In this document: in pieces, positions 1 to 64,000 of the stretch
Position numbering within the stretch: position 1 is the first letter of the stretch
Layout of the letters: each line of letters starts with the position of its first letter
Source of the DNA: Botryllus schlosseri
Lineage: Eukaryota
Direction of reading: 5' to 3'
Length of the DNA: 64,000 nt
Assembly: GCA_051294905.1 (NCBI GenBank)
Contig: CM119382.1
Location: forward strand, 11,842,001 to 11,906,000
Program-made: the position numbers and the translations under genes
The notes under the pieces: model-generated
What the model saw: only the letters and a program-made list of their open reading frames with translations
Database searches by the model: none
Told to the model about the DNA's origin: nothing

Positions 1-2994
1 AACCTCAATTAGAAGTATGCCATTCTTTCTTTGAAGCCTGAGAATTTGAACCCCACCGAGTTACCTTCTCTTAGTAACCAAGTACCGACAGGATACATCC
101 GGTGCAATGTACGCTGTTTGTCGTGGGATTAAAAGCTTTCATCATTCAGCTTTTGCATATTTTTTGCATTCTACTGCCGTTATCGTATGGGGTTCATTGT
201 CGCTGAGGATTAATGTTTTCTAATGAGAATGACGGCCTTCATCATACGGTGAGATATGAAAGGTGATAAAAGCTATTGGCGCTACCGGTGCTAAATAATA
301 CGGTCAGGTAAACTATGTAGGGAATTGGAGAGCATCTTAGCGAAGGAATGATAAAAGCGCGGATAGTATACATTACCGTAGGCACAGCAAGCCGATAGTG
401 TCACATCGAGGGAATTGTTACGAGAAAAAGTACAGCCTTTTTTCGGTTCACAGCGAAACTTTGTACATCTTGGTAAAAGATCGATAGTTGCGCGAAGCAT
501 CTCTCGCGTGTAGTTGTGCTTTGTCGCCGGCACAACCTGTCGTAAAGGTCTGACGCCTCAGAATAACCGCATGCGCATCAGATGACAAAGCGGAATTCTC
601 GGAGTTGCTCATAGAGCTTGCTAATCACTTCAAGCGGATTTTCAGGCAGACATATATGAAAAGAGATAATGCAGCCGGAACGTTTAACGCAGCATTATTT
701 TATTATTCCGTGACCTACAACAGTACTTCATAGTTTAGTTGACAATCTTTATGCATAGCAAAGATAACTTTCGTTTTAAATTGTTCGGTGCCACAGTATA
801 CACATCGGAATAGTGGGAGTCAGCGTGCTTTAATATTTTGGATGTGCAATGTGCATTACTAGTAGATAGATCTACTGTAGTAAGATACAGTAAGGAATGG
901 TGTACAGCCAGCATAGAAATCGTGTCGGCGATTTTATACGAACTCACATGTTTAGATAAACGTAACAGAATATAACCGTTTCTTATCTGATAAGAAAAAG
1001 AGGAAAAACAGAAACGATCTCGCCAAACATATCCTGCACTTCCGCTACAACGTATGGAACAAGTGTAATTTAAATGGGACGATTACTGAAATGTAGGCCG
1101 ACACGTCGTTCTCTAATACATTCATCCCCCAGGTCACATCCTAAGCCGAAACGTAAATAACATTTCCCGATTCGCTTCGACGTGAAAATAGTACAGAGCA
1201 TCTGTGAAGGAAACCGCGCTCACACGACAGTTGGCGAACCGAGACATAGCCAATCGCGTAAAGATACCTTTTCGTTCGTGGCAGATCACCGTAACCAATT
1301 CGGATTTTGAAGCAGGAAGGAAAATTACAAAATGACAACATAAAAGGTCACGACGGTATGGCAGCTAAAAATTGCGATTCGAGTCAAACTAGCGCCAGGC
1401 ATGTCTGATACCGCAGTCGATGAGTATGACAAATATCACTTTGCTGATACCATAACACTTGGAAAGTTGTAGAGTAGATTGTAGACAGATGTAAGTGGGT
1501 GACATTATAACTTGGTAGTTTGTAGAATGATCTGGAAATTATTGACGTACACGATACTACAGAAAAGCTTTATCCACTGTTTTGTGAACCGACATGATAA
1601 TCAAAATTATATCACATTCTATTGTAGCACATAGTCAAAGATTTCTTGATTGAACCTTATCTAATAATCTTCAGGATCGGTGATGTGAGAGCTCATCATT
1701 TTGAGAAAGGACGGGCCAATTTCGTTGTCAGTTTCGGCATTAGTAAAAAGAAGTTATACTTATTCACAAAGGCGGCAGACGCTAAATTATACATGAGAAA
1801 ACCGGCACGCTCCGAAAATGCGTTTCCGTGGTTTTTATAATATCCCCAAACAATATGTTTGATATAATTTGGAAAATAGCATAATTCGAAAACTAAATTA
1901 CGCTCGATTCTCTGTATAATTAGCGGCATTGACGCAAAATTCGCAAAGCTACCCAACGCTTACGTAGCGGTGATATACACTTTGTTATGACAGCGGGAAT
2001 TGATGACGTGTGATATGATTGACAAATTCTGAAAGATCCTGCCGCATTATTGTTACCGCGCAGTATTCGCGGTCGAACGCAAAATCCGACAGCAAGATAT
2101 TCAGCTGAGAATATGAAAGGGAGGAGATGTTTAATTGTAGGAAAGTGCGCGGTAGTAAGGCTAGTATTACCCGCGTATCAGCTATTCAAATGTTCGTGCT
2201 CGTGGTGAAGCATCGTATGTTGCCTGGTATTTGACTTTTTTGATTGTTGATGATGAGCGATTATAGAAGTCTTTGTATTCGAACTATTTATAAGTGTTGA
2301 CACAGTCGTTCCCGCAAGTCCAGTGTAAATGTCATACGGAGGCCCGGCTAATACGATTTGCGGCGCATTTTCGAGAACTAGGTCGCACCCTCCAATATAC
2401 CTCTGGAAGGCGTTGTAATCGTAAGCGCATTACGTGAGATGAGATTCGGCAACAGTGGGGTCATTGCGGCGCAGTTAACTCAAGAAGAAGTACCAAAAAC
2501 ACATCCTTGCAAGGAATTAAGACCATTTGTAATCCACCCGACAGCACTCCAGAGTGAAAATTAAATCCTCATCAATGTGCCCAAATAATTCATCGTACCA
2601 AAGTATGTAATAGTGGTTGTCAGAAACAAAGTATTGTTACTTTACTGGGGTACTCAAGTAGGTTTTGTCTACATGCACTGCTTACTGGAGTGGTTATGTT
2701 TCAGACTAATTCCACTTCAACTTTTTACACTTTTGATTTTGAAAAGTACAAAGTAGTTTAGACAAAGTCTTCATCACTATTACGAGTTAGAACAGTCAGA
2801 AAAACGGCAGGAAATAGCCCCTGTATGGCTGTATCTCTGTAACTGAACATATTTTCGAAAATTGCGCCAATTTGTGGTGTCATCTGTCATTTTGCGTTGG
2901 CCGGGACGATTCATCTTTTATTTGGAAAGTAGCCACCCCTCCCACGATTAACCGCTAAAAGTATGCGATCCCCCGACATTGGCCGACAATATCT

Positions 2995-3158
2995 GGTTTT
3001 TCAACTATACTTACTCGAGTATATTTCATACCGATCATTTGCTACTTCCACTCGAAGTAGTTTTGATATGTCTTGGAAATCGATACTTCTACTTGTAATT
3101 CAGTAGAAATTTCCGTCGTTCTACCCGAGAACGAACGATGATTATTATACCACCACTG
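2995..3158. repeat. Degenerate fragment of the AGTAG-rich MITE family ending ...ACCACCACTG, 46 nt before the SLC1-like acceptor
   Basis: tactcgagta/ctacttcca/cttctacttg motifs shared with copies at 14076, 19245 and 35251. Confidence 0.4.
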
Positions 3159-3249
3159 GTCATGAATGGATGAAAATAGATCTTTTACTCTTTCCCATAC
3201 GCAGACGCGTACCTAAGCTTATAACGTGCGACAGCAGCCTTGCAATGAC

Positions 3250-5045
3250 ATGGCTCACACCAATGGCAGGGTTATGATGAGAGACTCCTGCGCGTCAACA
3301 GCGTACTCACCAGCCAGTTTCGCGGGAACGGACGGTATCCGGGATACTACGACATCAGCGCCTCTCGACGACAAAAGCGTGGAGGAATTGGACCGCATTA
3401 TGGACACGCTGACCACGCTAACTAGGGACTCGGCTAGAGTCCGCAATTGCAACCACGAGAAATACGCGTTGCCTTCGCCGGAAGACTCCCTATCAAAGAC
3501 TTACCCGGAACAAACATCTACTTCATTCACCAAAAACATCGCGACTGTGTATCCGACACCGGTGTCCCCGTCGATACCGCCACCTACCACGTCACCGCCT
3601 CAAACGCCTATGCAGCACCAGAGGAACTTCACAGCCCACCCTAAAATCATGACGCTGGCGTCATTAACGCCAAAGCAGTCGATGTACACGGCCACTAGAA
3701 GCGACGCCAGAAACCCGGCTACCATGCCGCGACTGCCTGCGAATCCGTACGAAAATACCAGTATACTACACGGCAGTCATGTCACGCCGCGTTCTAACGC
3801 GTTACACCCGAACGTGGAGCACACCAACCCGTTTCCTCTAGTTCCGGACAGTCCGTACGTGAATAAGCACCCATCTGTAGGCGACGGCGGCGGCCTATGC
3901 TTTTTCGGGAGCGCGCCTTTGCCTGCAAACCCCCCTGCGAATACCGGTACCCCTCGCGCCGCCCCAGAACAACAGAGCCATAACAACACCACTCCCGCGA
4001 CAGATAATAGCAATCGCAATGATATGAACAATATGCGATCGTTTCGCGATGTCACTTCATTCCACAGGCCTGATAACCAGTCGCAGGAAGCGCACACTTT
4101 ACCGGCGTATAACGAAAAACGCAGCTACCTCAAAAATCTGGAAGAAGGCACGCTGCCTCGGCCTAGAGTCGACTCTGTGAAACAACTCAATTCGCAAAAC
4201 GCAACCCCAGCCACAAGTCGAAAGCATCAACAAAAGCCGAGCTTTACGGAAGATACTTCTGAGACTTTAAGTCGGCTTTCGTTAAGAAGACCCCGTAAAG
4301 TCGGCGGAGCCAAGCGAGCGCCGGGGAAATTCGGAGCGTACAATTTATCGAAATCTTCATCCAGGCATTCGACTACCTCATTCAACTCTTACGATCTGGG
4401 TCGAAATTACGCTTCCGTGTCCACCGCGCCCGCGTCCACCCACGGCCTTATCCAGCACGAGGTGCTACCACACGGTCGTAAAAAACGGCTGCCATCGGCC
4501 CTCGAAAACGCGGAGTCCCCGAGCTCGGACGAAGACGAGGAAAACTGCTGCGTGAAATACGGAAGATTTCTGCACTCGCATGTGTTGGAACTGTTGATTT
4601 TGGTGGCGTTTTTCGCCGGGCTGCCCGCCGGTATCGTGATACAAGCCACGCGGTTTGACACGACGGAACACTTTCAAAAGTATTATGTCTTTTTCGGCTC
4701 TACAATGCTACCGATGATTCTATCTACTCTGACGCCGCTCCTGGTAGTCAGTTCTATGTTAAGCGGCGTTGGAAACCTGACTTGTAAAGCGTTGAAGCGG
4801 TTCACTTCCTTAATATTATTCTATTTTTTGATGTCCACCGTTACCGCTATCGGTGTTGCTATTATGTTTTCTCTTCTACTGAACCCGGCCGCGCCATTGT
4901 CGGCAGTTGATGCAAATTCTACTAATCTGACGACATACGGGAGAATTGTCATAGGAGTCGCCGAAAAGGGGGAATCTATGAACGTTTATGACACGGAGAA
5001 GGACAAGCATATAACGGCCACTGACGAGATATTACGTTTGCTACT
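3250..5045 (+). CDS. SLC1-like exon 1: long disordered N-terminus plus TM1-TM3
   Basis: 607-aa ORF in track; first in-frame ATG at 3250; acceptor ...gcag at 3204; donor CT|gtaagt at 5046. Confidence 0.9.
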
Positions 5046-8000
5046 GTAAGTATAAACGAGCTTTTATATATTCTAGTTTTCAACGCAACAGGCCCATTGC
5101 AAGATGTATGTAGATGCCATTGTAATTAGCGGTGGACTTGAGTACCGGTTAGATGTATTTTTTGCGCCACAAATTACAATCATTATTATCATTACACTGT
5201 TTACAAAGAATTAGACACTAGACATAAATCCTAACATTAGCGGTAACGCTCTGCTTACGCGTAGATTACGGATGTCAGTGTCATGATCTCTGGCAGTCAG
5301 CAACGCTGCTCATTGAGGAATTTGTGAAATCAAATCTTCTCACTTCATGCCATTAAATGCAAAGGAACGAATAATTCTGGTCACCCCCTTTCTCGTTCAG
5401 ATAGGCTTTCCTTTACGAGTAATGAAGTTGGTGGTCTGTGCAATTCTAGTATCACATCAGTGATTATTACATTGATGATTTTGTTACCCATGCTCCCAAT
5501 TTTTATCGCGTTATTATAGCACTATAAATCGTATAGCGTAAGCACTTTCCTCTTGAAATTTCACAAATGGTGTCGATAATGTCCTGTCGTATATCCTACA
5601 ACTAATTTATGTAAGGTCTTTCATTGGACTATTGCAATGCGAAATCAGACCCACATTTTTATCACAGTTAATCCGGCCCCATAAACATTTTTCATACATT
5701 ATCTCTTCGATTCGTCCAAATCACCACTATTTCTGCAATCTTGACATTTAATGATTGCGAAGTGCATGGCCTATTGTGACCGTTACGCGTTGAATAATTG
5801 TAAGTCTTTCCGAGTTAAGTTTCGTAATCCGAGTCGCATCTAAAGGTGACCTTAAGCGTTGACATCACATCCCTGTCTGCTACGTTCACAACGTAATATT
5901 ATCTCCTGTACGAAAATCACAAAACACTGTTTTTCAAGTAGTGGCGTCCATGAGAATTACCTTTGGCGGGCGATGGGATTCCCAGAACTGTTGCGTTCTA
6001 TCGCCCAAAGAAGACGACCGCGTGAGTAAGGCGCTAATTGGAATCATTGCCTGGAAGTATGAGATGAACGTGTCGCAAGTTCATGTATGCGTCGGGTTTG
6101 ATGTAAATACAGCGCAACCACATTCCTTCACGCGACTATATATTCCAAGCTACACGCCGTTCGGGTGATATAGGTATGCATCGCCGATCATACGTGACGA
6201 AATAGAAATACCACTCTGGACACCCCTTACGACAAAATATGTGATGACGAATGTGTTAATATCACAGAATTTCTATTTTAGAATGTTCTTTCCCGGCTGC
6301 GGAGCTCCGAACGTCAGTTACAACGATGGGGTGAGTGAATTCTCTGGCTTCACGACCAGCACTATAGCATATGCGACTTGCGATGGTATGATCAATTTAT
6401 CATAGATCAGTTACCAAGTACAAGGACTGAAGTATGTTTTCCCCGTCTGCACCATTTACACGAGTGGTATTACTCTAGAAATATCTCCAATTGTATTTAC
6501 GCTGTTTCTGAACCAAAATCGCGTGTTATTTGGTGGTAGGTATTATCATTTTTATCAACGAAATGATACCGCAACGTTAACGCAACGTTATTGCCTTGTA
6601 TGACGATGATACGCGTATACAGTTTTAAAATTGAATGTATGAACTATGAATGCAGCATGATCACTGATCACTGATCAGCCATTCTTACATATATATGCCC
6701 TCGCAGTCAAACTCTCTCCCGTTTTAGAAATCGCAACTTCTATGTGTATATCTGTTTAAAACATGGCCCTTGTTTAAAACATGTTTTATATTTGTTTTTT
6801 CAGCCATTACGCAACGAATCTTTAATTGTGACGTCAAAATGGATTGACATTGATAATTGAAAATATATAGGGTAACTATGGCCCCTTGACGAAAAAGGCT
6901 TCCGACCCCTCTCATAAACGGACCAAAAAATATCTTTAACCAGGACTACATCATTATGTAGCATTTCTTACGATCGGCGGTCTATCGTCATCAGAACATC
7001 CATTCCGTACCAATGATCTATATTTACGTGCTATAATTGTTGAACCTACGACGGTTTCGACGGTTCTAACCACTCCATATTATATACCTCGACGATACTG
7101 GGTGCAAATCGTCCGTAGGCTCATACTACAGTTATGGCATAATTATACATCTTTTGTAAACAACACAATTTTGTTACTTTTAAAGCGGCATGTTTTTAAA
7201 AACACTGTTTAAAACATGTTTTAAACAAAGTGTTTTAAAGCAACATTTGTTTTAAATGCAACCATATGCGTACCCAAGTCTCAGTAGAACTATACTACTG
7301 TATTACTTAAACGCTCCGTTCAAGGTATATTTTTCACCATAGGCAAGCGTGCTACCACAGTATTTTTTAGTGAACATCAACTGCATTATGGAACACACGC
7401 CCAATTATCACTTATCATCGGTACATCAGAAATGTAGGTCGTTTTCGTAGTGGTGTCCTCTTCCTGCTTGTCATTTATTAGAACCTCATACTACAATCTT
7501 TTGACGATATGCTTAGTTGCTTACACAATCCACGATTCCAATTCGAAACAAAATTGACGTGCATTTTTTGAAGTCACTGAAAGGGCAGCAATTCTGCATA
7601 GGCTATATGTCGGAAACAAACGTTTCGAAAGGTTCAACAGTTTGAGAACTTAAATCCCACAATTTCAGTCATGCTGGTTGCAACAACAGCCTCTCTGCGA
7701 GAAAGCGATCAACTTCGTGTCTCAATCAATTCAATCAATATATAACTCAATAGCTAACAGATAAAGACAGGTCTCATTCTGAATAAATTCCTTCGTAAAG
7801 ATCAATAGCTCCATTGCTAGCAGAGCAAGAAAGTCGCCACTTGATATTCACAATCAGAATAAAAACTTGAGTCGCAACTACTCTTTACAGTTCTGCAACT
7901 TGTTCGTCATCGCGCTATTTGCCGGACTCGTCGGAATCGGCGCCTCCATTATGAATTTGGAAGGTGGGCCTATTCGTCACGTTCTGTCGCAAATAGGAAT

Positions 8001-11000
8001 GGCCATGTCAAACATGGCAGATATCTTACTGTGGTGAGTATTTTCGATAACACCTTAGTTAGAAGCGGGTATCAACAATGCCGCTTGACTGTATGACTTT
8101 GTCTGATAGTAGATAACAAACGCCATTTAATCGAGCGTGTCGTATAGAGCTGAATTATCATGAAGCATGTTTTAATTACCTGGGTTTTTATACGCGCAGC
8201 GCAAGTATACGATCACAGCATCAATCCGCAGCGCCATAACTCACAATCGCGAGTTTGCTGACGGCTGGCACACACCATGACCTATCGATGACAGCCTTTC
8301 GTCGTTATTGGCGTCTTGACAAAACAAACGCTATCAATTTGCGCTAAAAGAAGTTCTCGTCAGGTCCTTGGGAATCCAAACATTCGAACCGCCGTGAACT
8401 TTCAATGCGAAACATTTATTAGTCGAAGGATCGTGTCGGGCTTGGAAAAAATTCAAGGAGAAACTGACGGCCCAAGTTCGTTATCATTGGGACTTCAATG
8501 GGAAATCGATTATGACGTCAGATGTTTTGATTTGCGAAATTCCAACAGCAGCATGCCACTTCGACAGGCGCTGTAGTACCGGTACTATTTTTAGAGTAGC
8601 AGCAGTCGGGTTATTAAAATGGCACATGTCATGCGGGATTTATCAAATTACTTACCAGAAAATTCCTATTGTGTGAAGTAGGATGCAGTTGTCTTTCAGC
8701 AACTGCGTTCAAGTCGCACTGGGAAATGACCGCAACTCGTTATCAATAGGCGTTTATGATTTTGCACGTGGTGGGATGAGATGAGTGCGAATGGAAATAC
8801 ACTGAGTTGAGATGACAGTATGTGCTGCAATTTCCGCCGAGAATCCACACCCCGGGAGAATACACTATGCTCTAGAGTTCAGACATTCCATTGAAATGAG
8901 CTGCGATTGTGAACTTTAGTGCTTTGTAGACCTACAATGTATATTGGATTTCCCCGATCATCATGGGTAGTCTGTATCCCCCTCAAGATTGAACCTTCAC
9001 TACGAAATCAAGCTGCTGTATAGGTAACGTTCGCGAATCTAGGATTTGCGGTTTTTCTGTTCAAGGAAACTGCGATTCGTCCGCAGATTAACAAAACTCG
9101 GCTTGTCGTGTACAGAGAAACTGCCGGCACATGGTTGAGAATATTCAAAAATAAGCAAAATTTTCTAATCTGACGTCAGTGTAATCAGAATCTCGAGATC
9201 TTATTTGAACCATCCTTTTGAACCTCGGATCAAACGCGGCGGCTTGCCGCAACGGAGTCTGCACTTCGTGCTAAGAGCGAGTCGATTTTCATCGAGTATG
9301 TACCATATCTGTTGTTCCCCAATGCTCGACTCATATATTATGCATTGATTTGTACCTCATAATAAGAAATAACGAGCCGGTTTGGGACCTAGGCTTCACC
9401 ACCGCCATCTGCTTTTGGGTCGACGCATACTGTGTATTGGTTATTGAATAGGCAAAACAGATCAATACCGACATCATTATCAGAGAACGTTACCGCATGG
9501 AGTGCCATAATATGCATAGCTTTATTAACTGATAGGTAGAAAGGGTTGTGTTTTACGACGATCTCAACGGCTGTCGAGATCATAAGGTACCAATAGTTTA
9601 CAATGCTCAATTGATCAACGTAAGGTCGTGGTCGTGGCATATACGATACGGCATTGTACAGTATATCCGCACACGTGGCATAAGGTAGAAGATATTGCGT
9701 TTACTGTATTATACTAAGATCATTTCAGGTGTTAACGTAAAACTTTAACGTGATATTATTATCGTTCGATTAAGCTTCTGTAAATGTCAAGGTTCGGCGT
9801 ATTTCAAAGATCCCAACGCAGCGATGGCGAGAGATGAAACTCGATATTTTGACATGTCACATAAAGACCAATTGCGTTATGACGTAATGAATATAATCGC
9901 TAATTGACGGCAACGGAATTCGGCGGTGTCACAATCCTGCAGGCCTAGCAAACGTGGCAGCAGGATAGCAACTTACAATTTAGATTTTAGAATATACCAA
10001 CCAGAACTCAAGATATCCCTGATACCAACACGCAACATATACCGATAAAACTCACGAATGGTTCCTTCGTTAGGATGGGGAAGTGAAGTGGTACTGTTTA
10101 CATAATGCCGGTTGAACTGTGCCATGAACCTATGTAGTATGCATTTATTGGGTGAGGATTCTTCACGTATTTCAGTTCGTTATGTTATTTTATTCACAAT
10201 GTCTGTGGACTACTTATAAAGCGTCAAAACATAACAGCTCAACTAAATTTACGCTCCGCGGCTCTTTCTCATTCGACTTAGTATACTCCACTCACCGTGA
10301 ATAGGAAATTGGATACATGCTCCACTTGATACTGTGAGAGATATAGCATTACCAACATTTTAGGCCTTAATTTATCACCGGGATCGCGCGAATTGTCACG
10401 CAAACAGGATGTAAATTGAATATGTTATGCGAAAACGCGGGATTAAAGTACTTTCCTACAAATGAAAGAACATCGCATTCAACGGACGTGATGTTAGTTG
10501 TGTGATTAAAATGTAAATGATACCGAGGAGCTCTTCAGAAACTCATGATTTACACGAAAAAATATCAGTGGGCGAAAGGTGCGAATGGCCTCTCCAAATC
10601 TTCGACCCGGGACTGCATGACGTGAATAGTTTTTACTGCCTCAAAATGTATATTGGTGAAGTCGCGATAAGCTTTGTTTAACCTATGAGTAAGTTCAATT
10701 CCCAAACAACCTCCAAGCAGTCAACAAGTCTGCGAGAGTACTGCTTCATAGTATCGCTTTCCTCAAGTCGACAATCTGCCGGCACTCATCTCGATCCAGC
10801 GCGAAAGGCGATCACATCGGCACATCGTTGTTGGAATTTATCGAGCGGGGAATATCTCGCGGAAACAAAGGCGCCATTAGCCAGCGCTAAACACAATCCT
10901 TCTCGCGTGAGAGTGACTGTCCCAAGAAACACTTGGCTGTATTGCGAAATGGTTTAGTGCATGTATATTGTATCACCCTTCCATATACCGCTTTCCATGT

Positions 11001-14000
11001 CTTGTTCGATTGAGTGGAGACTATGGAATATTGGATTGGAATATAGGAATGCAATTATCACTCAGCACGCAAACACAGCTGGCAAGCATACCAGCGCAAA
11101 TTTGAGAAACGACCGCCGTAGACCTATGTAAACCATAATATATGAACTCACGAATGCTATCAAACGTGACGAACCTGATACACCTGGGTAAAATTGGTGA
11201 AAACTACACCACACTGTCGGTATAACCGCAGGTTTGAGCACGCAGGACACTTCAGAAATATCCCTATTATAAGAATATCCGGACACACTTAGGTCGGAGA
11301 TAAGACAGAAGATGATTGTTTACATTTAAATGCTTAACGACAGGCAACGGATACAGCCTGTAGATAAACAACAAGAGACCACACGCCTGCGCGGACTCAA
11401 CAGAGGTGATAGTCGCGACATTATCGTATCGAAATCTCTAATTCGTTTGAGTCCAATCTGTATATTTCGAAAAGAGTTAATAAGTCGATACATACAAATA
11501 TTCCGCTTTAAGCATTGTAATTAGTGTCAAAATAAATCCTGGCTCTAACATTGTCCTGTTCATGATATTCAGTTTCGCTATAGCTCAGACAGTATATATA
11601 GACATCAAAAAGTAGCATTAATACCGACTCAAAATTCATCAAATTACATTGGAATTTGAAGTCATTTGGTTTCTTTATTCCGGCAACACATAAGTATAGA
11701 ATCATAAATATGAACTTAACGGCCATGAAACTCTGGTTCCTTTTGCAACACATTCAGTTCGCTGCATTTAATCGAACGAGCCCTATCTCCACTCAGTGTT
11801 AATACCACTTCCCGCCATACACATCGTTTGCGATTATCTCCGACTAGTACTTGAATAGCTTCACTTGGGATGTATCCTATTAATATTGACACTTGACTTG
11901 ACAAATCTGACGTTACATTGCATCTTGAGACGATTATACGTCCTGTTCAACCGATTCACACACCGCGTATTTGATCTGACTAATGCGATTCAGGAAATCC
12001 TACTCTTACGCCAGCCCTACGTCCGTGAGAATTTGTACATACATTCCCAAATCATAACGTATTCTAGAAATTTCTGAAATTGCATTTTCAAGCCAATGGT
12101 TTCTTGGTATGCGTGAGATTTCCGTGATTTTGATAATTGTTCTCCTTCCTTCACAGTTTTTGCTTTCTGACTTTTTCATAGCCAGCATTGAGCTACTTTG
12201 CGTACGCGCGTGGACACTGGACAGCATGTGCTAGCGATTTATAGTTAGTGCTGAAATAAATGAAAAGCCATTCCATCATTCATACATGTTAAATCAACGG
12301 GCTCTCCTGTGAGAACGACATCGTAATGTTTGTGTAGTTTGTTCAACATTTTACGAACCGTAATAAAAGTCATGTTGTGGAAAAACAGTACCGCAAATCG
12401 CCGAAAAGCTTAGTTGTTGTAATTCGGGAGAAGTGGAACACCTTTACTCCGCGCCGTCCAAGGCCTTCTACGAAGTATGGATTGGTTATTAATAATGCAT
12501 AAGAGCATAAAAACTATACCTTTTTGAACTTATTGAAGATATGGTGCACGTGCAATGGCGTCTAAGAACGGTATAAATTTTTCATGTAGCCTCGTTTACC
12601 CCAATTAATCCAAGATCAATATACATTCATCCGGTAAATATCCTTTCTGGGAGGCGCATTGCATTGACGTGAAGTAGACTACTGCGAATACAAAACTGCA
12701 TATGCATTTTAACGACGTAGGTGTTTGATGATCACAGAAATTCCACAATGTCGTCACACGGGACTGTGTTCTTAACACTTTGACTACGGAGCCTTAAAAC
12801 AACCAATTCCAGACACAGATATTTTGTGATGCGAGTAGTACCCAAGTAGGCCTGACTTAAGTTTATCTTGAACTAGATAATAGGGCTTACGAATGAACTG
12901 AACACTCAGATATATATAGCATGCGCGAGGTTTTTGAATAAGCGTTTCTTTGACTGACGAGTTCCAATTCATCAGGACTATGAGTCCATGAGACACTATG
13001 ATCCTGATGCAACAAGTTCAGCTGGTTCAAGGCAGTAATAACATCGGGCTAGGAATGAAGTTTTCAACCAATGGGCCAATACCGCAGTGGTTTTTGCGAA
13101 GGTGACTACCTTTTTTTAGTAATCTGCTTCCCAAACAGGACCGTGAGTTGAGTAGGTCTGAGTAACGGTGCTGTACCTTCAGTAATTAGTATATTTTGGA
13201 GGGAAATGGCACAGAATAAATATATGTGAAAATTAGATCAAATTCCATTTCGAAGTTACACTAGGATTCAAACTTAGTTTCACCCAACGCGATACGAATT
13301 CAATAGGCCTACACGTCGAACACGCATAGATTTGGATTGGTACACTTATACTTGTTCACTGAATGTATGAATGTCCGTGACGGTATGGTTTGTTACATTA
13401 TCAACAATCTATCTAATTCTATCAGGTACGTCCCGATTGGAGTATTTTTCATCACATCGGAGCTCGTAGCGACGCAAATAAACTGGACAAGTATCGGGTA
13501 CGATTTGCAGTTGGACAAGATTGGGATTGAAAACGCAACAACAAATAGTCTCGAAACAGACGCAATCGTACTCCATCACGCCACCCAGCGATTTATACTG
13601 ACAGTGCTTGCCAGTATAGCAATTCACTGCTTCGTACTGATGCCCATAGTCGCGTGCGTCGTTACGCTGTCGCGGCCATGCGCTGGAATGAGTTTCAGGG
13701 TATCGGGTCCATTGATCGCGTCATTTAGCCTCGGATTCAGGTGAGGAAATAGGTCGAATGGCGTTGAAAAATTCAGATCCACGAATTACTTACCTTTCTC
13801 ATGTTATCAATTTGGTTCCCTCTCTATATATCGTCGCTGTGGAATCAAAGTAGCTATGTCCATTTCACAGATTTTGAAAAAATTACCTTTAAATCAACAT
13901 GACAAAGATAAACAAAAAACATGGACAAGATATGGCCGAAAAAATTAAAATTAAAAAAAAAAAAACTTGACTTTCTATCAATTTGAAAAATGGGTCTCAA

Positions 14001-17000
14001 AATTGGAAGAAATGAACATAACCTACGTTGATTGCACCGCGACGATACATAGATGCGTTACCTGGGTCGTAGACGCAGAGATGGTCAAATTAGTCAGCAT
14101 TTCTACTCAAATAGAATAGAAGTTATGTCGTCGATTTTTCTCAATTACAAGTAGAAATAGCGATTTTCAAGCCATGTCAAACTACATAAAGCAGAGGATA
14201 CAAATTAAAGGCGTGAAAGTACTGAAATAAGTAGTTTTGAAGAAAAGAAGTCGTGGTATTAATCATTTTGTGTTAGTCGCAAAGATGCACGTCACAGTTT
14301 CAAAAGTAATAATCTCCGATCAACTGCTAAAAGTATGTGACTTTTCGATCAAACCTACTTTTATAAATATCCAAGCACTTTTATTACCCTTATTTCTAAT
14401 CCCACTTCAAGTAAAATTTCGACATGTCTTGAAAATTGTCGTGTCTACAGTTCTGCTTGTACTTGAGTAGACGTATATGTAGTTGCTTCTACTCGAGTGC
14501 CAAAAGATGACTAATTTGACCGCCTCGGCTTGTAAGTGAGTAATTATTTACAGCATTAGGTCTACACATGAATTACTATGCATTGAGCGCTTCTCCCTTG
14601 CTGTGAAGTGTAGAACACTGGTAACAACAATTTCCTACTTATTTAGTGACTTATGCATTCCGCTGACACTGCGAAGTCTATTGAACACGAACGGCTTGTC
14701 GCGATGCTGTCAATCGCCCTCGCCCATGGACCGAAGAATCGTTCGAGTCTCGACGGTGCTGGGCGGTATATTTAACAGAGCCGGGACTGCGATTTTTCTG
14801 ACGTGCTCCGCGATGTTCCTGGCGCGAATCGAAGGACGGCAATTGCACGCTGGCTCGATTGTAATCTTCGGGTAAGAAGCGTATTGTATATGAGGTGGTG
14901 TAACGAGATCTTTTTCCGAGTACTTCAACGGATTTTCTCTACTTGTACTATCATGAGAACCGAGCGAAAAGTCATGTGTCATGGTAACTGAATATATTTT
15001 CGAAAATTTCACTTATATGTTGTGTCATAGGTCATTTGGCGTCAGTCGTGAAGATGTATACCCTGTCATTTAGAAAATGGCCAGTTCCGCTTAACTGCTA
15101 AGAAAATGCGACTCATTCACAGGATCGAACCTTTTGAAACTACTTATTCCAGTTCTTTTCATATCTTTATTTTCAACAAATACTAATACTGCTACTATAG
15201 GTGTAATATATTTATGGTCACACTTCATCTGACTACTTTGACCTCGGGTATATCACTGTTGTTTCAGATTTTCGTCTATGGTTACGTCTGTGACATCTCC
15301 TACTGGGCGGTGGTTTAATCGGTTCAACCCATACATGAGGGGGATCGTTATCAATCTATCTACGGCGGGCCTGACAGCGCCCGGAGAAATACCGGAGAAG
15401 CTTTTGTGTTTCTGGGCTATGTAAGTTCATGACATTCGCGCAATAATATCTTCAAAGTGAACAATTAGGAGTCATAGTCGATCAGGTCAATAATTATCGA
15501 TGCAAGAGAGTTTATCGAAGTAAGTGATACCACGAAGCCACGTTGCGTGATCTTGTTTGGTCATCCATATTGGATTTAGATTATAAACGTCACAATAAAT
15601 TAACGGTAAACTTTTTCTCATCAGGAGCCGAATAGCAGCGTTAGCCGACACGTTTGTTGACGCGCTAGGAGCTCACGTATTACACCACTACTGTAAATCG
15701 TCGATGAAGGACACGAAAGATTGCAAAGAGGCGTGCCAGGACGAAAATAGCACCGGTAAGGGTTTGCTGACATTCGGGTGATTGAAGGAACGCTCTCAGC
15801 GGTTGTGCATCCTTTATGGAATCAAATTTGAATTCATCAAAGTCTTGCGAATCAAGCCTCGCATTTCGAAAGAAATGTATTCCTAATGATAGCACACTGC
15901 GTTTTTACAGCCATGAATGAAATGAAAAAGGTGTGGACAAACAGTTGTAGTACGCTACACAGGTCTATGAAACATGATGAATTACAAACGAAGTCATTGA
16001 TTCAGTGTGATCGATGTCACTGAAATTTCTCCTTCATAATAACCAATGATTCGCTAACCAATGGTTTTACGAAATCACGTATTGAACAACAACGCGTGCC
16101 CTTAGCACGCGAAAGCTGGTATTCGCAGTAGGCCTACTCAAAAGCGAGGTAGCGAACGAGACTGTGATGTTCTGGCCTCTGGGTTAACCTCAGCAAGTCT
16201 GACACTCGCACACACACACACCGATCCCATCACCTGCGCAAGTTATCGATATCTTGATAAACCTAATGCAAAGCAAATCTTAATTACAGAGCATGAAAGC
16301 GACATGTGTAACACCATATCATCGTGACAGCTTGTCTGTCCGTGTCACTCATTGGCTAATACGAAACACAGTCGACTCGGAAGAAGAGATTAAGATTCTC
16401 TCATGAAATTCGGCAGATTGTTCCGAAGCGTCCGCGACATAAATATATGTCCTTTCCGAGCCATACTTTGGGAATCACTGTTATTGGCATGTAAATTAGC
16501 TGTCTGGTCTAACGATAAGTTTGTGTGCATGCTTTTTCCAACTTGGGTCTCAAAATTAGATTAGGAAATCCAAATCTCCGACACACATCGATATCTTTCA
16601 AATCAAGTCAAGGTATGTCGGTGGTGGGGATTACACATCTTCAAACCCAAGTTGTGTATACGGGATTAAGCTTCAAACTCAGATGAAATACAGATTATTC
16701 GAGGCAAATTCCTCTCTCATCCCTGTCAGTGATACGAAGGTTCTGCACGTAAGCAAGTTTAAGATAATCCCAGACCCACGTCCAAAATCATACTCATACT
16801 CAATACTCCTCGATTTCTTATGTTTCAACTCTTATCTGTCCTAAAGACATCGCTAGATTGTACTTGCAATGACCGTATTTTATTCATTTAATTTCTGAAT
16901 ATATTTAATGTATCCGCTACATTTGTTAATCAAAAAATTGAGTGTAATCATGGCCGGGGTGATTGGTCTCTGATGATTCTGTTATAACGTGCCTCCCGTC

Positions 17001-19125
17001 TTTACCTTTCTTGTCTCTATATCACATTTCGCGCAATTGCATTTTGTTAAGTATGTTATTGACAAATTCTGTTTCTCTGCCTCAGACTCCAGCACCGCCG
17101 GAATCAAGATCCGCGAAATCAGCCCCGCGAGCAACACCGTCCCGGCAAGATCCACGGGCGGCGACACAAGCGATTACGAAGAAGCGCCGTTGCTTTTCAG
17201 CAGGTTATTATCGCATTCTGTTTCGGGCAGGAACCGGCACCTGGCCGAATTCGATGAATTCAGTGCGAAAAAGGGGCGGCCGCAAACCGCGTTGTCGTGA
17301 GCGAGGTATGCGTGGGCTCACCGGAGCGTGACTTTGCTTGCTGTGAGTTCATGCATGACCATAACCACATGATCATTTGCGCAAAAAGCAGTTATTATTA
17401 TGATTATGGATTTGGATTTGTGAAGATTTTGAACTGATTGAAGGACTGTAACTACAAGTCGTTTTTTGTGGTGTTTTGAATTGACGAAGATAGCAATTAC
17501 GCAAAATAGAAAAGAACGACACTATAGAGAGACCGGCTTTGGAATGGAACTGAAAATGTTCAGTTTTCATGTAACAGTTGAATGAACTTCCGAGACATTG
17601 CCTGTTTTGGACTTGGCTTCGTGCCAAGAGACTTCTGGCTTTGGAAATATTAATCCATGGTCACCGTCTCAAAGGTGTAATAATATTTTATACCGCAATT
17701 CTGAGATCATCTCATGCCCCCATTTTGGGTGTTTCAATCATGGTTTCATCACACATTGGCAGAAATATTTCGGTCGATTCGTCGTAGCACGACCCATTCA
17801 CGTTACGATTCCGACGTGGCGTCACAATTTCCAGAACATGTAACATGAATGTTATTTGATTAAGGCCAAGAACGCCCGTTTAATACTGCGTGATCGTGTG
17901 CTGTTGAAGAGTCATTCGGGAATGACGCAAATCGCTTGTATTTCTTCGATACGTTTATCGTAACTACTCGAGCCGTTCCCAAGGCATCGTGACGCACCAG
18001 CCCCACTCTGGCATGTCTGAAGCATAGGTGGAGAAACTGTATATAACACCTTTGTTAGAAATGTAAATTGACTCAATGATCCACGGAAATGATAACAACT
18101 GTAATCAGCCACCGTCACGAAGCCAACCGCTCGATTCACGGGGCTTTTGTTTTGCTGACTTTCAGGCCCAGACCGGCCGAAGCATTTTCACAATCATCGA
18201 CCATTCACATACACATAGGCCTACACGCGTATTTCTTCGCGATTGATTTGATCTCGACTCTTCCAAATTATATCTATCAAAAATATCTATCTCCAGATAT
18301 TTTATTTTGCTGAAGCGAACAATGTACCATTCAGCTAGTTGTTTCTCATTGTTCGGAACAGCGATGCCATTCATTATCCCTTTTGCGATGTGTACGACTG
18401 TAGAGGTCAATAAGGTGGTGGTGATCATGGGCGTAGTAGCCGTGGCTTGTAATGACGACAATGACTTGACATCACAAGCACGGATGACATGGCGACATTA
18501 CTCTGTGCAAGGCAAAATTGGCAAGAGATTTGAACATAAGTTGTTGCTTCAATTGTTTCTTCACCAGTGCCTTGCATGCAGTGCAGGGTTGCGATACGAA
18601 AAGTGGTCGTAAATAGTCCGCAATGACGTGATGTTATGTGATCCGAAATTTTATTTGGGGGAGGCTTCCTCGGCTATCAAAGTTGGTAATTCCTCTCCCA
18701 TACCTGACGCTAGGTATATCTGATACGATTGTGGGGATGCGTCAAGGATGGAAAATTCAGTAGAGGTGAACAAATTTTCAACAATCAAACGTCACGTCAC
18801 GGTGTATACGCTCCCAAAATCCAAAATCGAAGGAGCAAGATCGCCAAAACACGGCGATATGAATGACAGCTTAGTGCGGATCCAGGCTGTTAGTTTAACA
18901 CTGCGATCTACTGAATCAGGCTGATAGCTAACGGAATTTCTTCCATCCAGGTCTGCAGAGGGCGGAAATGAATCGAGCTCAATGAACAGTCGGAACGATG
19001 ACGTATTCTTGCCCAACCGACCTCAAGAGACTCGCCCCTTCGCCCAGCAACAGGACGGCAGGCGTGGCAACAATCATCACGTCCGGACTGCCCAGAATGG
19101 AGACGTTTCTTTTGTCACGTTTTGA
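3250..19125 (+). CDS. SLC1A: Divergent SLC1-family (dicarboxylate/amino acid:cation symporter, EAAT/ASCT-like) membrane protein, 9 coding exons, ~1065 aa
   Basis: Exons 3250-5045, 6282-6330, 7891-8033, 13426-13740, 14647-14871, 15268-15420, 15625-15755, 17086-17296, 18951-19125 join in frame through GT-AG introns (3198 nt). Segments align to the SLC1 fold: TM2-3 (PLLVVSSMLSGVGNL), W|YVPIGVFFI (WYAPxG), MDRRIVR...GGIFNRAGTAIF (TM7), DALGAHVLHH (TM8). Symbol is family-level only. Confidence 0.88.
6282..6330 (+). CDS. SLC1-like exon 2 (L|MFFPGCGAPNVSYNDG), 49 nt
   Basis: tttag acceptor and gtgagt donor; MFFP matches the SLC1 NMFP position; phases 2->0 fit neighbours. Confidence 0.75.
7891..8033 (+). 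CDS. SLC1-like exon 3 (TM4c-TM5, FCNLFVIALFAGLVGIG...DILLW)
   Basis: ctctttacag acceptor, gtgagt donor; ends TG| of the conserved Trp. Confidence 0.85.
13426..13740 (+). CDS. SLC1-like exon 4 (YVPIG...TM6, HP1a)
   Basis: Within track ORF 13337-13744; atcag acceptor, gtgagg donor. Confidence 0.88.
14076..14528. mobile_element. ~450-bp MITE (family A, TIR ~CAGAGGTGGTCAAAGTAGTC) in SLC1-like intron 4
   Basis: Left CAGAGATGGTCAAATTAGTC, right GACTAATTTGACCGCCTCGG; internal ctactcaa/acttgagtag repeats; no TSD recovered. Confidence 0.6.
14647..14871 (+). CDS. SLC1-like exon 5 (HP1b-TM7-HP2a, NRAGT)
   Basis: Within track ORF 14603-14875; tttag acceptor, gtaaga donor. Confidence 0.88.
15268..15420 (+). 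CDS. SLC1-like exon 6 (HP2-TM8a)
   Basis: gtttcag acceptor, gtaagt donor; open in phase 2->2. Confidence 0.8.
15625..15755 (+). CDS. SLC1-like exon 7 (TM8b, SRIAALADTFVDALGAHVLHHYC)
   Basis: ctcatcag acceptor, gtaagg donor; aligns to DRLRTTTNVLGDSLGAGIVEHL. Confidence 0.82.
17086..17296 (+). CDS. SLC1-like exon 8 (cytoplasmic tail); may instead end at TGA 17298-17300
   Basis: Pyrimidine tract plus ctcag acceptor; frame of track ORF 16989-17300; candidate donors at 17297 (gtgagc) and 17306 (gtatgc). Confidence 0.72.
18951..19125 (+). CDS. SLC1-like terminal exon 9 (SAEGG...DVSFVTF*)
   Basis: atttcttccatccag acceptor; open in phase 2 to TGA; AATAAA 72 nt downstream. Confidence 0.62.
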
Positions 19126-19196
19126 TACTCGAGATCAACTATCATCATTTACCATTGTCCATTACATATTTATACCGTTTGTGTTATGCAGTGTCG

Positions 19197-19202
19197 AATA
19201 AA
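19197..19202 (+). terminator. Candidate polyadenylation signal of the SLC1-like gene
   Basis: AATAAA shortly after the terminal stop. Confidence 0.45.
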
Positions 19203-19244
19203 AGTGCATTGGCATGCTCCTCATAGCAATATCTATACTCTTCG

Positions 19245-19480
19245 TCAGAGGCAGGGATATCTAGACTAGATATGTAGTCTAGATATCCCTGGTCAGAGGT
19301 GGTCAAAGTAGTCAAGAAAGCAACTCAAGTAGAAGTAGAAGAAGCGACGCAAAAATCTACTCTAGTACGAGTAAAAGTAGTACGAGGAAAAGTAGTACCT
19401 TTAAAGGAAACCTAAAACTACTTCAAGTAGAAGTATACTTGGATGACTAAATCTACTCAAGTAACCAAGTAGTTGTGAAA
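19245..19480. mobile_element. Family A MITE left end, interrupted by the 40-bp element
   Basis: CAGAGGTGGTCAAAGTAGTCAAG terminus followed by ctcaagtagaagtag arrays; the matching inverted sequence recurs at ~23430-23606; right end of this copy not defined. Confidence 0.6.
19252..19291. mobile_element. 40-bp hAT-type element made only of TIRs
   Basis: Perfect 17-bp inverted repeat CAGGGATATCTAGACTA/TAGTCTAGATATCCCTG with 6-nt loop; perfect 8-bp TSD GTCAGAGG (19244-19251, 19292-19299). Confidence 0.85.
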
Positions 19481-22240
19481 ACAGTCATACGTTCGCGTGG
19501 ACTGTCAAAAGCTGCAAATTGAGCTAGGTAGCTTAATTCATATTGATGCATCCCAGGAGGTATAAATTTTCGACCGCATCATGGGATGTAAGTGATAGTT
19601 CTGCTATGGAAAAGCGATTTTAATGTTTTGTGTACTCAAACTCCCCGTTTCAAAAAATGGCATGGTGCCCACCAACGTATTACGGGCCAGTAGTTTGGAG
19701 AAATTCGGAGAAGTTGCATCGGATACGATGTTAACACGTTGCGCAATTAGTATATAGGTCTACTTTAACAAAAATTTGGCGGATCGCAAAAATGCCATAT
19801 ACTGTCATTTTGTTTCCTGAAAATAGAGACAATACTACATTTGGTTTTAAAATTCAACATATATGTTCTACAGACAAAAGAACTGAAATGAATTAGAAGT
19901 GCTCAAAGTAGTGATACTGTGAATTAAAAGACATACAAATGCTATTTCTTAAAAGCGGAAAATATATTTCATGTCTGATGGTAAGCTAAAACAGGTCTAA
20001 CGCTAAAAAAAGGCAGATACCACTTTTCCGGATTAGAACATCACGCCACGTGCCGCTGGATTACGATCCGATAGGTAGATGCTTGATTGCGAAACGGTAG
20101 TTCTAAACGTTTTGATGAGCACTTTTTACTGTTATAAAACTTGTCATATGAATGACGATGAGGTGTGAACGGAACCATGCAATCCGCTACCAGAGCCTAC
20201 GATATATCGTAGGCCCCGCAACTACCTAAATTATATTCACCGCATCCTTTAGTGAAAACATACTTGACAATCCATATCCACTTTGCGCAAATTGCGACGA
20301 AAATTCTGGGTTTCACTTAACTTTGTGAAAATTGAATTCTTGTTGATAGTCCGTGAAAACAGCGCCGAAATGCCTCTAATTTTAGGAATATAATGCTTCG
20401 ACTGAAAATAGCGAAACGTAAGTAAATCTCAAAATATTTCGAAGTAGCAGCAGAGGTAGCAATGTTGGAAAAGTCAAGCGGTAGTTGCTACATGCAACGC
20501 GGTCTGCCGTGGACAGTGATTTTGTCGTATGAAAATGGTTCTTCAATACAAGAAACACCCGGGGCCTACGATAAGTTATCGTAGGTCCCGAAACACGTTT
20601 GAGCATTTCATGCCGTGCACTCACGCAAACCACTGTATTGAAATTTCAAAAGTTATTTTTCTTCCTTCGAAAATCACCTCAGAAAAACAAACAAACCAAA
20701 TCTTTAAAATAAGAGTCATGGTTTTAACATATTTGTTTTATTTTGATTTCTACTTTAAATGCAACCATGATTGTAATATTGTTCCGGATCATTGTCAGTT
20801 CATAGTTTCAATTGATCATCATTACAGATTAGCAATTAAACTATATAACTTGACCCTCTTAGGCTACCTGGGAAAGTTGAGATAATACCAATTGTTTCAC
20901 TTCCAGTATCATAGATCATAAGATACGTATATATGGTATAGCGACGGTAAGGTTCATTGACGCACAAAATGCAGACAAAACACAACTATCGAATAGAGAT
21001 GTACAGGGTCAGAATTTTGGTTTCTAACCAGATAGGAATCCGGCAGGTTTTGTCGGATCAGGGTTGGAGCCGGATCCGCATTTTTTTCTTCAGTGCCGGA
21101 TCCGGATCAAGACTGGTTTCATAAATTTCTAGTTCACGAAAATAGCTTCAAATCAGTTAACTTCGATGTTATATGTGAACTCGGAGTCCGTTTATACTAT
21201 TACAATTTCGGAAAATCCTGGATAGCTTCAATGTATTGCCGAGGCGTGATTAGAAAAATACCCACGGCCAGAAGTGGACAAAGTAATAATCTTGATTGGG
21301 AGAAGTCGAAGTATCGTCGTACATTTCTGCTCAAGTAGAAGTATTAATGTCCTAGTAAGTAAACATTCTAGGTCGAAAACTGTTAATTAAAAGTACTTTA
21401 TCGAAGTACTCAAGTAGTTTTCCTCTACTTGCAGTATACTTACTCAAGTAAATCTAATTTTCCGTTACTTCTACTTCGTAATATATTTTGTGATTTACTT
21501 ACTTACTTTTCGCTATTTGCAGTATGTCAATTAGAAGTATTACATTATTCCAATGATAGAGAAAGAGAGACTGATATGGAGACATTTTGGGTCTGTTTTC
21601 ACGAAGTACCAACACTAATTAAATTTTCACAAAAGTTGAGTAAAGTACAGAATTTCTGTCGTGCGTCGAGCGAAATAGATATGGAGTGAAAAATGTTTTT
21701 AGAAAGTAACGGTCAATATTAGTCGGGATCGGGATGCGTGGTTCCTCTCACACAGCATTGTCGTCCATATGTCATGTTTCAACAGAGCAAATATGGCTTA
21801 GCAAACTTTCGGAACCATCGTATCTTAACGTAGCATCAAACTATCGTATCGTAATCTAGTAGCGCATGCCGTGTCCTAATCTTGGAAAAGTGGTTCTCGA
21901 ATTTGAGCAGCATCAGATCCTGTTTTAGCTATTTAGCATATCCCCCGGGGCCTCAGCCCGATATCCCCGTTGAAGCTTTCTGGACAAAAGACATGAAATA
22001 TACCTTTTTCTTTTTGAAAATTGTACAGTATTTGTATCGTTAATTTGAATTCAAATTAACCTTTGTTAACTTTTAAAACTAAGTGCAATTATGCCTCGAT
22101 AAATCGTTGACATATATGGGCACCCTCTATTAGCCTTATCTACGGGGAAGGGGGTGAGCCATTTGCTGAAACGGGGCGTTGGAGTGAAGAGCCGCTGTTT
22201 CATAGCAAACTTTTCATTTGCATCCCATGATGCTGTAGAG

Positions 22241-23326
22241 CAGGGGTGGGCAAACTACGGCCCGCAAGAGTCTAAAGAAACTTTTTTTAAATATTGATAA
22301 AATGCGTACTAAAAATCGAATTAATGCAGGGACTTGATTAACTTTTTCTCAATATATTTCACAGTGATAAGTCTAAGACAGTGGTTCTCAAACTGGTGGG
22401 CGCCCCCCGCCCTTGGGGGCGTGTAAGCACCTGAAGGTGGGCGCGAAGCTGAGCTCGACTGAACAAAAATTCGCGTTTCGCGCGATATACATCCCATTCA
22501 TACTTTTTGCTCTGTATTGAGTATGAATTATATATTTAAAATCTCTCATCCACAGTCGTAACCTTCCATGCCATCAAACTACCCGTTGAGTTTGCTAGCA
22601 TCCTGGTTGCGTTTTGTTATAACGATAAGGGGGCGCGAAATCTTTCACCATCATAAGGGGGGGGGGGGCTTGTCTTGAAAAGTTTGAGAACCACTGATCT
22701 AAGGTAAATAGGCCAACATAATATCGCAGCGGCGGGATAGCTGCAACGAGATTGACATAATTTGGATCACGAGTGGGATTTCAGATTGGCCACTCCATTT
22801 TTAATTATTTCAGTGACGTGCTTGGAAAACGATTCGGGCGTGCCTTAGATAGATTCGTTGTATGTATGCGTAGAATTAGGGTATTTATATTTTATCTACA
22901 CATAGTAGAAGCGTGTTAAAAGCTAACATGGTTATGATGCTGTCAGCATCGTGTGTCCTGGAAATGAACCAAAAGTGGAATAAGTAAATCTATGAACAGA
23001 TCGCTGCTCCCAGATTTAAATTTCAATCCTGTTCTAAGAATCGGGTCAACCGACTTTCATCTCTATATTTTTGACAAATTGGTTATTGAAGTCCGCCAGC
23101 CTATGAAATCTCGCCACTATATGTTTCTGTTCTGACACGTGTACGATATCATCAAAGCACTGTTTGGCTTGTTTTAAATAAGCACGTATATTATCTCCAT
23201 GTCCTCACTGTATAATCAAATATCACTATTACGTTTTGGTTTATAATCCCAATTTTATATAGTGCGACCCGCGAATGGATTCAGATGTTGAATGCGGCCC
23301 ACGAGCTCAAAAGTTACCCACCCCTG
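22241..23326. mobile_element. hAT (Charlie-like) non-autonomous element, 1086 bp
   Basis: TIRs CAGGGGTGGGCAAACT / AGTTACCCACCCCTG; perfect 8-bp TSD CTGTAGAG (22233-22240, 23327-23334). Confidence 0.85.
22379..22696. mobile_element. hAT (Charlie-like) MITE, 318 bp, nested in the 1086-bp element
   Basis: Perfect 16-bp TIR CAGTGGTTCTCAAACT; flanks gtctaaga/atctaagg match 6/8. Confidence 0.8.
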
Positions 23327-25417
23327 CTGTAGAGGGAGCAGCACGAACCAAGCTCCCTGCCTTTGTCCTCCCAGCTCATTTCCAGCTTTTGACAGTCTAT
23401 AAAAGCTTATGTATGACTGCTTTACACAACTACTACTTACTACTACAATAGGCTACTTACTTGCTTGAGTAGATTTGAAACGTTTCCGTCTACTTGAAGC
23501 AGTTTAAGGTTGTTTTCAAATGCGATACTTGAGTAGATACTTGAGTAGATTTTTGCGTCGATACTTCTGTTTGAGTAGCTTTCTTGACTATAGTTTGCCC
23601 ACCTCCATGAAAAACTAGTGCTTCGTTACTGACCATCTTCTATCGTGATAGGAATATTAGATGATTGTATTTTTGGATCCGGATTGTGACAATAAAGACG
23701 AAAACAGGACTCGGATTGGATCAGGATTCCATTTTATCGAACTGGGTCGGAACCATGTTCTGTACAGCTCTACTGTCGGATTTCCAAGTGATTCGTGAGT
23801 CAGAGAGGGTCGGTTAAGATTTCTTTACCTGTAGTACGAATCCGCTAAACGAAAACAACTGACGCTACGACTACACAGCTGACATCATCGCACATTCCCG
23901 TGAGAAATCCTACTTTCCAAAACTTGCAAAATTACTTGATAGTTCATGACAAGGACTTGGTTGAACCACCACATACGTTTGATATACTAACACGTCGAAT
24001 TCCTAACCTAATTTGTTTGGCAACAGCGTACCATTTCCGCCAGGCAATCGAGCACATCATCAAATACCTTGGATGTAATATAATTCACGTTGTTCGTATC
24101 CTAAACGATAACACCGTCGTTGTCTTTGAGAGTGTGGCCTGTTATCGCGAAGGCGTTGCAACATTTGCATGACACACCTGAATTTACCACGCATTACATT
24201 AGGTGACAAAATCAATCAAAGTTGATAATGTACTGGCTTGATAACGACATTCCCAGATACTGCGACCGATCCGCTACTTATGTCTGACATTGAAATGATC
24301 ACGAGAGTGCGCGGTTTCTAAAACGTTGCTAGACAGCGAGAGCATCTTGCAAAAAGTTTACCGCGCGTAATTTTGATGTAGGGGACATGGATAGAAAGGA
24401 TATTTGCCTATCGTTTATAATTTGGAACAACTGTATCCATGTACGCATGAGCGAGCAGGAACGTCAAAGCTATACCTAGCCATAGTAAGTCTTACGTCGC
24501 AGTTAGTCATGATCAACGATGAGCATTACTGTGTTCATTTGCTCAGCGCTTCCATCACCGAACACTTGAAATAGGCAGCTGCGTAATATCATGTAGTCGT
24601 TCTCTCGGGACATCAGATTCACCGTTCTTTCATTCCTTTTGGCGACGCAGTCAAGAAGCTGCTGTCGCAGATAATTTGTGACAATAACAAGATGTCAAAC
24701 ATGAAAACCGGTATCGTCGGATTGCTATTTTCCGTCAGGTATTACACGACAGAGGCTTGTGACAGGCTATGAAAAACCGGGGCACTTTAAAGTAGGTGCA
24801 GTAAGAGCGACATTTTGCGAGGATGGGGTGAAAAATCGTTGTAACCAAAAGTCTTTCTTCAATACCAAACCCGAATGATGGTTCAGGTGTCATTCAGTTC
24901 AGAATTGTCCGAAGGAAGATGGATTGGAAAAGCGACAGATTCTGTATGCGGTCTTTGTGTATTTAATGCAATCAGCCTTGGCGCGTAAAATTCAAATGTG
25001 ATATGTAATTAACGAGATCATGCTAGATGCATGTGGAATGTTAGTATATTTCATTATACGTTTAAATAGTCGTTTATGGAGTAGGTAGGCTATTAGTCCA
25101 TTATTCACCCGCAGGTCCAGTTAACATGCTATGAGCCATAAATAAGTCCCGCGTTATCGCCATCAAAATAGAAACAACACCCGGCCGTTTCTTAATGATT
25201 TTCAGGAACTTAAATTGAAAGCGGATACAAGATAGTTTGGCCTGTAGAAAGTGGAAGAATAGTCTGGAATAGCAACATGGTCGTTACCTTAAACATTACT
25301 ACACTACCAAAACATTATAACACCACCAAATATTATTACACTAATTACTACAGATTAGTAGTCAGGCCAGCAAATATGCCAAAAAGTTCAAAACTGCCGT
25401 CCCTATGGGTAATATAC

Positions 25418-25502
25418 TAGGGTTAGCATACGTCCATTTTTGCAAGTCTGAAAATTCTGAAAAAGTGTCCTCTTTTTAGATTTCCAAAATATGGTAACCC
25501 TA
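25418..25502. mobile_element. 85-bp hAT MITE (TAGGGTTACCATA termini)
   Basis: TIRs TAGGGTTAGCATA / TATGGTAACCCTA; perfect 8-bp TSD TAATATAC. Confidence 0.8.
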
Positions 25503-25517
25503 TAATATACATCACAT

Positions 25518-27181
25518 CAGAGTTGGATCAATTACAATATCTTAATTCAATTACAATTACAATTACTTCCTTGCGTGTTTCAATTACATTACAATTACTC
25601 AATGCTATAAATATCAAATTACAATTACAATTACTGTTGAACATGTAATTAAATTACAATTATAATTACAATTACTTTTAAACAGGTAATTGATTCAGTA
25701 AAGAGGTGTTCTTTGACAACCGTAGCGACGTAATTAGCAACAATCTCAAGCTATTCATGTTTCATTCCTGATATGTAGAATACCCTTTAATTGAAAAAAT
25801 ACTCGAACGTATTTGAACTATTCCTAATCATGAGTACTGAAAACTACAAGCACAGAAAAATGTTTCAAGCGACTGTTAAGAACCAAAGGTTTGAGCGACT
25901 AACAGCGAATAGGCTACAGGACAGTCAATGAAATGCAATCAAACGATTCGGCTACTCAGAGCTGAGTCAGGATAATGAAGTGTAATTGTTAAGGTGTCAG
26001 CGATAAGGATGATACCGATAAGGTGCGTAAAATTAAAATAAATGCAAAAGGAAAGAACCTCCTGATAACTAAGAATTACAATATTTTGGTTCGCATTTAC
26101 ATTTTCACTTGCTCGGAAACTGTTAGATTGCATTTGATGAACATTAGGGTGTGAAAAGTTTCTGGCCCCAGTAAATTTGGCCAAGATTGGAGGTAAGATT
26201 GGGATAACATCTCTACAAATGCGTGATCAAGTTTGATGAAGCCTTGGTTGGAAACTTGAATTTTTTTTGCTATTGTTGCAACAAGCCTCGGTACTGGTCA
26301 GATATAAAACAAAAAAACTTTGACCGTGGTGTAGGAAATTGTTCAGCACAGGTTTCAGAAGAGTTTACTTGCTGTTCATCCATTTTTGAAATATTAAGAT
26401 TTAGTTTAGCCCACTGGTTCTCTAACTTTTTTAGACACGCCCCCCTTTATGACAGTGAATATTTCGGGCCCCCCTTATCGTCATAGCACACAATGAAACC
26501 AGAAAGTTAGCAATCCTTACATATAGTTTGATGGTATGGAAGGTTATGACTGTTGATGAGAGAATTCTCCAATACGAAATTCAGACTATACACCGAGCAA
26601 TAACCATAAACCGGAGGTGAATCGAGCCCGGCGCGGAAAAGATTTCAGTTCACTGGAGCGTCGCGCCCCGTTCAGATGCTTTAACGCCGCTTAAGGGGGG
26701 CACGCCCCCAGTTCGAGAACCACTGGGTTAGCCTATATTGTAATTCACAAAGTTTTCTGTTGCTACTGAAGTACGGGAAACAGTTTAGCGTGGCTGAATT
26801 ATCTAGTTATAACGCAGCACGCATAGAACACCGATGTAAATAGGCTAATTATTACATGTGGTGACTGTTTACTAAGGCCTTACGGCCCCTCGTCGTCATC
26901 CTGGTTCGTACCGGATTTTCACTGGTGCGACGAATAAATGATTGAATAAATGATTATTTTATGTTGTGATTGTCAGGTTTCCGTGAAAATGTAATTGAGA
27001 TTGTAATTGAGAAAAATTTTGATCAAATTACAATTACACAAAATAGAAATGCTTCAATTACAATGACAATTACAATTACACAAAATAGAAATGCTTCAAT
27101 TACAATTACAATTACAATTACATGAAAAAATGTAATTAATTACATTCAGCTCAATTACATATTACAATTGATCCAACTCTG
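25518..27181. mobile_element. 1.66-kb hAT-like element with subterminal (ATTACA)n arrays
   Basis: Perfect 16-bp TIR CAGAGTTGGATCAATT; flanks catcacat/tatcacat match 7/8; ATTACA arrays at 25530-25680 and 26990-27170 including a 42-bp tandem duplication. Confidence 0.8.
26412..26725. mobile_element. hAT (Charlie-like) MITE, 314 bp, nested in the ATTACA element
   Basis: TIRs CACTGGTTCTCTAACT / AGTTCGAGAACCACTG; flanks gtttagcc/ggttagcc match 7/8. Confidence 0.75.
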
Positions 27182-27395
27182 TATCACATATTATTTTCTT
27201 TAATGCACTGCAGCGCGGAGCGATTGTGCAATGTCCATAAACTGAACAACTACATGCATATGTAGTACATTGCAAGACTCAAGGCTTTACCAGTGAAACA
27301 TATGTAGGCCTACACATAACGCAGCAAGGTACCAACAGTAACATAACTGCTTTTTATACTTGCAGGAGCTTCAGTAAGACCGATAGTTGTGAGCT

Positions 27396-28134
27396 ATGAC
27401 AACAAGCGACGTAACAGAGGTCCTCAAAAAATTCAAAGAAGCAATCACGCCTGAAATGGAAACTCCAAATATGAAAGGCAGGGGAGCGGATCTGTTTGCA
27501 AGGAGACGACAAAGAATGGAGAGATTTGTGATAACGGACGAAAACAGGAACCAACACCTCGATCGCATCGAAGCGACAAGTGGATATACCGCTGTAAACG
27601 GTGTAACGTCAAATTCACCGAATAATGAGGGTTTCATCCCATCCACTCCTACCACACCTAATTTACCACCTAAGCAGTCGTATTTTCCACCTAACAACAC
27701 CCTTTCGGGATATTTTACGGACGTAGACGACCAAAGACCAAGCTACCATCAGAGAAACATGAGGTTGAATTATTTCAGTGATTACGAAGACGATGTTGAA
27801 TGTAGTTACGGAATGAATCATCGAAAAAGCCGCCCAGAGGGTCGTCGCGCTTGGGAGACAGATGTGGAAGAGCCATACTTCTCAGAAGCAGAACCAAGCT
27901 TCAGAACGCAAGCTGTCCGTCCATCCAGAACCCCCACATCACCAGTTATACGAAGAGTGCCCCCACCAACAAAATCGTTTCCTGGGTTCCAAAACAAGCC
28001 ACAACCGCTCTGTACTGTACTCCCCGCAGGACAGATGACTTCATTCAACGAAACGGCTGTACCCAAGCGAACGTGGTCTCGCGTGACGTTTTGCCCGAAA
28101 AAGCCAAGTGCTGCAAGACGAAAGCCTGCTGTTG
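27396..28134 (+). CDS. Synaptopodin-like coding exon 1
   Basis: Acceptor ttgcag at 27365; in-frame TAA 5' of the ATG; donor G|gtacgt. Confidence 0.85.
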
Positions 28135-31100
28135 GTACGTATATGCGTATTTGCTACTACACGAGACTTAATGAGGTTTTCATTGCTATTGTACTGATAT
28201 AGACGTTATTCTATTTCGCACAGCTGATCATGCGAGAGTCAAACACCACAAGCGGTTTGGATTGCTACGAAGTTTGAATTTTATATCCCGACAGCACAAT
28301 ATTATACCCATACTAACCAGAATTTCATCCATGAAAACCTGGTGTCAATTAAAAATTGTATTTTTCCAGTTTATTTATGTAAGGAAATTTTGTTCTCTGG
28401 AATGGGAAAGAATGGGACATATTCCTTTTTCATACCCTATCTCACCACACGAGGAGGAGTATGAATTGCAATCTATCCAGCATGTTCGCACCGGCTCTAT
28501 AGAACCGTCTCGCGAAACTTTGTGAGAATAGCTAACCGGTTAGCATTACTGGCTACTGTCAATGACTTTTCGTAACTAAACAGGCGAAAATATGACATTT
28601 GTTGTGATAGAAACGACTGACAAACAATTTGAATCAGCGACCATGATGGCATATATCCCTGTGAAACCACCTGCAATTCCACCGTTCTGAATCAATTCTA
28701 TATCCTCAACGGAAAGCCGAGTGCCTTTCTGTATAGCCCTGGACTAGAGCAATTGGATCAATTTTGATAAATGCTCATGCGAGTGTTGGTGACTTATTTC
28801 TGTGACTGCTGGAACTGTATATACATACACATATACTGTGTAGCATTGATTTAGTTATTACTGGGGCGATTTTTTTTTACCTAAAAACGGAAGACTTTGA
28901 CCTATAAAATTCAAAATTTTGACTTTGCTTGACCCAAGAAAACTGAATTTTTACCAAATTTTGACCTCACGTATGCAAATTAGGTGTTTTCGCACATATT
29001 ATTAAAATTATACTACTTATCTTCTTTTCTGGTTGGGACTGTCCTTACGAAGTAGTTTGGCGTGAAAAAACGTTTTTGGCTCAAAGACTGCCAAATTTAC
29101 ATGAAAAAACTAGTATTTTAACGAAATATGGCCCCATGAAGAATTCCAGTAGTTCCATCACGTATTATGGTAGAAATAATTAAAATTTGTTGTAGTACAA
29201 CGAAAGCTACTTTCCTACATTCTCGGGTAGAAAGTGTCAGTCCTTACTAAGTAGCTTGCCAAGAATGGAGAAAGAACGTTCAACAGCAGCAGTTGTTGAC
29301 TGACAACACTGAAGTTGTGCGTACACTGCTGGTGAGTGGTGACACACCGTGTTGCTTCATTCTGACAATGTTGTCTACATCGCAATTATTCAGCTTGCGC
29401 TTCTTGATATAAGAACCATGCAATGCCTAAGCAGTCTTGCTTCAGTTAGAATATTGCGGTACGTTGACCATAAAACCATGTCAACCTATTTGTTTCATTT
29501 GACCGTTTATGATTCACAATGAGCAGACGATGGCATGTTTTCAACGGTAGGCCTATAGAGTAGGCTACAAGCTGTAAAATATCAAATAAGTTCACCGACA
29601 GTGCAAAATCTACGATACAAACGAAATGCGGAGGTCAGAAAATTTTTGACTTTGTAAAGAATTTTGACAAATTTTGACCTAACGCTACAATTTGGACAAA
29701 ATTTTGACATGTCAAAAAAATCACCCTAGTTATTACATATATAATTTCAGTGGTGGCGTATCCTTGTGCTAAAAAGGTCGTTCAGCAGGCAAGAAGCGAA
29801 CAGTCGCAGTCTGGAGACGCATCCCATTCAAAAGAAACGTTAACATTCAAGCCCATATTCCCCGGACGCCCGGGGAACACGAGCGGTATAGACAGACCAA
29901 AAACTCTAAAATTCAGCAGAATAATGCCAAAGATCAACGAGAAGCCGTCTAAGCGAAGCATTGCCGATGAATATAGCTCTAAAACAGGACCCAAGGACGA
30001 ATCACAGGAGAAAACATCAACAGAAGCACAACAAACAAGCCATGCGGCGGTGAGCCATACCCACAAGTCATCAGCAACAGTCACAATGCTCACTAACAGC
30101 AGTCAATCACGTGGAAGGCACAGCAAATCACAAGCACAAAATTGTAGCACACATTCACCGGATATTTTATCGCATTTATCTAAGGAGAAGAAGCATGAAG
30201 AATCACCCAACAGCAATGTTGAAAACAGGGCCGGGCACCCACCAAGATCAGATGAATCCGTATTCACGTCAACGGTGCCGTCAAGATGTCTGACTCCGAC
30301 TGGTAGAAGGCCTAAGACGTCTATGGGCGTTCCGAAAGTCATTAAAATAGCAGGAAACACAGCACCATCACCGCATCCAACCGAATCATCTCCAACGCCG
30401 TACAATACTCCAACTCCGTTAGAACTAAGTCGAGGGAGGTCGAACAGTACACCAGTTACATCACCAACGAGCGAGAAATCGCCAGCCGATAAGAAGATAT
30501 CTGCTTGCTTGAACGTTCTGGATCCTTCTAGGTCTTTGTCATTGCCAAAGCCTGCGTATCATCCTTCGCCATCGCCGACACTGAATGCGGTTCTGAAGCA
30601 AGAAACGGGATTTGGCGACAACGTAATGGCGTTACCTCGAAGAGATACCAGAACTCAACCGGAAAGGTAGGCCAAGTGGTGATATCAAAAAGTTTATGAC
30701 GTCATAATGATAAATTTGCTAAAAATAGCTCTTAAGCTTCTACGCCTAATAGGAACCTCGTTTGCCAAATTTACAACGCAAACGGTATAATGTAATAACT
30801 AGAACTTTACAGGAATCTGAAAACATACATCCCATTCACTTTGGTGATTATTCTAAAGCTGCGTCCCAGTGCTGCGTAGCTGGCATCGTGGAATTCTTGA
30901 AATCTTGGTTAGGAGCACGTTGATCTTTGCTAAAATGAAGAAATAATATACTGTAGACAGAAATTTCAATGAACTCCTCGATAAACAGTCGTCCGACAAG
31001 TCATCCAGGCAACTGAATGCTAAAGGGCACCATAAAAATATTATCTTTCGTCATCAGTCATATAACGCCAAGTTCGTGTGACAAGTTTTCAGGGTGAGTT

Positions 31101-34100
31101 GGAATGACGGTCCCAATTTAAAACGAAGGGAGAACAGCTTCAAATGAATAACTTACTGACTTGCATTTCGCGTTAGTGTCGTTACTGAATCTCAGCTCAG
31201 CATTATACTCAGCGTGTCTAGCACGGTACGTATAGCTCCTATATACGAACAAAAGGATACCGAAGCGTGGCCTCTCTCTCAGGAAATTTCGAATGCGCGT
31301 GTTTCCTCAATACTCAGCAACACTGACTTGCGTTTCATCTCGAATATATTGCACAGATTTTGACGCCAGGATTCCTGAATTTTGCATTATACTGCTGAAG
31401 GCGAATAGATACACAAGAACCGGGGACAAATGTAACACGGGGCAAATGTAACAATCGACCTCACTGGTAGTAGGATGGAGAAATCTTCATATTTTGAGTG
31501 CACATGCGGTAGTTATGTCTCCTATACAGGGCCGTAACAGCACTTCGTCAGCCCCCCCCAAAAAAAACTTTGGTCGTGGGCTCCCCATAGGGTTATAGAC
31601 CGAACTCCCGCGATACACTGTTCAGCGCTATTCATCATTTTCATTGGGAGTTTGTTTAGCGAATCAGCTTTTGTTGCCTAAGCGCGCGAAGCGCAAAATA
31701 TTTCTAGAATTCATGATTTCATCGGTCAGTATGATCGGGAATTGCATATATTGTTATCAATTTTTCTCTTCTCTCTGCTCACGTAATCAGATTTGCCGGC
31801 AGAGCTGAGTGCGGTGTGTTTGAAAAGGTGGGACCACTCAATAATAATTAAACATCTTCGGGCGTATACCCGTTGGCAGGAACGAAACAGCACCTGGTCA
31901 GGCCCCCAAAAACCTGGGTCTTGGGCTCCCATAGGGTGATAAAACGACCCCCCATCACGTTGTTCGCGTTTGTCACGAAATTATCTGTACTGTATTGTGA
32001 GTCAGCGCGAGGCGCGAAAATTTTCGATAATTTATGATAAAATCGGTCAATCAGATCGGCGATTGCATATATATTATGCTATCAATTTATTGTCCTCTCT
32101 ACTCGCGTAATTAGATTTACCGGTAGAGCTGAATGAAGTGTCTTGAAAACGGGAGGGCCCGTAAATAATGATTAAACATCTTCGGACGGGCGGACCCGTT
32201 GATATGACTTCGTTACATGATGTTATTTCGTGACTTCCAGTCTGCTATATCAAAAAATATAGAATCGCCCAAACGTAGGCTTCTAAACTAAGAGACGCAC
32301 ACGATTTCAAATTGGTATTTCTTCACTGGCATAAAATTTTTCCCAGCGGGATGGTATTTGTCTTGTGAGGTTCAGATTGCAAAGACAGGAACATTCGGCG
32401 CCAGTCATTTAGGCGCCTATGGACAATTAAACCTATATGTATTTTGTATAGCCTAACGAAGTCTCCGGTCTGCATAAGGGCATAGACCTTTTCGGCCAAG
32501 CTTTTCTCGCTGCCGATCGTTCTGGCACACTTCTTGGAGTCGCATGTTATATGTCCTAAAACTTGATTGTATGTCTTGGCGGGTCGTGGCGCGGTAATGG
32601 CCCAATACCCAATAATATAGATCAACGGGTACTTGAATTCGCGCACAGCGCGAAAAATTTTTGAAAAAATTGCATAAATTTTCAAAAAATACTCTACGAT
32701 TTATGCTAATTCACGAAATAATTTTGGGCCCCCTTCGAGCTCGCCCCCCCCCAATTGGGGGGTTTGGGGTGCGGCAGTTACGGTGCTGCTCCTATATCAT
32801 ACCTGAAGTTACGTTGAGCTACGACGCGTAACCCCGGAATAATTTGAAAAAAAAACTAACTTTTTGACACTTGAGTAAATATTTTCTGGACTGGAATAAT
32901 TTGTTCAGAAGAATAATACCTCAAGTGGTTACAACGTAATATATGTAGCTGGAACAATGTTACCATAGTCTGCCGTGATGATAGGAAAACTAGGACTTGC
33001 ATCTCCGGGAAGGTACCATACTGAGACATTTATCATGGTCGAGCGTGTCAGGGCCAATTGTAACACTCTGTTACTTTTTCCCCGTTACAATATCTTTTCA
33101 ATGCTGAATATCTGTGTTCGTGTGTTGGTAAAACCATTTATCTACTACAGATGAATCTTGCAACAGCCAGAAGTTCAATACCAGAATAGACACTACCTTA
33201 CCATACCAATTCTAACATGATCCTCAGCTGTCGGAACGGCCATTCAGAAGTGGTGATGTGAATCATAGGGCTCGGTTATTTCCGTGATTCTACCACCCTT
33301 TCTCATGTTGATCGACTTTTTGTGTATCGACTTTCAATGGTCACGTAAGAACCTGCCCATGACAATGTTGCGTCCTCGTTTTGCTACACTATATCATCGG
33401 CCCATTCAACCAAGATATTTCAGCCAGGTCGGTTTCGCGCCTTCAGAGGTGACCGAATGCCTAATCCATTATGCACGCTGAACTACAGCACCTTGGTAGA
33501 AGAGGCCGAATATGTGTTGGGAGATGATGGAATGAATGTGTTTCTTGTACACTTTATATCAACTATCGAGTTGTTGACTTCTTTATATAAAAATTTGGAA
33601 ATGAAATATCCACGATAAACACTCGTAATGTTAAAAAATACAAAAAGTGTTACAATTGTCCCCGATCTCCCCTAAGAGATGAATAAACGAATGATTTCAC
33701 CTATCATATGTGTACTATGTTCAATGACCGTGGTGCAAAAGGCCGCCAGGCGATAAGCGCCAAATTTTTGTTGAATAAACAACAACAGCGACCTATCATA
33801 TGTATATATATCATCTAATCTCATTCTCAATATAATACGTTTATTGCAATTATGTAACTATGATATTTGTGAACTGTGCTAGAAACTGGACAGCTCCTGC
33901 ATATCCCCAACAACAGCGACCCATGCCAATATCCAGGCCACGGTCAAGATCAGCCAAACAACCACCAACAGCACCGCAGCCCCTGGGAATCATAGCAGAA
34001 GGTCGGTACCTTATTTTCTAAAATAATGCAAATGGTAGGTAGGCCTACTTTCTTTCTCAAAGACAATGCAGACTTATTTGCGAATGATCAACTGACCACA

Positions 34101-37100
34101 ATATACTAAACTAGGCGAATCTTTTTGTATTAAATGGGTCATACATGTCACCGTAATCTGAAAATAATCAAAAGGAAATTTCGAAAATGCCTACATTTTC
34201 TGATTTTTCACACAATATGTAGCGGTATTTCAATCAGCCGAATTTTTCGCCTAATCGATCCCTAGCGCCACGGTGGGGGATATTTTAATCACTGTCGAGG
34301 TTACCATGAATTCAAAACAAATTCACCTCAGGTAGCCGATTGGTATATACGGTTTTTGACTTCTCGCAATACATATAACTTACTCATCAATCTATTTTCC
34401 GTGCAGGAATGCGAGGAAAGGGAGCAAGAATGTTCGAAAAGCAACAGAAAAGAATGCACAACTACACCAGAGAAACGAGCAAGGACAGTTACCCGGAGTT
34501 GTCCGGTGGCAGCGAAATGGGATCTCCGGCAATTCTCAGCGAATCGAGCCAATTCCAATTTTCTCCAGTATCGAAAACGCAGCCAGATCAGTCTAAAGGC
34601 GGAATGCGTGACGTAGTCGGAGAGTTTCAAAAGAATTCTCGACCAGGAAAAGCGGTAAGGAATGTGGCATGTTCTGCCTTTGAGTTTTGAACGCTTTCAA
34701 ATCTGGAAGCGAATAACAAACGCGCGAATGTCGTAGTAGCGAGTAGTAGTTGATGGTGAAAGACGGCCTTAAACTTATCCATACACTTGGGAACCAGCAA
34801 ATTGGAGACACGAGCAGAAGTTCAGGTTGTATTATCATAGAGTTACCATATTTTAGGACCCGAGAAAGAGGACACTTTTTTCAAGTTACAATATGAATCG
34901 CCCTGTAGGTCGACTAAAAATATGTTAAGTTCCCGCGTCCGTACTTTAACTCCTGGTTTACATGGACAGTTTCCGTTCGGTTGACCTTTTTGTATTTAAT
35001 CAACCGACAGTTCATAAAAATACTGATTTTCGCGGGTACTTTGTGGCGAATTGACCTTTTTTGTGGTCTCAGTACAGTAAACTAAGACTCAAAACAAAAG
35101 AAGAAACGGACGTCGAAAAAATATGACATTTGGGCATCCTCTGGGGATATTTTAGTTTTATTGAAGATAAGGAGGGCAAATCACCTTAGAAGAGAACATA
35201 TGGTATCCCTATATTATCAGCCACTACAAAATATACGCAATATAAGCACACAAAGGTGGTCAGTAACGAAGCACGTCTACCTCGGAGTACTCCAGCGGTT
35301 ATCATTTTAGAATAGTTCCGCTTCTACTTTTACTCAGTTTTTTTTAGAAACGGGTAGGCCTAGAATTCTAATTTCTTTATTTACCTGGAGATAGCTATAC
35401 TTATTTCTACTCTGGTAAGAATTTACAACGTTACTTCAACCTGAATACCAGCGATAAGTACTCTGACCAACTCTGATGTTAGTGTTCGTACTGTTCTGGT
35501 GCAGTGCGGCAGGTCTATGCCAATTGCTAATTCCTATTGCCATTGCCAAATTCTATTTCTACAGTACTTCAGTAGAATTCTGCGTCGCCATAGCTTTATT
35601 TCTACTTGAGTAGCATTATTGACTACTTTGACCACCTCTGCTAGGGCTACGCATTACGGTTTTTTTTCTAATTATTGCTATCATTTGATAAATATGTTAG
35701 GTTGGCTAGGCACGCCAAATTCGGCTCAATTCCAACTACTATATGTGAATGCTATAGGAGTTTGAAAATTTTGAAACGTTTTTTAACCAACCACACAAAT
35801 AGCGGGAAAATGTGAAAAAAAGCCTACTACGCAATTGCCAATTGTGCGATTCATCCGTTTACAGAAACTTCCGAGCGAAACAAGGCGGCGAACAAGAGAT
35901 CCGTTGCATTACCAGCAGCACCTAACGTATCCAACGCCGTCTACGGACGATTTCACGTCGTCCCATCAAGGCTACGATCACTACCAAAGTGACACAGAGT
36001 ACTTGCCCGATCACTTTCAAGAATATCCGTCGGCAAACGACTTTGTCGCGACACCCCCTTCGATCCCGTCTCCCAGCGACCCGAGGTGGACTTTCGGCGA
36101 TGATGTCCATTCAATTAAATCCACGTCCTCGATATCGACGCAAAGATCGTTCGGACCCAAAACAGCTCCTAAGCCGTCGAAAGCGATTATCTACAAGCAA
36201 CTGTCGCGGGAATCCCTGACTCAATCTGCGGCGACGACGGAAGATGGTTCAGCGCAGAATCCGACGGAGGGCGAAAACGAGACACTGATCAGTAATGATT
36301 GCTCTTCCCGAAATCTAATTTCGGAAAGTTTAGAGGATAACGTGTTTGCCAATGTGGAAGGTAAGGACAATGCAAACGTAAGCAATCCAGTTCGTGTCTC
36401 TTTATTTTCGGTCGTACGGTCTACCTAGTCCAGGGGTGGCAAACCTGTGGCCGCAAAAGGAAAATGGTGCGGCCGTCGACACGTAATTCAATTACTATGT
36501 GCTGGCGGCAGTCGATGTGCAATGCGCATTGTGCAAATATAATTTACGAATTGCCTCCCGAATTTTTGCGAAATTTTGATTAATCTTGAAATTTTCTTCG
36601 CGCCTGGCGCGATTCAATGCGACATCATTTTTCGATCCTAATATAGTAGAGCCCTTCGCAATCTGATCCCCACAGTACAGATGTGAACAGAAGAGTATGT
36701 ATCTGGTACGGGCGATTACAATATCTTTCCGCTATATCGCGAATCCTGAATGGAGGTCAAGAAATATAACAGCGTACAGCTGACTAATAACAATTGGCAC
36801 AACCGAACACGCATCATCATTCATAACGTGACATAAATTTTCGAAAACACTCACTCCATCATCTCCACCGATGAATCTGAATAATTGTTGGGCCGTGAGC
36901 GACCATAACGGATCCCGGTAGCTATTTATAACATGAGCACTAGAGCAGTTGAGCACTCGCGATTTCAGTTCGTATAGTAAGCCGATATGTAAAAGTAGAT
37001 TAGTACGGTCTTTTAACGGAAATAGACACTGGACAGTGGACAGTTTAAAATAGGTATTTTGCGTCTTATTAGTTCATTACGGATATGCCATTGAATGCGG

Positions 37101-38047
37101 CCGTAGGATATATAAGTAATCGAAATGCGGCCGTGAATAGCAAGAAGGTTGACCACCCCTGACGTCCATTTCCAGGTTAGCAAAAAGGTAAGTATTCAAG
37201 GCCCATAGTTTTGCCTAAATATCTATAAAGTAGAAGAGGAAGTAGTCTAAAATCATATAACCACCTGGCTAAACCTACTTTAGCACAGCGTAAATGTAGA
37301 GGTACTCAGTTACTGACCAGTAACCACCTATGGTTGAAACGCCACCGGCAGCACACCAGGAGTAGGCTAAATTCAGCGGTGTGCAACATTGCTGCCAGGT
37401 CAGATATAAATGACGGTATGGACCGAATGTTGTGCGTGCCTTATTAAATTGAGCAATGATTTGGTAATGGTGCAGTAAGTCTGTAAGTGTCACGCAACAT
37501 CCAAATGCTTCGTCTCGGGACGATATTGTCAGTGTATTGACTCGCAGCGATGCATTTGGTCAACACGGTTGCGCTCGTCTGAGAAGGCAAACCGTCTTCC
37601 AATCCACCCTCCATGGCTAATTGCCTATCTGCCTCGTAATCGAACTCCAGGCTGTCAGCGAATATCCACGCGGTTACCAATTTTCTAAAATTAGAAGACA
37701 TACGAATGTTGACATCGATATGATCTGCCAATAGTGTTCTAGAACGGGAATCTCCCGAGCCCCTCTGGAATAGCATTTTGTATCAGAATTGTGTTGATGA
37801 ACTCATTCTGCTTCCAGGCCACATGCAGGAGGGTAGTCCTGGTGCAACGGCATCTGGCGAAATCTCACGATCGCTAGATCAACAAAGCGAAAACTTAGAA
37901 AAGTCACAGCCTCTGGACCATACCAGGCAACGCAGTTATTGCCAAGGAAATGATAGCAATACGCAAGTCACTAATGGATTCCAGGTGCCGAAGCCGAAAT
38001 TTGACACGAGAAAAATTGGAGTTCAACGGAATGCATGGAGTCCTTGA
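27396..38047 (+). CDS. SYNPO2: Synaptopodin/myopodin-like natively unfolded protein, 6 coding exons, ~915 aa
   Basis: Exons 27396-28134, 29751-30666, 33883-34001, 34407-34654, 35865-36360, 37818-38047 join in frame (2748 nt). Motifs MKGRGADLFARRRQRMERF and MRGKGARMFEKQQKRMHNY (synaptopodin/calsarcin-type); C-terminal VPKPKFDTRKIGVQRNAWSP resembles the SYNPO2-type PKPKFSAKK...VWKP end; Pro/Ser/Thr-rich. Symbol denotes the closest recognised family member, not orthology. Confidence 0.72.
28862..29728. mobile_element. 867-bp hAT non-autonomous element with ATTTTGAC subterminal repeats
   Basis: Imperfect TIRs TGGGGCGATTTTTTTTTAC / (rc) TAGGGTGATTTTTTTGAC; perfect 8-bp TSD GTTATTAC. Confidence 0.8.
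29751..30666 (+). CDS. Synaptopodin-like coding exon 2 (Ser/Thr/Pro-rich)
   Basis: Track ORF 29750-30670; tttcag acceptor, AG|gtaggc donor. Confidence 0.82.
31420..33672. mobile_element. Older TIR element (CGGGGACAA(A/T)TGTAACA arms, right end TCTCCCC|TA), interrupted by a hAT insertion
   Basis: Left ccggggacaaatgtaaca is the near reverse complement of right tgttacaattgtccccga; outermost left terminus degraded. Confidence 0.5.
31527..32788. mobile_element. 1.26-kb hAT-like element with internal tandem duplication
   Basis: TIRs CAGGGCCGTAAC / (rc) CAGCACCGTAAC; perfect 8-bp TSD CTCCTATA; two diverged ~350-bp units (~31580-31925, ~31926-32200). Confidence 0.8.
33883..34001 (+). CDS. Synaptopodin-like coding exon 3 (NWTAPAYPQQQRP...GIIAE)
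   Basis: Open reading in phase 2->1, which bridges exons 2 and 4 exactly. Confidence 0.68.
34407..34654 (+). CDS. Synaptopodin-like coding exon 4 (second KGARMF motif)
   Basis: ttttccgtgcag acceptor, gtaagg donor; track ORF 34409-34690. Confidence 0.82.
34838..35211. mobile_element. 374-bp hAT MITE (same terminal family as 25418-25502)
   Basis: TIRs TAGAGTTACCATA / TATGGTATCCCTA; perfect 8-bp TSD TATTATCA. Confidence 0.8.
35251..35640. mobile_element. Family A MITE, 390 bp
   Basis: Left CAAAGGTGGTCAGTA, right GACTACTTTGACCACCTCTG; internal ttctactt repeats; no TSD match. Confidence 0.6.
35865..36360 (+). CDS. Synaptopodin-like coding exon 5
   Basis: Track ORF 35835-36428; gtttacag acceptor, G|gtaagg donor. 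Confidence 0.78.
36431..37161. mobile_element. hAT (Charlie-like) element, 731 bp, in the last synaptopodin-like intron
   Basis: TIRs CAGGGGTGGCAAACCT / AGGTTGACCACCCCTG with subterminal GCGGCC repeats; TSD not recovered. Confidence 0.65.
37818..38047 (+). CDS. Synaptopodin-like terminal exon (PKPKF...AWSP*)
   Basis: ctgcttccag acceptor; track ORF 37778-38047. Confidence 0.78.
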
Positions 38048-38718
38048 AAAGAATGATGGCGGATGTGAATCTACTGCTGCGAGGACGTTGTGCTTATCCA
38101 ACTATCAAAACATCACTAGCTATCTCAAAACAGTCCGACCCTTATTAGATCGTGTCGACGAGACAGGGGTTCGGAATGGCAAGTTGGACAACATTGGACG
38201 GGCCATTTCAGCAAACGACACAATCATCTCAGTAAAAATAGGCGACGTATTGTTTTCGCCGACGATTATAATCAGTTAATCACATTTTACCTGCACTGAA
38301 AGCGCTTAAACTAGGTTCCGATATATCCACTAGTGTAAATACAGGCCCACGATATATTATCCGACGTAGACTTTATATCCAGCCGTATTTGTTATTGAAA
38401 TATATGGATCGAAAGGCAAGTTCATGCAGAAATCTTACACTGATATCATTATTTCGTCTTCATTATAGTCGGTTCTATGATTTCATCCGATCCAAACACA
38501 CAATGTACAATGCGATGTAGCATGTATTGAACAGAAAGGATGTTGATATAGTGGTAATGCGAGTTACCACGAGCGGTGAGTGCCCGTTGAGAAACACGGA
38601 TGCTGTCCTACACATTTCTTGACATCATGGAACACCAGGGTAGCTAGATATATATTTCTAAAATTGCACCTATTTCTGCGGTATCGCTAGTTTTATTACG
38701 TTGAGTCGAGAAGATGTA

Positions 38719-39688
38719 GGGGAGATGTGGTACCGATGGATCAAAAATTGCAAAATGATCCCTGGCCCTCAAATCTTCAGCCGAGAATAGCAGATCTTTT
38801 GCTGTCTCAACAGTTCGATACAAGCTCTACCTATCGCAGACATTTACATGAATATCCGCCTTTTCAAAAAATATTTATAAACGTTTAAAATTTGTTGCTC
38901 GAACGTGTCATCGGTACCCACCCGGTGGGTCCAAAGGCACACGACCATGGGACCTATGAGACATACGCTCAAAAACTCAAATTTGTTCACTTGTTTTGTT
39001 GCGTACTATAAGTCTATAAGCTAAGCTACAGCAAGTCAATGAAGAATGTTTCGTCGCGCCCTTCAAAAATAAATTAGATTATATCAACTCAAATGTTGGC
39101 ATAAAATCTTGTTTTGATTTACGCTAAAATTTACAAAATTAATGCCACATACATATTACCCGCAAATCGAGATTTTGACTTTCAAATACCTCGTAATAGC
39201 GATAAAACACCTCAGGTAACTATGATTTACAGCCTATATATATGTAGGCGAGTTTCTGTTGTTAAGTGATTAGTTGTTACATCTATTTTGCTTGATTTGG
39301 CCATGGTACCATAGGTCCCCCACCCCATAAATATTGTAATCGACTTAAATATAGTCCACTCGAGGATGGTATTGATTAAAAAAATATGTGCCATTATATA
39401 GCCTGATACAAGCCCTATACTTCACATCAAAAATTATGGCGGGTTTGTTAGTCTGAAAGGTGATATAGAAAAATGCAAATGTCGATCCAAATTTACTTTA
39501 CACCCCCTAAAACGTAAATTATTCGTCACAGACCCCATAACTCACGCAGGTCAAATTTTTTTGCATGTGAGGAAAGATTCTGCCAGCATGCAATTGTAGA
39601 CAAATTCACGGAGTGTAATCATGGAATTATCATGGAGAATTCTTCAAGTATTTTCGGTCCCAGTGATCCATCGGTACCACATCTCCCC
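38719..39688. mobile_element. 970-bp non-autonomous TIR element with TA target duplication (Tc1/mariner-superfamily-like)
   Basis: Perfect 25-bp TIR GGGGAGATGTGGTACCGATGGATCA flanked by TA on both sides; no transposase ORF. Confidence 0.85.
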
Positions 39689-40006
39689 TACCCTGTGAGA
39701 TTTCGAAAGTCGACTCCTCCGATTAACTGGTAACAGCATGTGACTCGACCGAATCCACCTTTTGAGACTAACGTTTTTTCTGCGTCTAATTCAGTACCAA
39801 CGCCGATTATGGCCGATTCGGAGCAACCAGCCATGTGCTTTTTGTCATACACCTCATTTCGAACCCAACACCAAGCATACATGACAAAAATTCCAGTAGT
39901 CTCCGTCATAATTCGACCCGGGTCAATTCGACGTTGTCGTACGAGCCGCTCTGTCTACGGACACAATCTCGACAAAAACACAAAATCCTGGCTCCAAGAA
40001 AAAGAT

Positions 40007-40012
40007 TTTATT
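40007..40012 (-). terminator. Candidate polyadenylation signal of MAST
   Basis: AATAAA on the minus strand about 860 nt after the stop. Confidence 0.35.
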
Positions 40013-40871
40013 TCCATAATCCATTCAGCTCGCGAATTTCGAGCATAAATAATAATCCAGAAGAGAGTAGTAGCACTTGTCACCTTGTGGTACAGAACAG
40101 GTCAACAACGAGCCGAAGGCGAAGCCTTTTCCGGCCGGCGCGCGGGTTTCAAGTGTATCGACAGTAAGGCTGCGCTCAAAACTGCGACAAAAAGAGAGGA
40201 CAGATTCGATAGAAGGGAAAAGGCTGAAAAAACAAACGAGAGACAGAACAAGGAGAGAAAATGTCAGGTGTCTCGGAAGGAAAATAATACAAATATACCG
40301 ATATGAAAATAAAATTTAACATTTAAAGCGCGCGTAGACGCTCTTATCTCGTGTTGCGAATGTATCAGCACCTGCGCACGCGCTGCGTGGCGAAAATTAA
40401 CATATTTCGATGCCCCCCACATGAAGTCTTTCATGTTCTATCTCATAAAGAACTGGCATCTGCAGAAACTTTCTTATCCACTGTCGAACCACCAATTTAC
40501 GCGTGTAGACAGTCGACATTAGCGGATAGCTAGAAGTGCACTGTAAAGTCTTAATCAGTCTTGGCGGTTAATTGGCTGCCGTCAATAACCCGCTATTACG
40601 TGAGCGTGGCGCGCTCGTACTACGAGTAGCATTCACAGTGCCGAGAAAAACAAATAAACGAATGCGAGATACAAGAAATAAACGCGAGTAATCATAATGA
40701 GTAATCATAATTCGGAAGTAGCGCGTTCCGAAAACAAGAAGCGAAACGAGCGCGGAATCTCGTAAGGCAAACCGAGAGAACGCGAGATTGGTTTTCGCGA
40801 CTGTGACATCACATACGAAGCTCTCATCGCGGGCGTAGCGACGCGTATTCGCGAGCGTAAGGACGCGTCGC

Positions 40872-41057
40872 TCACGACTTCTTGTCCTGTTTCGAGTTGG
40901 CTTCGTTTTTCGATTGCACTTTCGGTGAGTTGGCGGCTGCGCCGGCCTTCGCGCCCTCCTTCGGGGTGGAGGGGGCTGACGGAACATTCTCTTCTGTCGT
41001 GTTTGCTTTGGAACTCTTGGCACGCTTTTCTGGCTTTGACTTTTGTTTTGAAGAAAC
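40872..41057 (-). CDS. MAST: MAST terminal exon (VSSKQK...DKKS*)
   Basis: acacccag acceptor; open in phase 0 to TGA. Confidence 0.62.
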   Translation of the reverse strand, partial: VSSKQKSKPEKRAKSSKANTTEENVPSAPSTPKEGAKAGAAANSPKVQSKNEANSKQDKKS

Positions 41058-44000
41058 CTGGGTGTACGAAAAGACGCGTTGGTTTGGTAAATTAATATAA
41101 AAAATCTAGGGAGATGCATGTGGAATTTCAATTGCGTATAACAGTTAACTAAGAGCACCTTACTGAATAGTGATAAGCACGAACACAAAGCTGTAAAATT
41201 ACAGTCCTTGAGACAAACATTTCACGGACGACCAGTCAAACGAGGCGAATCGACAATAAATTACGATGGATCTCACGCGGGTATCAGGGGCAGGGACTTG
41301 AGTCAAAATTAGCAATGAACCAAAGGAAGCAACTTGAAAACTTCAAAATGACTCGACTTGACTCGAGTAAAAATTGACAATGACTCAAAGTCGGCAACGT
41401 GAATGTAAGGAAAGGACGTTATGTATTTTTGTCCTTGAATCAATTCGAAATGTCTCGACTGAACTCGAGTCAATAAACTTACATTGACTCAAGGTAGCGA
41501 ATAGAAATACCTCAAAATGATTTGACCGGACTCAAAATCAGCAATGACTTTGAGGTAGCAACTGGAAAGATTTCAAAATGACTCGTCTTAAGCCAAGATT
41601 TGCAATGACTTGAAAAACTTTTTCGAAGGTAGCAAACTGGGAAATTCTTAAATAATTTTATGCTGCGACTCAAAATCAGTGACTCGATCTCACAACTGGC
41701 TACATACAACTCCGAACTTCCGATTATCATGACCGAAAAACTCACTTTAAATCGACTCAGCAACGGAACTTTGGGCGACGCGTTTTGTTTCGCGGCGGCC
41801 GTGTCGCAAGCCGCCTTGTCCGGCACCGTCTTGGTCTCCGGGTTACTCTGATGTCTCTCCAGTTCTTTTTTTGAAACAGCCGACTCCGCATCAGCCTTAT
41901 GCGGCTCGTCTTCGCACACAGTGACGTCGGTGAGGGACAAAGGCGAGGGAGAAGGTGCCCGGGCCAGCGGCGACAACGGGATGTGGCCGACAGATTTTCG
42001 CCGGGAACTTCTCATACTGCGTAACTTGTGACTGATACCCTGAGTAAAAACGGAAAAGACTTAAATCTACGAAGGACACAGAGCTGAATCCGACGTATAA
42101 AAACCGCGACTTCCCTCAAAGTGCTGCATCTTACACGCAGAGTACTCAAATAGGTTTTGCCTAACCACACAATTCACTTAAAAGGCTTCGTTTTAGACCA
42201 CTTTTACCCACAACGGGGAAATAACCCGAGTATCGCATTAACTGAATATATTTTTATAGTGTCATTTTGTGGTAGTTGCAAAAACGCATCTCGCAAATCT
42301 GGAAGCAGCCACTGCCGATATACTGCCCTTACTATGCGTTCCTTGACCAAATCTACTCATCATATGCATGGCATGTCCTGGAAATGGCTGATACTTCTAC
42401 GTCTAATCCGGTACTAACCTTCTGACTATCACCGCGTTTGCTTCTATGCAGGGACTGAGTATTTTCAAGACTTTCCCCGATTTGTTTACTTTGCTGTGTA
42501 TCATTAAGATTGGCAATCTTTTGATTTTGAAACTTTGGCGTCTGCCGAAAGTACACTTGGTCAAAACTAAGTTCGGCACAACGTGAAAAATCAAAATTTC
42601 ATCAGTATTATAAAATAGACCAGTGAAAAATTTTGACAGAATATCGGAAAGACACCATTCAATATGGTTATGGACGAGTTAGGAAACGTAAAATCACCTG
42701 AAATGACATTGGGCGACTGGACGAAGCACCACCTGTCGGCGTTAACATTCCGTTTCCGGATAGAGGCATCTTTGTAGTTTTTGATCTGTTCTTGTTGCGC
42801 AGCGGTACCGCAGACACCGCGATGGTACTTGCAGACGCCTCAGGACTCACGGATTCGCCCGGGTTATCTCGCGGTCGATTCGTGGGCGAGAGGGGAGAGA
42901 CGCTACGCGTCGGAGAGGTCGGCCCGCTCTCGCCGGAGGACACCGATTTGTGTGACTTGGACATTCCGTGTACGCTGCGACTTGACGATAAAAGCGGCGA
43001 GTGGCCCCGGACATCTGGAATGCGTCGAAAAGGTTGGATTGAAAGTGGAATCGGGGCTTTTTGACGAGCCAGATAACCACTACTCGATAAAGTTTGATAT
43101 CGTGCTACATATAACAATTGTGAATAGCCGTATTAAAAGGAATTCAACATCTTACACCGCACTCTTTAAGCCGAAATCTATAAAATCCAAGTCGATCTCA
43201 AACAAACACAACTTTCAGACTCGGAACTGAGCACCAATATCACAAATCGAGACAGCCTCTTGTAAACAATTACTGTAAATAACCGCACGAATCAAATCAC
43301 AATACCTCGTGGCAACATTTTTCTGAGAATCGAGCTTCTTCGTCTTTTGCTATGCTGATCCTGCCCGGTCCCAACAGAAGACCCCTGGCCCGACGCGCCT
43401 TTAGACCCCGAGCCCATCGGGAGTCGCGGATGGAACTTCTTTTTCTTCCTGCGTATAAATTTCCCCTTCCCTTTAAAACTCCGCTTCCCAGCCGTAATGC
43501 TGGTGCTTTCGATTGGCATCGCTTGAATGGTCACCTGAAAATCATGAACGCGATCGGAACACATTCGAAACTGGGGTTCACAGATGCCCTGGAGTCAACG
43601 TTGACTGCAACAATAACCTATAAACTACAGTGTCCGTAACTTATAAGATTGATCCTTGTTTTGGACTTTATTCACTGTAACATACCTTATTCTTGCTCTT
43701 GTACATGAGCTCCAGCACGTCGGTGTGGACCAATCCTTGCACGAGTTCGTTGTTGATGTGTGTGATCAGATCGCCCACGCGAAGCCCAGCTTCGTAAGCC
43801 GGGCCTTTTTCGTCCACGGACTGAAAGATACACAATTTTGGTATTAGAGGATCCAAAGACAACCGCATATCTGACAGATCAAATAATAATCGCATTCTTC
43901 ACACCCAAGGTATACTTCTGCGACACGATCGCAGTCACAATAAAACTTGCAATATACACTACTTTAAATTCTAAAACAGAATATTTCAATATAAAAACTA

Positions 44001-47000
44001 GAAACACAAATTCAAAGTAACGAACTTAGGACTCAAATTTAACCCACAGACCAGCGCAAATCTTACAATAAAATAAAAACACTCACCGTAACGATATGAT
44101 GCAACGTGAAAGTGCCGGCTTTTTTCTCGAAAAACACCGGTATGGCTTGCATCTTAAACCCGAAACCCGTGGCAGTCCGGCTGATCACGACCGGAGCCTT
44201 TGGCGAGCCTGGCACGGGTGAGAACGACCGTCCCGGCGACGAATCCCGAGAGCTCGACGCCGACTGGCCCCGGGTAGACCTCGGATAACGAAACGATTGT
44301 CCCGATGAACGGGGGCTGGCGAGCGGAGATGGGGGTAGGCTGTTTTCGTCTGGGCCCGGTATAATCAGCTGTAACGGAAAGGGATTGCGGTTACATGTTG
44401 ATTTTAACATTGAACCAGTGGTTTTCAATCAATCTATCGAATAATATGTCCATATTGAAATAAACCCAAATATTTTCGGATGACACTTGACAGGGGTGTC
44501 TGATTTCGAAGACTATTCCAAGTCGTTTCAACACCTTTCAATCTTTCATTGTATCGCGGTCTTTTGGTGTATTGAAATTATGTAATTTTCAGCAATAAAT
44601 TGAATTGAATTGAATAAGAACATTTTTTATAAACAACTGTATGACTAGATATGACGTCACCAGCATAAAAATTTGAAATCGAAGCGAACAGAAGTTTGAG
44701 ATCATACAAGAACTTCTACTGGCACAAACTAGGTACGTGTACCTAGATGAAAACATTTGGGTTTATTGCAATACGAATATACTATTCTATTTTATATGAA
44801 AGTTCTGTACCTCTAGGGGTTTGGAACATTTTCAAATAGGAAACTGGGCCGTGACCAGAAGAGAAGTGGGAACCCACACTTTAAACCCTCCTTAGATCAA
44901 ATACCACACCTGTAAGGATGAATGACTCGAAGACTTGATCATCCTCTTTAGAGAACTTGACCTTTTCATTTCCCCGCTCAAGTGGCGATGTTTCCCCGCA
45001 ACCGCGACTGCCCGGCTCACCAGCTCGCCCTGCGCTGCATTCGGACTGGGACTGAACACCATTTCGGGGCTGCTAACCACACTCGCACCACTAGTGACGC
45101 TTCCGATCTTATGCCCGTCACTGACGCTTCCGATCTTATGCCCGTCACTGACGCCTCTTTCCGCCACCATTTTAGCCCCCACACCTGACGGGGCGTTCAT
45201 AACGCCGTGGGGTACGGACCGGGGGGCGGACGCTGGCGACGGAGATTGACGAGGCACATGTTTGCGATGGTGCGCGGACGGGTGAAAACGCGATGCCCCG
45301 CCGCTCGACCCGGGTGATTGCGTGGGTAAGGCGAGAGGGGACGGAGTGTTTGCAGAGTGCCAGGTACGCTCGTCTATGGAACTTGACACCGACCTGGACA
45401 AAACTTGCTTGGGACTAGTCCCGGCAGAAAGCAGGCTTTGAGACAACCCTGGTTTTGTGAGAGTCTTTCCAGATTTACCAGGAGTGCATTCACCCCCCAC
45501 GACAAGTGGGCTGTCGGCTGACATACTTCTTGATTTTTTAATACTGCTCAGTGACCCCATTTCAGGGGATTTAGGTCCACGAGGCCCGCTCTGGCTAGAG
45601 TGTGGCGAAGTGGAAACAGTCATGTCGGACAGACTCGGACTTAATCTCCGGTGACTCGGGTCGGTCGGATCTTTTCCATCGTGCGATACAGTCAATGCGG
45701 ACTCCCCGTCAGACGCTCGTACTGCTGAGTCTTTCCTCGAGCACGAGCTTCCAATTGAGCTTTCGGAACTCAAACGGCGATGGTGGGCTAGAATGTTAAC
45801 GACGGGCGATGCCTCGCTGCCTGTGCTCGAAATACTCGGAGTACGTCTGCCCGGCTTTTTATCGTCTACAATAACGTCGTTCTCGAGTTCGTCCTTATGC
45901 TCGTCAAAGTCCGCTTCCTCCTCAATGGTGCCGGACCTGGCGCTGTCCGGTTTCGAGTCGTTTTCCGAGTCGCGGTCGATTTCAGACTCGCCGGAAATGA
46001 AAAAACGCGGGACCTCCCCGATGCGAGAGTTGGGGGTGGATGTCCCGGACATGGGTGGCGAGCTCGAGTCTTGGACCGACGATCGAGCGGTCAGTGGGGG
46101 TGAAGCGTCGCTGTCGTTGGAGGACTCTTGGGATATCCTTCGAAACCTGCCCGACATACGAGAGTGTTACAAGATTGGATGATCGGACACATCCTTAGGA
46201 GTGGGCGTTCCAACCTGGACCCCAAATGGGTCACGAAGTTCAACAGAAATCATATTCAAACTAACAGGGCTAGGAAGGTTGCCAGTGAATTTGGCATGTT
46301 GAATTCGACATTTGGTGAAATTAGCACTAAAAATACAAGTGATGCAGCAATATGGAACATTACATTCGAAAATGAATGTTTCACTGAATATCAGCGCGAA
46401 TTGTGATATACGGTACTTTATGAATTCGACACTGGTATGCATGTATTAACGTGTTCGGGTTACTTCAAGGTTAGAGATAAGCTGCCGACAAGCACATCAC
46501 TCACCGATCACTGGTAACCGTTAGGAATACCATCCAGCGAGACAGACGATTTATTGAAAACATTGTTCCGTAACACTCACACGTTGGATGCGGCTTGCGG
46601 CCGGACTCTGTCTTCCGAGCTCAGCTTTCTCGGCGTCTGAATCGTCTGAGAATATCTCTTGGTGCTGGTGTCGAAGTTTGAGAACTCGATCATTTCTTCG
46701 TCGACAGTCTCGTCGTCGGAAGCTCCCTCGTGACTGTAACGGTCGAGCCGGTCTGGAATGCAAAATAAACGGGTTAGTTTACGAAGGGCTGATGGAGAAC
46801 TAAATTTCTCTCTCTCACTCACTATATATATTTAGTATACAGAGCCCACCCTATCCCTGGAATACCGTTTCATAAGGATCTGTATATTTGAATTGATTTC
46901 ACCAATCGGCGGTCCTCAAACAACTACACCCACAACACAGGGTTGACACAGATTAAAAAGCGGTACTCACTGTCAAAATACGACGTATCCTCATCATCCT

Positions 47001-50000
47001 CAAGTGCCGGGATAAACTGCGCCTTCTGCCGCAGCAGCGAGGTCCAGTCCAGATTCGCAAAGAAAGGATGACCCTTGACCTCGTCGGCGCCGTGCGTGCC
47101 AAGACGCCGCTCGGGATCCCGTTCCAAGAGAAGCCCGATCAAATCCACCACCTCGTTTGGCAACGCCTCGTCTCCGTCCGGCCACACGATGTCATCTGAG
47201 TAGAAAGATACATTCAGAACATTGACCTTAAGCCATTTGATTATCTCGATTATTGAATTCTCATGCCGGTGACGTCATACTTGGCGATACGATTGTTGAT
47301 ATACATTTATACAATGTTCTTTCCAATTCTCTACTAGTTGACGACTCTTGACAAGTGAGGTCAGTCGGAAATAATAGAGTTCATTCCAATATGAATATAC
47401 TATTCAAAGATACGGTTGAACAATTCTGTTTAGCCAAAATCCAGCGATGATCACGAATTTAGATGTTGGAAAATCAATTTATAATAGATTTATGATAGTC
47501 ATGAGACTTTTGAATACAATTTCAGTCATTACTGGATATGAACTTGGATGTGAGCACGGTGCAATATAAATGGCAGAGGTGGAATTGGAATTTACTACCT
47601 CTAATTGAGAAGCAAAGCTGACTACATTGACCACCTCTTATAAGTTGAGAATTTAGATTTAAAAATATCAAATTCACTCATCTCTGCCAAAATCCCTCCA
47701 AAACTCACCGTTAATAGCTTGCGTGAACAGCTCGTCCGGGGTTTCCCCGAAAAACGGGGCGCACCCGACCACAAACTCGTACAGGCATATCCCGGCAGAC
47801 CACCAGTCCACGGGCGGGCCGTAGCTGTGACGCAGTATCACTTCGGGCGCGATGTACTCTGGAGTGCCGTGGATCTGACGGTCTTTGAACTGCTTGGTGG
47901 TCTCGACGTGGTTCTCGTACATGTTGGTCGTCAGGGACATGAGGCCCACTTTGGACAGGCCGAAATCGGTCAGCTTGATGTGGCCCATCGAGGTGATGAG
48001 TAGGCTGAAAGGTGGAAAATATTTGATCCAATTTGTTTTTTTGGGGGGTATTTTTGCGTGTGCGAAGTGTTTGGACCAAAATTAGTTGTGTGATCCCAGA
48101 ATTATGAAAAAAGTACCCTTCGTCCTCTTACGAGTGAAATCATCAACATTGTCAACGACATAGAGAACTATCGCATGTTTCGGGGCAACTGAATCCATTT
48201 TAAATCAATTTTTCAGTAGTAGCGAACGCGCGCCTCCGCAATTCCGAAAGAATCAAACTCCAAAGCGAGGTAATCGCCAGGTTTGCAACGCTTTCTGCTA
48301 CGACACAGTTCATAGATTGCAAAGTCAAACACGAATTACCAAATCGAAAGCATGCAGCAGAGACTGGAAGGCTCTTAAAAGCTATTTGTAAACTTCGAAA
48401 CGCCTCAGGCCATCTAATTATGGCTAGACACTCTAATCAGATCACAAGCCTATTATTATTAAGCCCTCGGCTTGATGACCATTTCGTAGCAACGGCTGGC
48501 AATTGAGCTATGTACGTAAGATCGAAGTAAGTGTATTAACATTCCATCTCCGTCTACACCAGACTGTGCTAAGAGATCTACTTTACACAGCCGCAAGTCA
48601 CGATTTGAATATGGGTTTTGATTATAAAGCGGCTCACCGTGTGATATAAAGCATTCCGTGATACAAAATCACTAACAATAATCGACTCGCCTTGTGATAT
48701 TGTACGGCAAACATAGGCCCTACTTTCTGGTATATCACGAAAGCGGCTGTCGTCTAAATACTACTTTTATCATAAATGCCGACTATTATCGAGCGTTTGC
48801 GAACGGAACCGCAAATTTTTGTATTGCAACATGGAATTTCTGAGCAAAAAATAGATTCGATCGACTGCGAACACGTTTCTGAGATTTTTCCCGAAAGCAT
48901 TGAGAAAATCAGATTTATGCTCTCTCACTGCAAGTCCATTCGTAAAATGCACCAACGCGTCGATAAGATGAAAATGATGATTGCACCAGAAAACTTCTAC
49001 ACATGTTACCGGTAATATCATATGATATTACCCATTGCAAATGTATTTCAGTCGAATTCAATTTAGAGACAATTAACTACGCTTATCAAAATGTACATTG
49101 ATTGCATTGCGGAGCCATACGGATGAATTTATATCCTAACAAAATTGATTATATAGAAATTCAATCAACGGCTTACGATTTATGGGAATTTGAAAAAAAT
49201 TAAATTCTGTACTCGGTCGACAGTGAAAATTAGTGAAATAATTTTACTATAAATTAGTCGTCGCCTATGGCTATGTTTATGTCTATTTTTGTATAATAAT
49301 AACCTAGGGCTAAGGGGTTATGCAAGGGATTAAAATTAACACTAGAATGAAATCAGTAGGGCGCTTTAATAGTTATTACACAAACAAAATATGTAAACGG
49401 GTTCTTACTTGTCAGGTTTAAGGTCCCGATGCACGACCCCGAAATTATGCAAATACTCCAACGCCATCACGGTCTCGGCAAAGTACATTTGCGCCAGCTC
49501 GATAGGCAAGGGCCCGATGTTTTTGATCAAATTCGACACGTCGCCTCCTTCGACGAATTCCATTACCATGCAGAGATGGCGTTTCGTTTGGAAGGAGCAG
49601 TACATTGTCACCACAAATGGATTTTCCGCGAAAGTCAAAATGTCCCGTTCCGCGAAAACCTGCGTGAGGAAAGTGTACATGCTTAGAAACCAAAATCGAT
49701 GTTGATCGAGGGGTGTTCACGAAATTAGGCATTATAACAGCAAGAATCATTCCTTCCTACCACTATTCAAATTGGTTAACTTGGAGTTAATGGCTCTCAA
49801 CCCTATTCTGTAGCGGCAATAGGCATATACGAACAGCATCATGGACAATGGAGATACAGTTGAAAAAGTCCAAAATATGCCAAGCGAGAGCTAAAACAAG
49901 TCACCAAAACGCTACTAAGCAACCAGCTTCCTTTCAGGTAGTTGAATAAATCTTACGGGCACAAGAGGGCTGCGATTGGCACAGAGCAGAAAACCAGCGC

Positions 50001-53000
50001 ACAAACCTGTTCAACTTGATTTCTTAAGGCCAGGTTTTGTTTGTTAATCTTCTTCATGGCGAATCGCTGTTTTGTTTCCTTGTGACGCACGAGATAAACG
50101 GCCCTGAAGAGGAGTGAAACAACGTAATGTAGGAAGAAATATCTCGTAATTGGATCATGGCCAAGACCAAGTATAAAAACTAAGCATTCTGGTAGCAAAG
50201 TTGAACTAGTATTCTGAGTAGCCTAATTCTGCCTAAAAAACTCCAAAAATCGGAAGCAGATGAGTGCAAGAGGGGAAAATGTACCCGAGTAATGCAAAAA
50301 ATCTCACCCATAAGCGCCGTTGCTGATCAACTTTGTGACGACAAAGTCGCCTTCCGAAATTGGATTCCTGTCTGCGTTACAATTCTTCTCTTCCCCGTCC
50401 GTTTCGCTTTCACTTGACGACGACTTTTGCTTGGAGAGACTTTTCATCTCCGCGACTGGATCCTTGTTCAGGCCCAGCTGCTGCACAATATACTGCGGGA
50501 TGCCCGTCTCAATACCATACTTGCCCTCTTTGGCAGCGTGCTCGGCCGATTCCAAGAGATGGTAGAATTCCTCCGCGTTGAATTCCTGTGAAAAGTGGTC
50601 GGGTAATTCAAGCATTTGATCGGAGATGCTACTTTTGAAATCGTAGGGTGCATATTGGTTCAAAATAGTAACAACACAAATAGGTGGGATTTCACTTTAA
50701 AAAAGCCTACATATAAAACGTAATTAATTTTGCCTAAAAAATGTTGGGTAGAAGTTGGAGTTATGTAAAAACACCAGGTAACAGTCAGGGTTGTAACCAA
50801 GTCACAAGTCGAGTCATTTTCAATTCACCACCGCTGCTCGAGTGATATAGAATGGCTCGCATTCATAATATCGTAATTTTTCTCATTTCAAACTGTTTCT
50901 GACCCTATTTTCCGAGTATCAGGAGTGAGATGAAACACCAATACTATGGTGACTTTCCTATTCTTCGTTACAATGAAATGTCTGTCTTGGCCGTCCTAGT
51001 CTCGAGTCATGCACAATGACTCGAGTAGAAGTCGATTCAATACACAAACTAACTTGAGTTGAGCCATTTTACGCATTTGAAAAAATGACTTGAGTCAAGC
51101 CGAGTCACCAAAAAATGGACTCGAGTCATTACAACCCTGGTGAAAGTACTCAGTTTCTGACTCCGACAGGTCTCTGGTAACGATACGATAGGGGCTAACA
51201 AACAAGGAAATTACCAGGCATTCCAACAACCGCGCGGGCCTGGCCACAATCATCAGCAACTTCCTTATCAACTTGACGATACTTCCGCCACCAGACGTCG
51301 ATTTCTCCTGAGCCTGCAAAACAAACAAGAAATCAATACACGATTGCCGTAAAATCGAAATCACGACCAGTTCAACAAAATCATTAGTGTCGTTGCGTGC
51401 TTCGTCTGACAGACTTACATTGGCGGTGAGCAATTCCAGACGTTCCGATAGGTCGAAGAAATATTCGGCCGTGATCAGGCCGTCTTGAGATTTTGCAAGG
51501 CAGGCCCGGGCCATTTCAACGACTTGGTGGCCGACAAAACTCCAAGTCCCATCGGCGACGGGTTTTTGCTGATCCGAAGAGCACGTTTGGATGAATTCCT
51601 AGTAAAAAAACAGCAATATCCTTTATTTAATATCCTACGGATGGCTTGCGCTCGGGAGGGCAGTTTTACAGAAATTTTCCAACAGGTGAAAAGTCAACCT
51701 TCCTAAATTCAAAACCCATCACTTTATTCATTTAGTAAGATGACATCCCGAGTTTAGCAAATGTTTGAGAAAATACAGTCTGCCGAGACATAGGCCTACT
51801 TGCGGTTAGGGCTGGACAAAATCAAGTACCGGTACTTGAGTGAGTCGATTCCGAATCACGTATTACGCTTTGAGTCGAGTATCAATCATTATGACATCAC
51901 AACAGAATACACTATGTCAAAGTTCAAATATGTACCTCTTATGCCACCACTAAGAACACAATGCTCGTTATCTGTCACATTAAATTTGTATTTTTTCGAC
52001 CTTAACGACTTCATTGCAATTCTTGACAATGTTGTGGGATGATCATGACCTCGGAAATGTGTTATTTCCAGTAAAGTTCTTAGTTTTGTACTATGTCTTG
52101 TATGCTGCGACACGGCCAATCAAGGTTTCAAGGCTTCCTTCCTCAGTGGAAAAGAGTATCAAAACTATAATACTCGTTAGTAAATTAACTTTCATTTGCG
52201 GCAGGAGCGTATCATTTCAGTACTCGAATCATTGTGCTCAGCCCTATTCGCGATACAGAACTGCCTATTTTGAAAATAAATGGAATTACGAAAAGTGACA
52301 CCACCAAATAATCCCTATACGACAGTATAGAATATATCTCACATCATTAATCAGCAGTTTTTAGCAGTAAACTGTCGCATAGCAGATCGTATCTGCAGTT
52401 TGACGGTATTATTCACCCAGCGAGTTCAACTCGATCAATACCTGTCATTGAGGTATCAATATTTGCGAAAACTGCTGCGATCCGCAATCAATAACTGACA
52501 AGATATCAATCCGTATAATTATGTGAGCAGGTCATAAATCCAAATCTAAAACCTCAGCACAGCAGATACTGGCACATTGAACACCATCGTCATTCCCACA
52601 CAAATGCACACCTTCAGTTTTTCTTCCATTTGCGACACGGCGTTCGGAAAGCGCTCGCGATACACATTGTTCATCATCATTACTTCGGTGTCCACGTGCG
52701 GCGTGACCATCCGTCCCGGGCTGAGACTTCTGGCCCTCTGGCGGAACGGACTTCTGCGTCCCGACTCTTCCTCGTTGATGTTTTCGTTGGAATGGAAGTG
52801 GTTTGTGAAGTATCTTATCTCTTCGGGCGTCGGATTCAACGGCAGCTGATGCAGTCTTTCCTGAAACGCAAAACGTGATTGTATATACTGCTAAAAATTT
52901 TGACTAGAATACTCCTAACCCTTACCTGCGAAGAGCAAGCCGATGATGACAAGGTAGACGAAGGCGTGTTTGTGCCATAACCGCTCGAAGGCAGTGAGGC

Positions 53001-56000
53001 CACGGACCAGCGCCGTCCGTCAATCGCCGAGATCGCGGCCGGCCCGGAAGCCCGCGTCTTGACCGTGGCAGACGTCTGGATTATCCCGGCCATGGAGTTG
53101 AACGAAAAATGCGCCGCAGTGTTCGGAGAGGCGTTACGCGGGCTGTCCAACGGACTGCCGACTGAAAATTTGGCTTGTTAGAGTTTAGGGAGATGGTTCT
53201 CAAAGTGGACAATTTCAACTCTGGGGCTGCGATTTTGCAAGACAAGACGTCAAAAAATTATGTAGCAAAAATGCCGACGGTAGGTAGAGGGGCAAATGGA
53301 CACAGATGCTGATGCGCCATGCAATGCACTTTCACCATACTTCGTCGTATGGACCCCTGACTCTCAAATCTTATTGCTCAACATGTCTTTATCGCCCTCA
53401 AATAGCCTGAGGTCATTAGTAACAAAGCAATACTAGATTTCCATGATAGTTAAGTAGTTTTTATCTTTATCTTTATCTTTATTTTTGTATTACTTGGTGA
53501 GGTAGCTTTCTTTGTATACTACTTCTACTTCAACAGTTTTGATGCTGAAATACAAAGTTTTGTATGCTTGATTTTGTCATGTGAAAGTAGTCCGTGAATG
53601 AACTGCATTCAATGTTACGAGCGATTGTATGAATCCGCACACGAGCCCAAGCAGGAAATACTACAGCTTAACAGCATAGGTAACGCACCATGTCCGGGAA
53701 TTCCAGGAGAAAGTGGACGCGGCAATGTAGGCGATGTGGTTGAGATTCCGATAACACTTCTCCTGTTAACAGTTGATCGAGGCCTGCAAATGAACACTTC
53801 ATTATTTTCCAATGTAAAAATAATCCCAACAGCCCACAAGCACTACAAGATGGATACTATACAATACACAAACAATTCATCCACCGCCCTGTTGAATACC
53901 AAACATGCTCGACTAATCAACAGCTTTCCACTCCAAAGCCAGTTAAATCAATATGTTGCCAATAGAGATAAGTATAGTACGGGTAGCCAGCCGTACGAAA
54001 ATAACGAAACAAAACATTGAGGGATATATCAAATATATGAAGCTTAATGCTCTTCGGAGGTTTGCCAAAACAAATATATGTGTATTTACACAAGGTGGGC
54101 GCTGTCCTTCCTCCAGACATATCAAGATCAAAGGCAGATAAGACCGGTCTATTCAGCCATTAAGAGTGGTGTATTGTCGGTTCGTACACGGACAGTATTG
54201 AATCGCTCATTTAAATCTATAAAATTTCAATGCCAATCCAAGTATAAACGGACTTGGCGACTTGCTGAAGTACGGAGAAATATAATATATTTCAACGCTA
54301 ATATTTCACCCAGTATGCACGAGCCAGGAATTGATGATGGCCAGTTCGCTTACATTACCACTGTTTCACACATGATGTTATTTCAGGCGTTTATATCTTA
54401 AACTAACATGTATTATTCATGAACTGCTTTCACATATTGAACAGAAATTTAGAGAAAAATAAGGCAGACTCTGATTTTATAATACTACAGCTAGTTGCTC
54501 GACTAGAAGCTGATAATAAGCATGCGTTCTGAAGCCTGAAATACATGTTAGACTGTAAGGTGTATAGCAGCAAACCCATTTTGGAGCAAAATCAAGATGA
54601 CCTGCTCAGATGGCCTAATCAGTAAACAAAATCTTGTCTTAAACTGGAAATTCAATAACAAAATGATGTAGAAATTTCTTTGTGTTGGACTTGCAAGGAG
54701 GGCAGAAACATACACATCAATGCTGGCACTAGCACACCAAGTCCCATTACACTGGTAGCCTATGTAATACGACTCCAATTACAATGTTGTTCAGTGTCCC
54801 TGTGTAATCAGACACCGATTAATATGTTGTTGGTGTCTACATGCCATAATGAGCCTTGTGTTTCTATTAACAGTATTTTCTGAGTGTCAAAAATATTATC
54901 TACAATAAACTAAGAACTTCTGCCACCTCGGCTAGTGGCATTTATTGTTTTCATTCCTCAATTCAATCAGTCAATATTTTGCGGCATGCAGAATAATTCC
55001 AATCACTGTCCCCCAAACTCGGTAGCCCATGGAACACAATTGTCAACAAACAAAATTGGCAGGAAGGGCATTGCCATGATACATGCTATTCATATCCATG
55101 AACATCACTGCCGTTTTCAATATTCAACTGCCATGATATATTGTAGAATCCTACAAAGACTAGTATGACAGAGGCTATTATACTAGACTCTTTGTGAAAA
55201 TTGATGTTATATCACTGGACTAATGCAACATTACTTTTTACTACCTACAATACGTCACAAAGAATATATAAAATCAAATAATGACTTGTGTATTATTGCA
55301 CAGCTATTTGTCACAGCACACGACTAATGAGTTTCAATGACATCCACGTCTTTCGATTCCTTCTGCACGAACATACCAATTGATAACATTAACTACACTC
55401 TGATACACCCTTGAGCGTGACGAACTCTTGAACCAATGCAAATAGACTCACTCCAAATCTGTTGACGACTGAAGGCCTTTCAAAAACTTCATCAATTTGT
55501 ACTTCATTATGACACAGCAATGAGCAGTGACGATTTCACAGGAGTGATTACATTGTGAAGAATCGCGAGATAGCGACAAGCAACATTAGAAAATACTGTA
55601 ATTATTATTATAACTATATCACAGTGGGTATCATAGTGTGGTATCTTAATTATTAGCGCTGAAAGAGAAGTTGTAAATAGTTTAAATATGCTCATTTAGG
55701 AATCGTTTACAACAGGGTAAGTCGAATATGGAAGGCAGCACCAATCGTGAAATCGCGAAAAACATAACGTCATCGTATGCTTACGTCACAAATGAGGTGT
55801 CGCGTTCGCGGAAGATTAGAAACGTATTTTGACACTCATATTTTTCTAGGTCCATTCACTAGTCATGTAGATATCCGAGTGCTTCAATTATATGGATTGT
55901 TCCATCATTGCAAAATAACCCTTGCATTTCTGTCGCATTTTATATCTCGGGTGGCAATTACGAGATGCGCGATGGGCACAATCATTATTTTCGATACTGT

Positions 56001-59000
56001 AATGTATCCACGGTTCAGTTATACCGAAATTTGCGATCATCTAATTCTAATATACGTATGTGTCCCTTGCTAATCTTTACTTTGACCTGCAATATATCTT
56101 GAAACTGCACCTCAAAAACACTATCGCTTATCAAGGACTTAGCTATAGGCCACTCAAATCTGCAAATGAACTGGCACACACAAAACCGTCTATATACCCA
56201 AATCTACGAAAAAGTTACAATATTACTTCCCAACCATGCTGGCGACACAAACTTACAGCGCTTTCCGCAATTTCGGACAAGATTTCAACCACGTCTTGAC
56301 AACGCCGATACAAAGAACGCGCGAGCCGTTGAGTAATAAAACGTCACATTTCGACAGCCACCAAAGACATCAACTTCAAAGACCGCGGACGTAATCGGAC
56401 TATCACACGTCGCGAAATGCCTTTCCCACACTGCCGCAATGATACAGATATCTACCTAAAGCTCTCGACATATAGTCACAGCGACGAATCTTTTCCCGAT
56501 CGCAGTATCGCCATGACAAATCGTATCAGCGCGGAAACTTGCCCAGACAGAATAATCTACGAACGCCGACACACGTCACAATGGAGGTCGTCCGAATTAT
56601 GATTTCCGAAATGCGCAAATTTCGAACCGCGCTACAAGGCGGTAGGTTCAGGTCAATTACTGCAGGAGCCTAAAACATTGCGTACGCTTCCCGTTGCGAT
56701 AAGGCAAGATCTCAGCAAGTCAATCTCGCAGTATTACCTTGCGCTTACGCTGTGCCGTACGCAAACGCTTCCGAGTTGATATAAACACACAGGTGTATCC
56801 AAGTGTAGATAATAGCCACGGGCGCTGATGAGCGCACTATTCTGCAACATTTGTGCGCGCGCGTCATCAAAGACCTTTAAATTGATGGCGACATTGGAAA
56901 ACGCTTAGATTTGCGTGGCGCATCGGTAAAACGCGATAATCGTTCTCGTCTCTTTCCGTCGTAAAATCTCGAAATGAATTTACGCAGAGACCAACGCGAT
57001 GTCCGTCCTGTCCACGTTTCTTACAGCACGCCATTAAAGCACACGGTAGCCATTAGGATATACAGCTAAAGGCCATTCCACTATCTAGAATTCCGCACTT
57101 CGTAATGCTGCTAAGCTAAGTCATTCTGTTACGACACACGCGAACTTGGTGAGGTCACGCGCACCTGTGCGACATGTTCTAGCTAACGGGATCCAATTAT
57201 TTTGTCCGCGCCAGGAAAACGTTTAACGAAAACATTTAGTAACGCTCAATACTAAATTCCATATCAAGAATACTATTCCAAGAAAAATGAACTTAAGACA
57301 ACACTTCAAGGCTGACATCGCACCACGCCCTCGCGACTTTAAAACACGGAATTTGAAGTAGAAAAGCGGTTTCTCCAAATGAAAGGGGAATTTAAAGTAG
57401 AAATGCAGTTTCTCGAAATGAGAGGCTCAGCACGCGGTCAGCGAACATAAACAACGCACCCGAATCCGACACTAACAGACCGCGAGCTATCGCCCGCACG
57501 TGAAATCTGCCCGTCATCTAATTTAATCCATACTCGAGAAGTATAAAACCTAATTAAGGCTTCACGCCTGAAAATCGTCAGTCAGCAGTGAACCGACGTG
57601 ACTCACATTTAAAAATACGAACGCAATACGAAGTAACGCATAATTTTAACGCGCTCATTCGGCCCATGAACAACACACAATACGACACCACGCGTAATTT
57701 TAAAACGCACCCAAGTAGCACAAGAACAGCCAACACCACGACACAGCACACAATTTTAAAACGCACTCAATTGGCCGGGAACAACACGCAATACGATCAT
57801 ATAACGCATAACCGTAAAATACGCTCAATCGGCCCGTGAAGTGGCGTACATTTCGAAAAATTGTACAGCTAAATAGCAACAGCGCCTGCACAGCACCGTG
57901 ATTTTCCCGAAACTGCGATCATCCACATACTAAAATCACACACCGTCTATTTTCGGCACATCTCCCCAGCATAAGACGCGCGAATCAATGCATGGCCACA
58001 AGTCACAAATTAGTCATACGTCTACTCGCGAAAGTCCGACAGCAACTCATACTAAGGGTTACCAGCGGTTAATTATCGCAATTATAAATATACAAAATTT
58101 ATCACAATTCCCGCTCATGTTCAGGGAGACATTCATTTTCGTGTTTATTAATACAATATTGATGCATTGCTTTCATAATAACAATAGTTATTATATTTAT
58201 AATGCCGAATTTAACATGCCTGCCATGACTCGATGGCAACCATACTGGCATTCCACTGAGTCTTTACACAAACGCACACCACCACGGTGTAAGACCGCAA
58301 TACCGAAACCCACAGACAAAATCGACCCCGTTACTTACTCTGTTCCGATCAGCGTGTTGGACAGGCTTCTCTGTAAATTGGACACGGTCAAGCTCGACTT
58401 GACGATGTTAAAAGCCTCGTCATCGGCCATGTCTTGTCGCTAATCGCGTACAGACCTAGTCCGCTACACGGCCATCGTGCGTTATATTCCTCTGTCCCAA
58501 ACGATTAGCTCAGCGCTTCAATATTGCATACCCGCGGTATCCAGCGCCAATCGCTCTCAAAGGCTTGAATAATGTATCAGGGAACAGGCTGTCTCTAGGT
58601 TTTATCGAGTCAAAAGTGGAAGATAATGCGTTGAAAAACACTACGTCGGATACATGTAACAATTCGCGTTTTCCCACTACTGCTAACTAAAGCTTAGCGT
58701 GTTCCCAACGGGCAGTGGCTCAATTCCCATATTGACTAGTGACATAAAAGGGCGACATTCTAAACTAGAGTTTCGAATTAGAGGCAGTAATTTGAAAATA
58801 TATCCTGTATAACACACAATTATTTACAATCCAACTCCATATGAGTAAGAAACTGGTAGCGCCACTCCGACAGGCGTGTATTGTAAATCACAAAACACAC
58901 TATTCCGGTATTAATCAGGCTAACCGCCCTGTCTGGATTTCTTTTAATATACTACTGAGGCTTAAACGGTTTCAATCGAGTCTACAAAGTTGAATGAGCT

Positions 59001-62000
59001 CGGGTGCCAGGAAGACAGGAAGTGAAGGGGAATGCAACGATTTGGAATGGAAAGCCACCAACAGCAAACAGCTACTGTAACACCTCGAATACGCACACTA
59101 TTTTTAAACCCAGATTTAGCAGATGTACCTTAAAAAGTGGGGATGAATCTTACCAGATTGCCCTTATATTCAAGTCACCATAAACTGATTGTGAAGAACC
59201 CTAATAATTACATCGCAAAATAGGTCAATTTACTAGAAAACGGCACGAAAATTACGGTGTCGCCTTGACACTAATCATTATTCTACAGATATTGATTGTA
59301 CGAAATGTCACATTCTACCTAGTGCGAAACGTACGGCCTAGTCACTACACAACACATGACAAGCATAGTCTGCCAACTTGAAATAGCAGTGCAAACTGCC
59401 TGTCGTGATGACGCCCGATTACTTTGACTGCATTAAGACAGCAGCTGACCAACACCTTTCACCAAACACACTACTTATAGCCGACCGACAATAGCAGTAC
59501 CATAAATTCATAAAACCCTGCCTAAGAGCCTTTGCAATCTATTTTCATCGCCCAATAAAACAACCCTATGCGAATACCGCTAGCGTCACAGCCGTTCTTA
59601 ATACGATCAAGTGCAGTCGAGTGGATATCATTCAATACCAATAGGCATAACCAAAAACAATAAAGGTCTCTACTTCCGCACGGGAATCAAAGGAGATAAG
59701 AAATCAGCTACCTACTAAACGCAAACCACCAATATTCCAACAGCTAGCATTACAAGACAGTTATGTACTATCCAACGGAAATTCCTACCCTTCATGCCCG
59801 ATAGATCAGATCAAACGGTTTCACACTTCGCATGCTTGCAGTGAACTAAAAGAATGCTCAGTTAATTTCGAACTCTGCCTCGCGTATCGGTTTCTCTTCA
59901 AGTGAAATCGTGCGCGGCCTATACCTACGACCTAGTGCTTTGCGCTCTCTTATCGCAACGACCAAAATGTTTTAAAATCGCGGCACAAAAGCGGACGACA
60001 TTCGTGTCGTGCGCGACAGCTAGCGGATAGTGAAATTTGACTTACTGTTGTAACGCGACGCTGTCCCGTCTCGATAGCGTGGAGTCCTTCTGAAAGGCAT
60101 AAAGTGGGAACGTTTAGGGCCGGTACACACGGGACCGGTAGGAAAAAGGCGGTATTTATGCCCCTGTCTGCGGATTTACGTCAAGCAGTCATATCAGTTC
60201 GCTATAGTGAGCACCTGATATTGCGAATGATAGTGTGATTTCATGAGACTCATCCAATGTGTAGCCGACTAATATTACATACGAAACACTCCATCGCCAG
60301 ATATTCAGCGGGATTGCCCAAGCATTTGAGCATGCGACAGAATGAAAAACGACAGTTGGGCCAATGACCATGCGACACTTAAGCACGCGATTTAATAACC
60401 CGTAAAATAACCCTAACCCCTACATTTTGCCCTTTGTCTAACGCTAACCCCAGCCCACTCTACACTGGCCCAGCAAATTAACCATCAGATTTTATACACA
60501 TTTCTGCACAAAACTACACAACCGGAAAGTGCACACAATAAAACAAAATTATTAATCTTGCACGATCATCATAAAGGCGGATGCTGGATAGCGTACTAGG
60601 ATACGCAAATTCCTCCATATATAGTTGCAGTGGAATCAAAGTAGCTTATGTTCATTTTACACATTTTGAGAAAATTAATTTTACGTGAAGTTTTCATCTT
60701 ATTACAGCCATATATAGGCCCCGATCAACTTCGAAAAACCGAGAGAGACATTTCGAAATTTCGAAAAGTCGATTTTTTTCAAGTTTTAAGAATGGACCTT
60801 CACAATTTGAAAATGGAACATAAGATACTTTGAATCCACTGCAACGATATACGGCTCTGTAATTAACCCGTCAATATGGCGATGACCGAAAACTTACCGT
60901 CAACGTAGTCAGAGAAGGCGCGGAATTGCCCATGACTTTATTGCGCATGCGCACTAGGTTGCTGGTTTCGCCTCCCGAGTGACCGTCGTGACCGACGAAA
61001 AAAGAAGAATCCCTCCGATTAGCACGACCTGTTGAATCGGAAGAGAAGTGTCGACAGGGAATTCTCCAAATAGGATTATTGCGATCCAATTGAAATTTCG
61101 GTACCGCGTTCAGACAGGATTATCATTTGAAATGAAAACAAAGGACTAAGCCCTTTCCAGGGAATGTATCAAAAGCGCTGACATCCTCGAATCATCTCTT
61201 TACGGCTCCTAATTCAGAATTCAAACATTGTGAAGTCACCACCGCATTGGAAAGTGGTGACGTTGCGCGTCTAGTTTCACGAGTCCGGGTCCAACCCACA
61301 ATGACATATCTACGATTTGTCGTGCCTCTATACGTACCATTGTTCTATAATACGGCGCAGGCGTGCTCGAATTGTAAGACAGCACATATCCGGTTGAATT
61401 TCGTCCAATATACTGACTGAAATACCGGCTATTTAATCGACAATATTACTATTTTTATGGCCTCGATGCGAACTTTGTACATAGTATCAGGTTTGGAAAC
61501 GATATACTCTCGATAAAACGATATACTCTCTCGATAAACTGCCATAATTCGGGCAGGAAATTTGTTCACACCCTTATATCTTTTTGTCACTGCTGTAAAT
61601 TTCTGCGGCGACACTAATTTTCAGTGAATGCACCTCGCCGATTGGCAGTGCATCGTAAGAGGAGCGCAAAACTATTCTGTCAATCCAACCTAGACTGTAA
61701 ATACACGGGCAAAGAATATGTGTGTATCTACCAGATTTCCACCGCAAATCACGAAAACGACATTTGGCGGTGTCAAATTTCGCGTTCACGCGCATTCAAA
61801 TGGGCGAAAAAGAGTAAAATACACAAGGGTGCAGTGGGCGAGGGCGATATTTAAATGTACCACCTAATAGTTCCTTCTTGGGTGTTACATGAAAACAGAA
61901 CCTATTCCAAAACCATATGATATATCTCCATAAGCATTGGTGTATACTGTATTTGACTCGTTTCCACTCATCATAAAGGGCGTTAAAGCTAAATTCGGAC

Positions 62001-63313
62001 GAGAAAGTGTCGTGTACCGGATTTGCACTCTACGCTATGGTAAAAATTGGGGAAACTCACGATGATCGCTTACGGTGCAGATAGATAAAAAGAAAAATTG
62101 GCACACCTGATCCCACAGGCACGCACATACTCCCTCGCCGCGGGGCCCCGTTATTTTCCGACAACTGGCGCCTCATCACGAAATTTCTCGGCACTGCGTT
62201 CGATAAATCCTGGCTTCCCACGGCGGACCTTTGCGGTGGCGACATGAATTCGGGATCGCTCTGAAAATAGGATAGGTTTCTTTTAAGCACAAGTCCCCGT
62301 ACTTCAACGTAGCGTAAGTAAATAAATTGGCATATTGTTAGAATAAGCAGGCTGCCACAAAAACACCGAATATACGCCCCAAAGTCTACGGGAGTCTAGA
62401 CGTAAATAATTATTATCGATTTTATAGCACTAAAGCGCGTTCGGAGGGTTCTCGCGTCAAACGCGCGCCTGTTCCCGAGCGAAAAACGCGCTCTTCCCAA
62501 ATGAATCACGTCTGCGATTGGGATATTTGCATTCAACTTTCAATCTCGGAGAGTAGATTACGATCGGGCATCATTAAATATGCAGAAAACACCGCAGATG
62601 CACGGCATAAATGCATGCGCATTCGCAAACGACCATAAGTTATCGCTATACCGCACCGTTCCATAGCGTCGCGCGCTGTACGACGAGCTTCGCAGATTTG
62701 CGCGCGTTTGGTCATAATCATGTACCACTGATGTTTGAAAATGTTTGAAATGTGCTTTTTTCGGGGCGGCAGCCTGAAAATGGCTGCTGGCGTCCTAATT
62801 TAAAATGACACAGACTAGCGTGAGATACCATTGCATGGAAGAAAAACATCCAACGCTTCTGATTTTCCCTCTCAAGATTCAACACATTCCTAGATAATCA
62901 TGCTATTCTGCTTCTAAATACCTTTTAAATGTTTAATAAACAAAGGCATGCAGAGACGCCTGAATATTAACTTAATACAACCAAATACTCCAATGCACGC
63001 TTGTTCCATCCCTAATCCATAATACCGCGGATATGTCTTCGTTGAAGCTTCTCCTCGTCTTCTTCGTTTTCCCAAAGCTTTTCTCCCACGAGGACCTCAA
63101 CAAGACATCGCTCAGCAGAGTGTGGGCCCGTGGTCGGTGGTGGTAACTCCTGGACCGAGTGTGCCTACTGCTGCGGGAGTTGTCCGCACTAGGGCTTCTT
63201 TCCAAAATAGTGGGCGGGTGATGTGGAGACGCCGTGAACGTGTCGATATCAAACAAGGAATCGTCCTCGGGACGAGGTGCGTCCACGGAAACGGAGCGCG
63301 AGAAACGGAACAT
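40872..63313 (-). CDS. MAST: Microtubule-associated serine/threonine kinase (DUF1908 + AGC kinase + PDZ), 22 exons, ~1824 aa
   Basis: All exons join in phase (5475 nt). Hallmarks: [87 protein letters not shown] (GFGF...[12 protein letters not shown]...HTDV), [15 protein letters not shown]. The 5'-most two exons and the last exon are less certain. Confidence 0.93.
41286..41740. repeat. GACTCGAGT/ATGACTC-rich repeat (related to 50786-51139) in the last MAST intron
   Basis: Begins CAGGGG; multiple gactcgac/aatgactc/ctcaaaat motifs. Confidence 0.55.
41746..42039 (-). CDS. MAST: MAST exon 21 ([15 protein letters not shown])
   Basis: Conserved motif; gtgagt donor. Confidence 0.82.
42698..43014 (-). 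CDS. MAST: MAST exon 20 (HSPLL...SSSRPMSFQ)
   Basis: Phase 1->0; resembles the MAST SSSRPSTL segment. Confidence 0.82.
43306..43534 (-). CDS. MAST: MAST exon 19 (PDZ end plus basic stretch)
   Basis: [13 protein letters not shown]...RRKKKK...[10 protein letters not shown]. Confidence 0.85.
43686..43820 (-). CDS. MAST: MAST exon 18 (PDZ core)
   Basis: [18 protein letters not shown]...HTDV. Confidence 0.93.
44087..44368 (-). CDS. MAST: MAST exon 17 (SPLASP...PDZ start)
   Basis: SRDSSP and GFGF loop. Confidence 0.92.
44910..46146 (-). CDS. MAST: MAST exon 16, large Ser-rich linker (1237 nt)
   Basis: 421-aa track ORF; phase 2->0. Confidence 0.88.
45095..45154. repeat. Perfect 27-bp tandem duplication inside MAST exon 16 (VSDGHKIGS x2)
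   Basis: TGACGCTTCCGATCTTATGCCCGTCAC twice plus a partial third copy. Confidence 0.9.
46581..46752 (-). CDS. MAST: MAST exon 15 (EFSNF...RYS)
   Basis: AGC hydrophobic-motif region; gtgagt donor. Confidence 0.85.
46971..47195 (-). CDS. MAST: MAST exon 14 (kinase C-lobe end, DTSYFD)
   Basis: AGC C-terminal tail. Confidence 0.93.
47709..48004 (-). CDS. MAST: MAST exon 13 (DFG...GTPEYIAPE...DWWS)
   Basis: Activation segment. Confidence 0.95.
49409..49659 (-). CDS. MAST: MAST exon 12 (VFAERDIL...HRDLKPD)
   Basis: Catalytic loop. Confidence 0.95.
50007..50103 (-). CDS. MAST: MAST exon 11 (AVYLVRHK...FAMKK)
   Basis: Kinase subdomain II lysine. Confidence 0.93.
50308..50585 (-). CDS. MAST: MAST exon 10 (EFYHLLE...KLISNGAYG)
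   Basis: End of DUF1908 and start of the kinase glycine-rich loop. Confidence 0.93.
50786..51139. mobile_element. 354-bp hAT-like MITE with GACTCGAGTC repeats
   Basis: TIRs CAGGGTTGTAAC / ATTACAACCCTG; flanks gtaacagt/gtgaaagt match 6/8. Confidence 0.7.
51215..51313 (-). CDS. MAST: MAST exon 9 ([17 protein letters not shown])
   Basis: Conserved RPARLLECL. Confidence 0.92.
51419..51598 (-). CDS. MAST: MAST exon 8 (ADG...[11 protein letters not shown])
   Basis: DUF1908 helical region; gtaagt donor. Confidence 0.9.
51807..52246. mobile_element. 440-bp hAT-like MITE (TAGGGCTG termini)
   Basis: TIRs TAGGGCTGGACA / TGCTCAGCCCTA; flanks match 5/8 with transitions only; internal 18-bp palindrome TCAAGTACCGGTACTTGA. 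Confidence 0.6.
52612..52860 (-). CDS. MAST: MAST exon 7 (ERLHQLP...VYRERFP)
   Basis: DUF1908; follows a 65-nt intron. Confidence 0.92.
52926..53161 (-). CDS. MAST: MAST exon 6 (DSPRN...[18 protein letters not shown])
   Basis: DUF1908 motif; canonical splice sites. Confidence 0.93.
53689..53783 (-). CDS. MAST: MAST exon 5 ([21 protein letters not shown])
   Basis: Matches the MAST NRKS...[11 protein letters not shown] segment. Confidence 0.88.
57612..57838. repeat. Degenerate ~56-bp tandem repeat, 4 units
   Basis: gaaca anchors recur at about 57668, 57724 and 57779, and aatttta anchors at about 57642, 57696 and 57752. Confidence 0.65.
58339..58430 (-). CDS. MAST: MAST alternative first coding exon ([31 protein letters not shown])
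   Basis: ATG in gacATGG context; GA|gtaagt donor in phase 2 matches the exon starting at 53783. Confidence 0.7.
60046..60089 (-). CDS. MAST: MAST exon 4, 44 nt ([14 protein letters not shown])
   Basis: cctttcag acceptor, gtaagt donor; phase 0->2 bridge; resembles KELSLPRRGS. Confidence 0.8.
60898..61028 (-). CDS. MAST: MAST exon 3 ([22 protein letters not shown])
   Basis: Conserved MAST N-terminal motif; gtaagt donor. Confidence 0.88.
62107..62260 (-). CDS. MAST: MAST exon 2 ([12 protein letters not shown]...)
   Basis: ctattttcag acceptor; G|gtgtgc donor (alternative donors nearby). Confidence 0.6.
63026..63313 (-). CDS. MAST: MAST putative distal first coding exon (MFRFSRSVS...)
   Basis: Track ORF 62972-63313; weak donor GCG|gtatta gives phase 0 to the next exon. 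Confidence 0.5.
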
Positions 63314-64000
63314 GTCCGTTAAAACCGGCTGACGTCATCAAGGCCAGAAGTAGAAGTGCAATGATCCTTCATATTCAAGTTACCGCCTGGTATCCCCATT
63401 GCTTGAATATTTCATGTGGCTGGCAAATATATTCCGCTGGCAGTGACAAATCACTAGCTCGTATCCTCAAAGCTATCAAATTACAGGAATCAGCCGTTAC
63501 CAAGGTCACAAACGATCAACAGGCGCCGACAACGGGTTTTTAACGATTTTTAAATGGAGAAATGGTTCTTCTAATCTACGAACCCTGCTAGGCCGCTCAT
63601 AGTTCCATTAGGTACGATTGCTGACAGGTCTCGATGTTAATAGCTGAAGGTCTACATTACAAATACATAATCATCCCATTTATTTGTTTGTGATTAGAAT
63701 TACCTTATTTGTTTTGCTAGTCATTAAATCAAATTTACCACCGCACTACGTAACGTCCGGTGACAAACCTCACACCTGCGTCGCAAATAAAACACCGCAT
63801 TCCCAAACCGGCGTTCCTCTAACTGCAACACCGTTGCAAATGTTTCATTGCTGTGGTGAACGCATTTAGTAAATTCAGACATAGCGCGGGATCCCTCAGT
63901 GACACAAAGCGAAATACACAATATATCCCAGAAAATAGACGTGTCAAAGTCACGTACTGTTTGACATGTAAATCGGACTGCCCATTATATCGATTATTTA

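Follow-up and report, generated by a model that had tools for sequence, protein, structure and literature searches.

Transporters of the SLC1 family are a textbook case of strictly conserved ion and substrate sites. In a 64,000-nucleotide stretch of the Botryllus schlosseri genome (assembly GCA_051294905.1, contig CM119382.1, positions 11,842,001 to 11,906,000 of the forward strand; hereafter the window), a preliminary description pointed to an SLC1 homologue in which these sites had been rewritten. This raises the question of whether the locus contains an intact gene of this family and, if so, what its product might do.

A nine-exon transcribed gene

As listed below, the locus is a single-copy gene of nine exons at window positions 3250-19125 on the plus strand, encoding 1034 amino acids with no internal stop. 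All its introns have GT..AG borders. The protein starts with a disordered N-terminal tail of about 430 residues, followed by the SLC1 core and a C-terminal tail of about 110 residues. The span flagged initially (13426-15755) is real, but it does not give the extent of the gene. In S-DLCIP, W-Y, S-S, WLL-DR and CFWAM-SRIAALADTFVDALG, hyphens mark splice junctions.

3250..5045, + strand: exon A, ATG, disordered N-tail of about 430 residues and TM1-TM3 (aa 431-598), in a 607-codon open frame
6282..6330, + strand: exon B, (L)MFFPGCG..., equivalent of TM4a with a short TM3-4 loop; assigned by AG/GT sites and frame
7891..8033, + strand: exon C, TM4c-TM5 (FCNLF...ADILLW); 83% identity to the L031 orthologue
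13426..13740, + strand: exon D, end of TM5, extracellular insertion, TM6, and HP1a up to GFS; present in spliced RNA contigs
14647..14871, + strand: exon E, HP1 tip and HP1b (S-DLCIP), 10-residue insertion containing a conserved RCC, then TM7; RNA joints
14774-14788, + strand: NRAGT of TM7 in exon E (N811 R812 A813 G814 T815)
15268..15420, + strand: exon F, HP2 equivalent whose tip is rewritten, then the start of TM8 (CFWAM)
15305-15316, + strand: GRWF of the HP2 tip, in exon F
15625..15755, + strand: exon G, TM8, then the start of the C-tail; RNA joints at both ends
15626-15676, + strand: TM8 residues S895 R896. A898 A899.. D902... D906, in exon G
17086..17203, + strand: exon H, C-tail, including the conserved SDYEEAPLLFSR; RNA joint from 15755
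18951..19125, + strand: exon I, last coding exon, with GNESSS..NDD.VFLP (conserved) and C-terminal SFVTF; TGA at 19123-19125

The four exons in the flagged span (13426-13740, 14647-14871, 15268-15420 and 15625-15755) are open, and the joints 13740 to 14647, 14871 to 15268, 15420 to 15625, and 15755 to 17086 were found in spliced contigs of three RNA-seq runs (X1, X2 and X4) and again in the raw reads of X24. The contigs and raw reads agree with the original view that these exons are intact, stop-free and cleanly spliced, and the peptides and coordinates quoted at the time were confirmed to the base. RNA loose ends at 13425 carried the last 30 bases of exon C, the X4 transcript contig had 2034 nt ahead of exon D, a length that agrees with exons A, B and C plus a 5'UTR, and a loose end after exon H mapped to 18951 in exon I. 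For exon B, L031 has a homologous 49-nt exon and L032 a similar one. Exon F occurs once in the genome. The RNA data contained 14 synonymous and 14 non-synonymous variants, none of them in the motifs discussed below, and RNA splicing together with the conservation of the orthologues ruled out alternative exons that would restore the canonical motifs.

The product has an SLC1 fold

The TM1-TM3 part of exon A scored 41.6 bits against PF00375 in a six-frame search (curated cut-off 27.9 bits), and among exons searched alone exon E was the sole one with a Pfam match (PF00375, 19.6 bits, E=5e-4). The orthologue P0004 scored 86.6 bits. For structural and full-length database comparisons, the orthologue from Styela clava was used as a proxy for the window protein. 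Its core aligned over the full length with EAAT3 (E=6.5e-22) and was modelled by AF2 as an outward-facing SLC1 protein (pTM 0.77), with HP2 at low confidence (pLDDT 38-50); short exon-G fragments that were scattered by MAFFT had been left out of the alignment used for folding. A Foldseek search with this model gave EAAT3, ASCT2 and EAAT1 as best matches (E~1e-12, target-normalised TM 0.76-0.79). Exons F and G on their own gave only chance matches in phmmer searches against the PDB, and their homology is based on the full-length alignment of the Styela orthologue and on shared intron positions, and for exon F also on its place in the gene, not on matches of their own sequence. In a comparison that covered paralogues of the same genome, the introns at W-Y, S-S (HP1), the end of the TM7 exon, and WLL-DR coincided with those of canonical NMDGT-bearing genes.

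In a tree of 369 columns (LG+G4), in which the paralogue rows were partial pseudo-sequences assembled from tblastn pieces, the clade was found on a long stem branch of 1.67 substitutions per site; its position relative to metazoan and bacterial SLC1 proteins had supports of 23-40, and we claim no sister group. The protein Atlas returned generic SLC1 clusters only. Like human EAAT3 and EAAT1 (SLC1A1 and SLC1A3) and ASCT1/2 (6x2l, 8cua, 5llm, 7p4i), the protein has the PF00375 domain, the fold, TM2, the Y..ST of TM3, and the equivalents of T314 and D405. The fold is also shared with GltPh/GltTk and the H+-coupled or uncoupled bacterial and ancestral homologues (PDB 9bgy-9bh0; PMC12668577). The single-copy, transcribed gene thus encodes an SLC1-fold membrane protein.

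A small tunicate family under selection

The Styela orthologue (XP_039266469) is annotated as "uncharacterized", and three further orthologues are SRA-derived contigs (Logan ORFs). These four were the only matches below E 1e-30 among 1.84e9 representatives, and the orthologue ORFs P0001-P0004 showed 39-64% identity in the exon A comparison. A homologue search with the Styela core gave no matches, and one with a mixed alignment retrieved mainly bacterial DAACS proteins, not a broad sample of eukaryotic SLC1 proteins. Literature searches for the gene, the Styela locus, and the accession found no publications. As far as these searches reach, the family is confined to a few tunicates.

In the orthologue L031 all exons are open and splice sites are conserved; the counterpart of exon D lies at L031:8903-9217. 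Exon F, which encodes HP2, is the most conserved exon (84% identity to L031), and the scaffold parts TM2 (PL..SSML.G) and TM4c-TM5 (exon C) are 72-83% conserved. Against one orthologue, pN was 0.20 and pS 0.83; saturation of the synonymous sites precludes an estimate of dS, and selection is therefore expressed as pN << pS. The derived motifs are conserved among orthologues as well (HRAGT, HRGGS, GRWF and SR.AA..DT..D). Judged from these comparisons, the gene is under purifying selection, as had been proposed. The C-terminal half is covered by three sequences only: those of the window, L031 and Styela.

Ion and substrate sites are rewritten

The same genome carries five canonical SLC1 paralogues, which keep NMDGT, SSSATLP, GAAGVP and DR.RTT.NV.GD. 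In Na+-coupled relatives, N310, M311 and D312 of the NMDGT motif serve the Na1-3 sites and the substrate, with M311 contributing to Na2 and touching the substrate; D394, R397, T398, N401 and D405 of TM8 are ligands of the substrate or Na1, and in ASCTs the R397 position is T or C. When aligned by phmmer, NRAG of the window protein matched NMDG of ASCT1, EAAT1 and EAAT3, and the alignment of the Styela orthologue gave the equivalences for HP1, HP2 and TM8 that had been proposed from manual alignment. In place of NMDGT, TM7 contains NRAGT in the window protein, HRAGT in L031 and HRGGS in Styela. The arginine is therefore kept, but the asparagine is not: of the residues first described as retained, T314 (in the window protein) and D405 stand, whereas the N310 equivalent is N in the window and H in both L031 and Styela. 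The residue that follows NMDGTALY, normally E or Q, is replaced by Leu.

The serine-rich HP1 tip (SSSATLP) is absent, and GFSDLCIP is found in all three species, with FSD as the equivalent of the HP1 serines; GFSD crosses the junction of exons D and E. The GAAG(I/V)P tip of HP2 is likewise absent. Its place is taken by S(P/L)(T/G)GRWF....P..R, which is 5-7 residues longer; the HP2 peptide TSPTGRWFNRFNPYMRG lies in exon F. The TM8 peptide, CFWAM-SRIAALADTFVDALG, crosses the junction of exons F and G. Here S895, A898, A899, D902 and D906 correspond to GltPh D394, R397, T398, N401 and D405, and of these only D405 is kept; the S/A/A/D replacements are common to the orthologues. R896 corresponds to R395, and the D390 equivalent is F or M. 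All seven substitutions listed earlier (M311R, D312A, D390F, D394S, R397A, T398A and N401D) hold in these alignments. The Na3 ligands of TM3 are present, with Y525, S529 and T530 corresponding to GltPh Y89, T92 and S93 (the S-T pair is TT in L031 and ST in Styela).

Unlike EAATs and ASCTs, the tunicate proteins thus show N/H-R-A/G-G-T/S instead of NMDGT, FSD instead of the SSS of HP1, and a longer HP2 tip with S..GRWF....P..R. They also differ by the 430-residue N-tail and 110-residue C-tail, and by added segments, one following HP1b and one between TM5 and TM6, the latter carrying predicted N-glycosylation sequons in exon D. The blocks that form the former site are conserved throughout: HP1 GFSDLCIP, TM7 GGIF.R.G.AI, HP2 TSVTS..GRWF, and TM8 SR.AA..DT..D.

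The roles of NMD, D394, R397 and N401 in SLC1 proteins were taken from PMC12668577, in which D394 and R397 are specificity determinants. None of D312 (a Na3 ligand), D394, R397, T398 and N401 remains, the serines of HP1 and the tip of HP2 have given way to other sequence, and an Arg stands in place of M311. With these changes conserved among the orthologues, the alignments strongly suggest that the protein no longer performs Na+-coupled amino-acid transport. SLC1 homologues that have escaped from Na+ coupling are known among the H+-coupled or uncoupled relatives of the GltPh/GltTk type, where the H+-coupled signature consists of a hydrophobic residue for [T/S]92, M311L and D405N, with an unchanged substrate site (PMC12668577). 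The tunicate protein instead has S/T at 92, Arg at 311 and Asp at 405. T92/S93 and D405 being kept while the substrate site and D312 are rewritten, the H+-coupled bacterial route does not apply.

Conserved cytoplasmic tails

The span flagged initially covers the C-terminal third of the protein, and neither the conserved disordered N-tail nor the C-tail had been noticed; both bear on the suggestion that the protein is a sensor or scaffold. The N-tail matches the core in conservation (66% versus 65% identity, pN 0.224 versus 0.204), is predicted to be disordered save for two short helices (pLDDT 43.6), and carries conserved short motifs. In the C-tail, SDYEEAPLLFSR (aa 969-974) fits the acidic dileucine pattern and is conserved in L031 and Styela, and the C-terminus with SFVTF is identical in Styela X1. 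The names dileucine, PDZ-type end and YxN are given to the short motifs solely because they match these patterns. Some bona fide transporters also have long regulated tails, and for this reason the tails do not separate a sensor from a carrier.

Possible function

The best explanation as a whole, to which we give slightly less than an even chance, is a conserved SLC1-fold protein that has lost Na+-coupled transport and has become transceptor- or scaffold-like, possibly with an uncoupled anion leak. The remodelled pocket could be electrostatically self-satisfied. Arg812 in TM7 would point into the former substrate and Na+ site and pair with Asp902 and Asp906 of TM8, which is conjecture, and Asp769 of HP1 would lie opposite the Arg/aromatic HP2 tip GRWF. 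A transport domain that does not need Na+ might then serve as a ligand- or conformation-sensing module, whose state the long tails could report or regulate by way of the N-tail motifs, the EEAPLL dileucine-type sorting signal and SFVTF. Taken on its own, this mechanism is tentative.

Transporter-like sensors with long cytosolic tails are known from yeast (Ssy1, Snf3/Rgt2) and include SLC38A9; they have APC or MFS folds. The altered site and the long tails with conserved motifs may be likened to these, but the families are unrelated. Similarly, in the LeuT fold a built-in positive charge takes the place of a Na+ site in ApcT (Lys158) and CaiT (Arg262), which would parallel the basic side chain at a position touching the Na+ site here, although the fold differs.

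The conservation of HP1, TM7, HP2 and TM8 fits a carrier of a new substrate equally well. Such a protein would be a Na+-independent elevator carrier or exchanger for a non-amino-acid solute, with the tails as ordinary regulatory or trafficking regions; with its more acidic pocket it might accept small cations, amines or other polar compounds, or else anions bound by a relocated Arg. Within the core, conservation is highest at the former substrate site, the fold is intact in the Styela model, the TM3 Y/S-T residues and D405 are kept, and changes at D394 and R397 would imply a changed substrate class, as these determine specificity (PMC12668577). The longer HP2 gate tip is bulky and charged, however, and no candidate substrate can be named; we consider a carrier less likely than not.

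In EAATs, the anion pathway runs along the interface of the scaffold and transport domains. The protein could act mainly as an anion channel through this interface, either permanently open or controlled by a stimulus that is neither Na+ nor glutamate. The conserved scaffold parts (TM2 and exon C, 72-83%) agree with this, and, extrapolating from EAAT models, a ligand-free transport domain could visit intermediate states freely. Since a channel would leave the high conservation of the old substrate pocket unexplained, we regard this as improbable.

An ordinary Na+-coupled amino-acid transporter with unusual motifs would account for the Pfam membership, the fold, and the retained T314, D405 and TM3 Na3 residues; it is very improbable given the replacement of D312, D394, R397, T398 and N401 together with the serine run of HP1 and the tip of HP2, and with the five canonical paralogues already covering this role. 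Finally, a pseudogene that is transcribed while decaying, or an error of assembly or annotation, which the extreme divergence (the long stem branch) and the lack of detectable similarity of exons F and G alone might suggest, is refuted by 1034 stop-free codons, splice sites used in RNA from several studies, and orthologues with open conserved exons, conserved derived motifs, and low non-synonymous against saturated synonymous divergence.

Significance

The gene may encode the first natural SLC1-fold protein without any substrate- and Na+-coupled transport, a chordate (tunicate) innovation in which an Arg within the NMD loop, paired with TM8 Asp residues that are either new or kept, would stand in for the bound ions and substrate, and the fold would work as a tail-wired sensor, scaffold (transceptor) or ligand-independent anion channel; in this full form the proposal is less likely than not. 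The conserved joint rewrite of NMD, HP1, HP2 and TM8 is a natural experiment on an elevator fold without Na+ and amino acid. It may show if, in the SLC1 fold, bound ions can be substituted by a charge that is part of the protein, and how transporters become sensors or channels. For tunicate biology, it flags an unannotated gene family, listed in Styela clava as an "uncharacterized protein".

Gene structure and transcript evidence

The preliminary description had placed an intact SLC1 homologue on four cleanly spliced, stop-free exons (D to G below). Searching the assembly with the Pfam SDF profile returned an extra match 8.5 kb upstream of that span, within a 607-codon open frame. A nine-exon model was then traced through splice sites, loose ends in RNA and the exons of orthologues.

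Exons of the divergent SLC1 gene
3250-5045, +, exon A, the 607-codon open frame with the upstream SDF match
6282-6330, +, exon B
7891-8033, +, exon C
13426-13740, +, exon D, open, canonical AG/GT borders
14647-14871, +, exon E, open, canonical AG/GT borders
15268-15420, +, exon F, open, canonical AG/GT borders, holds the HP2-equivalent string
15625-15755, +, exon G, open, canonical AG/GT borders
17086-17203, +, exon H
18951-19125, +, exon I, ends in TGA

The product has 1034 aa, with an S/T/P/N-rich N-terminal region of ~430 aa, an SLC1 core (about 431-925) and a C-tail of ~110 aa. Public RNA bears out every junction of the four exons: 13740/14647, 14871/15268, 15420/15625 and 15755/17086 are joined in spliced contigs of three runs from two studies (X1, X2 and X4), and again in the raw reads of RNA-seq run X24. 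RNA loose ends at 13425 match the last 30 bases of an upstream exon, exon C, and in a 2888-nt X4 transcript contig the 2034 nt preceding exon D fit exons A, B and C and a short 5'UTR. The peptides first read from the DNA are exact (NRAGT at 14774-14788, GFSD across D/E, CFWAM followed by SRIAALADTFVDALG across F/G), and no alternative exons restoring canonical motifs were seen in public RNA data over exons D to G. The gene is single-copy, as its N-tail and HP2 exon match only themselves in the 495-Mb assembly.

Some RNA lies outside this model. Short patches in intron D (13831-13869, 14140-14171 and ~14975) with high X4/X24 depth and loose ends on both sides look like parts of a dispersed repeat or a different transcript rather than exons belonging to this gene. 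Low-depth X1/X2 contigs (3-4x) in intron H (17727-18020), with an 8-bp insertion TGATCGAC after 17890, may represent intronic RNA, antisense RNA or carried-over DNA. Isoform X2 of the Styela clava orthologue (P0052) terminates by read-through of the exon-H donor (LLFSR, then LLNATV...); the read-through frame is open here too (17204-17300), and could give an alternative short C-terminus without SFVTF.

Orthologues and selection

Relatives were sought with exon A, first through a word index and then by HMMER across all 1.84 billion representatives. Only four fell below E 1e-30: three ORFs of SRA-derived contigs (P0001/L031, P0002 and P0003/L032) and P0004, an 'uncharacterized protein LOC120341931' of 1109 aa from the ascidian Styela clava (XP_039266469.2). 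Other matches were to generic TM1-3, at E 1e-8 or weaker. Contig L031 holds exons A to H, all open and with the same splice positions as the window gene. Over 960 codons the two share 65% amino-acid identity, with pN 0.21 and pS 0.83; as synonymous sites are saturated, pN/pS lies far below 1. Conservation is highest in the rewritten HP2 exon (84% identity, pN 0.08).

The orthologues keep the derived motifs GFSDLCIP, GGIF(N/H)R(A/G)G(T/S)A, TSVTS..GRWF and SR.AA..DT..D..GAH, which together with the pN and saturated pS upholds the proposal that the gene is under selection. The NRAGT motif persists in part: R812 is kept, followed by A/G, G and T/S, but the N becomes H. None of the RNA variants, which represent divergent haplotypes or strains (14 synonymous, 14 non-synonymous), falls inside the derived motifs. 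Open L031 exons, pN well below pS, persistent motifs and the position of the RNA variants rule out a pseudogene or artefact. This is a real, expressed, conserved and lineage-restricted SLC1-fold gene.

Over coding exons D to H (13426-17203), X4/X24 RNA differs from the window by ~4-5% whereas X1/X2 RNA is about 99% identical, which points to very high polymorphism or to cryptic lineages that share a species label.

Residue equivalences and ancestry

Using phmmer, NRAG of exon E aligned opposite NMDG of ASCT1, EAAT1 and EAAT3. Exons F and G alone showed no detectable similarity, and their homology was therefore anchored by shared introns and the full-length Styela alignment. Introns at four places are common to the canonical paralogues of the same genome (between ..MW and Y, within the serine motif of HP1, where the TM7 exon ends, and between ..DWLL and DR), so S895, the first residue of exon G, is equivalent to D394. 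The full-length Styela orthologue aligned to EAAT3 from end to end, in the same register (E=6.5e-22), and MAFFT gave a matching register from S/D onward.

Residue equivalences, GltPh to window protein
N310: N811 (H in both orthologues)
M311: R812
D312: A813 (G in Styela)
T314: T815 (S in Styela)
HP1 SSS: F-S-D769
HP2 tip GAAG(I/V)P: ..GRWF....P..R (longer by 5-7 residues)
D390: F891
W: W (kept)
D394: S895
R397: A898
T398: A899
N401: D902
D405: D906 (kept)
TM3 Y89/T92/S93: Y525/S529/T530 (kept)

These three lines of evidence support the manually aligned changes M311R, D312A, D390F, D394S, R397A, T398A and N401D and the retention of D405; retention of N310 holds for the window protein but not for either orthologue.

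The genome has five further SLC1 loci, and paralogues with the relevant exons recovered are all canonical (NMDGT, SSSATLP, GAAGVP, DR.RTT.NV.GD). In a 369-column tree, the three divergent sequences share a stem of 1.67 substitutions/site whose attachment among metazoan and bacterial SLC1 has low support (23-40). The shared introns, and the higher scores of the Styela orthologue against EAAT3/EAAT1 than against prokaryotic homologues, indicate that the gene derives from a metazoan SLC1 gene and that its evolution was strongly accelerated. Exon A runs without an intron from the start codon through TM3; canonical paralogues (contigs C11, C2, C5 and C8 of same-genome assembly G000) have an intron after TM2 (after ..SLITG). 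The divergent gene must therefore have lost an intron or had its 5' half (3250-5045) remodelled. On C11 (22850372-22872502), two canonical SLC1 genes stand in tandem ~15 kb apart, nearly identical in compared blocks (branches 0.04-0.05), indicating a recent tandem duplication.

Predicted fold and tails

The Styela core (residues 450-975) served as the proxy for folding; its alignment was made up of exon pieces of the orthologues, together with ASCT1 from fish and homologues from bacteria. The model (mean pLDDT 73.9, pTM 0.77) is of low confidence in the extracellular TM3-4 loop, in the insertion that follows HP1b and in the segment of HP2 (pLDDT 38-50). Its top Foldseek matches were outward-facing EAAT3, ASCT2 and EAAT1 (E~1e-12, target-normalised TM 0.76-0.79). 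The N-terminal 455 residues are predicted to be disordered (pLDDT 43.6, pTM 0.15), with order limited to two helices, one spanning the invariant LDELDRIMDTLSTLSR island and a short one within RSYLKNLEEG. The N-tail nevertheless equals the membrane core in conservation (66% identity, pN 0.224) and has many invariant islands. The C-tail has the conserved elements SDYE(E/D)APLLFSR, a fit to the [DE]xxxL[LI] sorting pattern, and GNESSS..NDD.VFLP, and ends in SFVTF, identical in Styela isoform X1; all C-tail motif assignments, sorting-type and others, are putative pattern matches.

Functional interpretation

The NMD loop of canonical transporters coordinates both Na1-3 and the substrate, whose amino group binds to D394, its side-chain carboxylate to R397 and its main-chain carboxylate to N401, among the family's most conserved residues (PMC12668577). 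The H+-coupled SLC1 signature (T92 to a hydrophobic residue, M311L, D405N; PMC12668577) is not the one seen here. We strongly infer that the window protein very probably lacks Na+-coupled amino-acid transport, because it has other residues in place of D312 (Na3), of those that bind the amino and carboxylate groups and of the two hairpin tips, and because canonical paralogues are there to do that job.

What it does instead can be proposed tentatively. Arg812 may sit within the old pocket, paired with Asp902/Asp906, and Asp769 may face the basic/aromatic HP2 tip, giving a self-neutralised site; the transport domain would then be a Na+-independent sensor of ligand or conformation, coupled to the long tails in a transceptor- or scaffold-like manner. 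A Na+-independent carrier of a different solute is somewhat less likely. That the protein is mainly an anion channel is improbable. Canonical transport, given the replaced residues, is highly improbable, and a pseudogene, given the open and constrained exons, hardly credible.

No literature on the Styela locus (LOC120341931) was found in the literature searched, and the metazoan SLC1 surveys examined deal with neither tunicates nor such a variant. Known so far only from a few tunicate sequences, the rewritten SLC1 homologue would surprise SLC1 specialists, and it is directly testable.
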